A stretch of 64,000 nt of DNA, from assembly GCA_964035545.1 (NCBI GenBank), contig OZ037767.1, positions 2,491,680 through 2,555,679 of the forward strand. Reading direction: 5' to 3'. The stretch's first letter is position 1. Every line of letters starts with the position of its first letter. This stretch comes from Bugula neritina. Taxonomy: Eukaryota; Animalia; Bryozoa. This document shows positions 1-64,000 of the stretch, one piece after another. The position numbers were made by a program, and so were the translations under genes. Below the pieces are notes generated by a model. It saw only the letters and a program-made list of their open reading frames with translations, made no database searches and was not told the DNA's origin.

Positions 1-301
1 GCAGAAAACAGTGCAGCAGAGTATATATAAATTTCTCTGCAAGTCATTGTGACAATAAACATGGCTCTATTGAAACTAAAACAACTTTTTTAAACCAATT
101 AAATGTTACATGTTGCCATTTTGAGAGTACAAAATTGCTATACAAAATTTATATTACCAATATGAGTTACTATATTCACCAGTGAGAAATTATTACTGCA
201 TGAAACATAAACAAGAGACATAATAGATGAATAATCCAGTAACAGTTTTACGCAATTCCCGATTAGTGAAAGTGAAAGGTGGGTGTAGCCTAAGGACCTA
301 C

Positions 302-503
302 TCGACTTCTCTCTGGGTACGAAGAGGTTGTAGAGGTGTGACAGCATCTTAGTAGAGAAGGTGATTGGGGCCTCAACTACAGGTTTAGGAACGCACATTT
401 TCTTCCTGATGAGGCAACCCGACATCCACTCACAGTATATGTTGACACACTCCTTCAGGATGTCGTGCTCTGTGAATGGCAGTGTCAGTCCCTGACAAAT
501 CAC
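302..503 (-). CDS. RALGAPB: RALGAPB second coding exon; gene continues off the left edge of the window
   Basis: Acceptor ttgcag|GTG. VICQGLTLPF...KECVNIYCEW...VPKPVVEAP...LSHLYNLFVPR matches RALGAPB (VICYGLTLP...CVDVYTDW...LQNLFVPR). Donor A|gtaggt near 301. Confidence 0.9.
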
Positions 504-999
504 CTGCAACACATGTCAGTCAGCGCTTTGCTAAAGTAGATGAGAGACAGCATTGACCTCTATTTTACTGCAATAAAATCTTACACTGACACATGGACCT
601 CTCCTGTTAGAGCTCTCTAGACATCAAGGAATTGATTAGACAGAATTTTTCTAAGCTGTAGTGCATTTTTAAAAAAATTTTAACTTGGAATTTCTCCTAT
701 TATATAACATTAAATAGATATTAAAACCCCATCTTTTACAAATCTATAGAATCTAATCATGAGATTCTCTTAGTAAAGTCATCCAGCAATTGGTGAGCAT
801 CAGCTGCAATACTAAACAACAGCAAGAGTGGTTTTTAGATTTAGAGATCTCAAATTAACTTGCAATGCCAAACTTCAAAACTGATACAATCAAACTCAAA
901 AGGAAATTTTTGAAACCAAATTAAAAAATACCTTCACAATATTTTGTAAACATAGCCTTATTTCTCATAGATGGAAAGCGGGGAGTGAGATGTACCCAC

Positions 1000-1200
1000 C
1001 TCCATCGTCCAGTTGACCTCATCTATGGAATACAGTTTACTCGGCTGATCTACAGTGTTTATGCTGAGACCTTGTGATATGTTCTTCACAATAGGGATGA
1101 TGATTTCCTTGCTCACCGCTGCCGGGAACCTTTTCAGCACACTCGTGTGACTGCTGTCACTCTGAATAGCTGTCTGCAGGGATACCCACTCCGAGTACAT
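1000..1200 (-). CDS. RALGAPB: Ral GTPase-activating protein subunit beta, first coding exon
   Basis: MYSEWVSLQTAIQSDSSHTSVLKRFP...EVNWTME closely resembles the RALGAPB N-terminus as I recall it (MYSEWRSL...HTSVLHSYP...EVKWTME). The exon ends GAG|gtgggt at 1000/999, phase 0. Confidence 0.92.
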
Positions 1201-1211
1201 GCTGACATATG

Positions 1212-1570
1212 CTGTTTCCTAGCAACAGCAAGAACAAATGTCACACAGTGTCACTGTATCCTAGCAACAGCAAGAACACATGTCACACAGTGTCACTGTA
1301 TCCTAGCAACAGCAAGAACACATGTCACACAGTGTCACTGTTTCCTAGCAACAGCAAGAACAAATGTCACACAGTGTCACTGTATCCTAGCAACAGCAAG
1401 AACACATGTCACACAGTGTCACTGTATCCTAGCAACGATATTACATGTCACACAGTGTAACTATATCCTAGCAACAGCAAGATCACATGTCACACAGTGT
1501 CACTGTATCCTAGCAACGATATTACATGTCACACAGTGTCACTGTATCCTAGCAACGATATCACATGTCA
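1212..1570. repeat. Minisatellite, about 9 units of 42 or 39 bp, abutting the RALGAPB start exon
   Basis: Unit TCCTAGCAACAGCAAGAACACATGTCACACAGTGTCACTGTA, with CTAGCAAC recurring about every 42 or 39 bp. Confidence 0.97.
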
Positions 1571-1716
1571 TAAAACACTTAAAGTCTTAGAAATACGCAA
1601 AAAAATATCTTCCCAAAAAAGTAACAGGTGGTTCAAATTAAAATCATGTTCAATTTTGCTTTAAACCATGGGGATGAATACATCGGGACAACAAAAAGAT
1701 AGACAACCTGACTCAC

Positions 1717-1770
1717 CTTTTAGCGGGTGAAGTCCAAGGTCAAGGTTGAGAGTGGTAATATCAATCTTAT
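1717..1770 (-). other. Probable non-coding 5' exon of RALGAPB (upstream boundary approximate)
   Basis: Strong donor AAG|gtgagt at 1717/1716 on the minus strand, about 500 nt upstream of the start-codon exon. Confidence 0.45.
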
Positions 1771-4047
1771 ATATCAATTATAGCTACATTCAATAGATCT
1801 GCAATTACACAAAACTAGTTAACGAGAATAATACTAAAATTGCAACCTAACTTAATTCAAGATATGTGTACACAAAATTTATTATAAAATTAATTTATTT
1901 AGGCATTCAGCCCTCAAACAGTCTGTAGATGATAGCTAAGATAAATGTATATATTTGAATACCACATAAATGTAAAGTGTCAGAAATGTTTTAGATTGCA
2001 TCACAAACTGAAACCATAGCTTTTTATAATTTAAGACAGAGCAGTATTTCCAAGTTACGAAATAAAAAAAACAAGACAATATGGTTGTTGTGGTTGAATG
2101 CCAGGTGCGGTAGCTAGTAGATACTGAGAATGGGGAATTGAAGGTAGTACAACAAGGATTTAGAGTATTGGACACAGATTCAGGATATATACTATTGAGC
2201 TGTCAAATCCATGTTTTGATAATGTAATTGGCAATGATTAATTATAACAGGAGTCGCCTTAAACATTGCATATTCAAATTGTTGTATTTTAAAGAAAAAT
2301 TTGTGGGTTACAGTTGACAATTTAAAACTTATATTTATTCATTAATTATTGATTGAAGTGATTGATAGCAAACATAATAGCACTCCGCCCAGTGTTTCGA
2401 AATTATGGCACACTTTATTAAATCAAGGGTGGGTTTAAAACCACAAAAAATCACTAGATAAGATCTTATTATTGGCAAACAAAGTCAAATTAAATGGAAT
2501 TTAAAGCTACAGATTGGTTTACAAACATACTAGGTGTAACCTCATGCAATCTACAGTAAAAATATTATCATTAGCATTGGACTATCGGCTGATTTCAAAA
2601 ATGTTGGAGAAGCAACATTTGAAATGTTACGTTTCTTGAAGCTATTCCACACTATTATAATTGTGTGAAATAATTTTGGCAGGTCAAACTTTGTTCTTAA
2701 AACAGATCTAACCAAATAAAAGCGAAGTCTCTCTTGTTAGCTTAGAACGAGTCCAACTAGCTAACTAACTAACTTTGTATTTATTACACTCTAGAAATGC
2801 ATTAGCTTTAAAAAAAACTAAGAAATTTGAAAAAATAGGCGCTAGTAGAGTATCAGTTAACGCCTTTGATGTATTCATGCAAGACTTTGGGGCTTTTCTA
2901 AAATACGAAATTTATTTCTAGGATGCACATATAGATGCCAAGTGATTCCAGATAACTTCTAGTTTCATATGGAAAGCACTAGGTGGCATAACATCCTTAG
3001 AGTAAATGTCATAACATCTACCATTGGAGCATTTGGTTTACTTAAAAACTAATTTGTTTTTTTTTAACTTCCCGAAGAAAATTAATTTGATCAGTTAATT
3101 TCACGATTCAAGCCATTTTTAACAATGAATGTTTTAAAAATAAGTTGCTCAGTAAATACCTTTTTTTGAACCTGAGTTTAGAACTTAATTAAAACATCAA
3201 AATTCATTGTAAAAATAAATTAAAAAAGAAAAATAATAACAACAATAAATTTGACTCTATAAAGTAATGATAGCCAAAACCTTAACTGTGATTTGCTAAA
3301 ACAGGCACAGTGTTCGTGAGTCTTGCAGTAGCTAGAGTGAGCTCATGTTAATTATAAGATAAAAACAGACATGAACATCAATTATTTGACATAGCTTATT
3401 AGTAATTGAATTAACACAAATGTTTTATGACAAAAGCAAAACAGAAAAATCTACTGAAACAGCAAACAACTGTTTAGTGAATTCAGTAAATAACAATATA
3501 AATGCAAAAATTAAATTTATAAATACATATTTATATTTTCATTAGACTTTTGAAATTAAAACAGCACATTTTACAGTAATACTTGATAACTTAAAAGTTA
3601 TCATTGTCTTCAAGTAACTGACTAACTCTAACAGTAACTGTAACAATCATAATCCGTCCACGGCCAAGTGGTTACTAGTACTGGTACTAGTAGTAGTACT
3701 ATCACTATTACTAAGTGTATGTTAACAACTGCAAAAGTTGGAGCTATGCTTATAGTATTAGTGATAGCAACCGTAGTTCAAAGTATTACTGTTACTGTTA
3801 CTGTTAGTCATAAAAAATAATGGTAGTCAAACTCAATCACAACGCAAGTGTATCGTAGTGTGGTTGTGAATCATTCACTGAAAGTGTGTAATAGTATTAT
3901 CAATACTAGTACTAATAGAAAAAAAGTAATTACTACTAGTACTATTGATTAGCAATACTACTAGCCTTACATTTACTAAAGTTTAATCTGAGTAGTAATC
4001 ACATCAGGTTCTCATTCACTGATTCAGTCATTCTCAGTCTCACTCTG

Positions 4048-4073
4048 ATCATCATCATCATCATCATCATCAT
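4048..4073. repeat. (CAT)n microsatellite
   Basis: Read directly from the sequence. Confidence 0.9.
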
Positions 4074-4602
4074 GGCAACTAGCAGATAAAACTTCAACAC
4101 ATATACCGTATATGCCTTAAATATCAGTACCACCCATACTTATAATAATCATAATGTTCGGGATCTGAATAGAAATGCAAAAACATACAGTGAGACTCGC
4201 ACTGTTGTAAATCTAAATTGGTTCAGATACGGAAACGGGTAAACGTGTTTGTGAATGTAGTTGCTGAAATAGTAAATATCCTAAAACGATTTCCGTAAAA
4301 TTGTATTTACTTTCTCTCAGACTTGGTAATATAGCCGTAATTACTTCTGAAACAAATTTAAGATACGCAGCTGTCTTAAGATTACAAGGATGGAAAACTC
4401 CTGTGTATTTAAGGTATTTACTAGGTGTTGATGTAACAGTTCATATTTCCAATTATTATTCCTTCTAACTTTCAAGAATCTTATTAGTTGCTTCTTGGAC
4501 CAAAAATCGCCTTGTTATAATATAACATAGACATTATGAAAATAATATACAGAAAATTTTTTCATACATTGAAAATTATGTGGTATTGTTACAACAGAAT
4601 AT

Positions 4603-7600
4603 GTGACCAGTCGCGACAAAACCGGGGATGTGGCGGCGTTTATAAAGTGTAGTGAATGAAGGTTTAATTTGGAAATACTTAAATTTGAAATTAATTTCCA
4701 ATTTTTAGATTTTGAACTTTTCTAATACAAAAAAATCCAAGGATTTCAAAAATTATACTTTCGTAGGCATTTGATGACTCCTTCAGCTCTAAAATTGCAC
4801 TTAAAGTTGGTAACTAAGGCTTTCAATTTTTTAAATGATGAAAAAATTGCGAAGTTATCAATTAAAGAAAGAAGACAATTTTAGTCATTTTCATAGCGTG
4901 AGATCTTGCAAATTTTCTTTTTATCAAATAAATTTAGCTTACACCTCTTTCTTCGTATTGTCAGAAGCATCGTATTTAAGATCGAAGGCTAGTTTTAGTT
5001 TTTCATCGTGTTCCATCCAAAGTTAGCTTTTAAGTTACTGAGCTGTTTTGCCCTTTTGGTGATAAATGCTGAACTTAATCTTTATCTTTAGCGTTCAAGC
5101 TTGAAAATCACAACAATACAGGTAATTATACTCAAAACAATCATTTACGCTACTAACTTAGAATTGTTGCCAAGATTATTTGTAGTTATCAATTTATTAA
5201 TATTTATACCATCACTAGGAGTAGGAGTATGTCTTAGAGTTAGTCTATTCTATTCTATTTCTATACTAGTAACTATTTAAATGACTCTCACTATGACTCA
5301 CAGTTTGAGGTACGGTTACTCATAATGGTAATCATAATGAATATCATTCATGATTTACTGATACTGGTATTTGGTAGTAAAACCAAATGTAGCTCATTAA
5401 TATTAATAGTATAAGTAATTAATAATTATAAATTCACTATTTGAGTCTGACTCTGAGTTTCGCCTTTGCTCCTAAAACTTGATACTCATACTGATAGTGA
5501 TAGTATTATATTTATTGATTTATTCTATAGTTGATTTTTCAATTTACATCGGACTTGCTCTTAGTAACTTTTAGCCTTCGTCTTAGATTTTGTCAATACG
5601 GCTACTGATTACTATTACTATTAACATTAGGCATACTAGTCAAACTACCGGTTTCTTTTGTGATTTTTAAATTAGCTCAAAGTTTGATTTAAAATATAAT
5701 GATAAAATCTTTATCACATTATGCAGGCTTACAGTTACTGTCAAAACTCAATTGATAATTATATTTATATTGATAAAAGCATCACCTATAACCAAATTGA
5801 AATGATAAACGTGACTAAATGTAAATGAGTATAATGATGGAATATTAATGCGAGTTCATGATGATTCTATAGTTGACTGACTTAGTTTTTCAGTAAGTTA
5901 CTTTTAGTATTATTTAGTGAGTAGTAACACTAACTGAATGCATAAATAGTCTAAACTTTTTAATTTTATTATAAGATGAGCAAAAATTTATTCATAATTT
6001 AAAGTAATTTATTGAATTCAAATTGATTTTATAGTAAATGTCTTTAATAGATTCAGTTGCACTTAGCTAGCTTTTTTACTCAATTAAATGCCTGAGTGGT
6101 TAATAGTTATCTAAAGACATTGCTTCAAAATTGCCAATTGCAGATATGCTAGATATTCAAGTGTATAATGTGTAATTTTACTGATAATACTATGTTAATA
6201 TAGAATCATCCGATATTCTGTACATTTTAGAAAGTGGACTTGCGAGGGCATTAGAGTGAAGACTTATACCTACACAACTCTACTACCTATCAATCTAATA
6301 CTTCTAATGTAGACACACTGAATTTTGGCTTGCAAGGTTATGGCTTCTGCTTATTTCATTCATAAAAAGGTTTGCAGTCTTTTAATGATGTGCTTGAAAA
6401 TTATCAAGAATTTTTTTTATTTAAATTGTTCGGTTTAATTCAATAAATTTAAACGTTGATAAAATGCAGGATCACAATTAACTGCTGCCATAATAGTACC
6501 ACAAGAGTGTTTAGCCAACTAAATTTTTATAATATAACTGGGTATCATTTCTAATCAAGCTACGGTTTCCTTTTGTTATCTAAAAAAAGTCAACATTGTA
6601 CTTCCAGCTCTGGAATAGACAATAAGTGGGTAGATTGGCAGGATGGATGTCAAGTAGCAGCATCTATAATTGCTAGAAAATCAGCTGATGATAGTGATGA
6701 AGCTTTTGCCACATACATGATGTTATGTGTCCATACTCCGTAAACTCATATTATGAAGACCAAGGAAGTAGAAAGATGAAAAGTGCTTTTTTTGCAAAAA
6801 CCATAGAAGCGACCTTATTTTCTTTTCTTGATAAGAGTTAATTCAAGCATAATGGTTGTATCCAGGCTGGATTTTTTACTGCATTTAATTGATTTTTTAA
6901 AATAATGTATTTGATGTTTCAAATGTGAATATTAATGCCTAATAAAACTCAAAAGTTCTGTTAGCTGATTTTATGTTTATATTTTCAACATCTCAGCCAA
7001 ATCAATTGCTAAATTTAGTTGCCGTTAGAGATTATAAAGATATTTATGAATAAATCTCGCATGATCTCATAATAGTAAAATAATTTTCTCATAAGTGTTC
7101 TACTCATTAAGCAAAAATTATGAAACAGCACAGCTCAAGAGCTGCAGTTTGATATATTACACAATATATTAGAGGAAAGGGAGATATTCAATGTATAAGA
7201 GGAAGCAGCTGCCATTTTGTTTTATAAGACTTCCTGCTGACTTGGATGCCTAATTTAAATATCTCAACACACAAACTTGCTAAAACATTCTCTTCTTTGC
7301 TGGAATTGTTAAACCTTTCAACCATTGAACAAAGTAAAAAGCGAATTGACAAATAAATTAGACAAAAAGTTTGGCGGCCATATTTGACCTAATTTTATGT
7401 TGAGGCAGCATGAAATTTGGTTCAACAGAAAGCCCAAACTTTCACAATTATTTTGATACCAAATTTGTCACTATTCCTATTATACAAAGACCCGTTGCTA
7501 AGGCTTGTAAATTGTAAACAAACAATTCTCAACTTATTCTAGAGTTGCCAACTTTAAACGTGATTTTCTCGAAACAGTAAGTTAAAAATTCTAAAAACGT

Positions 7601-7754
7601 TAAAGTTTTTAAATGCTGATATCTCGAGTTCTATTTATGCTAGAGACTTCAAATAAAGTGCAAAATGTTCAGAAAAGTCTGCTCTATCACTTCATAATAA
7701 TAACTAAGTTTTCAACATTTTATATACATCCCTTGTTTTGTGGTGCCAGGTCAC
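4603..7754. mobile_element. Pair of diverged inverted transposon ends (GTGACC...GGTCAC), each flanked by ATAT; either one old element or two opposed fragments
   Basis: ATAT-GTGACCAGTCGCGACAAAACCGGGGATGT at 4599 versus the reverse complement of 7726-7758, ATAT-GTGACCTGGCACCACAAAACAAGGGATGT. A second inverted match links 4790-4815 with 7543-7568. Confidence 0.55.
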
Positions 7755-10107
7755 ATATGTTTTGGAAACACTATTAGTTCATAGCTATGGTATCACAAAT
7801 TGAAGATATTTTAACATATAGATATTTTGATAAAATTACATACAGCTTTTGGTTTTTTTTGCACTTTATAAAGCCTATTATTATAATTCATTAAGTTTTA
7901 TTGTATCGGCTGCTATAATCACAAAAATTCATTTTCCCACAATCAGGTTTGGTTGCATAAACATTCCAATTAGTCATTGCATGCAAATATTATAAGTCAT
8001 AAGTGAAATATTTTGTTAACAATCATATTATACTTATATGATCTATTATTATTTATATTTGCTGTATGTAAAGTTTTCATGCAATATACAACACCAAAAC
8101 TATAATATGTTCTCATACTGCATTCTTCATATGACAAATCAATTTTCATTGTATATATAATATAACTTTATATATAATATAATTTTTGGGTCAACAATTT
8201 GCTGCTTGCATTAGCGCTGAGACAAAAATATAATAGTTACTATAAGGTTAAGCAATAGCTAATATATAACTCATGTTTTAGTCATTTTCGCTTGCCTAAA
8301 GTGCAGAGCTAATTCTTACAGTCTATTATAGAACTTATGTTGAGGTATAGAACTGGTAAATGGAAAAGAAGAAGTTCTATAGATGAGGTAAATACCATGT
8401 TATAGCTGGCTGTTAGAACCAAGGCTACTAAAGACAAGTCAATGTGCGTAATCTACATGTGCCGCTATTTTGTTGTGAAATACAGACAATATGATAAAAA
8501 TATCATTTTAGGAGTTGTCAGTTTCCTGAATTATTCCAGCATTAAGGCTATCAAATGTCAAAAATAGTTGGCAAAAATGCCTTTCATTTTCTCTAAATAT
8601 TTTCTATATCAATTACTCATAAATATATGAATGATTGTCATGCTACCAGCCACATTGTGTTACTAAATCATTACTGTTTCAAATAATTTCATTAAAGTGC
8701 CATAAAATTTGCTTCTGATATTTTGTTTAATGTGACAGAAATTTACCAGGAATTTGGCTGGATCTATAAAAGTTGCAGATAAATGTTTGGTAACATCTAG
8801 CGCCAGGCATTCACTGATTTGTGGCTACAAGTTTGAAGCATGTAAACAACCGGACAGGATCTCAACAAATGATTTGTTATGTTGCTTTCTATAATTACAA
8901 GAATATGAATCCGCAAATTAATGAGACATGAGACACTGTGGTGATCTGAATAACATATTTTAATATAATATTACAACTTTAATGGTAATTACTTTGTTGA
9001 GCAACTTCTGGAGTGAGTGAGCTTGGTGCCTGCGAGGAATGCCAGGCCTACGCAATGTTATGATCCCTGGTAAATACACTACTATGGTATGCAAGCAAAA
9101 CAAACATGTGGTAATGAGAACTTCGAGTAAATCATTGTGGTAAATTGTGAAGCATGCTCGAGTTGTAGACTTGTTCTATAAGCAGCTGCGAGTTGGGGAG
9201 TCAGTGCAGTAGTTTGGGGTTCTTAAGTTTAAAGTTGGGGCCCCTCAATTTAAAACCCAAAAACTCAAACTTCTGTACTCCTTTACCCCCAACTCAAAGC
9301 TGTTTATAAAGAAACTCCAAATTGTGTGGTAATAGGTCAGAAAGCGTGGGCTCAGAAATTTCTCAGTCATTAATTGCCTCATCACACACTTGTGAACGTG
9401 AGAATAAACACAGTCTAACATTTTCTAGAAATCAAATATTTCAAACTGATAACAGCTGTGTCGGTCACCCTTTTATTCATATGCCACTGTAACATATCAA
9501 ATAATCGCACAGCCTATATCAATGAGATTATTAAAAGCAGTGAATTAAAAACAGTTATATTATAGTTATAGTTCAATCATCATGTTTAAATATTACTGTA
9601 TATTTTTATTGGAGTGAAAGGTGAGTGATTGTAATATTAGCCCAACTTACCAGGTTGACTTTAGCATGAGAAGTCTCTAGCTGTTAACATGTGCATTCAG
9701 TTCACATGGCTACCACAAACCTATACCTGTACCAAAAGCCATGATGGCATAACTCCAATCACAGCAGACCCACAATCCAAAGTGATGGATGATCATGTGA
9801 CCACAGCTTCTGGTTTTAACTTTAATGCCCTAAAAATAAAATAGCAGACGTGCTAAATAAAACCTACAGGGAGATAATAGCGAACACTGGGTCACACTTT
9901 GCAGGTAAATTAGCCAGCGCAGGTAAAAACTGTTGATATTCCTATGACTAGATTTATATTGCATGATTCAGTTAGAATGGATGGGGTGACTGGCATGAAT
10001 TTCAAATTCTGCAGTAACAGGAAGCTCATTGGTGTACTAGTATCAGACAAAGATCAAACATGCAGTTTTATTATGTCACAATTGTAGTGTCTGGTTTCAA
10101 GGATATA
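6608..10107 (+). pseudogene. Decayed multi-exon gene with W-x-x-W...C repeats, possibly VOMI/VMO-I beta-prism-like
   Basis: Higher-GC islands, mostly preceded by AG acceptors, at 6608, 8322, 8779, ~9001, 9701 and 9972. They translate to KWVDWQDGC...DDSDEA, TGKWKRR, KC...LICGYKFEAC, FWSE*AWC, DPQSKVMDDHVTTASGFNF/CPK and GWGDWHEF/KFCSNRKLIGV. In-frame stops and frameshifts are present. The family call is motif resemblance only. Confidence 0.35.
9174..9313. repeat. Imperfect ~140-bp palindrome centred on GGGGCCCC
   Basis: Left arm TTCTATAAGCAGCT-GCGAGTTGGGG...AGTTTGGGG...AAAGTTGGGG pairs with CCCCTCAATTTAAA...CTCAAACT...CCCCAACTCAAAGCTGTTTATAAAGAA. Confidence 0.7.
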
Positions 10108-10337
10108 TACTTGTGCTTTTAGATGACTTAAAAGTTAAATGCATATGTTTATAAATGCTTTCATATATTCTTGCTTCAATATCCGAAAACTTAGTGTAAT
10201 TACTCACTTCACTGAAGTGGAATTTCTACCAGATAAAAATATTAATAGTGGAATGCTTTCTATTTTTACTTCTTGTGATATCATTAATGAAGTATTTGCT
10301 AATTATCTTTTATATCCTTGAAACCAGACACTACAAT

Positions 10338-13300
10338 AGACCATGTAAGATTGGTACATTTAGTACCTTGAACCAATTCTAGATACTCACCACTATAACT
10401 TATATAAACTTCTGCAAGTTCAAATGCAAAATGCATACTTCTAGGAAATAGCTGTGCAACTTTTATTACATGCATTATTTTATTTCATATCTTAAATTTA
10501 TGAATCATGAGTTCATTTTTCAAAATGTTTAAATTAAGTGCTTAAAAAATGCATTTAAAGAATGTATTCCTGAAAAATTACCCTGGAGCAGTTTGACCAC
10601 AACCCCAGCTGTTTTGGCAAAACACATTTAATGACATTTTCATCGACATAGTGGTAAATGGGCTGGTTGTTTTTGGCAGATGAGTAGCACGCTGGCTGGC
10701 TGCAACTTTATACAATTCTGATTGGCTGGACTCTACATGACCAGCTAATGATTGTATCTGATTGGCCTAATAATTCATTTGCATTTGAAAATGTAGAGTT
10801 TTATATAAGTTATAGTGGTGATATTTTAGAGTTGGTACACACCCCTTTTTTGGTTGAGTTTTATAATCTGATCACACTGTAGTCATCTACAACACTTCAG
10901 TGTATGGGGAAATTATTAGTATTGCGAAATCTGTTTTGGTTTATAATTATTGCTATGCCAGTTTTCTAACTTAGTTTTTCATCAACTATATGCAGGCTGT
11001 TCTAACTTAGGTGATTTCATCAAAGGTAGACGTTACTTAGACCTTAGGGCTTAGAACATCAAATCAACCAGTGCTGTTACTTGGTTTTATTGCAAAGCAG
11101 TAGTGAGAGCATAGCACACTAGCACAGTCACCTAGCTGCAATGGCAGTGGCCACACTAAACTCACCAGTTTTATTAAAATATCTTATGTAAGGCACTTAA
11201 ATACACTAGCCTAGTCTGTTAGTATGTAGAGCAGTAACACAGTTACAGCAGTCACATCACCCCTCTCTATCTTGTCTACCAAGTACAGAGGTTGCAAAAA
11301 TGATAATCATTTCATGATTTAGTTTTAAATCAATGCATATTACTGAATACATTCTCATAGTCTGATTATTTTGCGCTTCAGTTTACTTTAATGTGATAAT
11401 TTAAAAAATTGCTTCACATGCATATTACAAATGCACGAACTTACGCTAACCATAAATTATTTACTTGTGTACTCACTACTGTTTTATTTTAAATTTATAT
11501 AGCAGTAGCTTTTTTAATCAATCACATATTAATCTGCAAGAGTTTAATTGCACAGATAATGTAGACATTTTGTATAAAAATTAGTATTAACATGTAATGC
11601 CTTGCATGTGGGTCTATATTGCCAGTTGGTATCATCACCTATAATACCATGTTGATAACCCTTTCTTGTATACGATTTACTTAGCGAAACAGCATGATTA
11701 TCTTACAAATGTAATGACATCAGCCGTGGGACAATATTATAGTCTAGAATCTAGACTCTAGATTTTTCTAACTGTGAAGTAATCAGCCTCAAACCATTGC
11801 TGGATGAAGTGCCCACACTTAGCTGTGAAGCTACTGCAATAACATCAACAATTTTACTAATGAGTTTTCAATACATGTTTTAGTCAGTTGGGTAAAATAC
11901 AAATGTTCTCTGGTATATGCTAGAATAAATGATGATTAAACATTGGATTTGATGAACATTTTTTCATGTTGTGTGATGCAACATGATAGTTACAGAGAAA
12001 ACGCTGATCCCACTAAAACTGTAATGAAGGCATTATATTTCAACACTGACTGCATACAACATTGTTACCAACAGAATATTATCCATATATGAGTGGTATA
12101 GCACATGCATATACAATAGCACACCAAAAAAAATATTATAAAGTGCTACACTTTATTGGTTACCAAGGGTGGCTGCAGAAAGCACAGCAGACTATTATAA
12201 TCTTTTCTAAAAGAGGTGCAAACAGTAAGCTTACACCTCCAGGACTATTTAGGATATCAAGTCCTTTATGGGTTGATTGCTCTTTTAACCTGGATTCTAA
12301 GAATAGCAATTAATTTAGTTTAGAGTTACTGCATTCTAGTCAGTTGAAAATGGCCTTTCTTTCCAGGTGGCATGGCCAGGAAATAAGTAAATACTGTAGG
12401 AGGATCGCCATGTAGTAGAAATAGGTGTGCTCCGGAAGCACTATAGTGAAGTTTTAATGGCTGGCATATGGTATTGGATACTAGCCCTCAAAATGTTTTT
12501 GTCATCTTCCTGCCTCAATAGTGGTTGATGATTATTTTGAGTGAGGAAAAACATGTATTGAAAACTCATTAGTATAGCTTCAGAGCTAGGTGCAGATATT
12601 TCTCGAACAATGACTTGAGACTGAGAAGCTCACGTTAAATATCACTTAAAAATGAAGCAAGCTGCTAACAAAATTACTTCATAGTTGAAAAAAAACGGGA
12701 CTATATTGTCCTATGGCTGATGGCATTGCATTTGTGGGATAAACATGCTGTTTCACTAAGGAAATCATGTACAAATTGGTGATGATACCAAGTAACAGTA
12801 TAGACTAGCATGCCAAGCACTACAGGTTAAAGCTCATTTTTATATATATCGTCTATGTTTTCTGTTGCTAAAAGCTGTGCATTTTAACTCCTGCAAATAA
12901 ATATGCAACCACGTCAAAAAAATTACTGTTGTAATTTTTTTAAGTAAAATAATGGTGGGCACATAAGCAACTATAATTTATGCTTAGCACATGCTTATAC
13001 ATGTGTTTGTCAGTGTGCTGTAAATATATGCTAGTGATGATAAATATGGTGCAGCACTGCCATTACAGTTCGCTGACTGTGCTATGCTATTGCTACTGTT
13101 TTGCAATAGTAACAACAGTGTTTGATTTGCTGCACCTAAACAGTGTCTACCTTCGATGAAATCACCTAAGTTATATAGCTGCCTATGGTTTATTACAAAC
13201 CAAGTCAGAAAACTGGCATAGCAATATAAGCCAAAACAGATTTCGCAATAGGCCTACTAATAATTTCCCCATACACTGAAGTGTTGTAGATGACTACAGT

Positions 13301-13838
13301 GTGATCAGATTATAAAACTCAACCAAAAAAGGGGTGTGTACCAACTCTAAAATATCACCACTATAACTTATATAAAACTCTACATTTTCAAATGCAAATG
13401 AATTATTAGGCCAATCAGATACAATCATTAGCTGGTCATGTAGAGTCCAGCCAATCAGAATTGTATAAAGTTGCAGCCAGCCAGCGTGCTACTCATCTGC
13501 CAAAAACAACCAGCCCATTTACCACTATGTCGATGAAAATGTCATTAAATGTGTTTTGCCAAAACAGCTGGGGTTGTGGTCAAACTGCTCCAGGGTAATT
13601 TTTCAGGAATACATTCTTTAAATGCATTTTTTAAGCACTTAATTTAAACATTTTGAAAAATGAACTCATGATTCATAAATTTAAGATATGAAATAAAATA
13701 ATGCATGTAATAAAAGTTGCACAGCTATTTCCTAGAAGTATGCATTTTGCATTTGAACTTGCAGAAGTTTATATAAGTTATAGTGGTGAGTATCTAGAAT
13801 TGGTTCAAGGTACTAAATGTACCAATCTTACATGGTCT
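10338..13838. mobile_element. Non-autonomous foldback-type DNA element with very long TIRs, termini AGACC...GGTCT, flanked by AT
   Basis: AT|AGACCATGTAAG at 10336-10349 and CTTACATGGTCT|AT at 13827-13840. No transposase ORF in the spacer. An AT target duplication would fit ISL2EU-like elements (inference). Confidence 0.55.
10373..10836. mobile_element. MITE nested in the left palindrome arm (mirror copy at ~13340-13803)
   Basis: CACCACTATAACTTATATAAA (10388-10408) pairs perfectly with TTTATATAAGTTATAGTGGTG (10800-10820), with imperfect extension on both sides. Confidence 0.75.
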
Positions 13839-15128
13839 ATTGTAGTGTCTGGTTTCAAGGATATAAAAGATAATTAGCAAATACTTCATTAATGATATCA
13901 CAAGAAGTAAAAATAGAAAGCATTCCACTATTAATATTTTTATCTGGTAGAAATTCCACTTCAGTGAAGTGAGTAATTACACTAAGTTTTCGGATATTGA
14001 AGCAAGAATATATGAAAGCATTTATAAACATATGCATTTAACTTTTAAGTCATCTAAAAGCACAAGTACTGCTTTTGGAATTTTTCACATCCATAAATTG
14101 TAAAGTGACCTCAATAGGTCAATAGTTCAAGGACAACTTTGCATGCATCATTTAATGCAGCAAATAAAAGAGATTAGAATCTATGGTGAATATTTGGAGC
14201 TAATATTTTGCACTGAGATATGCAAACCCCTACTTGAGAGTCAGTACATTGTTTTAGTTTGATTAATTGCTGAATTTGCCAACTCTGAGAATAATAAGTA
14301 ACAGGCTGTGATAAGAGCGAAGTAACACTGGAAGGGAGTCTACTCGAATCTCATATCCTATTGTTAACCATTGCATTAGCATTAATTGTACACCACAATA
14401 TCGTATGTTTCAGCTTCAATGCATAGCTTCAGAAAAATTAATTAAATTACAAATTTATGATTTGCCACTAGCTGTTTTAAATTTGCTTAAGTTTTGAGTT
14501 ATCTGTAATTTTAGAAGTTCTTTTTAAATTTAAATTGTATGAGTCTGTGCATACATATTCCAGTACAATTATAAACTCAATTACATTTTAATAATTTGCT
14601 CATAACTATAACGAATTAAAACGATATGTACTAAAGGGAAAATGTATAAGATATAAAAAAATCAGGACACACAATAATTCATTAAAATGATCGTCATTTT
14701 CTACTAAGATTATATAATGTATTTAGTCGCACAAATTAACAAGTATTTAAATCACCAAATTATGATAAATTTGCCAAATAAAACTGTATGAAATCATCAA
14801 GCAGTTAATGTATTGGCAAGCATTTGAAATAAACAGAGTTATCTCCCCTATTGAATGACAAAGTTAGACTGTAAACAGAAGGCAACATATAACAACATAC
14901 TTAATTAGATAGATCATTAAACTATTTACTCTATTTATTTATAGATTGTTTTGCTCATATTACTCAAATTAAATCCATTAAAAAATAGCAAATTTAGTTT
15001 ATGAATAAAATATTGTTATAGAAGTGATTCATGGCTTGTTGCCATGTCACGCTAGAACAATTTCTTATGAGGTTCATTACATCATCACTATTTGAATCTT
15101 ATTGGTGGAACCCAGCATCGTGTTGGTG

Positions 15129-15162
15129 TATATATAAACAGTACGGTAACATTTCCCAGTAT
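15129..15162 (+). promoter_or_regulatory. TATA box plus initiator-like element of the secreted Cys-rich gene
   Basis: TATATATAAA at 15129-15138 and CCAGT with its A at 15158 (27-29 nt downstream), 65-80 nt upstream of the candidate ATGs. Confidence 0.55.
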
Positions 15163-15237
15163 TATACTAGAAAGCTCACGCAAGTAGTTGTGATATTAAT
15201 TTTCTATCGGGGTATTTGAATAATGTTTAACTACAAA

Positions 15238-17321
15238 ATGCTAGCCTGGAAATTGCCTATTTTTATAATCGGCATGAGTCACTTCTATATAGCTGGTAAG
15301 TTAACCATATAATTGTATAAAGAAGAAGTAATTTTTAATTGATTTATATACAATTTGTTCAAGTAAGGTACTGCATACAGAAACTGTAACATAGGATCAA
15401 TATTCCAAATATTGACACTATGAAAAAATGGTGTTTTTAAGTTTATTTCTTAGAGTATACTTTAATATATCACCCTCAAAATAGTAACAGATATTTAAAA
15501 TCTTGTTAATCAACGTCAATTTCTGAGTTGCTAGTTTTGTGTTTTCAGCAAGGTTTATAGATATTGTCAACTGTTACTATGGTAGAGCTTGAAAATACGA
15601 TAATAAAATAATTTTAAATAAACATCTAAGAACCAAGAGGCTCAACTTGGCATATACTAGCAATTAAGCTATAGTAAAGTTATAAGCTTGTAGAATATCA
15701 ATATAATATGATGCATCAATAGTGTAAAAAGTCATGATTGCTTGACTGCTTTTAATTTACTTTGCAAGTTGGTTTGATTTGTTTGAAACTTTAAAGCAGT
15801 TTTCATACAATAGTAATGTACGTAATCGAATAAAGGATCTTTTTAAAAGGAAAAGCAAAATTAAGGTTTTTAAATCACTTTTAACCAACCTGTTTGCAGT
15901 TTTGCTTCAAACTTAAACGCAGGCATTTGGTAAAACAATATTTTTGTAATATTAGCCAATCCAACTCCAAGTGTCCCAGAATGCCCTGCTGGACTTCTAC
16001 CTCACACCGATCCCTTCGGCTGTGCCTTTACACATCTGTTCCTCACTATAGATGATAGCTGCCCAAACATTCCAAAGGACGAGAGGGACTGCAGGTAAAA
16101 GATTTATGAACCAACTAATAGCATAGGGAATAACTCCATGAGATACAAAACATTGTTCTCAGACTATAAGAACATTTGTTTTCAATTCTTTGTAGAGATC
16201 AAAAATGTGGGAACCCTGGAGTATATTGGGTATTAAAAGGCTCTGAAGAAAGAATTCCCAAGGAAATGTGTAAGCAGAGATTTCCGTTCTTTACTCTACA
16301 ATCTTAACATTTCAGTTCTTTACTTTACAAATATTTTAAATAGATTTGCCGATTCAGTTTTATAAGCTGATTATTATGTTTTAGGTTGCTCGGATAAGAT
16401 TGTATGCGAGGATCAATGTGCGGGTAAAACTTGTACCAATACTGCACTGAGAGAAGCTGGCGCTTATTGCAAGTAAGCTAGAAGCTAGAAATATTTGTAT
16501 TGTAGCTCTCCACCTAGCCAAAACATTGGTAGCAAATATCACTAAAAGCAGCACAGAGTTGGATATGACTAAGTACAGTATTTGCACGCACATCTTTATC
16601 TGAATCTCAAATCCCAACCACTGCACTTAGTGACCACCAACTCTGTGCTGCTTCAAGTGACATTTTTCTGCAGTATTACTAAAACATTCATCATAGCTTC
16701 TCTTTAGCATTTTTTCTGTAGCATTAAATAAATATAATTCTTTAGCATTTCTGTAGCAGCATCTTTTGCTTTACTATTTAATCCACCCGTACAGAACTCA
16801 GTCTAGCTACCATGCTCTGTGGCTATTACAATATTGCTTTAGCATCACATGATTATTAACCCATGATGGTAGATGAGTTAACTCAATGAACTTATCAGGG
16901 GAATGGTTTACCATTGAGTGGCAAACATGTAATTTTATAAGAAGAATGACCTGATGAATATATATTGGTTTGCAATGTACTAACACTATCTTAGATCCCT
17001 TTCCACTATCACCAAATGAACTGTCTTATTTTAGCTGTCTGTATTGGTAGATGACCTACTAAATATGTCCCAGGAGATAAATACTATGGACTCCTCTCTC
17101 AAACTGAGACTCTTAATAATTAAAAAGATTGCAATTCATCTTATTATTTATCTTGTATATTTTGATTGAATTGTAGAATGAACCCGTGTCATAATGAATG
17201 TAGAGTAGAGTGGTTTCTTGGAGTCTATGACGTATCGGTGGAGTGCGGAGGGAGCGCTCCAAACACAGGCGAGTATTACCCACCGGGATCTGAGTCTATT
17301 AGATTCGAGGCTCATGTATAA
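15238..17321 (+). CDS. Five-exon gene for a secreted 167-aa, 14-Cys protein (exons 15238-15295, 15956-16094, 16196-16269, 16385-16472, 17177-17321; alternative in-frame ATG at 15223)
   Basis: All introns are GT-AG with matching phases (1,2,1,2) and the joined 504-nt frame is open: MLAWKLPIFIIGMSHFYIAANPTPSVPECPAGLLPHTDPFGCAFTHLFLTIDDSCPNIPKDERDCRDQKCGNPGVYWVLKGSEERIPKEMCCSDKIVCEDQCAGKTCTNTALREAGAYCKMNPCHNECRVEWFLGVYDVSVECGGSAPNTGEYYPPGSESIRFEAHV*. Exon 1 is signal-peptide-like. AATAAA at ~17875. Confidence 0.85.
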
Positions 17322-18338
17322 CTTTCAGACAATCTAGTTTCAACATTGGAGCAATCTTTAATTAATACTGTGGTTTTAATTCATAGGAATCACTTGTGTG
17401 GTTATCTACAGCAACTGACGACTTTTAATGCTAAGTCCTGATTATATTTTTGCATGTTTTTCAATAGTGCATTTGAATTGCTTTATACGGTTTCCTTATA
17501 AATGTTATTTAAGTATTAATATTATTTTTGTAAAGTGCTACAGTATATATTTTATTTATTATTTTGATAGTCATAGAGTTCCGAGTTGATTTATTTTGAA
17601 AGAGCTTCAACACTTTTTTAATTGCATAATAACCGATTTTCTCCCTGTAACAGTATATGCATGATAGATATTACAATATTATATTGAAACTAGTTTGGTG
17701 TAAATATTGTATATAGGCTACCACAGACACATCAGTACAAAATTCAATCACAGATATTACTTCTCAAAGCAATATTTTTTATTTCTTCATTTATATAGTC
17801 ATGTGGTCAGTGTTGAGTAGATGAGTTTATTTGTATTCTTTTTGAATATAATTACAATGCTATAATACCTCTAAAATAAAATATAAAATCAATTCGAAAC
17901 TGAAAATTGTGTTAAGTAGGTTTAACATCTTCTGGCCCACCAGTGAGATCATACAATAAGTATATTCTTATGAATTTAACTGATGATTACGTGTTGCTGC
18001 AATGCCAAAGCTAGGATCACGTCACGATCTCATGCCAATGGTGGAGGGCGGGAACTTGCTGGGCGGTCAAGCGTGTAAACTAGTCATTTATCTGCATTTG
18101 TACCAGTCACTAAGTTGTGCTCACCCCTCGCATCAACATACTGCATAATCGCAATTTACTGGTACAATAATTCTTTTTTCTATGTTAGAAACGTGATAGC
18201 CCAGTATTACACTGGAATTACAAGTGAAGTGTTTCCTAATCAAAGCATTACAGTAGAGTGGTAACGAACTCTACCACTAGACTCAATGTGATCAGGCCTT
18301 GTAGGCAAAAATGGTACATCTATGGTTATCTTTCTACT

Positions 18339-18607
18339 GAAAGGAAGTTGAACGTTTTCCCATAATCCATCCCGATTTATGTTGTTTTTTTCAGCCTATA
18401 GCCTAGGTTTCTCACTTTTTCTTTGCAGTACAGTAGGGGTTAAAAGTACCCTGGCCCTAGCTGATAATAATTGACTACTCATAAGAACTTATGCTAGATA
18501 ATGCATTACATGATTTGTCATATTATAGAATATACTGCATTATATAATACCCGTATGTATTATCAGCACTTCTCAGTCTATCGTATTTTAGACTTCAATA
18601 TAAATGT
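18339..18607 (+). repeat. Dispersed repeat, copy 1 (direct repeat of 20701-20958)
   Basis: GAAGTTGAACG...CCCATAATCCATCCCGATTTAT...GACTTCAATATAAATGT is shared between the copies, roughly 90% identical by eye. Confidence 0.93.
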
Positions 18608-19246
18608 AGTTCTCTTATCCAACCCCAACTTGCGTAACCTCTGAATAGTGATTCTACCAAAATAATGCTGGTATGAGAGAATGATACATGCATAGTATCA
18701 ACTCTCCACTGGTTATAACCAAGTTGTTGTATGACTTTTCTAGCTGCTAGATATGGAACTACAGTCAAACTGAACAGAGCTGGATAGTTTTACCATGAAA
18801 ATACAACCCAGTACAGCCACAACAACTTATCATTACAAACAGAAATTTGATATTATTTAGTTTATTCTCAGCAACATAAGTATATAGACACTCTAATAAA
18901 ATGATTTGTAACAGCAAAATAAAATATAATGTAATGAATGGACGGAGAAATTTTGGACGTGTAAGAAAATTAAATAAAATACAATATAATAATATATTTA
19001 TAATATAATATAAATAGATGCAGCTTTTCCAATGGAACCCCGCAGTAAAGTAAAGGTTACATAATAATGGTACTAGACCAAGTTTATAGGACGGAAAAAT
19101 TTAACAAAAACTCTGCAAATGCAAGCTACTCATTGGGAATATCAAAAGTTTTGTGACACAGCATAGACCAATACACAGATATTGTAGCTTCATTTGAGCA
19201 ACAGAACACTATATATACTTTCTCAGAGTCTATCATAGCCTTAGGT

Positions 19247-22200
19247 CTATTCACTGAGTTGGCAGAGACAGGCAGCTCCCATGTTGATCCAATAGTCCTG
19301 AGGCTTGGCTGAAGGTAAATGTACAGCCACAACAAAGTTGGTAGAGTGACCTGAAAACATTAACATTATTACAATATTACTGCAATACAATAATATATTA
19401 CTGCAATACAATAATATATTGCTGTAATACAATAATATATTGCTGTAATACAATAATATATTACAGTAACAAAGACAATATGTTATTATAATACAGTAAT
19501 ACTGCAATATAATAATGTACTTGTATTAGAAATTTACCACAGCAATATCTTTGGTCTATATAATATAGTATACTATTGTAATGCAAAAGTATATTTGCAT
19601 TTTATACAATGATACAAAGAACAACATTGTATAGTATATCATGTTTAACCAGATTGTAGAATGTTTTCACTCTTTGGTAGGCAACAAGGGCTGTCATTAG
19701 TTTCTATATTATATCAATCATACAGTAATGACATGTCTAGTTTTAGAGGTTATTGTACACATAATAGCTACACTACATGGTGTTACCTACCAATACCATG
19801 CCTAGCTGCATATAGCTATACTACAACTAGAGTGTACACTTCAAAGTTCAATGACTTCCAAGTACCACGTTGTAGTAATTACAATTCACTATAAGGCAAC
19901 ACAACTGTTTCTAACATAATACAGTACTCCCTCCATATATCTCAATAAGCCTACAAGTCCCAAAACCTCAATTCGTGACATATAAAAATACCAAATTATA
20001 TAAATCATGGGTTTGTTAAATTCGGCCATGTTGTCCCTATACACTTATACATAAGCCACAAAACAGGGGTCCGATGGACCTAGGATATTTTATGAGATAT
20101 AGAAGCGTGAGATATGGAGGGAGCACTGTAATATACACCATAAATATATCATGTAGTAAATCACAATATGTGTTTACATTTGGTATAATATTATTCAATA
20201 TTACTTGTTTAGCATAAATGTAAACTTTGCCAACAACAATCCATCAACTTTGGCTTCCAAATTAAACATTGTTTAATCAAACAACTTTCTCTCAACTAAT
20301 CATTTTGGCAGAGGAGATTTCTAATTTATCAAATGGGATGGAACAGTCTTTTGTGAGTGTGTAGATCAAAGTGGCTCGGAAAATGAGGGCAGTGCAAATG
20401 TACTGGCAGAAATGGAGCCCAGCTTGTATTTGATGTTAGAAATTAATGGAATTACTTGCAGAACTGGTAATTAAATGGTAGTTAAGTTCAAAACTATGTG
20501 AACCCAGCTGCTCACAAGGAGTTGAAGATTGAAGCAAAGTTTATGATGTAATGCAGACAAACTAATCAGCTTTGCAGATAAATCAGATTCAACAAGACGT
20601 TGACATATAGATTAGTGTTATCAGAACTTTACTGTAGTTCGGCTTATATTCTGCGGAAATGAAATGAACTGAACTGAGCACACACCACCTCTTGAATACC
20701 GAAAAGAAGTTGAACGCTTTCCCATAATCCATCCCGATTTATATGTGGTTTTTTCAGCCTATAGCCTAGGTTTCTCACTTTTTCTTTGCAGTACAGTAGG
20801 GGTTCAAAGCACCCTGGCCCCAGTTGATAATAATTGACTACTCATAAGAATTTATGCTAGTTAATGCATCACATGATTTGTTACATTATATAATACCCGT
20901 ATGTATTAGGCCTACAGCACTTCTCAGTCTATCCTATTTTAGACTTCAATATAAATGTGTATAGTGTAGTATATAGTAGAGTATAGTGTAGTATATAGTA
21001 GAGTATAGTGTAGTATATAGTATAGTATAGTAGTGTGTTATAGTATATAGTATAGTGTAGTAGGCATAGTGTCGTATACTACACTATATATAGTGTAGTG
21101 TAGTGTAGAGTATAGTATAGTGTAGTGTAGTGTAGTATATAGTATAGTATAGTATAGTAGGTATAGCGTAGAGAGAATATAGCAGGGGGGATAATTACCA
21201 GTAGTAGAGAGCACGCCAGCTCTAAGTCCTGTCTTATAAAGAGGTGCGATATAGTCAGCCTCATCTGGCACAAAGTCCATCTTAGGCTCCATGTGTAACA
21301 TAACTAGAGGTGGATTCATCTCCCCTGGGTTAGAGTCGGCCAACACCATCTCATCAAAGTCCCACCTACAGACAGATACACCATGACTTTGCACTAACAG
21401 CGCTATGCTTTGAAACTTAATATCCTTAATGTAAAATGAGTTGAGTAATATAGAAAAAATATTGGAATGAAGGAAATAAAAAACAAATGTACCACAACTG
21501 TGATGGAATCACTATCAAATGAATGCCAGCATTCATGTCCCTTTATAATGAGTCAATACAAATAAGGGTTATGATTGTACATGTACTACGTCATGTAACA
21601 GTCATCAAGGCATCATGACAGCTGCTAGAAAAAGTCATTTATTTACTCCCTTCTCCCACATATTCCAGTAGGAATGCAACACAACTAGGCTTTATTATTA
21701 AACAATGAGTTAAATTTTCAGTTTCCCCCTCTACTACTAGGAACTAAGAAGAAGCCAAGTTTTGGATTTACAAGTTTAGGAAAGTTGCTGTTCAAATCCT
21801 TAGGCACGTTAAACTTGCTTTACATCTTGTGTTGTGAGGATTTAGCAAATACTTTGCAAATAATACAGCATTATGAGTAACGATTCCTGCTTTAGTCTAG
21901 GGAAAATTACATATGAAAACAGATAATCTGAATAAATCCCCTAAAAGACATCATATTCACCATCACAGAATGGTATATGCCTTATTTTACTTGCAAATTT
22001 TATTACTGGCTTAAATAAACATTGATCTTGATGTAGTATTAACTACAGCCTGTCAACTAATATGTATAACAATTGTGTAGAACCAAGAAATGGTATTGCT
22101 GTGTTAAGAGATCAACAAATTCAATTCCCGTCAGGTGCCAAATCCGGTATTTGGTGTCTCATTGCAAATCTTTGTTGAAATCTATTTTTAATAAAATTAA

Positions 22201-25200
22201 ATTCCAAAACCAGGTTACTAAATGAAGAGCTTGTATCATAAGATGCAGAGGCACATTAGGTGACAAGTTATGTAATTTAATGTGCGACGAATGAAAGGCA
22301 ATTTCATTAATTCTATTTCTGGCAGCCAATTTTAGAATCTGTATATATTACACTCAATATTTAAACACAGGTATCATGGAGTTAGTATTGGAAACCTAGA
22401 TAATTTCCAAAGTTAAACGGAAAGGGGCGCTAGTTCACTGCCCTAACCAGAAAAGCAGATATAAGCCCACAACCTACCTGCAGCCATCTAAGAATACTCC
22501 ATGAACTATGACCCCGTCCTCTGGTTTTTCCAGTTCTTTGTCCATCTCCAGCTCTTCGCCAAACTTAAGCTCCGCCATTGCCTTCTGCACGTCTGCTTGT
22601 TGGCGGAAATGTTTGAGAGGGTGGAACTCGAAGGTCAGGTGGTCTATGGGTAGGTTGTACTTCCTGGCATGGTTCTGTAGCGTCCCAGTCAGGAAACCTG
22701 GAGATAAATATGCAGCAGTTAGAATGTTAAACCTGCCAGCAATTCAAATAACATTACCTACATTATATTATTAGTCATGTACATTCAAATATACAAAACA
22801 ACAATGTTTTAAGAGAAAATTGCGGCTAATTTATGACTCACGGAACACGGTTAGCTTTACAAATAGCTATGATTTGAAAATCATTAGAAAAAATTACCTT
22901 GTGGGAAGAAAAATCCTGAAATCCAGAAAGACCTGGGAATTCCTCTGAGAATCCATTGGTATATAAAATCTAGACGTAGTATGAGATCCTGCACCCAAGA
23001 AGCCAGTGGCTTAAGGGAGGGGTACGCAGCATTCTCCCATTCTGTAGGCACTTGGTTGTTTAGGAATGCAGTGTAAATGAGTTCCAGGGAGTCACTCATC
23101 ACTACAAAACCTTTAATTGCCTTCAGCAGCTGGTCCAGGGAAGCCTAGAGTATAGCAGGAGAGGGTGTAGAGAGGGGGTACAGAGTCAAGGGGTGGAGAC
23201 AGCAGGGGGGTAATTATAAAAATAAAGTGTACAATTTATGCTGAACACGGAATTTGTTTAAAAAAATGATGTACAATATAGATATATTTAAAAAGATATT
23301 CAATGTAAAGTACGAATATTGTTATAGCATTAGAAATATTTCGACTACATGTTGGACTATAGAGCCCCGGATGTAGTGCAACTACTGTTAGAGTTAATAT
23401 CAGGTCTTGCATGCTAAATGTGAAAACCATTTAATCACATTTCAGGTTAAATATCAAATCTTATCAGACATTGAACTTAGTGTAATGGCTAACAGCAAAT
23501 GCAAATTATAATTTCCAATTTTTATGATGCGAGCCTAATTATTGGCTGATTGTTAATAAGATTAAGAGAAAATCTTAAGAGATTAAAACTACACAGAAAT
23601 AATAATTGTTAATTCTTCTCAACCACAACCAATTTGGAGGATAAAAACTGAACATATTGAATGTGGTAAGTACAGAGTAACACGGAACCTTCCACATTTG
23701 TTAAGATTTTCTACTTATTTAATAGAGGCCAATTCTAGAAAAAACATTTTATGAAATAATTCATTGGTAAACTAGAATCGTTATAGGTAGTGTTTCGAAA
23801 AGCTTTTTCAACAATTTAGTATGTTTAAATTAAAACCCATGGAGCCATCTTCTTCACTGGCTTTGGTGTTTGGCACAAAAAGTTTTAGAATTTAGCAAAA
23901 AAGAGAGAAAGTTAGGATGACTCGACTAATTCCAAGTCTACTGTGCATGCACCATGGGCAGTGCTATGTTTTTGTATAACTCACAATGTAGGCATGGAAT
24001 GTTATTTAGTGATAAAAACATGACACATTAGTAAATAATTAGTAAAACAGCAAAACAATCTAGATCAAAATCCTTCCATATGAAATTTTTTCAATATTAA
24101 TTATCTGACTGATTTAAGGGAAGAGAAGTATATTTAGCGAGTGGAGTGCGTGTGAAGACTCGTGAGGACTCGTGGTGGCTGGTGTTGCCTTGTGCATAGA
24201 TGTTGCAGATTAAACCCGCTAATAGATAAGAACTAGGAAACAGGTTAATGATGTGACGGATGAGATTGAGATTATGAGAAACATCAGCCAAATTTAATAG
24301 TGATTCATTGTTGTAATACTGCCACTACACCTTCTGGGAGGAAAGGATTATATATTAGACTAAAAATGGTAAAATCTGTAGCGAAAACAGAATGGTGAGT
24401 ATATATAGAGATGCATACCACATCACAGGGTGACTTTGCTAAACTAAGAAGTTGTTTTGATGAACTAAGTTATAATACTGAAGGTCAAAAATAAAATGCA
24501 GGCTGAGCAGTGTTTTTATATACAGCACCTGCAACTTTCAAACTTATTACAAAACAATTTCAACTCAATTAAACCTTTCAAAAAGCTGATTCATGATTGT
24601 CATATATAAACAAGAATTATTTAATTAAATTAAATGATGAGACTTTAAGAATGCAATATAAATATGCCATCTGTTAGCCATGTTATTCATACTAATTTCC
24701 CTCGAGTTGCCCTTAATGTCTCAAGCCGTACCTTAATGACGCGAAGAAGTTTGTTGTATCTGTCGGTTTCCTGCGTGAGAACCGTAGTTAGAGAGTTAAC
24801 TCTTCCCTTCTCGTCCGTCTCAAACATCTCGCTGTTGGCCTCCTCGATGTCCAACTTATCCATGAGCTTACTGAGCACGCTCTCCGCCAGTTCGTAAACA
24901 ATCTCATCGTTGGATTTGCCTCCCCCGGCAGAAGACAGTCTCGGCTGCATCTCGAGTATCGTGTTTACGAGGGCATTCGTCTCGGATATCTGAGAAATTG
25001 AAAATGTGTAGAAAAGTTTTATAACAAAACTACATCAGTATGTAAAGAGAAAATGAATCAATCCAAAAATACTTTTTCAGTAATAAAAGTTCAAAACTAT
25101 AATTTTATCTATTTTATATAACAAATCCAATCAATACATTAAATGAATTATGCTATGAACTTCCATTTTACAAGATATTGCATTGATCTCTAACCTGGAA

Positions 25201-28200
25201 GGCAATATTAGCATTCTCATGAAGACCAAAGATCTCAGGTTCATCAATGAGGGGCAGCGAATCAATGTATTGCCTATATTCCTGAATGGTGTTCATGTTG
25301 GGGGCGTAGTACACCCCAGACGGGGAATACTTGTAGCCTTCCTCCAAGGTGTGGGTGGCAAAGAATGTTTTCAATATGGTAGACAAGCATCTCTGGTCCC
25401 ACTTATCAGTCACCCTTCCACCATACGTGATCTGAAGGCAACAGTTAATATAAAACAAGTTGCAGGGGTATAAAAACAGTCTTTCTGTACATTTCTTAAA
25501 TAAGAAGGAAAAGTTGAAAAAAATGACACTTGAAAACCTACACACATGACCTTTGACCGATGACCTACATGCATACCCTACGTACTGTATTTTAGTAACT
25601 ATATCAGTTTGAGAAGGTATGATTGAAGTTTAATTTAATTAAAGCCAGCAGTTGTGGGAAAATATGGCTTTTCAGTAAAAATAGAATTGAACGTAGCACT
25701 GAGAATTAAATATCCTGAATATTTTAAGGTCGGGTGAATTACCCAGCCCTACTAATGAAAACCAGACTTTTAGTAACATGACCCGATATTGCTCAACACT
25801 TTTGTGAATTTGTGAATCACTGAAAAGTAATTTAGAAGTCACAAATTCTAACACATTTAGCAAACGAGGCTAATTTTATATCAAAAGAATGAAATCACAA
25901 AATTTTAGGTTCAAGTACAGAATCTAGGATGTGAGCCCCATAATCAGACAGAATGTTTACAACCACACATACTGGTCAACAATATTTTTTCCAATGATCT
26001 ATACAAGACTGTAATTGATTTACTGTGATCCTTACCCTTTAATGAACCAACACGAAAATTGGCAGTCTTGAAAACATTAGCGTTTTGTGTCAAACAGAAA
26101 CATGTTATAATATTTGACTCATGTTGATTTTAATTTGACGTTTTACTATAGTTTGAGAAATTATTAGGTATAGGTAAGGACTGGAGGCATCATTGACTCG
26201 AAAATGATGGTAATTAGTGTGTCACCCAGCGAGTCGATGCTGGCTGGTACAGACCAACACCAGTAATTACTTCAAAGAAATAAACACTTGAAAATACTTT
26301 CTGTAAATACCTCCAGTAACCAAGAGCAATACTCTATATCGAGAAGATAACTCCTGTTAACAAACACATGCTTGTGTTTATGTAGAAAACCAAACGAAAA
26401 GCTGAAGAGTTTCAAGTTGGAGTGAGATAATATAGGGTAAATATAAAGTAATACTAAAGATGCAGGTATAGACTAAATTCCTCACCTCTCCAGTAATGTA
26501 GATGAGGGTGTCCCATGGTATGAGCCCCTCTGCACAAAACATCTGCATGTTGAGAAGAGCACATTCTCTATCACTGTCACTGAACGGGTACTACAAGCAA
26601 CAAGAAACTGATCTCAGCTGTTATAAATATATGTTATGGAATATATATTATACTTTTATGTTTACATGCTGTATATGCTATACACATGCTATATATATGC
26701 TATATATAGTATATACCTACATAAAATATATAGCGTGTTTTGTAAATGTATGTTAAAAATCACAGAATAATATATATGTTATTTAGCAAATGCTGACGGT
26801 AAAGAGGATTTGCCATGAATTTTTTTCATATACAATAATATAATAGACCTATACAATAATATAATAGACATATACAATAATATAATAGACCTATACAATA
26901 ATATAATAGACATATACAATAATATAATAGACCTATACAATAATATAATAGACCTATACAATAATATAATAGACATACACAAGAACATGAAAAATTAAAC
27001 TAACAAATAAATTTCCAACAACGTGACCTGTAATACACAGTGATCACATTTTATGGCAACTGGCCATCTTCTAGAGTTAAAAATAGATATGCACATAATC
27101 AGGTGACTATATATAAATATCATGGAGTACCCTTGGAAAATATCACTCCATACAGAGCACTGCAGCTATAACATTATTATGCAGAAGTTGTGCCATTAAA
27201 ACTGTATAATTAATTTCACTAAGTGGAGGAATTACAAAGCAGTTTTCACAGAAAATTTCTTCATATTTGTACACATCGGTACTAATAAAAGAGTGGCACT
27301 AACTTGGCTACAATCCAGCACCAAACTCAGCCAAGTTCCAGAAAGGCAAAACAAAAGCTGAAAAGAATTTCTCTTTAAAAAAGATAAATGAGAAATTTGG
27401 TCCTACTTTGTAAGAGACTGAGTAGAGTACCAGCTATTGAGTAGATATTAAAAGGGAGTAAAGCACAGCAAATAAAAGTGACTGGTACATCACGTGATAC
27501 AGCGGAGATGGAGATGGAGTTGGATATCCTTAGTGTGTTAGTTGAAAAATGGAAGTTAGTATCGCAATGACAGTTGAGTGCTTCCATTTGTGACTACATT
27601 CCAATAAAAATCATCAAAATACAGCACGGAGCAGTATTTTTTGCTCAGTTAATGCAAAACTGAAACTAATTACTAAAACAACTCCTGATTCTAAAGGCAT
27701 CGACTGTACTCGGTGCAAACTCACTAGAATATTATATAATCAGTAAGTTTGCATAAGGAAGGGAGGCAACCTAATAGTATATGCAGTATTAGAATATTAG
27801 TATATCCACTGCAGGGTACTGTGTATTACCTTTATGTTCCAACCCAACGGTCCAAATTTCTTCCGCTCTTGAAGGATGGCGTGGAAGAAACAAATGCCAA
27901 ATATCACTTTGCGCCATTTCATTCCAAGAACTAAAAATGCAATTCAATTATTTATACAACTGGCAGTTGGTGGTACTGGCTTGTCTTATGAACTAAATAC
28001 GACCCTTTGACACTTGTGGTAATAAAAACATTCTACTTTAAGGATGTTGAGCATGGCATAGATATGCACCTGAGGGAAATTGTTCAACACTTTGAATATA
28101 AGTTACCATTTCCATATTAGGAGCTGATATTAGTATCAACAACAGAGTATAACAGAGTATAGCAGAGTATAGTAGAGTGTAACAGAGTATAACAGAGTGT

Positions 28201-31200
28201 AACAGAGTATAACAGAGTATAACAGAGTATAACAGAGTATAACAGAGTATAACAGAGTATAACAGAGTATAACAGAGTATAGTAGAGTATAACAGAGTGT
28301 AACAGAGTATAGTAGAATATAACAGAGTATATAGTAGAATATAGCAGACAGATTATAATATTTATAAGAATTAATAGAAAGTGAAAGTAACATTTGTCCA
28401 CACTAGTTGCTGACAACTTAAGTTTAATCTTTCCCTACTTTCTCTTAATCCCTAGTTCTACGTCATAAATCTGCAAATTTTTTGCAGAAGACCTGCAGAA
28501 AATCCGTGTGAACAGCTCCCTCCCAATCAGCTGAGACATCATAACTCACACATGCAGAGTGAAGAAGGCGGCCGTGAGAATAGAAGCCCTGAACAGCTAA
28601 TAGTTATGATGTTATACCTGCTTCAGCCACTTTTGTGGTTTCTAATCCCTTTAAGCTACTTTGGACTTGTAACTTAAAACCAACCATTCCTTACAATCTT
28701 TTACCTGATTTCCAATTTTTAAATATTCTGGCCTGATATGAGGAGTAGCTGCCCCTAGGAGAGGTTCTGAGTAAATCTCAGTTTGAGCACAGCGTTGCGT
28801 AGGACACCCCCCCCCCGCACCCAGTAAACTGGTGTTAACACACTTACTATTTTCTTCGAAAAACTTGGCAGTCATTTCAGTGAAAGCTCTCCTGGTGTTG
28901 GCTCGCAGCCCTTTAGGAGGCTCATTGGTGACCTTGACACTGTTCTGAAGGACGCTGACCGGGAAATGTTTGGCCGGCATCGAAGACAAGTAGAGCCGGA
29001 AGTCCTCGTGAATATCCTTAGGATTCTCTTGCATATTCTTGATAGTATTCTCCATGGGAATCATCCAGCTAGCGGCAAGATGGCAGTTCTAACAAAACAA
29101 GCAAATGGAATCGCTAAAAAATCAACAGAAATCACAGGATATATTTCAATATAATAAAATCAAGCTCATTAGTTTCGAAGTATCAAGTAGACAAATCTTC
29201 ACTCCATATCCTGCCGCAATAAAACTGCTCAGTTACATACAATCATCCAAGATATTATCATATAGCAGTTTTTATGTTTTAATTTTATCATATGAAAAGA
29301 TCTCCCACCACCACCTTTATCATTAGAAAGCTGGGGAGTTCTTTTCTCCAACTAACATCATGTTTTGTATTCTCTTAAAAATATATTCTACGATTTATCA
29401 TCAGTTTTGTAGAAAGGCATAAGTGTTCAAAAATATATCTTTCTCCTTACATAACGTATTCATCGACATTGTTACTTAATGCACCCTATTTGCAATGACA
29501 TTAGTTTCTTTTTTATTCAATCACATTTATGTTAGCTAGATTGAGTCAGTCTCAGACCTTCTAATTTGGCTAAAACGTGACGAGTGGAAGATTTTTAAGG
29601 AAACTTATTACAACATATACAAGCATTCTATTTTATAACCATGATGTATACATCAGTGAATAATGTACATATAACTACTCAATTTCTATCCGACAAGCAT
29701 TCATAGGGAAGAACAATAAAGGAACAAGGCTGTGACTTTATATAGACTGTGGACCAAAATTACTAATCACCCCCTTACCTGGAGAAATACCCAGTCCCCG
29801 TCCTTTGCAGCATGACTAATCATTTTCTCGGCAACTGGGCCTTGGCCTTGGCCCAATGATATGCTGTAAACTTTCTCGGTCATTCCTCTCTCTTTAGCAA
29901 ACCTTTGAATCACATGAAATTCATTTTGAATAAATTTCTTTAAATATAGTATCCAGCGCATAAATATCATAAATATAGTTTTTATGACAATCAAACATCT
30001 GCCAAACTCTGATTATTTCATTTTCAAAATATAATTGTGAAATGTAGCACCAAAATACAGGGAGTTTTTAAATCGCATAATTACTACCAGATATTAATAG
30101 TTGGCAAATGTATTGATTAACATAATTAATCTTCCCAAAGTGTTAAGCAATGACAACACAAAGCACACATTCTTCCTGGTAAAGTCACATGTCACTATAT
30201 TATGTGTGCGTGACGAGCTAAACCGCACCAGCTGATCAACCATAACATTTCAATTGCACAGTTTATACACTTATAAGTGGTATGAGTAAAGCGTTGAATA
30301 CTACAAACCAACGTCAACAATGATGGAGTTAAATTTGCATTGCAGTCACTGATTGGTGAACAGTTTGTTACAAAAAGTTTTAAAATGCATTTTTTAAGTT
30401 TAAAAATTTATGACTAATAAAAACATAAGCAATCATGATGATATGCTTCTAATTTCAGTCGAGTACTTTTAAAGTACCCCTGTAGCAAATTGCACCATCT
30501 TTTTATAAAAAACTCTGATCTAAAGTTATTTTTATTAAAAAACAGCTGGAATGGTGTGTGGTGATTGTGAGCAGTTATAAGGGCATATGTACTAAAGTCG
30601 AGATAGCTATTGCTCATAACTGACTTCAAATATCCTTATTTAGAGATCAACTGAAGTGAAGGTCATAAACTAAATTCTAACTTCGTCACTTCAATATTTC
30701 CAAACAATCAGATAATAGGAGATCTAATTTAGGCCGACAGCCATTTAATTGAATACTTTGACACTTTTTCTAAAATGTTGGTAAATTGCAGAGTTACAGA
30801 GGTTCACCCGGTAGTCAAATCAATTTAAATTGGAAATACAAAACATTTCAATTAAAATTGTATTTAATATAACATCCGTGACAGTCTTTTAACAATGGTG
30901 GCTGTACTAATTACAGTTAATCAATCAAAGGCAACTAACTACACAGACTACATGGATATAAAGATATGCCTTTGATGACTCATTTCTAAAATAAAATATC
31001 ATTTTATCAATTAGACTGAGCACTGCTAGTACGGACTTGCCGAATGTTTTCCTTAACTTTAATATAATGAAATAATATACTAGACTACACAAAAATTAAT
31101 TTACAAAGCACTAATTTGCTTAAGCAACCTTTACAAGAAGTTACTATTAAAATGTGTGTATACATTGCATATGCAAAATTGAAAGTATTTTAATAAACAT

Positions 31201-34200
31201 TGATGTCTTCACATATGCTCTAGACTGTAGAGGTACCTGAGGAAGTTGCCCATGGGGTCGGTACCAGTACTCAACACAAACACAAGGGGCGTAATCTTCG
31301 TCATATTGTCGTAGAGAGTCGCGAGGCCGACTTCAGGCGATTCCACAAACTTCGGTCCAAGATTCAAACTTACAAAGCTGCTGACACCAAATACAACCTA
31401 CAAACAAAACATACAACCACCGTCCATCTTTGAAAGTTTTCTGACCAGTATTTTAAACAAATATATTTGTACAAGTAGAGTTCTAGACTACTTAATGAAC
31501 ACTTTATTCAGTGTTTACTTTTTCATCTCTGAAAGCTTTGACAAAAACGAGTTTCTGGAAAGTTGTTAGTTTTTTGTCCCAGTGTCCGCTGCCGTTCCAG
31601 CTGCCGTCTTCCTCCTGCACAGGCTCTGGTGGCAGTGGGCCGTACTTCTCCCAACTTTCTGGGTTAGCGTGTATGGTGAGATCACCTGCACACAGTAGAC
31701 AGACAGGTTGAAGACATGGTTGGTGGGTTACTTGAAAAAAACTAGATACACAGAAAGATAAAGCTGATCATAGATGGTCAACGGCTCATAAAAGGGGACA
31801 ACTCTATTGTTTACTTTAGTAATGTATATTTTATAGCTGATGGAAAACTTGCCGAAATATTAGAAAATTCTAATAGTAAACGATGTCTCGTATGAAACGG
31901 TTGTAGCAGCACACAATTCCATGGTGAGACAACTCTTATACTGAAAGGAGTACTTATCCCGAGAAAATGCCTTACCAAGTGAAACAAAACAGGGAGTTTT
32001 GAGGATGTCCTCGGAGATACCACTGAAAACAGGAAGTACACTTTCTAGGTCACAAGCCGCATCCCATATATTCTGTCTGAGCCACGGAATTCCATTTGGT
32101 ACAGGGCTACGTTTCTAAAGCATAGGATATAAGATGTTTTTACGCAAATGTTTGTGATTCATACAAACCTACTGAATAATATAATACACACTGTGTAAAC
32201 ATATGATGAGCATTTACTCATCACCACGACTGGTGCCAGTAGTAGGTACATAAATGCTGTATCTATAGAAATATATGACATAAATCAAATGAGTCACTGC
32301 TAGTATTATACAAGACCAAGTATAAACTCTGACATTACTATAACCAAGTATTCAGTTACTACTATAAATGATTGTAACAATAGATATTATTATAAATAAC
32401 TATACAACTACTATAACTAACCATAACTTATAATATCATAACTGGCTATAAATAAATACATCCTAATAATGGAGAAGTTTCAAACAGTTGGTCAATTTTA
32501 AAATAATTCAATTACTTTAACTAACTGCTCGCATCATTGATTTTCATTATGATTGCTACCATGACTGTAAGTACAGACTATAGCCATTAGTATATTTGTA
32601 AGTAAAAACTGAAGCTGTTAGTAATAACTGTAAGTGCAGGGTAAAATTAGTATTATAACTGTTAGTATAATTGTGAGTGCAGACTATAACTCTAATAATG
32701 ACTCACAGTTTCCATGCCCGCTGAGCCGCGAAGGAAGAAGTTCCACTCTCCGAGGTCAATATTTCCAGCCGTTCTCATGATCTCAGAGCACAGCATGAAG
32801 GAGAACACCAGCTTGTCTTTCTCAAACAGACCTGAATACAAACCACGCCGGGTTTTAGTTATCATCATTATGTTAATAATTTATGAGAAGATTACAGGAG
32901 CAGAAACAGACAATTTATAAGCAAGTTTGTTTAAAATATTTCATGTTAAAACTCGTAAAACACATTTTTATTGCAGGAAATAAAAATTGCCAAGTTACTG
33001 ACAGTTCTTATCAGTGTATGTGATTGCAATGCTAACTTTTAGGGTGAATTGTGCCAGCTTTTAACATAAAAATACAGCATAGAAAAATTTTGGTTTTAGG
33101 CAACACAGCATCTCAGTCTAGTTATAGAAGTTATGAATCATCCCCCCCCCCTTGGACTATATTCTCACCTCGGGCTACATTATCGTATATAGTCATAGTT
33201 GTGGTCTTCAACAGAATCTCCAGTCTTTGGTCTAAATCTTCACCTTTTTCGCTATTTTCTATTGTCATGTTGAACAACTAAAACAGGTATGATCAGTTTT
33301 ATATACGGCAGCAAACACCAATAACAGTAGCAGCAGCAGCAACAACAGTAGCAGCAGCAACAGTAACAGCAGCTTATACTTTGTCAATTGTAGGCTACAC
33401 ACATGAAAGGCAAAAATTTCACAAGAATTTCGTGTAAAACAGTACTGTCTACAGCAAGCATATTACTTGGTGCTGCAACAGCTACAATTCTGTAGAGATG
33501 ATAACTCCTTGGAAATATACTTAAATTTACTTGACATTTAATCGTTACAAAATAAGTATGTTTGAACCTCTAGATATGCATCTAAATACAGTATTTAAAC
33601 TCAAATTAGCCCAGTGTGCCTATGGGTTACCTGCTTGAAGTATTTCAGTGAGAACTGGTACATGGGGTCGACAACTCCCATATCCGCTACTACAAAGTAC
33701 ATCACAGAGCCACGTGTGGCCACACTACGGTACTTCTCTCTAGCTATGGTGATCTTAGCTTCAGTCTGTTCGGCTTCGGCCAATCGCTTGTTGATTGCGC
33801 CAGAAGTAACCTATCACAGACAAGCTTGCATTTCAGCACAGTCTTAGGAAATCAACACAATAAGTCCTGGAGTTTTTCATCAATTTACTTACTCTCTAGT
33901 TCTAAGCTAAACCAAAATACCTCTTAAATACAGGTTAATAAAATCATCTAAAGTTGCCATAAGCTAAGAATAACAATAGCAGTACATTATGAAAGCAGCT
34001 ATATTATAAGGTGAAATCAAACCAATCAGCTGCTTTTTTACATATTTTTGTTAAAGATAACATGAGCTGACATAAATATTGTAGCATCATTACAACATAC
34101 ATATAATAAAATGCTACAACAAATTAAACTATGATTTTAGAAACAAACATACCTTAGAATCATTGAGTGTGTTGATCAAATCTTCATTGTCAAGAATATT

Positions 34201-37200
34201 TCCTTCAGACTCAAAGAGCAGTTTCAAAATTTTATCTTCAATAGCGTTGAGCTGATTTTTATCAGCATTGATTCTGACAATAAGCTGGGTTCTCTGTTCC
34301 TCCAGGTCTGGTCTCTCTAGACTCACCACGTCTGAGAGGATCTGATCTTCCAAACCTGCAGCGTGTGTAAACAACGGGGATAGTGTACTCTATTAACCAA
34401 TCAGATTCATGTAGGAACATAATATATTAAGGTTGCTTAATTTTATTCATCCTATATCTTACAAACTCATGTGGGTTTATAACCGCCATCCCTGTAGACA
34501 CCCTGATGGAAAGACTTTTAAATTGGTCTAAGCACATGTTTTTATTGTGGCAAAATAGCAATTATGAATGCATGCCTTTCCTAACATTACTAATGGCCTT
34601 TACTGGGGTTTGAACCCATGACTTAGTGTTTACTGAACCAACACTCTAACCCCTAGACCACGGCTGCTACCTCCATCTTATATCTTAAACTAACCAAACA
34701 TTTCTTTTGACTAATTACAATGCTAGGTTTTATCGACTGCCATGCTCCAAAACTATCAGATTGCTATGAAAACACTCACCTTAACTAGAGGTATTGAAAT
34801 ATGTGCTTTGTGCTGCAAACTTCCGCATTTTACAAAAAAATTACATTATAATTTTGTATTATATTCTTTTCATGATGTCTAAGTAAAGATAACTTCCTAT
34901 TATAATATAATTAATTTTTCTTTTCTCTCATTGAATAATTTTCTTTATTATCTATAAACCTGTTATTAGCCTGTATTCCTCATGTTTCAATTATTAAACT
35001 GTACACTTTCCCAAAAATGACTCTCTTTTTGATAAATAATCTTTCTTTTCTCAACAGGGTAAATATGTAAACAAATAGCTTTACAAATTGTCAACAAGAC
35101 TCAAACTTAAAACCTGTCTAGTATATGACTCTGATACTAACCTCCCTTGGTTACCGTGAAGTTGATGATGGTTACTTTAATGCAGACCTCCGGCAGGTAG
35201 TGGGGATTACTCATCTTTGTCGTCATGTAGAACTTGAAGTTACGGTCATAGTCAATATCTGAGTCACCAAGACGAATCAACAGTCGACCTCCCTTTAATA
35301 TCCACACATAATTTGTAATATTCATTATATGTAACGTCATTAGAGTTAAGTTACTTGATACTGTTGAAAGAGGTAAAAAGTGTCAAACGCATATCAAATA
35401 TCACATGACAACCGCTTGACAACTCCTATTGTTTTTTACTGTTAAGCAACGTACGCTTGCATAAGTGTAATTTCTCCAGCAGATAGCTTAAAATTTTTAC
35501 TATAAATTTTTTAAATACTATTAGACTTATAAAAAATTCAAATTTCAGCTCAAAAATACAATTTCCTAAATCTATGTATATGTTTTCTAAGCACCTATTT
35601 AAATCGCTAGTAAGAATAAAATAAAATCGCTCAACTAGCTATAACCTTTTGTACTCTACAGTGATATAAAAGAGTTACTATGAAAGAGGCCACATCCTAC
35701 CTGAACAAATGTCTGTTTGAGTAGAATTGGCTCCAGAGAAGGATCTAGAAACTCTCCCAGTTCCTCCAGCAGCACCGGCATACCAATCCTGATGCAAGTC
35801 TCCAGAGTTCTGAGAAACTGGCCGTCAGTCAACTTGATTATCTTCAGTCCATTCCTCTGCTCCTTGTTGCGTATCCACCTAATGATATCGAAGACTTTCT
35901 AGACATGATACATAGTAGAAAGTTGAAAGTGGCAATCACATATAACCGGTACTATTAAATATGAAGTTATTTTTAAATTTGATAGAACTTGACAAATTCA
36001 ATAGAGCTTTAGAAACTCAAGAAAATATGAATCTCACTAAACACTAATTTGGATTGCGGACCGTTACAAAAAAACCATAACGGTCCGCAATCGAAAGTAG
36101 CTGAATAATTAGGAAAAAACATGGGAAATCAAGCAAAACTAAAAAGAACCTTGATTATTTAGGTATATTTATTGATATTTTACGAATTTTGGGCAAAAGC
36201 CTTTGTTCATTAGCAGATAAATTGTAAAAAATAGCTAAAAACTGGAGTCTTCCAGTGTGTACTAAATTAAGTAAAATGACCCACTTCTAAGTTAAAAAAA
36301 GGTTTAACCGCCATACAAATTCACTCTAAATAAGTGAGTCACAGGAAAGAGATACAATCATTTTGGAAAACTATGAACCACCAGGAACTATTATTATCTT
36401 CTGACAGCGAGAGTTAGACTCTACCTGTTTGCCTGGTCTTGTGGGTCTATCATCAGAGGCCAACGTCTGCCACGAGTCACCAGAATGGCGTTCTCAGTGG
36501 AGAGATTATCTCTTGGTAGACCCTCTGTGTTCCACTGTCTTATCTCAAACGGATCAGCAAGTATCTGTAATTATTGTATCAGAATAATGAGATGCTGTAT
36601 AACTCAGCAATAGAATAACATGGCAGGAACACTAGAAATAATAAAATAAACTAAAAACATGATCTAAAGAGCTAAATATTTACAATACCATGAGATGCAT
36701 CATAAAATTATTTTATATACATTCCAGAATGAAGTGACATGACAAATTGAGTACAATTTCCACAAAACATACTCTTTAAATGCTAAAAATAACTTCAACT
36801 AAGTTCCACTCACCTTAACCAGAGAAAATTCCGGAGAACAGGGAATCTCGAGCTCGGTGCAGCGCTGAGTCCACTGATCAATGAGCTCCGTCCGGTAGAC
36901 GCTGGTGAAGGCGCCGTAGTACGCCACGCAGGCAGCCGCCACAAACACATCACCAACTACGTTACCCAGGCCTTTGTTGAAATCCTAAACATATACATTA
37001 CATTATTCTGTAAAATGCGCATTAAAAAAACCAACAATAAAAAAAGAATAAATTAAATAATGTTACCCACTGTGTATGATACTCTAATATGAAACAGGCA
37101 ATAAACGAGCATTACTATTCAACTTAGAACTTGGCTCAAAACTTCATAAGCTCCGTTTACAGTCTCAACAGCTTTTCTTGTGACTAAATAATTATTGAAA

Positions 37201-40200
37201 AAAAAATAGTTTGCTCAAAACATAACATATTTCACAACCATATAGACAAGATATGCTTAACTATGGCAACATTTATTGTATAGAAACAGAAATGGTTTTC
37301 TATAATTTAGCAAAAAATCTTTGGCAGGCCGGTAAGGGGAGCAACAAGAATGGATACACATGGATAAAAAGTTACTTGCTACACTTTCAGCCAATTTTTT
37401 CAATTTCAAATATTGGTAATTAGATGGTATTCTTTCATAGGTAAAGGTAAACACCAAAGTAGCCGGTGAACCAATAAAGAATAGTAATTAGTATTTTAGA
37501 AACACAGCCAACTGACCTTGACATTTTGATCCCATCTGATTTGTTCGTCACCGAGTGCAGACGTCAGTTTAGATGCTCTCTTCAACCTGGCGCCAGTCTG
37601 AGCAATGGATTTCTCCAGTCGGCTTTTCTCACTCACACTGTCATCGTACGTCTTCTGCAGCTTGGCTATCTCCTCCTCGACTTCTGCTAGCTTGTCCTGC
37701 TTCTGCTTCAGAGATGTCATGACAGCAGCAAGTTCTGATTGGGCAGCAGCCAACCTGGTGAAGAATAGAGGGTGGGTGAACAGGTAGAGAAGGTAAGAAT
37801 AATTACATTATTAGAACTTTTATTTTGCTCATTGGTTTTACATCATTTGCAATAAAATGTAAAAGTGAGACCAATTGTCGGAAGTAACTATTTACTAACA
37901 AAATAAAAATTGCTTGAAAACCAATAAAGAAAATTAAATAGACCCTCCTATTTTGTGATACAAAACTGCCCAAGTTAAATATATTGTACACCAAAACCCC
38001 TTTTGTATAAAAATCCCTAAAAATAATCAAACGTAATAATAATAGTTTCAATAATAATAATCAATAATAATTTCAATCCCTTGAAATAAATTTGAAGAAA
38101 ACTAGAAACTAGAAATTTTCAATATGATACTCTATTTGTTACATAAAAAAGTGTAGCGATTACTTAAAATTTAAGAAAATGGCTTACTTTTGCTTCTTGG
38201 GCTGAACAGTTCTAAAGACGTTGGCATAGAGCTCAATGGCTCTCACCCACATGCACAGAGACTTGGCTGCTCTAGACACTTTCTCTACAATTTCTGGAGT
38301 AAACTTGGGGTTTTCTACGTACTTTTTCACCTTCTTAAGCAAACTACAAAACCCAACAAATATTATTACAATATATAAAATCTTCACAGATCAAACTAAA
38401 AAATCACACCACAAAAAGATGGACAAAGCATAACTAAACAAGTATTACTCAAAACTTCTTTAGTTTCATGAGAAATGCACCGAAACCTCAAGTTTTGACA
38501 CTTGTAGTCTTAATTCTAAAAACAGCACATCAACATCAACAAATCATGCCATCTGATAAATAGTTTCAAGTTTCAAACAACATTTGAACAAATAAGGTTC
38601 TCATAATTCACTAGTTTTCAACTTCTATAAGATGACAACTCCCAACAGCTGAAACATTTTAACATGATTGTCTAAACACTGTATAGTAAAGTTGTACACT
38701 GAGTTAATCACACAACATTTTAGAGTTGCCCACTCATCTGACTACAAATTGCCAGTTTGCTAAAAATACATCTCTACGAAATATTATGTTTATAAATTGC
38801 CCTCACTTGTCTGGAATATTATCCTTGTCGTAGTCGTACAGTCTCTTTAAAAATGTCGGATCACCAAGGAACTGTTTGGCAGACGCCCAATCAGCTTTCT
38901 TGTTGTTGAGGATACAAACTGCTTCCATGACAGTTTCGACGAGCTCCGGCGGTTTCGTGAAAACACGTACCTCAGAAATATCATTCTTATCCAGAGCATC
39001 CAGTGCCTGTGATAAGGAAAGAATAGAAAATATTACGATTTTCTCAACTGATTAATTGTGCCAAGAATAAAAGCTCAGTGTTGGAAGTTGTGCGAGTATT
39101 TGTGATGTCATAAAGATCTATGACATCATCAGCACATCTTCCTAGTTAAAAACCCAGTACTGCTGTACATTAGCCATGTAGCTTGGTCATCATGCCACTA
39201 TTACAGTATAACGGTCTTTATTCCATTCAATACACCACTTGAAAAAGTTACTCAGGAATCAAGCTATAAATGCTACAAAGACTACAAACAAAACAGAGCA
39301 CACCATCTCTTATTTTGCAAAAATTTAAAATAGCCTTAGTACCTTGACGGCAGCATCCAGGGCAGGCAGGGCCTCGTCTAAGTCAGCTTGAGCATCATCA
39401 GCAATAGCCTGAGTCTCTTCGGCCTTAGCCTTGGCTACAGCCTCGTCTTCCATGACAACGCTCCGTACAGCATCGGCTTTCTCTTGGTCCACAACTAGCC
39501 TTTCCATGAGAGCCGTAGTATCAGCCTATTAAATACAATTCTTGTATCCCAACAGCTATGATGATAGATAAGAACACAGAAGACAGATTTGTCTTTAAAA
39601 GGTAGTAAAATATAGTCACATGTTAACATTACTTGAACGTCTGCTGCAATTAAAACAAAAAAAACTGGTTTTAGCTTATAGTTAGGGCAATGCTGAGAAT
39701 GATTTCTTTATATAACTAAACTAGAAATACTACTATATAATTCAACTCTAGAATTCCTTGCACATTTTCTTTTTAATCGTTGAATTCCAATATAATGTAC
39801 CGTGGCTAAACTTTCATATAATGTAGATAAGTTAGTATGATTGTTGAAGCCTCAAAGCCTGCCCTACACAACAGTTGTATTCCTTGTAAATAAGCAGACA
39901 ACTCTTACATACGTTTGGCTATCATTCATAGGTCAATAGTTTGAATTCTAGACTGTGTATATTCTTTTAACTCATGGGGTAATAATACCACCCCTAGTAC
40001 AGACTGGAAACAGCCCTTACCTGTTTCACTTTCAACTCTGGTTCCAAGGCTACCAGCTCAATCTGCATTTTATCTACTAAGTCGTTAGTTTCCAGAATTT
40101 TCTGCAAGCCGTTAGCCACTCGGTCTCGTGCTGACACAAGCTTTCTAAAAGCACATGTTTAACAGCTGCAGCTTTGTTTTTCTATTTCAACACATATTTA

Positions 40201-43200
40201 AATCAAAACATGCATTTTTATTAAAAGACTCAAAAACTTATAAGAATTATTGTACTTTTAAATGAATTTTTGACAGAAAACTGAATGGATTTATTGGATC
40301 TACTCATTTCCTTTTGCAAGCTACTCTAATTATTTTGAGTAAAAAATCATAAAAATTCTAAAAACACTTCAACAACAAATTTAAACTGAATTATAAACAT
40401 TTTGCACAACCAGCTGACCAATCAGAAGCAAGCTATTAAACACTAACTTTTTCTTTTCTTCAAGCATTCCAGTATACAGATTGATAAGTTCCAAGTAGCT
40501 GGTGGGGGTGGTGTAGTAACGTCTCTTTAGGGCCTCATAGAACTTATCAGCCATAGTAGTTACACTCATGTGTATTTCTACACACATTTCTGAAATCTTG
40601 GACTGCAATATTAAAAGATTAACATTCACAGACGTGTTGACATGTAATAATGCTAGCACATCACACACTGTTTAAATGCTTTTATATTACAAAATCGAGC
40701 ATAGGAAAGAGTAGAATAAAAAATATGGCAATGTAAAACACCTTTGTTTTATAATGAAATGTAAATCAAATATTGAAGTTATACTTAGGCAATTCATGCA
40801 AAAATGATAAATGTAAAAAGAAAAAAAATCATAAAAACATGCAGGGCAACATATGCTCTTATGACTGACGCGTTGATTAAGCTTCTAGAGAAAATAATAG
40901 ACTTCATGCAGACGTACAAATTATATAAGCGGATGCAGAGATAAAGCACATGTGAACGGAAGTGGTTGTGTGATTTGTAGCTTCAGTATTCATACACTTA
41001 CCTTCAATTCGGCAGTCTTATAAAAATCAGTATGAAAAGTTTAAGGATAGCAAATAAACAACAAGCATCAACCATTTTATTTACAAATAAAAATCAAAAA
41101 CAGTTTATTTCATAAAGAACTCTTTAAATCATTAAAAATTCAAAACTAATTTACAAAAAAATAAAAGTTTGTTAACTTCGCTTTCTAAACAAGAACTCCG
41201 CCCACCTTCATTGACTCTTCACCCAGGTCTATCTCGGAGAAGAGTGAGCTAGCCACGCCCATCAATGCCTCTCTCGGCCACTCAACGAACCAATCAATGG
41301 TACAGCAGTTGACCAGAGATGGGAACATACGGCATCTCGATCTGAATGCACTTCCAACAGGACTCATGCACAGCACGATGTGGAGATTACTCCTAAAAAT
41401 CAACCAATGATCTATTGGCAAACCTTTTGTATAGTCTATAGCAGTTTTTAATTACTGATTAATATATTTTAAAGACTAAATATTGAGAAAACAGCTGAAC
41501 TTTCAGAGTTTACTTTTATACGCATAAAACAAAATGAACTAATCTTCACGTATTATCAGAGTTTATATATATCATATTGTGATAAAATTACACCATACAC
41601 TACTGCGTTGAGTCCAGGAAATGATCATGTGTAAACAACTTCATAAACATCCCATCATTTATACACTAGTAGTCATAAGACCACACCACCACTTACCGTA
41701 CTCTGTTGATTGCGTACTCATAAATTGCATCTCGATTTCCCTCGGGAATTCCAGCTTCTTTAGCCCCTGGTCTACAGGCTATAATCAACTGCTCCAATTC
41801 GTCAGGTTCCAACAAATTTGGCACTTCTCCTGAGTTGAGAATGTTATTGATGTCTTCAAGGAATTCTGAAAGTAGTATAGACAGGAAAGGCTGTAGAGGT
41901 TATTGTGAGGTTAAACATCATGATTACATGTAACTAGTAACTACTTATTAGTCACTATTAACTCAGTACTAGCAATTAATAACTAATAAGTGGTTAAAAG
42001 TTACCATTTGCTAAATGAAAAATTGTTAGTAACTTTATATCACCAGCAATATCAATAAATTTATATTTTATAGGTACTACAAATATGCATAATGTTTTAG
42101 CTGAATTTCTATTTTTAATTGCATGAAATTGTAGTGATTGCATATTCATTAAATACTTAGTAATCCAATAAGAGTATACATAGTAATTGGTGAATTGACA
42201 CACACCCAATGAGTAATAAACGATGAGTCGTTGAACTCATTGGTACGTCTGCACCCAGTCCTACCTTCCACCACGATTTGAGTATCGGTAAACAGGAAGA
42301 CAGTGTCTAGATTCTGCACTCCGGCCATTTGATACAATTTCTTCAGATCCTCATGGAAAGCGACATAGTCGTAACCTCTACTGAGCTCTATCTGGAAGCA
42401 GCTGTAGCCACACATGTGGGATGCCAGCCTGTAGAATAGACATCAATGAGCTATTAAACAAGTAGCAAAACATATCTCAAAATAGTTAAATTTGTGTAAA
42501 ATTATTGTCCTTCAACATCTGGTGAAAAATTTATTTTATAAACTAGAATTTCCGCAGATCAACGATGATCTAAATTCCCATCATGCAACAGCTCCATACA
42601 ACCATAGAAACCATTCTCATAATTAGCAATCTTTTGACAATCTACAACATACCTGGTCAAAGACTGTTTTCCAGTTCCACCGACACCAACAAGCAGGGCG
42701 TTTCCTCTTTCCTGTCGGATCATTCTAGCAATTCTAGTCGTATGCTCAATAGCGTCAAGGAAGAACACGAGTTTCATTTCTTTACTAGTATTTAGGTTGT
42801 AGTCATCAAGGTACTAAAAAGTGAAACTCAATTTGGTTAGTTAGGCACCTGACAATTCATTTAATTCTTCAAGTTATACACCTAATTATTAGTTTAATGC
42901 ACTGCAACATTTGCATGTATAATATCATGAAAAAGATACTAAAAACACAACATAAACTGTTTTATAATTAATTGGAGGAACTTTTAATCTCACGGTTTAT
43001 AAAGAATCAAAAGTAAAAACATTCTCAATTATAAAAAATTCTAGTCAACTGTAATTGTTTTTTGATACCAGAAACGACTTATAAATCATTAGAACAAGCC
43101 GAGTCACTCATTATAACATCAAAAACATTTTCAATTATAAAAATGTCAAGTCAACTTAGCTTCAATTTTTGTATTACCAACAAAGTGGTGGCTTAAAAAC

Positions 43201-46200
43201 TAAGTTCGAGTCACAAAATATCTGAGTCACTTAGACACAAATCAAGTCTGAGTCACAAAAGACATGAGTCACTTAGACACAAATCAAGTCTGAGTCCCAA
43301 CAGACCATTTAGTCACTCAGATACATATCAAGTCTGAGTCACAACAGACCATTTAGTCACTCAGATACAAATCAAGTCTGAGTCACAACAGACCATTTAG
43401 TCACTCAGATACATATCAAGTCTGAGTCACAACAGACCATTTAGTCACTCAGACACAAACCAAGTCTGAGTCACAACAGACCATTTAGTCACTCAGATAC
43501 ATATCAAGTCTGAGTCACAACAGACCATTTAGTCACTCAGATACATATCAAGTCTGAGTCACAACAGACCATTCAGTCACTCAGATACATATCAAGTCTG
43601 AGTCACAACAGACCATTTAGTCACTTAGACACAAATCAAGTCTCAGTCACAACAGACCATTGAGTCACTCAGATACATATCAAGTCTGAGTCACAACAGA
43701 CCATTTAGTCACTCAGACACAAACCAAGTCTGAGTCACTACAGACCATTTAGTCACTCAGATACATACATCAGTGAGAACTGTCTTCAACTTCTCAAGAT
43801 TGTTGAGCTCTTCGTAAACCCTGTCACTCTTTTCAGCACCAATTTTCATGAAGTCACCGAATAGAATCGGGTGAGTTACGAAAGACTCCGGCTCGATCGT
43901 CTGTAAACATACAACGTTGAGAAATGTCAACCCACGTAAGTTTGAGTAGAAAAAGCATATTTAATCATTTAAATCAGTACCGATTTATATCGTCAAACCT
44001 TTCATCCCTAAGTCAAGTCAACGCAAAAAGTCCAATTAGAAAGAATGTATTTGTGATGGCTGCTGTCATTTTTGGTCTCTTGGGGGTCATCCAAGATTTT
44101 CACTTTTTAATGTGGATGAATAGAGTAGGACTTTGTGATCACATTGCAGTTTAAATTTTCAAAATCAGTCAAATAAAACCAGAAATATGCCAGGTTATAC
44201 ACACAGCGGTCCACAACAATCGACTTTTATTATTGCGAGTAATTAACAGTCAAAGTTCGGCGACTCAAAATTGTACTAAATTCGTTGTTTATCTACCTAG
44301 CAACAGTGTCTTCAATTAGCTCCATCAGCCCAAAAGTTAGTTACCAGGGGTGGTTTTTTATGCTGATCATGAAAATATTAATTTAAAATTCATATCTGCA
44401 ATATCTTAATCAACATTTCAGAGTTGAGTTCAGTATAATGAGAACATTTTGATGATTATCCTGAGAGATTAATAATATAATGCCACGTGGTTTCATAATA
44501 AAATCTAACTCTTTTGTATCACTGATGTCACTAAGTTCATCATTACTATTATCACCACTACTCTTCAGTCCTTGTCCTTAATTTTCAATGTAGAAACATT
44601 CTTTTAAATTGTCAATATCTGCTATCTATTAACTTGCAGCGCGATCCAGTCGCCATGTTTATTATTAGTAACAATTCTCAGTCAAATTATACCTAATTAC
44701 GTTGCGCTCTACACTACGCCGCTATTTTAACTATTGTTAAAGCTCGCGCTATTATGCTCTAATCACGTGACCAGCTTGCCAACCATGGAATGGCTCATTA
44801 AAACACCAATCATTCATAAACCATAGCAGATATCACAAAACTGATTGGACAGCTAGAAAGAGCACATGTTAATTGACTATTACACACTAAAAGCTAAAAC
44901 TGACCTATTTATGACAACTATAGATAAAACCCCTTATAACTAACAATAGCGAATAATGCCAAGAGACCAAAACTGACAGGAGCCATCACATTTATTTATT
45001 AATTTAAATTCGTCTTAAATCTGACCAACCTTACATTTTCAAACCGATTAAAATCAAATTAACTGTGCAAACCTCTGGCTTTTACATAACACTATTTACA
45101 CATCAAAGACTCAACAAACCTCACTGAAGTACTTGGAGGCCATTTCGGTAAGCATGGTGTGGAAGTATTGTTTGTCTTCATTGTTGATGAGACGGTCGTG
45201 AAATACTCGGAGGGTTTCATGACAAAACAGTCTGAACACCTGTTTGTTATCTCTGACATTACCCACGTCACACTGTAGGATACCTGGGATATGAAACCAT
45301 CATAACAGGATATAACGCTACACCAAACCTAGCGTCTTAATGAATTATAAATTTAAAAACTTCATGTTCAACTTAGAACATCAGAAAAACATTTACTTTA
45401 GAGATGTGAAAAAAGTTCTAAAATGAATTATATTGAATGTGTTGAAAATAATACTTTTCTATGCTGCAAATATTCTGCAATACTTTTCTAAAACAGGAAA
45501 AACCCAGGAGTGAATACTTCAATGATGTCTTCAGACAGTTTACCACTCACCTTGAACACATTTAGAGAGATCTCTCAAGTTGAACACGTAATGTGACTTG
45601 GCGGGAGTTGGCAGCAGTTCAGCTGACATCCTGTTGTATATCTCAACGGCAGCGCCAACAATAGACTCTGCAGTCTGCTTCACAGCCTGAGGAAACTCGT
45701 GGAAGAACCCGTTGAGAATAGCCTACAAAAATATATGCCATGCAGACGTAAGAACGAATTTAAGCAGCATATAAATTTAATTTAATTTAAATATCAAATT
45801 AAAATATTATTAATTTTAAAACTAAATATTAAATAAATTTAATTCAATTTAACTTGCTGTTACGTACTAAGAACATGTGCTTTAGACTGTGTTCATTTGG
45901 GGAGGGAATACTGAGCATAGCAAAGTGTCTGATAAGTCGAGGGGTGACGGGGTTTCGTCCACCACCAGGGGGAGCACAGGCTGCAGAAAGAGTCACATCC
46001 TGTATTTCTCTCCAGAACAGCTTGTCTCTGTCATAGAAACCTCTGAAGTCCTAAAAATGAACACCACTTTATAAAATACACAACAATAAACACTATACAG
46101 CTATTACTATGTACTATACAATCATTACAACATACTATACAAATACCACTACATACTATACAACTACCACTACATACTATACAACTCACACTACATACTA

Positions 46201-49200
46201 TACAACTCACACTACTAGTATAACTAACTAATAACTACCTGGTACTGTCTGAGAAGTTCGAGGGGTGGTTGGGAGCCATAAGTGTCCAGTTTAGGCATAT
46301 TCAAATCATCAACAAAGAAGACGACCTTCTTACCAATGGGAGCACCTGGCAACAAGTGGCAACAAGTGACAACAAGTGACAACAAGTTATGACAGGTGAC
46401 ACAAGGTGCTGACAACACCAACTACTTCCTTTCAGCATGTCACAGTTTGAAGTGACATTCACAAATATGTCCTCACTTACCAAGAATGTTCTTTCGTTTC
46501 TTCTCTAGTTTAGACTCAATCATAACCTGGGTGCTTTGACTGTTGGTTTGGGCTGAGAAGTTGATAAACACAGGAACTAGTTTTGCTTTATCTTGTATTG
46601 TGTTGAGGTGACCACGGGCTATCACAGACTGTAAGAGACGTCAAAGAGTTTCCCATAAACCATATGAACAATGCCAGTTCCACATAATTCATGTAGAAGT
46701 TTCTAGACTATTGCTAGTATTTCAAGCTAGTATAAAAGCAGATAATTTATTCATACACTTGAGTTCAGTAATAAAATTCCTACAAATTACACAGCTCTAC
46801 CATAAAAGACTGTTAGATACCATAACACCATCTCATCTCAAATTTGATCACGACAGGACATCTTATCTCCAATTCTGATAGACACATCTCAATATTTTCA
46901 GACAACAGATATTCTTAAAAGAACCGTCACACTGTACACCAATTTTGTGGCAATATGGCAGTACTTACTTTACCAACTCCAGTGCTCCCCGTGTACAAGA
47001 CGGAATGGCCGACAGCTAGAAACTTCTCCAGCAGATATCCAAAGCGGACCGTGTCTACAGTTGGTACGACCATGTCAAAGAATGGCAGCTCGGGATTGTA
47101 ATGGAACCGTGGTACAGCTTTCTCCCACAAGTCCATCCTCTTGGATTCATAGTCCATGTAGATACTCCAGACGTCACCAACTGATGGTAGCTGTAAAACA
47201 AGCATATCCTTGAAATACTACAGCATGAAATGATTGCAATGTAACACAAGTGTATTTTCATTTGATTATAATTATAATGAAGGAAAAAATTATTCTAGAT
47301 TATCACTACCTACTCATATAAGTTTTCAGATGGGAATAATTTTTCAAAAACTTTAAATTATTGTTAATAAAATAAACTGTTATTTTCGCCAAGGTTTTTT
47401 TTGCTTTAGTAATCAATTTTGTTTCAATCAAAATAAATATTAAATAAGAGTCGGAGTGGCAAAACTTCACCTTGACATCAGCGTTGTCTTCAAACAAGCC
47501 TTTAGTGAAAGTATCGAAAGAGTCCCACTGCTGTTCTTCTATGTTGCCACCGATAGTCCAGGTGAAGCAGAAGACAAATGTTGTGGCTACCAGAGAGTGA
47601 AGACGGGACGGGTCTTGTGAGAAATCAAGACCGCCCCGCTGGAAGAACAGCGATTCCAACAGTTTGCACAGGCTAACCACTTTGCTCACATCAACCTGTA
47701 AAATAAAACTTATACTCATATTCATAATTAATAGCAAATAAAAATTCTTTAATTGAGTAAGCATAACATCACAGTCACATTGATAACAGCATTTTATATT
47801 AAAGTAAGAACAATAACAAGGAGTTGTCTTCCCACCTGGTTAATCATCTGGTTGCACTTCCTGTTTACAAACTTGAGTCCGGCGTCGACATATCTGTTGA
47901 ACAACTCCAGTATGAAGTCGTACGTGTCGGGATGTTTCAGGTGCTTCTTCATTGAAGTCAGCCATGTCTTCACATACGGCATCCATCTTAGTTCATCCGG
48001 GTCAATGTAGACCATACCACACCTGCGAGTAACAGCAGATGACTAATGATGATGTCTTTACCCAGTAAAATAGCTCTGTTTAACCATTATAACTTTCTCT
48101 CTAAGAAAGAATCCTCAATTTTCTATATTAATATATCAAGTCGCAATAGTTTTGATAGTCCATTTATAAATTATTAGCAAATAGGAATGTCCGTTTTATA
48201 TTTCTCAGATTTGAAAAAACAAGGTTTCACCACTAAAAATCTTCAACTTTTAAATTTTAATGGTTTTAAGGATAAATATTTTAGCTTTATTAACAAATGA
48301 TAATTTAGTTGGAATGCCAGTTACTGCAAGTAACTTGCGGCACTAGTTTGCATCAGAGAACGAGTGTAACACCAAGAGACTTAAAAACCAATGTGCAGAC
48401 GATTCCCACCTGCTAACTGTAGCAGGGGAGGCAACTGCGAGATCTTGTACTTCAAACAGCATGTGAATATAAGGAGTGAGTTTGATACGCTCACTGTTGG
48501 CTAGACACAGCATCTTGTTGTCGTCCAGCACGGTGTTCATGTTCTCAATCCAGAGAGCGTCTACGGGACCATCAGATATGACCCACTGGTGGTCACTGGT
48601 CGTGTCCTGTCAACAGAAAATGTGACTAACGCTACGTCTGCTTTCATGATACTTTTGAAACAGACTACTCAATTCAAAGGTCAATTTAACATGACGCTAT
48701 TAAAGTTATAAATATTATTTTAAAAGTAAATTCATTTCATATATCTGCATGTCCATTGAACCTCGTGATTTTAGAAATGCTAACAGCTGTTGTTGATGAG
48801 CCTTAAAATTTCTATATTTAAATTCTTCTATAAAAAATATATTTAAAGCTGCAGGTAAGTTCAGTGTAAGTACATTATGCTACAGAAAGTTGGTATCAAG
48901 AGAACACAACTACCTGTACGCAGATTCTGACTGTAGTAGCCATTAGACCGTCATGCCATTCCAGGGTCAACTTGTCTATTCCACCATACAACTCATCCAT
49001 ACTAATAGCCTTGGGGTTCAGCACATACGTGTGAACTTTCTCGTAGAAGGGGTCAGCACCAGCCCCAAACTTCTCAGTCATGTTGTCCAGAACTTGTGCT
49101 AGAACCTTTAGATAAGGCATCAACACTGTATGCTAGTAATTGCATGGAAAGGACAAGTAGGTAATAGATTAAATAACAAAACACAAAAGTTTGTTCCAGT

Positions 49201-52200
49201 GTAAAATGATAAAAATTCATAATCCAACTGATCATTCAGCAAGTCACGATTAATTAATTAGTCATTATTATTAAGTTAGTGACTAACTTAGTCTAAGTTA
49301 GTTACTATTATTAAGTTAGTCAAATGTTAACTTTTTATCATCAGGCAACTTCACTTTAACCTTCAGGCACACATATTTCCTTTATAAAATAATCAATATA
49401 ATTTAAGATAACCTTCTACTACTTCCCAACCCTCCTCTAAACTAATAAGACAAGAAAATTACTACTATGAATATAGTAGATAGGTCACTAAATGTGAACA
49501 GGTTTATACAGAAGTTTGAATTGCACCAAGACATCTAAGTTACCTCATAACACGTGGTCTTGCCACCGCCAGTTGGTCCGACCAACATAACGCCGTGACG
49601 TACGACCATCGTCTCGAAGAACTGAATGACTTTCTTGATAAGACAGAGCTCGGGCTGCAAACCTTTAGTAACCATTACAGAAATGATCTCTTCTTGCAGA
49701 GCACCATAGTCGTGCTCCGGGATGGTAACTCCTGGGAAGAGATCTTGGAGAATAGCCTGTAAACCAACAGAAGTTGCATTACTTTACGAGAACGCATGGT
49801 GAGCCCCCAACATCTTTCAGAGCAAATACTAACCTGAAACAAGGCAGCATCGTCTACTAAGAACTTGGGCAAGTTGCTGTCTCTTAGAGCTCTGATCAAC
49901 ACCACGTCTTCAGGTTTATCTGGATTTTGTCTTTTCAAAGAGCCGGCCATCACCAGGACAGATTTGACAGCTCGCATACCTATTATTGTATAAAGTCAGC
50001 ATTATCCTATACGCTGAGGCTGTTTTATAAAAAGATGCACCCAAGCAGGGTGGCATGCCAAGACTTGCTATATAATGTTAAGTGAATATACCAAGTTCTT
50101 TCAGTGGCAACATAGAGCCAAGTCTAACTAACATGTTTACCAAATTAGTATTGATGCTAGTAAAGTGCAAGCATAAGCGTATATACAAATGAATCAATTA
50201 CTACTAAATAACCCCAAACAAATATAAAGTGCAAGTCGCTAATATAAAAATTACTGTTACACTAAGAATTATATTACATCAAGATTTAAGAATTACTTTG
50301 CATCAAGAATTACTATCAAATTAGGAATTAATTTACATTAAGAGTTCCTATTACATTTGGAATTACTTTAAATTAAAAATTAATTTTCATTAAGAATTAC
50401 TATTACATTAAGAATTACTTTAAATTAAAAATTACTCTTTTACAAAGAAAGACACTAAATCATAACATTTAGCATTTTACAAACTGAGAGAAGTGCTTTC
50501 ACCAAAGTCGTAGTGATCTTGTTGGGAGAGCTGTTCACTGCACAGCTGGTACATCTGAGCCATCTTCTGTGCCAACACTTTGGAGGACTCGAACCCCTCC
50601 GAGTAGAGGATCACCTCAGCAATGAGGCGGTAGTTGGGAACCATCATGGCAATGGGTCTGAACAGGGCCTGCAGGTTGTCTGGCAGTTCAGTTCTACCTG
50701 CGTAGCCTGGGTTCATTGTGATAAAGGCGGCGCATGTTGAAATGAGTTTAATCTCACGCCCCTCAAACATAAACCTTTGCAGCTACAAATAAACATAAAC
50801 TAAATAAGTTTAACAATGGCAAAAAAGCCCAGGTTTATACAACTTTTCTATTCTTGAGTTAGCTAAAATACAAAATCTGAATATAAAGACAATTTAGTAA
50901 TGCAAATCCATCTTATCGATCAGGTTCGTAGTACAGTAGCATGTTTATTAATAGTAATAATTACTATTTTAAGGGTACAGCTAATACAGACATAAACAAA
51001 TTATGATAAAATTTGTAGACCATTCAACTGCTTGATAACTCTTTTCAATTTTTTATAAGTATTAAATTTTCAATTCAGGAGTTATAACAACTTGTAGCTG
51101 TGACAGCCTGCAGCTTTTACAAGTGACTTACCTTGGCAGCTTTAGCATTCCTGATAGTGATGAGCTGCTGAGCAATGACAGACAGCACCTCGATGTCGAT
51201 CCTGTTGAACTCGTCAAAGCAGCACCAGGCTCCTGATTGGGCGAGCCCGGAGAAGAATTTTCCCATCATTTTATAGTCGAGACCGTCAGAGCAGTTGAAC
51301 ACGACACACTGTAATTTCATTTTAATTCAATTTACTGTGTAACTATCCGACATAATACAGAAGTAAACTTTAAAAAAAGGAAAGCTAATAGAATATTCTG
51401 GAACATTAATTTTACCTGCTTAGCCAATGACTTTGCCAAATCTTTAGTAGTTTCTGTTTTTCCTGTTCCTGCGGGACCAGCAGGTGCACCGCCGAGGTCC
51501 AGCTGCAGAGCTCCCATCAGACAGAGATAGCATCTGTCCTGTAATCATATAATAGAAATAATAATAACATCAGGAGGACAGGAAACTAACATATTTATAT
51601 AAAGCCAGTGCTGATGATTGCCAACCCACGATGACTTGTGGCCATAGGTGTGCAAACTTACATAAAGAAATCAAATGGCTTGCAGTGAGCCAGTGATAGA
51701 TGTCGACTTGACAAAAAATGACTGAATCACAGTGAAAAGGATGATGACTTACAGTGATAGAAATAATGACTCACAGGAAACAAAAATTGACTTACAGTAA
51801 GGAAAGAATTGACTCACAGTGATAGAAATAATGACTCAAAGTGAGTGCTGTGATGATTCACAGGAACCAGTGAAATGACTCACAGTAAGAGGAGTGATGA
51901 CAAGTCTAGGGGAAGACCCGAGGTACTCATAGCCATAGATGTAGACAGAGTTGGACATCTTCACCACGCAGTTGTCTAGACTCAAGTCCCAGTAATATCG
52001 GAGTTGCTTCTGCCACTCAAAGCTGCTGACATCGTCCACCTGAACTCTTACCATCTCTGTTATCATATCTCTGGCGTGGACGTCAATAGTGATCAGAGCA
52101 CCAATCACTGATCTCTCCAGCTTAGTTAGCTCTCCTAGTAAACATCAGATAAGAATTATAAACTACTTGATGTGCGGGAGCTTATATGTTTAAAGAATAA

Positions 52201-55200
52201 AACAGAAAGAAGAAAATTCAACCAACGCCAAAATAATCAAAGTCTTAAATCAAGATCAATTTATAATATCAATTTAAAACTCGCATCACCAAAAAATAAT
52301 GTAGTAAGTTTTTTAATGCAACTTAATTTAAAAACTAAAACAGATCATTTTGACTAAATAAGTATCATGTATACTAAAACCCATAAAACCTGAGGTTTCA
52401 AACGTAAGCAACAATCACCTCTGACTAATGCGGCTAGTTCATTGAGCTCTTTGAACGATCTCTGCTCAAAGTCCCTCATGCCCTGAAGTCTGTCATCGTT
52501 AGACTCTAGAATCTCAGTCACATCTCGGCACCACATGATTTGAGATACAGTGAGAATTACCTGCAGTCAGTAGTAATGAGCTAAACTCAAATACCTCTCC
52601 TTTACCACACAATAACACCTTTACTCAAACTCAAGCCTGGTGTATTCTAAAATTTAGCCTTAGTTGAACTCGATCCAGAAATGTTGAGTTGTTTTTAAAA
52701 ACAAACATTCAGTTTTTTCAACTCTTATAAAATCATGCTACATAATTATTTTAAAAAGTATTTATTTTCAATTTTCTCTACTACTTCTTTACTACTGTGC
52801 TTATTTCAGCCTCAACTTAAATTAAAACTAAGTCCAGTTTAGTTTCTGTTCAGTGTCACTGCAAAGCAGCAGCTTACTTGAGTAAAACAGCAGCTCACCC
52901 GAGCAAAGTAGAAGTTTACCAGAGTAAAGCAGGAGAGGATAACTGACCTGAGAGGCGTGCTGTGTCACCCACTCTGTTCTCGGTCTCTTCTCAAAGTCTG
53001 TGATGGCTGCTTTAGTCAGTTTCCTTAGATTTCCAAACATGCCTTCTTCAACTTTACCAAGCCACTCCTCCACATTTCCTATTGAAAATAAGGCAACTCC
53101 TTATACTCACATAGACAATATCAACATGACTCACATACAGAAACTTCATGAAACATCAGCAGCAGATGTGTTTACAAAATAAGTTTACCATATGACAAAA
53201 TTTTAGGTTATTTCTATTAAACTTTGCAAGTAAAGTAATACAGTAAGTAATACACCAGAAATACTGCATATGAACTCTGATCCCAGTAAGTAAGCACCTT
53301 TTATAATGTGATAGAAACACCCACCTCTGGCCTTGAGCCCTTTACCCAGAGAAACTTTCTCTGACTCAGGAGACACCATAGACAGGATGTCCGTAGTGTA
53401 CTGTACAGGTTCTCCGTCCTCACCACTTCCTTCTGCAATGCCAAACTCCAGCTTAGCTATCGCATCAAAGCACTTCCTCAAATGTGGCTGCACAGCCAGC
53501 GGATTTCTTGTTTGAGCAAGAATTTCCAGCAGCTCATCATTGGAGAGAAAGTAAAATCTGCAAAATAAAAAATAAATAATATTAGTTTTTATCAGTTTGG
53601 TAGAGTCACAGCAGATAAAAATTAATTTAGAATAGAAGTGAAACTAAAAGATAAATTTTATTCAGCAACTCTTTAGCAGCCATTTTTGACAATTATTGTT
53701 ACAACCAATTACTCTGTTTGCTGACTTCATATAACAATAATGCTAGACAGCAGAAAGAAGCTGCAACACAAGCAAACAAAAATCTGTATTATTATTGCTT
53801 CAGGTACAGGTGAAAAGATTTGGGCTAGTATTCTTTAATATCATATATATACCGAGGGAAGATAACTCTCTTAGACTCCAAGTATGCTTCCAGACACTTC
53901 TGTATTTGATCAAGAAGAGCATTGTTATTCTGGAAAGTTTCCAATAGTCCAGGTTGTGTTGCAGCTCTCATGGCTAGTGGTACCTACAGTTACAACACAC
54001 ACTGTCAAAACAAACGTCCGCTGTAATAGGATGACCCACTGTGAACAGACAACTCTGAAACTGAGTACACACCTTGTTCACTTTTCTCATAATGTCCTTA
54101 TAGGACTTGTCGACTGTGAGGAACATCTTGGACTCCGCGGGTAGTTGCCGCTGAATGTCAGGAGCAGAGAATATAGACTCCAGGTAGAGCCAGTTCCTCT
54201 GGCAGGTCAACCACTCATCCTGTGAGAAAAACATGTCAGCGTGCAGACGTAATGGTAACTTAGAGTAACAACAATGGACTGACAATGACACATTTACAAA
54301 AAATTATTATACAAATTTACAGTAGAAAACTATAGAAATCATAATTTAAAATACAATATGAACAAATAACAAAAAGTTAAAATAAATAATTTGATCTCAC
54401 TAAGATGAAATTTTATTGCATTGTATTCTTAAGCTAATTAATATTTGATAATAACCACACATTCTAGAATAATCTACACTCCTTATCAACATATACTAGT
54501 ATAATATGACCTCTACCTCCAATAAGACTATATTTACGTACCAGAGTTTTACCAAACAGCTCAAGAGATCTTTGCCAGTCATCAACTTTCTGTTTGATGG
54601 GTCCAACGTGCCGTGAGCTGGCGATAGTGGCAATATTGATGTTACTGTCGTCTAGCAGCTGCTGGATATCGTCTGTACCTCCGAGGATGAACACATCCTT
54701 GCTGTCTTTGTGAGCTAATACAGGAAACTCTGTCGCCTTCCATGAATCCTCCACCTTAATCAAACAACATGTACATAGGCATTGAGACATAGCACTTAAC
54801 CACTAACTAATTGAATAGCTTATTTACTATGCAAAATTCAAATTAAATTTTTCAAATTAAATTTTGTCATGAAACTGTGAATTAGTATCATGAAGCATTG
54901 AGACATATAAAACTAACTACTGCCTAATTAAACAGCCTAAAAATAACTACTAATTATTTAGACAGTTAATTCACATTCCAATTTAACTCTATTTTTCAAA
55001 TTGACCCTTATAATGGAGCTGTGAATTGGTATAATTAGTTCCAGAAATAAGTAAAAGCTCACTAAAAATCATAATTGATTAAATATGATTGAGCTTACCT
55101 TTTTCAAAATGGCTTCCAAGCTAGCTTCACTGCTAGCCTTCCCAGAGACCTCTTCAATTGCTTCTGTATGCTGGAAGGCATCTATTTCTACCAGTTTACC

Positions 55201-58200
55201 CAAAGTCATGGGCTCTTCTGGAGTAAAGTGGAAGGCAATAACTTCTTCGATCATCTCCCAGTGACGTGGTTTCAGTGTTGGATTTCTCAAGTCACCAATC
55301 ATAGGCAACTAAAATAAATTCTCACCATGACTAACAACTCTACATACATACATGTTTTAAATAACAGAAACAGTAGAGTCTTTGATCTAGGTTTAGAAAA
55401 GATCCATTTTTAAACTTAGGCCAAGTAAAAGAATGGTTATACTTCTTTTTTTCCAAACTATTCAATTTGTCTTATCAAACCGTACTATGATCCTTATCAA
55501 TAACTAAGACTAACCTTTTCTCTCAAACTCTCCACCCTTTCCTTCAGTTGTGGCACTAAACCGTTTGGTGGGAGGCCTTTCTCCAACTGATTCACAGACT
55601 TGGCATACTTCAGTGTCTGTGAGTTGAGATGCTCCACGTCAAGTGACTCAAACGCCGCTTCTGTCCACTGACCAATCATAGAGTCCCACTCATCTATACT
55701 CGACCACAGTAGTTGCTTCAATTTCATTTCAGCGGCCGTTTCTTCCAGCGCATCAAACTTAGTCACTTCCACCTGGAAATTTATTTCATATATTATTTTA
55801 TATTATATATTTGCAACGCTATTTGTGACATGTTCTTTTCCTAAACATTTTTTACCACTTAAAAATAATAGTAAATTATTTTTTTAATCAACAAGTATAA
55901 TTGCTCTCTTGGAGTCATCATTTCTTTAGGAAATTGATGACTATAATCAAATTAGATTATATAAAGATGTAAAATTGTGAAGCCATCGTACCTTGAAGTT
56001 TTTCTGATAAGATTTGTAGGTGAAAGCCCTCTTCTCTAACTCGTCAATTCTCTCAGCGAGTCTGGCAAGTAGAGCTTTCACTTTCATTGGCTCGGAGCCA
56101 GCATCTAGTATCATTGGATTTTGAGCCTCTTGTTTCACCTACAAGGCGAAAAAGTGGAAGTGAAAAAAGAGACAGAAATAGAATTTTCAAAGAAGCTTTA
56201 AAATTTAAACATTTACATCATGGTCAAAATTACAGAAGCAGAAACTTACAATAATTGGATACACTCACAATCACTATGATAGTGTCCTTTAAAATAAACC
56301 ACTCATTAATTAACTGCACTAGTAATATATTCTCACTCTAACTTTTTCTACTAACTAGCATTTGATAGTTCTGTGCTTGAAACCGGTTTGTAATTGTTTA
56401 CCCATGGAGGCTTGTTTCATCAAAATTATGGTGACATGCTTGAAACTGAATGAGTTGTAAAGTTTCAGTAGCCATGTTTAATTTCTTTTACATTAGTTCA
56501 TTGTTTGTCTGCTTATTGACTATAATATTTCTCTTTACTAGTAACCATTTATGTAATATTTTACAGCGGACGAACCTCTTTGACCTCTCTCGAAAGTTCA
56601 GCGATGTCTTTGTCAAGTCTCACGCAGAACTTGTCTACGTTACCATCTCTTTCTGCGAGAGACTTGTCAATAGCATTCCTGACACGAGTTATGGAGGGCG
56701 TTAGACTCTGGTACACAGCAAAATCCTCAGGCGGGGTGGGCACTTCGTACAACTCGATAAGGTCATAGAGTGCATTCACTATGTTGGCCTCCTTCTCCAA
56801 ATCATCAATCTTGAGTGAAAGATAATAATTTGTTACACAAAACATACTACACACTAGCAGACGTTTTCCAGTCTAAGACTTTACTTCTTAGTAAATCAAC
56901 TGTACATGAAGTAGACATAATATTTTTTGTAGCTTTCTGTAAAAAGTTTGACTTTTCAAAGGTTGTAGTTTCAACAGTATAAACTTGTTAGTATAAAGAT
57001 TAAGAGTTGAGAAATTAAGTAAAATCCCAATTTAGCCATTAAGGGTTCTTTATTACTATTAAAACTATTATTCAAGCTCTAGAATGGCGGACACACTCAT
57101 AAACTCTAATGTCCTTGTGATCATAAATGTTGGTAGAATTGACAAGCAATAATAACGAGATAAATAAAATCCTTATTACCAAAACTAATAAATAACAAAT
57201 GATGAGTAAGCTTTCAATATTTTAAACAATGCAATATTCAAAAGCAATAACACCTAACACCACATTAAATAGCAACATAACATTGAACAAGAGAAGTAGA
57301 GAAAAGAAGCACACCCTCTTCTGAATCTCCTCCAGGAAGTTGAGACTCTCTACATATTCCAGAGTTGTGGTGGGAAGGAACTCGAGCTTGAACTCGGCAT
57401 TCTGTAACTCGGAGATGAGTCTGTCAACGTGACTTCTAGACAGGGTGGGTAGCATGTCGTTATAACACTGAAATCAAAAATAACTTAAATCTAACTTTTT
57501 CAATGCATTATCTTGAATAAAAAGAATTTATAAGAGGTATATTTGAAACCTATCAACTTCAACAACTAAAATTGAGAATAGATAGCATTTATTAATTATT
57601 TAATTCGTGCTAGGACAGTTTGAGAGCCGAATCGACAAGAAAATTTGAGATGAATTAAAATCAAAAGCTAAAATGAATAAAACTTTACATCCAGGCATCT
57701 AATTGGGTTTGGTAGGAGAATGCTTTTCATCTCAGTAGCATCAACTGTCAACATTCCAATATGGCGGATCTCTGCTATTGCATTGGCCATAGCATGCTGC
57801 TTGTGCAGACGATCTAACGCCTCATTGAAGAAATCAGGATCTGAAACAGCAAATTTTAATAGAAAAAACTCAAAACTTGTTTATTTTGTTAGAAGTTGCT
57901 TTGATCATTGTAAAGCAGTGCAAACACAAATACCAGTGTAGTACTTACACTCTTCAAGCATTTGCTCCTTAGAGCGTATCGCACCAAGGTCGGTGGCTTC
58001 ATTTTCTTTGTAAAAGGTTCGGTGAGGCTCAAAGGTATCTGCGTACTGATTGGACGCATTGAATGCAGCCGTGAGAGCTTCCTAACAAACACAAATCTTT
58101 GTCATAGAATGCAGGCGAACAGTGCAAATATAAACATTACTTGAGTCAATTTTTTATAACTAGGGAGGCAAGAGTAATACAAATATGGTATTTATAGTAT

Positions 58201-61200
58201 AAACAAGTTTAAATAATCATTTAAAATTTGTAGCCAACACAGAAAACAAATATTTACATAATAAAAAAACATCAAAGTTACCAATTACACTGCACTGCTC
58301 AGCCTGGATACAAAGCAAAGTGAAGTTGCGCTGGGAGTTGTCATATCAATGAATAAAATACCCTGATATTGTGAATGATCTTCTGAAGATGGCGATCATC
58401 ATCAAACATGATAGAGAGCTGTGGGCCGTCTCCGCAAACCTTCTCTTCAAATTTATTGTTTATGATGGGCCGTGTGAAGGCGTCAAAATACTCATCAGGG
58501 ACGAGATTCTCGACGCTGAGCACTGCATCCTGTCGGAGATTATAGAAATATTTCTACAGTAAAGAACACTATTATAATATTATATTATAGTATAGTAATA
58601 CTACATTACAACATTATAATATATAGTAATACTACATTATAATATTTACACAGAGTTTGACATAGGATAATATTATATTATTATATAGTAATACTATGTT
58701 GAAATATGATAATATCCCATTATAAGATAGTAATAGTATGTTATAATACCATTCCTTTTGTTGTAATATATTAGTATTATGACATTATAACATCACAATA
58801 TAATATAATTTAATAGTAGCTTTATAAAATAATATAATATATTAGAAAAATATAATGATATTAATAATTTATAATGCATTAATATTATGATAATTGACTA
58901 TATACCTACAAACTAATATAAAGTTAATATAATATAAACTAAGGCCATGCCGAGGCTAAAAACCTAAGGCTATGCCAAGGTCCTACCTGGAACTGCTTTA
59001 TGACCTCAGCTATTTTATCCTGGAACTCTTCTTCGTCCGGCTGGAAGCTAAGCTGGGCCGTATCGAGGACAAACTCGGTGATGAACATGGGAGGCAACTT
59101 CAGTACTTCCTCTTCTTCTTCCCCGAGAGCAGCCTGACAAAATATTCCAACCAGAATCGCTAAACTCGTAGTTGAGAACAACTAAGTTAGGAGCTAGTTC
59201 TAAAGTTACACGAACAATTAAGGCTATTCATCGCACTTTGCTCAACTTTACCAAGTAGTCATATGTGAATAACAGGATAACATACAGAAATATACACTCA
59301 CAGGAAGTACATGAAAGTTCCATAGTGTAATGGAAGCGGTGATAGGGTTTACATGCAAAATATAGAAATATAAAAGAGTGGGAATTTAATTTACATGAAA
59401 GTAATGAAGAAACACTAAAATAAAATTTATAATCTTTATATTAGACACAGTTTTGTATTTTTGTTACTTAAAAAGTTTTTCAGCATAATTTTGTAAATTT
59501 AATAAAATGATAATTTTATCAGAAAACACGAGTTTATTGTAATTACGGTTTTGGAAAAGACACAAAGAAAGGGCAGCGAGGAAGAAATGTAGACAGCATC
59601 CGGGTCAGTGAAACAGCTCTAGTTACGAAAATGGCTGCAGTGAAAACCTTGACTATAAACAGATTCTTAAATAGAAGGAGGGGGGTGGGGGTGGGGGTGG
59701 GGGTGTCACTCATGCAACATTTACAACTACATAAAAAGGGTGAAACATTTAATGAATCAGAATGCATAGAAAGTCAATTAGCATGCTAGAAGTCATGTGA
59801 CCGAGTGATCATGTGACCAGCATCACATGACCGGCAGATACACCTACACGTATACCCTTGGCTCTCTGTGTTAACAGGAAATACTGCAACAGGAAATGAC
59901 TCAACAGTGCTAAACAGGGCTACAAACACTCTGCATGCAGCAATGTCAAATAATAGCTTACATAGTATATAACAGGTGCTTAAGTCATGCGCTTTAAAAA
60001 AACAGCAACTGCAAAACACTAAATTTCTAATTTATGATTACAAATTGAAAATAATTGTCATCATGCAGGGAGTTGTCTCATGTAGAATATGATAGCTTAC
60101 AAGGGCAAACAATTCCAAAATATAATGATGTACCTTTTCTGCCTCTTTCTGTTTTTTCTCTTCTTCTTCCTTTAGCCTCAGCTCTTCCAATTCATCCTCA
60201 TCAAGTTTCTTCCTTTCTTCAAACACCACCTACACACAAATCTATTTCATAAAATATTTCTGAATATACAAGGTGATTACTGAAGCATGAAACAATTGCA
60301 GTTATTTTAATCAGCATTTTAAATCTAGCTGAAATGAACTTTTCAGTCAAGAAAAATCATTGAGTGCAGCCTACAAACAAGCGCTTTAACAGTAAGCTCA
60401 CAGTTGTATATAATAACTAATAAACCCTTAAATAGATTAGTATAGCTTCAAATAGCAGGCCTAAACAGACTAGAAATAATTAAAACTAGTAATCCAGTTT
60501 TGAATTTTAATGAAAAATAATTCCATTAAATTGCATTTCACCCACTAAACATTCAAGTAATACAACCTGACGTTTCTTTACCACTGAGGGGGCTGTTGAA
60601 CCACAATGCAATGTGCACAAACAATAAGCCTTTCACAAATCATAACACTTGTGAATACACTCAATGCCTCCGCTGAGAAAAGCTACAACACAAGCTGAAT
60701 AGCTTTCTAGCACCCTGCAGTTGTTGTCAACTTCACAAACATTAAGTGGAGTTTACACTTGGCTTAAGCAGCACCTAATCCATCACAATATTCTTACTAG
60801 TTATTCACTACACATCTAGCATTGACATGAAAGTTAATTTGCAAATACTATCATTATGATTGGTTGATTGTTACTATGGTTACAGAAGGCTATTTATTAA
60901 TTCAAACACTTTCAAAACAAGTACATTGCAGTTTCAGACCAGATACTTGACTGACTTGACTTAAAGCTAACTGACTTGACTTCTACTTGATGATTTATAT
61001 GGTGTTCTTTCAAGAGTATATTTAAACCTTTTCTGAGAGTGTATCAAAGATTAGTTGTATTCAATGTTTAGGGAATTCCCCCATAGGTTTGCTAAACATA
61101 TTTGAACCAAATTGATGTGAAATATTTATGTCTAATATGCATACTTAAGTCACAGATAATAAATACAGTAACTCAGAAAGTTCCAAAATTCAAATGTTTT

Positions 61201-64000
61201 ACTTGAACCCCTAAAGCTATTCAACAGACATCCAAAAGTTCAGTTTTAGTGGCTGAAAAATTACTATGAAGGATACTAGTCAACAAAAACTGTCTTTTAG
61301 ATAAAATTACTTTTTACATAAAATTTTAAAGGTACATACGCACTTTTACAAGCTTCATTTCAAAAAAGTTATTAATTTATGTCTCAATCATATATATATG
61401 CTGAAAAAATTATCTTTTACCAAAATATTAGTTATTTAAATTCACACTTTGACCCGCCTGCTTTATATTCAGCTTAGAGCAGGTGTATTCAGCATCAAAT
61501 ACCTTGTTGTACTCTTGGATCTCCGCTAGAGAAGGTGTATTCTGCAGTTGCTCTGTGAGGTAGTTGAGGAGAGTTGATACAGAGTTCACAGCCAGCACAT
61601 GCATCGTATTGACTATCAAGTAGTCCGCCAGTCTAATGAAACTACAGTCAAAAGCAGATCCACATTAGTTTTAAGTTAAACTGTATAGAATAACATACAG
61701 TAACGCTTTATAGCAAGTTTATTGTAAAGTAGTCTAAAAATAGGAGGTCTTATGTTAAGTAGTAATTATCTTGACAGATGATCAAAAACCTGATTAACTA
61801 AATTTACTAGATAAACACATTGATGTATTGATTGATCGCTTTTAAATCTAGAAATAAATAGCCAAAGATCTTAAAAAATGTATAATCATTTGATTAACAT
61901 GACAAATGAATCTTTATATTAAACACTTATTTTTTTTAAATTCTAAGATTTAATTGGTCATTTAAGAGTAAAAATAAACTTAAGTTGAAGAAAGGAAGAA
62001 ACTAATGAGTCACCATGTGAGTCGCTTGCAATGAGCTCTCTTGTTAGCTTGCTCAGTATAAGTCATCTTATCAGGAGCTTCTCCATAGATATCCATGTCC
62101 ATATCCTGCATGTAGTAGCTGCTAGCTCCCCCTGGTGTTTCACTGGTATTGTTGACGGGACTCTCTGAGTAGAAGTAATCATCGGGTGTGAAACCCGCTT
62201 CTAGAAGGGCGGTGCGACAGGCACTTCTTACCACCTCCTTTACAAGATCTCTGAACTCCTTGAGTCTACCGGCCACCTGGACGTATGGGGATAATGTGTA
62301 AATGTGTATACGTTTGGAGATAGTGTGTATGTATGGGGATAGTGTGTAAGTGTGTGTATATATAGGGATAATGTATAAGTATGTGTACGTATAGGGATAG
62401 TGTGTAAGTATGTATATATGGAGATAGTGTGTAAATGTATGTATATATGGGGATATTGTGTAAGTAACTAAGTATGTAGCGCAGAGTATTGTGGTAACAT
62501 TTATAGTACTTTGTTTACACCACACAGCAAAGTATCAGCCAAAAACGCTAATTCTATGCAGATTATGAGTTCCATATAAACATTTGTACCTTCACCTAAA
62601 TGTGATCAATTTACATTTGCACCGCAGAAATCAACATTTTAGAATTTCTCTCAAAGAAACCATATAATAAGCTGTACCACAAAAATAAATACTTTAGAAG
62701 TTTTTCTCAAAAAATGATAAATTGAATTTACAATAACAAAAATTTTGTGCTTTTAAGTTTTTGAGTTAGCGATAAACTCGCTGAAACGGCAATGTTAAGG
62801 TGACTCACATCTCTGAGCTGTGTGATCTGAGCATCCTTGAAGTCCCTCAGAGTGTACGTAGTTCCCTTCTCCACCTTGCAGAGCCCCATGTCGCTGATCC
62901 TGAAGCACATCTCCCTGACGTTGAGTAGAGCGGGACGTAGCGAGGGGTTTACTATAAATAGATTTTCTACGAGGGCCTTCTTACAGTCTCGGATTTTCTT
63001 CTTTCGGCAATTCTGACGCCAGACACTGAATGCCTTCCATTTACGGAACTTGGCGAATATCCCAATCTAAAATGGCAAATGTTTATTAGTTGTCAATAGC
63101 TTCTCAAAGTAATAAACTGCGCTCTGCATGCAAATTATTAAGTGGTATCTGCATTAAAAAGTGTAAATGTTCAATGACTTCCCTTCTAGTAAAAGCTAAG
63201 TTAACCAGTACTAGTATCAGGCAAACAGCCATTATTGGATTAATACTGGAAAAAATATAAAAGTTTTGTTGCTTTCATGAAACTGAGTAACTGATAGTAA
63301 TACCAATCATTTGTCAATATAAAATAGTTTACAAGATCAATTAATAAAATAGAATAATTGCTAATAAAGATAAATATTTACTATTTAACTTGCAATGCGA
63401 TCATAGTCAATAGGTATAGTAAAAACATTCCCTCACCTGTATTAACTTTTTAAAGTTCTTGTACTCGTGTTCCCATCGACTGAGAGGTACAAACTCTGTC
63501 TCATCGTCGTTCCTCATCCGAGCCACCCCCTTTGTACTGATGGTGCAGTAGTCGTTCTTATTGATGTGATCATGACTCACCACCTGTATACATCACCCAA
63601 TAGAGTTAGTACATACCATTCTGTAAACTCACTACTTCATTTACTTAGTTAACTCAAACTACTAAATACTGATTTAATATCACTGTTATTTCACTAGTTA
63701 CTATTTAATGAAACATTATTTTAATTTTTAAAAGACAATCAGAAAAACTATTATTAATATTTATTATTTTCATCCTATGATATAATTATGCATAGAAAAA
63801 TATATAAAAAAATTATGGATAATGAGAATCCCAATCGATTTGATCAAAAATTGGAAGCATGACAATAAATCTTCAGATTGCAAATAACATTGCAGACGCT
63901 CATATAGACTTAGTACTAAACAGTTTAATACCTTAAGGTTGTAGTAGTGGTAGTCCACACTGGTTTTAGGAACAGCATTGCTGAGGTACAGGAAGCCAAT
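19247..64000 (-). CDS. DNAH6: Dynein axonemal heavy chain 6; many exons, 5' end lies beyond the window
   Basis: Exons splice in frame from [12 protein letters not shown] (64000-63932) to the terminal exon [34 protein letters not shown] (19350-19247). P-loops GPAGTGKT (~51465), GPTGGGKT (~49565), GSTGVGKS (~46980, split by an intron) and GVGGTGKQ (~42675); also CFDEFNR and [19 protein letters not shown]6-type segments include [21 protein letters not shown] and the terminal LCQLSE. Many exons are absent from the ORF track, e.g. 62809-63066, 31977-32114 and 26486-26590. Confidence 0.97.
19364..19515. repeat. 21-bp minisatellite (AATACAATAATATATTACTGC) beside the acceptor of the last DNAH6 exon
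   Basis: Direct tandem repeat; it accounts for the spurious N-terminal part of ORF 19247..19507. Confidence 0.9.
19922..20128. mobile_element. Tc1/mariner (pogo/Tigger-like) MITE, 207 bp
   Basis: TA|CAGTACTCCCTCCATAT ... ATATGGAGGGAGCACTG|TA: TIRs beginning CAGT with a TA target duplication. Confidence 0.88.
20701..20958 (+). repeat. Dispersed repeat, copy 2, in the last DNAH6 intron
   Basis: Aligns end to end with 18339-18607, apart from a short deletion and a GGCCTA insertion. Confidence 0.93.
20959..21170. repeat. (TATAG/TGTAG)n microsatellite
   Basis: Read directly; lies just inside the donor of the penultimate DNAH6 exon. Confidence 0.93.
26830..26980. repeat. 21-bp minisatellite (ATACAATAATATAATAGACCT)
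   Basis: About 7 tandem units; source of the spurious ORF 26779..26988. Confidence 0.93.
28138..28345. repeat. 10-bp tandem repeat (AACAGAGTAT)n
   Basis: About 20 units; source of the spurious ORFs at 28117 and 28136. Confidence 0.95.
33320..33374. repeat. (CAG/CAA)n intronic trinucleotide run
   Basis: Read directly from the sequence. Confidence 0.85.
34440..34670 (-). mobile_element. tRNA-derived SINE (degenerate)
   Basis: The minus strand reads GTAGCAGCCGTGGTCTAGGGGTTAGAGTGTTGG...GGGTTCAAACCCCAGTAAAGGCC: Pol III A and B boxes at tRNA spacing, an imperfect cloverleaf, then a non-tRNA body. Confidence 0.7.
36044..36100. repeat. Short hairpin with 23-bp arms (21/23 match) and an 11-nt loop
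   Basis: CTAATTTGGATTGCGGACCGTTA-caaaaaaacca-TAACGGTCCGCAATCGAAAGTAG. Confidence 0.9.
43208..43768. repeat. 44-bp minisatellite, about 12 units, starting at a DNAH6 splice donor
   Basis: Unit AAGTCTGAGTCACAACAGACCATTTAGTCACTCAGATACATATC. Confidence 0.97.
44052..44990. mobile_element. Intronic non-autonomous DNA element with subterminal inverted repeats (true ends not resolved)
   Basis: TGTGATGGCTGCTGTCATTTTTGGTCTCTTGG (44052-44083) matches the reverse complement of 44959-44990 at 30/32 positions. Confidence 0.7.
51718..51886. repeat. Degenerate ~21-bp repeat reiterating a DNAH6 splice donor
   Basis: GACTCACAG/GACTTACAG (minus strand CT|GTGAGTC, CT|GTAAGTC) at ~51745, 51768, 51790, 51811 and at the used donor 51877. 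Confidence 0.75.
62280..62470. repeat. Degenerate minisatellite (TATGGGGATAGTGTGTAA-like) at a DNAH6 acceptor
   Basis: Direct repeat; it explains the Tyr/His/Thr-rich N-terminal part of ORF 62010..62525. Confidence 0.88.

Follow-up and report, generated by a model that had tools for sequence, protein, structure and literature searches.

Few animal phyla have been studied less than the bryozoans at the molecular level. Bugula neritina draws interest because of its cryptic species and of its chemically defended symbiosis. A conserved signal sequence and Cys framework combined with a hypervariable loop between cysteines is the pattern of venom peptides and of inhibitor reactive-site loops. The gene that we describe here resembles cone-snail venom peptides, by analogy only, in that its signal exon and Cys framework are invariant and amino-acid replacements are concentrated in an inter-Cys loop. 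However, unlike the cone-snail peptides, which form a gene family, it is single-copy. It also encodes a far larger protein (147 aa, 14 Cys) without sequence similarity to them, and most of the mature protein is under purifying selection. A second point of comparison is provided by the HYR (PF02494) and HYR_4C (PF23237) domains: over its first 36 residues, the mature protein has in common with them the arrangement C-P ... T-D-P-x-x-C ... D-x-C-P and a Cys spacing similar to that of four-Cys HYR repeats, but the second half of the domain shows no recognisable similarity, its motifs G-x-x-x-V-x-Y-x-A-x-D and G-N are absent, and an extra Cys pair is present.

The closest sequences on record are two GenBank models annotated as 'hypothetical protein', EB796_001962 (KAF6039729.1, A0A7J7KNH4) and EB796_022334 (KAF6019367.1, A0A7J7J0L3), both from the assembly GCA_010799875.2, whose models were predicted with AUGUSTUS (PMC7576161). 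They represent this gene in another, diverged lineage of B. neritina, with 87-89% amino-acid identity in exon 2 and shared introns, and we found no name, domain or paper for either of them. However, both begin at the third Met and consequently lose most of the signal peptide. One (P0002) crosses all four junctions independently but has its tail spliced out, via a GC donor, to a tiny exon ~1.4 kb downstream, which in the window would correspond to a join of about 17282 with about 18745, whereas the other (P0001) is frameshifted, owing to a 1-nt deletion in exon 4 of the underlying copy (L005), and continues into intron 4. The present analysis corrects these public models of an orphan gene by supplying the full signal peptide and the conserved stop. 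A previous sequence-only reading had called the gene hidden, which holds for the ORF track, where it is invisible, but not for GenBank, where its relatives already have these imperfect models.

Gene structure and constraint on the coding frame

The window, that is the whole stretch of DNA analysed here, comprises 64,000 nt of the 216-Mb assembly GCA_964035545.1 of a UK B. neritina, in which the gene lies on chromosome 3 at 2.5068-2.5096 Mb. Direct reading and scripted joining of five exons gave a single open frame (Table 1) of 172 aa from the first ATG, or of 167 aa from the second; the latter count, given by the sequence-only reading, is correct for its start codon, but the in-frame ATG five codons upstream is conserved and yields the longer protein. 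All introns are GT-AG, with phases 1, 2, 1 and 2 in order, donors GTAAGT, GTAAAA, GTAAGC and GTAAGC, and pyrimidine-rich acceptors ending in TAG. Exon G+C is 0.34-0.52 as against 0.27-0.34 in introns, and each exon almost spans its own open frame. The joined protein contains 14 Cys, separated by 12, 12, 9, 4, 20, 0, 5, 3, 4, 11, 4, 3 and 14 residues. An intronic hairpin considered as a possible microRNA turned out to be a dispersed repeat, with a mir-16 score below threshold.

Table 1. Positions of the features of the gene within the 64,000-nt window
Feature	Positions	Strand	Remarks
TATA-like element, ~85-95 nt 5' of the first ATG	15129..15140	+	TATATATAAA, read directly
Exon 1: start codon (ATG 15223), alternative ATG 15238, signal-peptide-like segment, phase-1 end	15223..15295	+	
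Exon 2: Cys1-Cys4, faint likeness to the N-terminal half of HYR	15956..16094	+	Splice sites conserved
Codon 52, second variable site	16036..16038	+	Alignment of five copies
Exon 3: Cys5 and start of the split Cys6 codon	16196..16269	+	GT-AG sites conserved
Exon 4: completed Cys6 to Cys11	16385..16472	+	GT-AG sites conserved
Hypervariable loop, codons 113-119, Cys10-Cys11 interval	16435..16455	+	Copy comparison
Exon 5: Cys12-Cys14, 24-residue tail without Cys, TAA stop (17319-17321)	17177..17321	+	Stop conserved in L004 and L005
Putative 3' UTR up to AATAAA (17875-17880)	17322..17880	+	End inferred

We identified five related genomic copies, all from US B. neritina and ~10% diverged from the window in non-coding DNA: L004 and L005 from GCA_010799875.2, a PacBio plus Illumina draft, L006 and L007 from JGI metagenomes, and L024 from a Logan contig. 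The first four were aligned, and L024 was read across exon 4 only. These US contigs are pooled or metagenomic assemblies and may be haplotype mosaics; L006 includes a run of N, and L005 shares the dynein neighbour of the window. The four aligned copies keep both ATGs, all 14 Cys and each GT-AG site that they cover. L004 and L005, the two that extend to exon 5, have the stop as well, and the sole coding indel in this exon is of 3 nt and in frame. Exon 3 shows one amino-acid change with respect to the US copies (N77G). The sequence-only reading had pointed to conservation of orthologous exons as a check on the gene, and both ATGs, the cysteines and the splice sites covered are indeed kept across these cryptic lineages.

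The TATA-like element is identical in the four aligned copies and may act as promoter, while the AATAAA at 17875, which is the only one 3' of the stop and is conserved in both copies that reach that far, would mark the end of the transcript. Both had been noticed in the earlier reading. At 96%, the identity of the 5' flank (14900-15128) with the US copies exceeds the 88-93% found for introns, and the putative 3' UTR is 95-97% identical, being more conserved than either introns or coding sequence.

Substitution counts, made with the joined 172-aa model, bear on whether the frame is translated. Over the core of the protein (codons 1-148, excluding the loop described below) we counted 18 synonymous (Sd) and 14 non-synonymous (Nd) differences, corresponding to a pN/pS of 0.19 (binomial p 4e-6), and exon 1 differs from the US copies by four synonymous and no non-synonymous substitutions. 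Compared with a ~10% diverged copy, the joined frame as a whole has a pN/pS of 0.27, whereas the two wrong frames, interrupted by 10-12 stop codons, reach 0.77 and 0.70. A low pN/pS in the proposed frame set against values of 0.7-0.8 in the wrong ones indicates a constrained coding gene. The C-terminal tail (codons 149-172), with six non-synonymous changes against one synonymous, looks on the contrary unconstrained.

This last observation, together with a raw nucleotide identity that is no higher in exons than in introns and with frame-breaking indels in two of the five related copies (the 1-nt deletion in exon 4 of L005 and a 7-nt duplication in exon 3 of L007), could be read as the signature of a decaying or non-functional gene, or of a frame that is not translated at all. 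Either frameshift may stem from faulty assembly or mark a null allele. We regard decay as highly improbable, given the constraint on the core, the purely synonymous changes in the signal exon, the lack of any low pN/pS signal in the wrong frames, and the retention of 14 Cys, both ATGs and aligned splice sites at ~10% non-coding divergence, along with the stop in the two copies that reach it. By these measures of constraint, the locus is very probably a real protein-coding gene. The clean joining, the selection on the frame and the conserved splice sites bear out the five-exon structure with matching phases proposed in the sequence-only reading, as well as its description of a complete, stand-alone gene for a small protein with 14 Cys.

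Concerning the first exon, which had been described as signal-peptide-like, two Lys (K5 and K10) precede a hydrophobic run, LPIFIIGMSHFYIAA (residues 11-25), whose Kyte-Doolittle mean over 11 residues reaches 1.9, and small residues occupy positions -3 and -1 for a cleavage after I-A-A and before N26; the exon 1 boundary lies at the predicted cut. The charged n-region, hydrophobic h-region and small -3/-1 residues of classical signal peptides are thus all present, as judged by inspection and hydropathy only. The protein is probably secreted: removal of a ~25-residue signal peptide would leave an acidic extracellular protein of 16 kDa and 147 residues (pI 4.8) with up to seven disulfides. No fold could be predicted by AlphaFold2 from a single sequence (pLDDT 40.8).

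Family searches and the resemblance to hyalin repeats

Database searches were carried out with single exons or with the orthologue P0002. No Pfam family, including EGF, Kazal, TIL, WAP, ShKT, Sushi and VWC, matches any of the five exons or P0002 up to an E-value of 10. The PDB sequence search returned a chance match at E 1 only, the ESM Atlas gave nothing usable by features (exon 2 and P0002) and no neighbour above TM 0.35 by structure, and a homologous-protein search with P0002 retrieved three B. neritina clusters only. No transcript-derived protein is found among the matches in protein collections. As far as these searches reach, the gene belongs to no named family, in agreement with the sequence-only reading, and has so far been seen only in B. 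neritina, making it apparently lineage-restricted as had been suggested; outside this species, there are only weak matches to bacterial HYR-repeat proteins. Within its own genome, exons 2, 4 and 5 match only themselves, so that no paralogue cluster of the kind that the earlier reading proposed to look for is found and the gene is, on this evidence, single-copy.

Two other features of the earlier description are not supported. The protein had been divided into two related modules, but the score of their local alignment, 24, is hardly above that of shuffled sequences (mean 23.2, sd 4.3; p 0.39). Likewise, the repeat of larger invertebrate mosaic proteins with which it had been compared was not found: the only larger repeat proteins matched are the bacterial HYR ones, and these cover exon 2, which corresponds to the supposed first module, and not the 8-Cys module on which that motif was based.

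The HYR matches raise the alternative that residues ~29-103 form a HYR (hyalin-repeat, Ig-like) domain that is strongly divergent and has an additional Cys pair, the C-terminal part being a small Cys-knotted domain, in which case the protein would be a minimal member of the HYR adhesion/matrix world and not an orphan fold. A phmmer search of 1.84 billion proteins with exon 2 retrieved, besides B. neritina relatives, two bacterial proteins at E-values of 2.3e-4 and 7.1e-4, values that sum over 5-7 near-identical repeats, and the repeats of both are assigned to HYR/HYR_4C by Pfam. The common pattern extends to P-x-x-x-C-P ... T-D-P-x-x-C ... D-x-C-P, the third shared Cys is followed by the next at a distance of 36 residues, as in HYR repeats, and the module is aligned to HYR over its whole length by MAFFT. 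Moreover, hhalign gives a P of 0.0026 over 36 columns, but with a probability of only 11%, and a local HMM scores 7.3 bits, a value reached by only 0.4% of Cys-preserving shuffles, these later tests having been applied post hoc to the top match out of 1.8 billion sequences. However, neither the exons nor P0002 match Pfam HYR or HYR_4C even at E 10, the locus is not picked up when the genome is scanned with either profile, an AlphaFold2 model built on a HYR-seeded alignment stays at a pLDDT of 41.2, too poor to show any fold, and the structural search of the ESM Atlas cited above also argues against it. We consider this alternative improbable and retain the reading of an orphan protein.

We also looked for a link to the HYR-bearing loci of the same genome. 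A tblastn of the gene model against the loci around HYR matches gave nothing below E 0.05, and a resemblance to one HYR-bearing exon over D-E-x-x-C-x4-C-G proved to be at chance level (p 0.25). The Cys-rich domains at these loci look Sushi-like.

A variable loop between Cys10 and Cys11

What is new at this locus is a sharply bounded polymorphic loop between Cys10 and Cys11. Codons 113-119 occur in four versions among six copies: TNTALRE in the window, IVPALAE in L004, L005 and L024, GDTVLRE in L006 and GDTVLAE in L007. Between L004 and L006, 8 of the 21 loop nucleotides differ, as against 7 of 1133 non-coding ones (p 4e-13). Over the ~3.9-4 kb compared, the 21-nt loop holds 8 of all 33 differences between L004 and L006, 5 of 9 between L007 and L024, and 3 of 6 between L006 and L007, and it is the top 21-nt cluster over ~4 kb in the four US pairs, out of five, that have different loops. 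Its pN/pS is 3.8. Small substitution clusters occur in the non-coding parts of the L004 comparisons too.

The genealogy of the loop conflicts with that of its flanks, since L004 and L005 share the same loop yet differ by 3.6% in non-coding DNA, whereas L004 and L006 have different loops and only 0.6% non-coding difference. Codon 52 is a second variable site, encoding L, I, M or V among the copies, and of the three coding differences that separate L004 from L006 elsewhere than in the loop, two affect this codon. No donor cassettes for the other loop versions are present in the UK genome. A DNA pattern scan of metagenome contigs for further loop haplotypes was blank, missing even L006 and L007, which contain the pattern, and nothing was retrieved either with the antisense ORF that overlies exon 4.

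Given the nature of the assemblies, the variability of the loop might be an artefact of chimeric assembly, PacBio errors or a collapsed, unassembled paralogue, the gene itself being a conserved orphan. Two of the copies belong to a draft made from PacBio and Illumina reads and two to metagenome assemblies of possibly pooled material, the run of N lies within one of the latter, further mini-clusters of three or four substitutions appear in non-coding DNA when L004 is compared, and the frameshifts of L005 and L007 must reflect either imperfect assembly or null alleles. However, the loop also ranks first among outliers when contigs from outside the PacBio-based draft are compared (the L007-L024 and L006-L007 pairs), the frame is intact in every loop variant, the AGA/GCC alternative at codon 118 recurs across independent assemblies and the UK genome, and this chromosome-level genome carries a single copy of the gene without a donor for the other versions. 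An artefact appears quite unlikely on these grounds. We give about even weight to the possibility that the loop is under diversifying or balancing selection, with only six loop copies sampled.

Possible roles of the protein

In the mechanism that we envisage, the disulfide scaffold would present the variable loop as a contact surface, and a scaffold displaying such a loop would be an extracellular binding or recognition molecule, recognition here meaning defence, self/non-self or some other partner. Balancing or diversifying selection would maintain the alleles of the loop, which recombination over short tracts would transfer from one haplotype to another. Hypervariability of the loop, as seen in these copies, favours a binding or recognition role, and a function specifically in recognition or defence may be put forward tentatively.

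The same combination of conserved signal exon, fixed Cys framework and hypervariable inter-Cys loop, in an orphan confined to one chemically defended animal, would also suit a classical secreted effector, such as a toxin, a protease inhibitor or an antimicrobial peptide, with the variable loop as its reactive or target-binding part. This seems unlikely to us, as no Pfam or PDB match links the protein to any inhibitor, toxin or antimicrobial family, the gene is single-copy with no expanded array, 147 residues are many for a toxin peptide, and an acidic pI of 4.8 argues against a cationic antimicrobial peptide.

Overall, we favour, as a rather probable reading, a genuine, complete and single-copy B. 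neritina gene that combines a conserved scaffold with a variable loop and would serve in extracellular recognition. A stronger version, to which we attach little weight, would make it a polymorphic recognition protein in which a rigid scaffold of seven disulfides, with an undescribed fold, carries old loop alleles (and residue 52) balanced across cryptic Bugula species and shuffled by very short conversion tracts. If the loop alleles are not old and balanced, the gene would encode just another secreted Cys-rich protein peculiar to its lineage, and genes of that kind are ordinary. If they are, a colonial lophotrochozoan would offer here a recognition locus that is both compact and tractable, and the stronger version, if true, would show the pattern expected of a locus for self/non-self, mate or symbiont/pathogen recognition in a colonial animal.

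A single-copy five-exon gene and its predicted product

Direct reading of 14900-18100 bears out the five exons of the sequence-only reading that had proposed this gene. When spliced, they form a single open frame; counted from the first ATG it has 172 aa, and from the second 167 aa, the length given in that reading. The predicted splice sites are canonical: all four introns are GT-AG (phases 1, 2, 1, 2), with the donors GTAAGT, GTAAAA, GTAAGC and GTAAGC, in that order, and pyrimidine-rich acceptors. Each of the five exons almost fills its local open frame, and G+C is higher in exons (0.34-0.52) than in introns (0.27-0.34). At the N-terminus two Lys are followed by a hydrophobic stretch at residues 11-25; I-A-A then comes ahead of Asn26, a position that coincides with the exon 1 boundary. 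The predicted mature protein has 147 aa (16.2 kDa, pI 4.8), and the predicted product contains 14 Cys with spacing 12, 12, 9, 4, 20, 0, 5, 3, 4, 11, 4, 3, 14.

Features of the gene and versions of its variable loop
Feature	Position	Strand	Detail
TATATATAAA element	start 15129	+	sequence
Exon 1	15223-15295	+	direct reading; second ATG at 15238
Exon 2	15956-16094	+	direct reading
Exon 3	16196-16269	+	direct reading
Exon 4	16385-16472	+	direct reading
Loop	16435-16455	+	codons 113-119, Cys10-Cys11
Exon 5	17177-17321	+	direct reading
AATAAA	17875	+	sole one 3' of the stop
Loop version TNTALRE			UK window
Loop version IVPALAE			L004, L005, L024
Loop version GDTVLRE			L006
Loop version GDTVLAE			L007

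When exons 2, 4 and 5 were searched against the whole Darwin Tree of Life assembly (216.00 Mb; Bugula neritina, Plymouth, UK; GCA_964035545.1; PMC11480708), each matched itself only, and the gene is thus single copy, with no paralogue cluster. Its neighbour, in convergent orientation, is a minus-strand dynein heavy-chain gene (about 19200-56000), called from ORF fragments with typical dynein motifs; the syntenic contig of a US draft has a Dynein_C (PF18199) gene in the corresponding position. Intron 4 carries a hairpin (16534-16665; arms of 51 nt, 80% complementary, -51.9 kcal/mol, z -7.3) that is one of at least 44 copies, spread over all chromosomes, of a dispersed repeat about 130 nt long, and is therefore most likely a MITE-type element. 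Its match to mir-16 is probably spurious (Rfam 24.7 bits, below the cut-off of 36.5).

Database relatives and family assignment

Exon 2 served as query in a full HMMER scan of 1.84 billion representative proteins, which retrieved three from B. neritina, 87-89% identical to it. P0002 (EB796_001962, 152 aa) and P0001 (EB796_022334, 115 aa) are GenBank "hypothetical proteins" of the US draft GCA_010799875.2, whose gene models were made by AUGUSTUS with transcriptome hints (PMC7576161). P0003 and P0006 were called as ORFs on contigs of genomic DNA (JGI metagenomes, Logan contig) and continue from intron 1 into exon 2. Databases thus already contain the gene, though as an unnamed and uncharacterised entry with faulty models, and a literature search found no paper that mentions it. 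P0002 crosses all four junctions of the sequence-only reading. Both GenBank models start at the third Met, so that most of the signal peptide is missing; P0001 has lost 1 nt of exon 4 and with it the frame, and P0002 replaces the tail, via a GC donor, with a 14-residue exon about 1.4 kb downstream. In the window, this 14-codon terminal exon lies at 18745-18789, with the GC donor at about 17282 within exon 5; it is 96% conserved, equal to its surroundings, and could mark an alternative 3' end or have arisen as an artefact of prediction. What is new relative to the public models is the corrected gene ends.

Neither the exons nor P0002 matched Pfam at E up to 10, a PDB sequence search gave a chance match only, and the ESM Atlas, which includes P0002 with a middling model (pTM 0.62), holds no structure neighbour of it above TM 0.35; the earlier statement that no named family could be assigned thus stands. 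A word-indexed search of 5.8 billion proteins returned Bugula sequences only, in agreement with the lineage-specific nature first proposed. We regard the gene as one of an ordinary kind, predicted to encode a lineage-restricted secreted Cys-rich protein. That part of the original interpretation holds; the supposed relatedness of two Cys modules does not, as the halves have no detectable similarity (p 0.39).

The only lead outside Bugula is the HYR domain, to which exon 2 or the N-terminal part might be related. Exon 2 matched two bacterial proteins (E 2e-4, seven repeats; E 7e-4, five repeats) whose repeats are HYR/HYR_4C domains, and the first 36 mature residues share with HYR repeats the motifs C-P, T-D-P-x-x-C and D-x-C-P, as well as the distance to the next Cys. 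However, hhalign gave a probability of 11%, the Pfam HYR profiles missed the locus, the p of 0.004 from shuffled sequences was obtained post hoc, and AlphaFold2 pLDDT was 41 even with HYR sequences added to the alignment; we consider this unproven relationship unlikely. HYR exons, followed by six-Cys Sushi-like exons, occur at three loci on chromosome 2 of the same genome (L009, L011 and L015; 24-29 Mb), and among the loci reached none of these has significant similarity to the gene.

Coding constraint and lineage divergence

The copies from the US draft (L004, L005) and from JGI metagenomes (L006, L007) are about 88-90% identical to the window across the whole region, and raw identity is not higher in exons (86-95%) than in introns (88-94%). 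Despite this unremarkable exon identity, the exons change in the manner of coding sequence. Both ATGs, all 14 Cys and all covered splice sites are kept in the aligned copies; of these, only L004 and L005 extend to exon 5, and both retain the TAA. The sole coding indel of L004 is 3 nt, in frame. Overall dN/dS between the window and L004 is 0.32; pN/pS is 0.19 for codons 1-148 minus the loop (18 synonymous and 14 non-synonymous changes; binomial p 4e-6), and all four substitutions in the signal exon are synonymous. The same exons in two wrong frames gave pN/pS of 0.77 and 0.70, with 10-12 stops. Frame-breaking indels in coding exons of L005 (1-nt deletion) and L007 (7-nt duplication) are either assembly errors or null alleles. 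With six non-synonymous changes and one synonymous in its 24 codons, the last of exon 5, the tail is either an appendage free of constraint or, should the GenBank-style splice be real, non-coding.

The most conserved parts between UK and US are the 5' flank (14900-15128, 96%) and the putative 3' UTR (17322-17880, 95-97%), which hints at regulatory constraint at both gene ends. Over 14000-19000, divergence of the UK genome from the US draft (L004/L005) is about 10-12% (dS about 0.21), which far exceeds the within-species level and fits separate cryptic species of the B. neritina complex. For this locus the US draft contains two contigs, 3.6% apart, which are haplotigs or come from pooled individuals.

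A polymorphic loop between Cys10 and Cys11

Newly found here is a sharply localised polymorphic loop. Between L004 and L006, 8 of the 21 loop nucleotides are substituted, compared with 7 of 1133 non-coding sites (p 4e-13). No difference separates L006 from L007 at 1136 non-coding sites and 353 other coding sites, but codon 118 is AGA in L006 and GCC in L007, a change of three adjacent bases. When 21-nt windows were slid along about 4 kb, the loop ranked first as a cluster of differences in four of five US pairs, those with unlike loops, where it contains 8/33, 5/21, 5/9 and 3/6 of all differences; in the fifth, L004 with the Logan contig copy L024, the loops are identical. Smaller clusters of 3-4 substitutions also occur in non-coding DNA. 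The pN/pS of the loop is 3.8. A second site of variation is residue 52, which is L, I, M or V.

The loop genealogy is at odds with that of the flanks: L004 has the same loop as L005, although their flanks diverge by 3.6%, and a different loop from L006, although here the flanks diverge by 0.6%. Together with the AGA codon common to the UK genome and one US haplotype, this conflict suggests that the loop versions are old alleles swapped by short recombination tracts; a search of the UK genome found no donor copy for the other versions. With six copies, partly from pooled assemblies, loop hypervariability is a strong lead rather than a demonstration.

At the level of sequence, the signal exon is conserved, the 14-Cys scaffold is under purifying selection and the variable loop is sharply local. 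Neither a cationic antimicrobial peptide nor an expanded toxin family fits well with the acidic pI (4.8) and the single gene copy. The product would be secreted, its disulfides would form a rigid scaffold, and the loop and residue 52 would make up a contact surface. It may thus bind an external or cell-surface partner, the identity of which would drive diversification, in defence or recognition.
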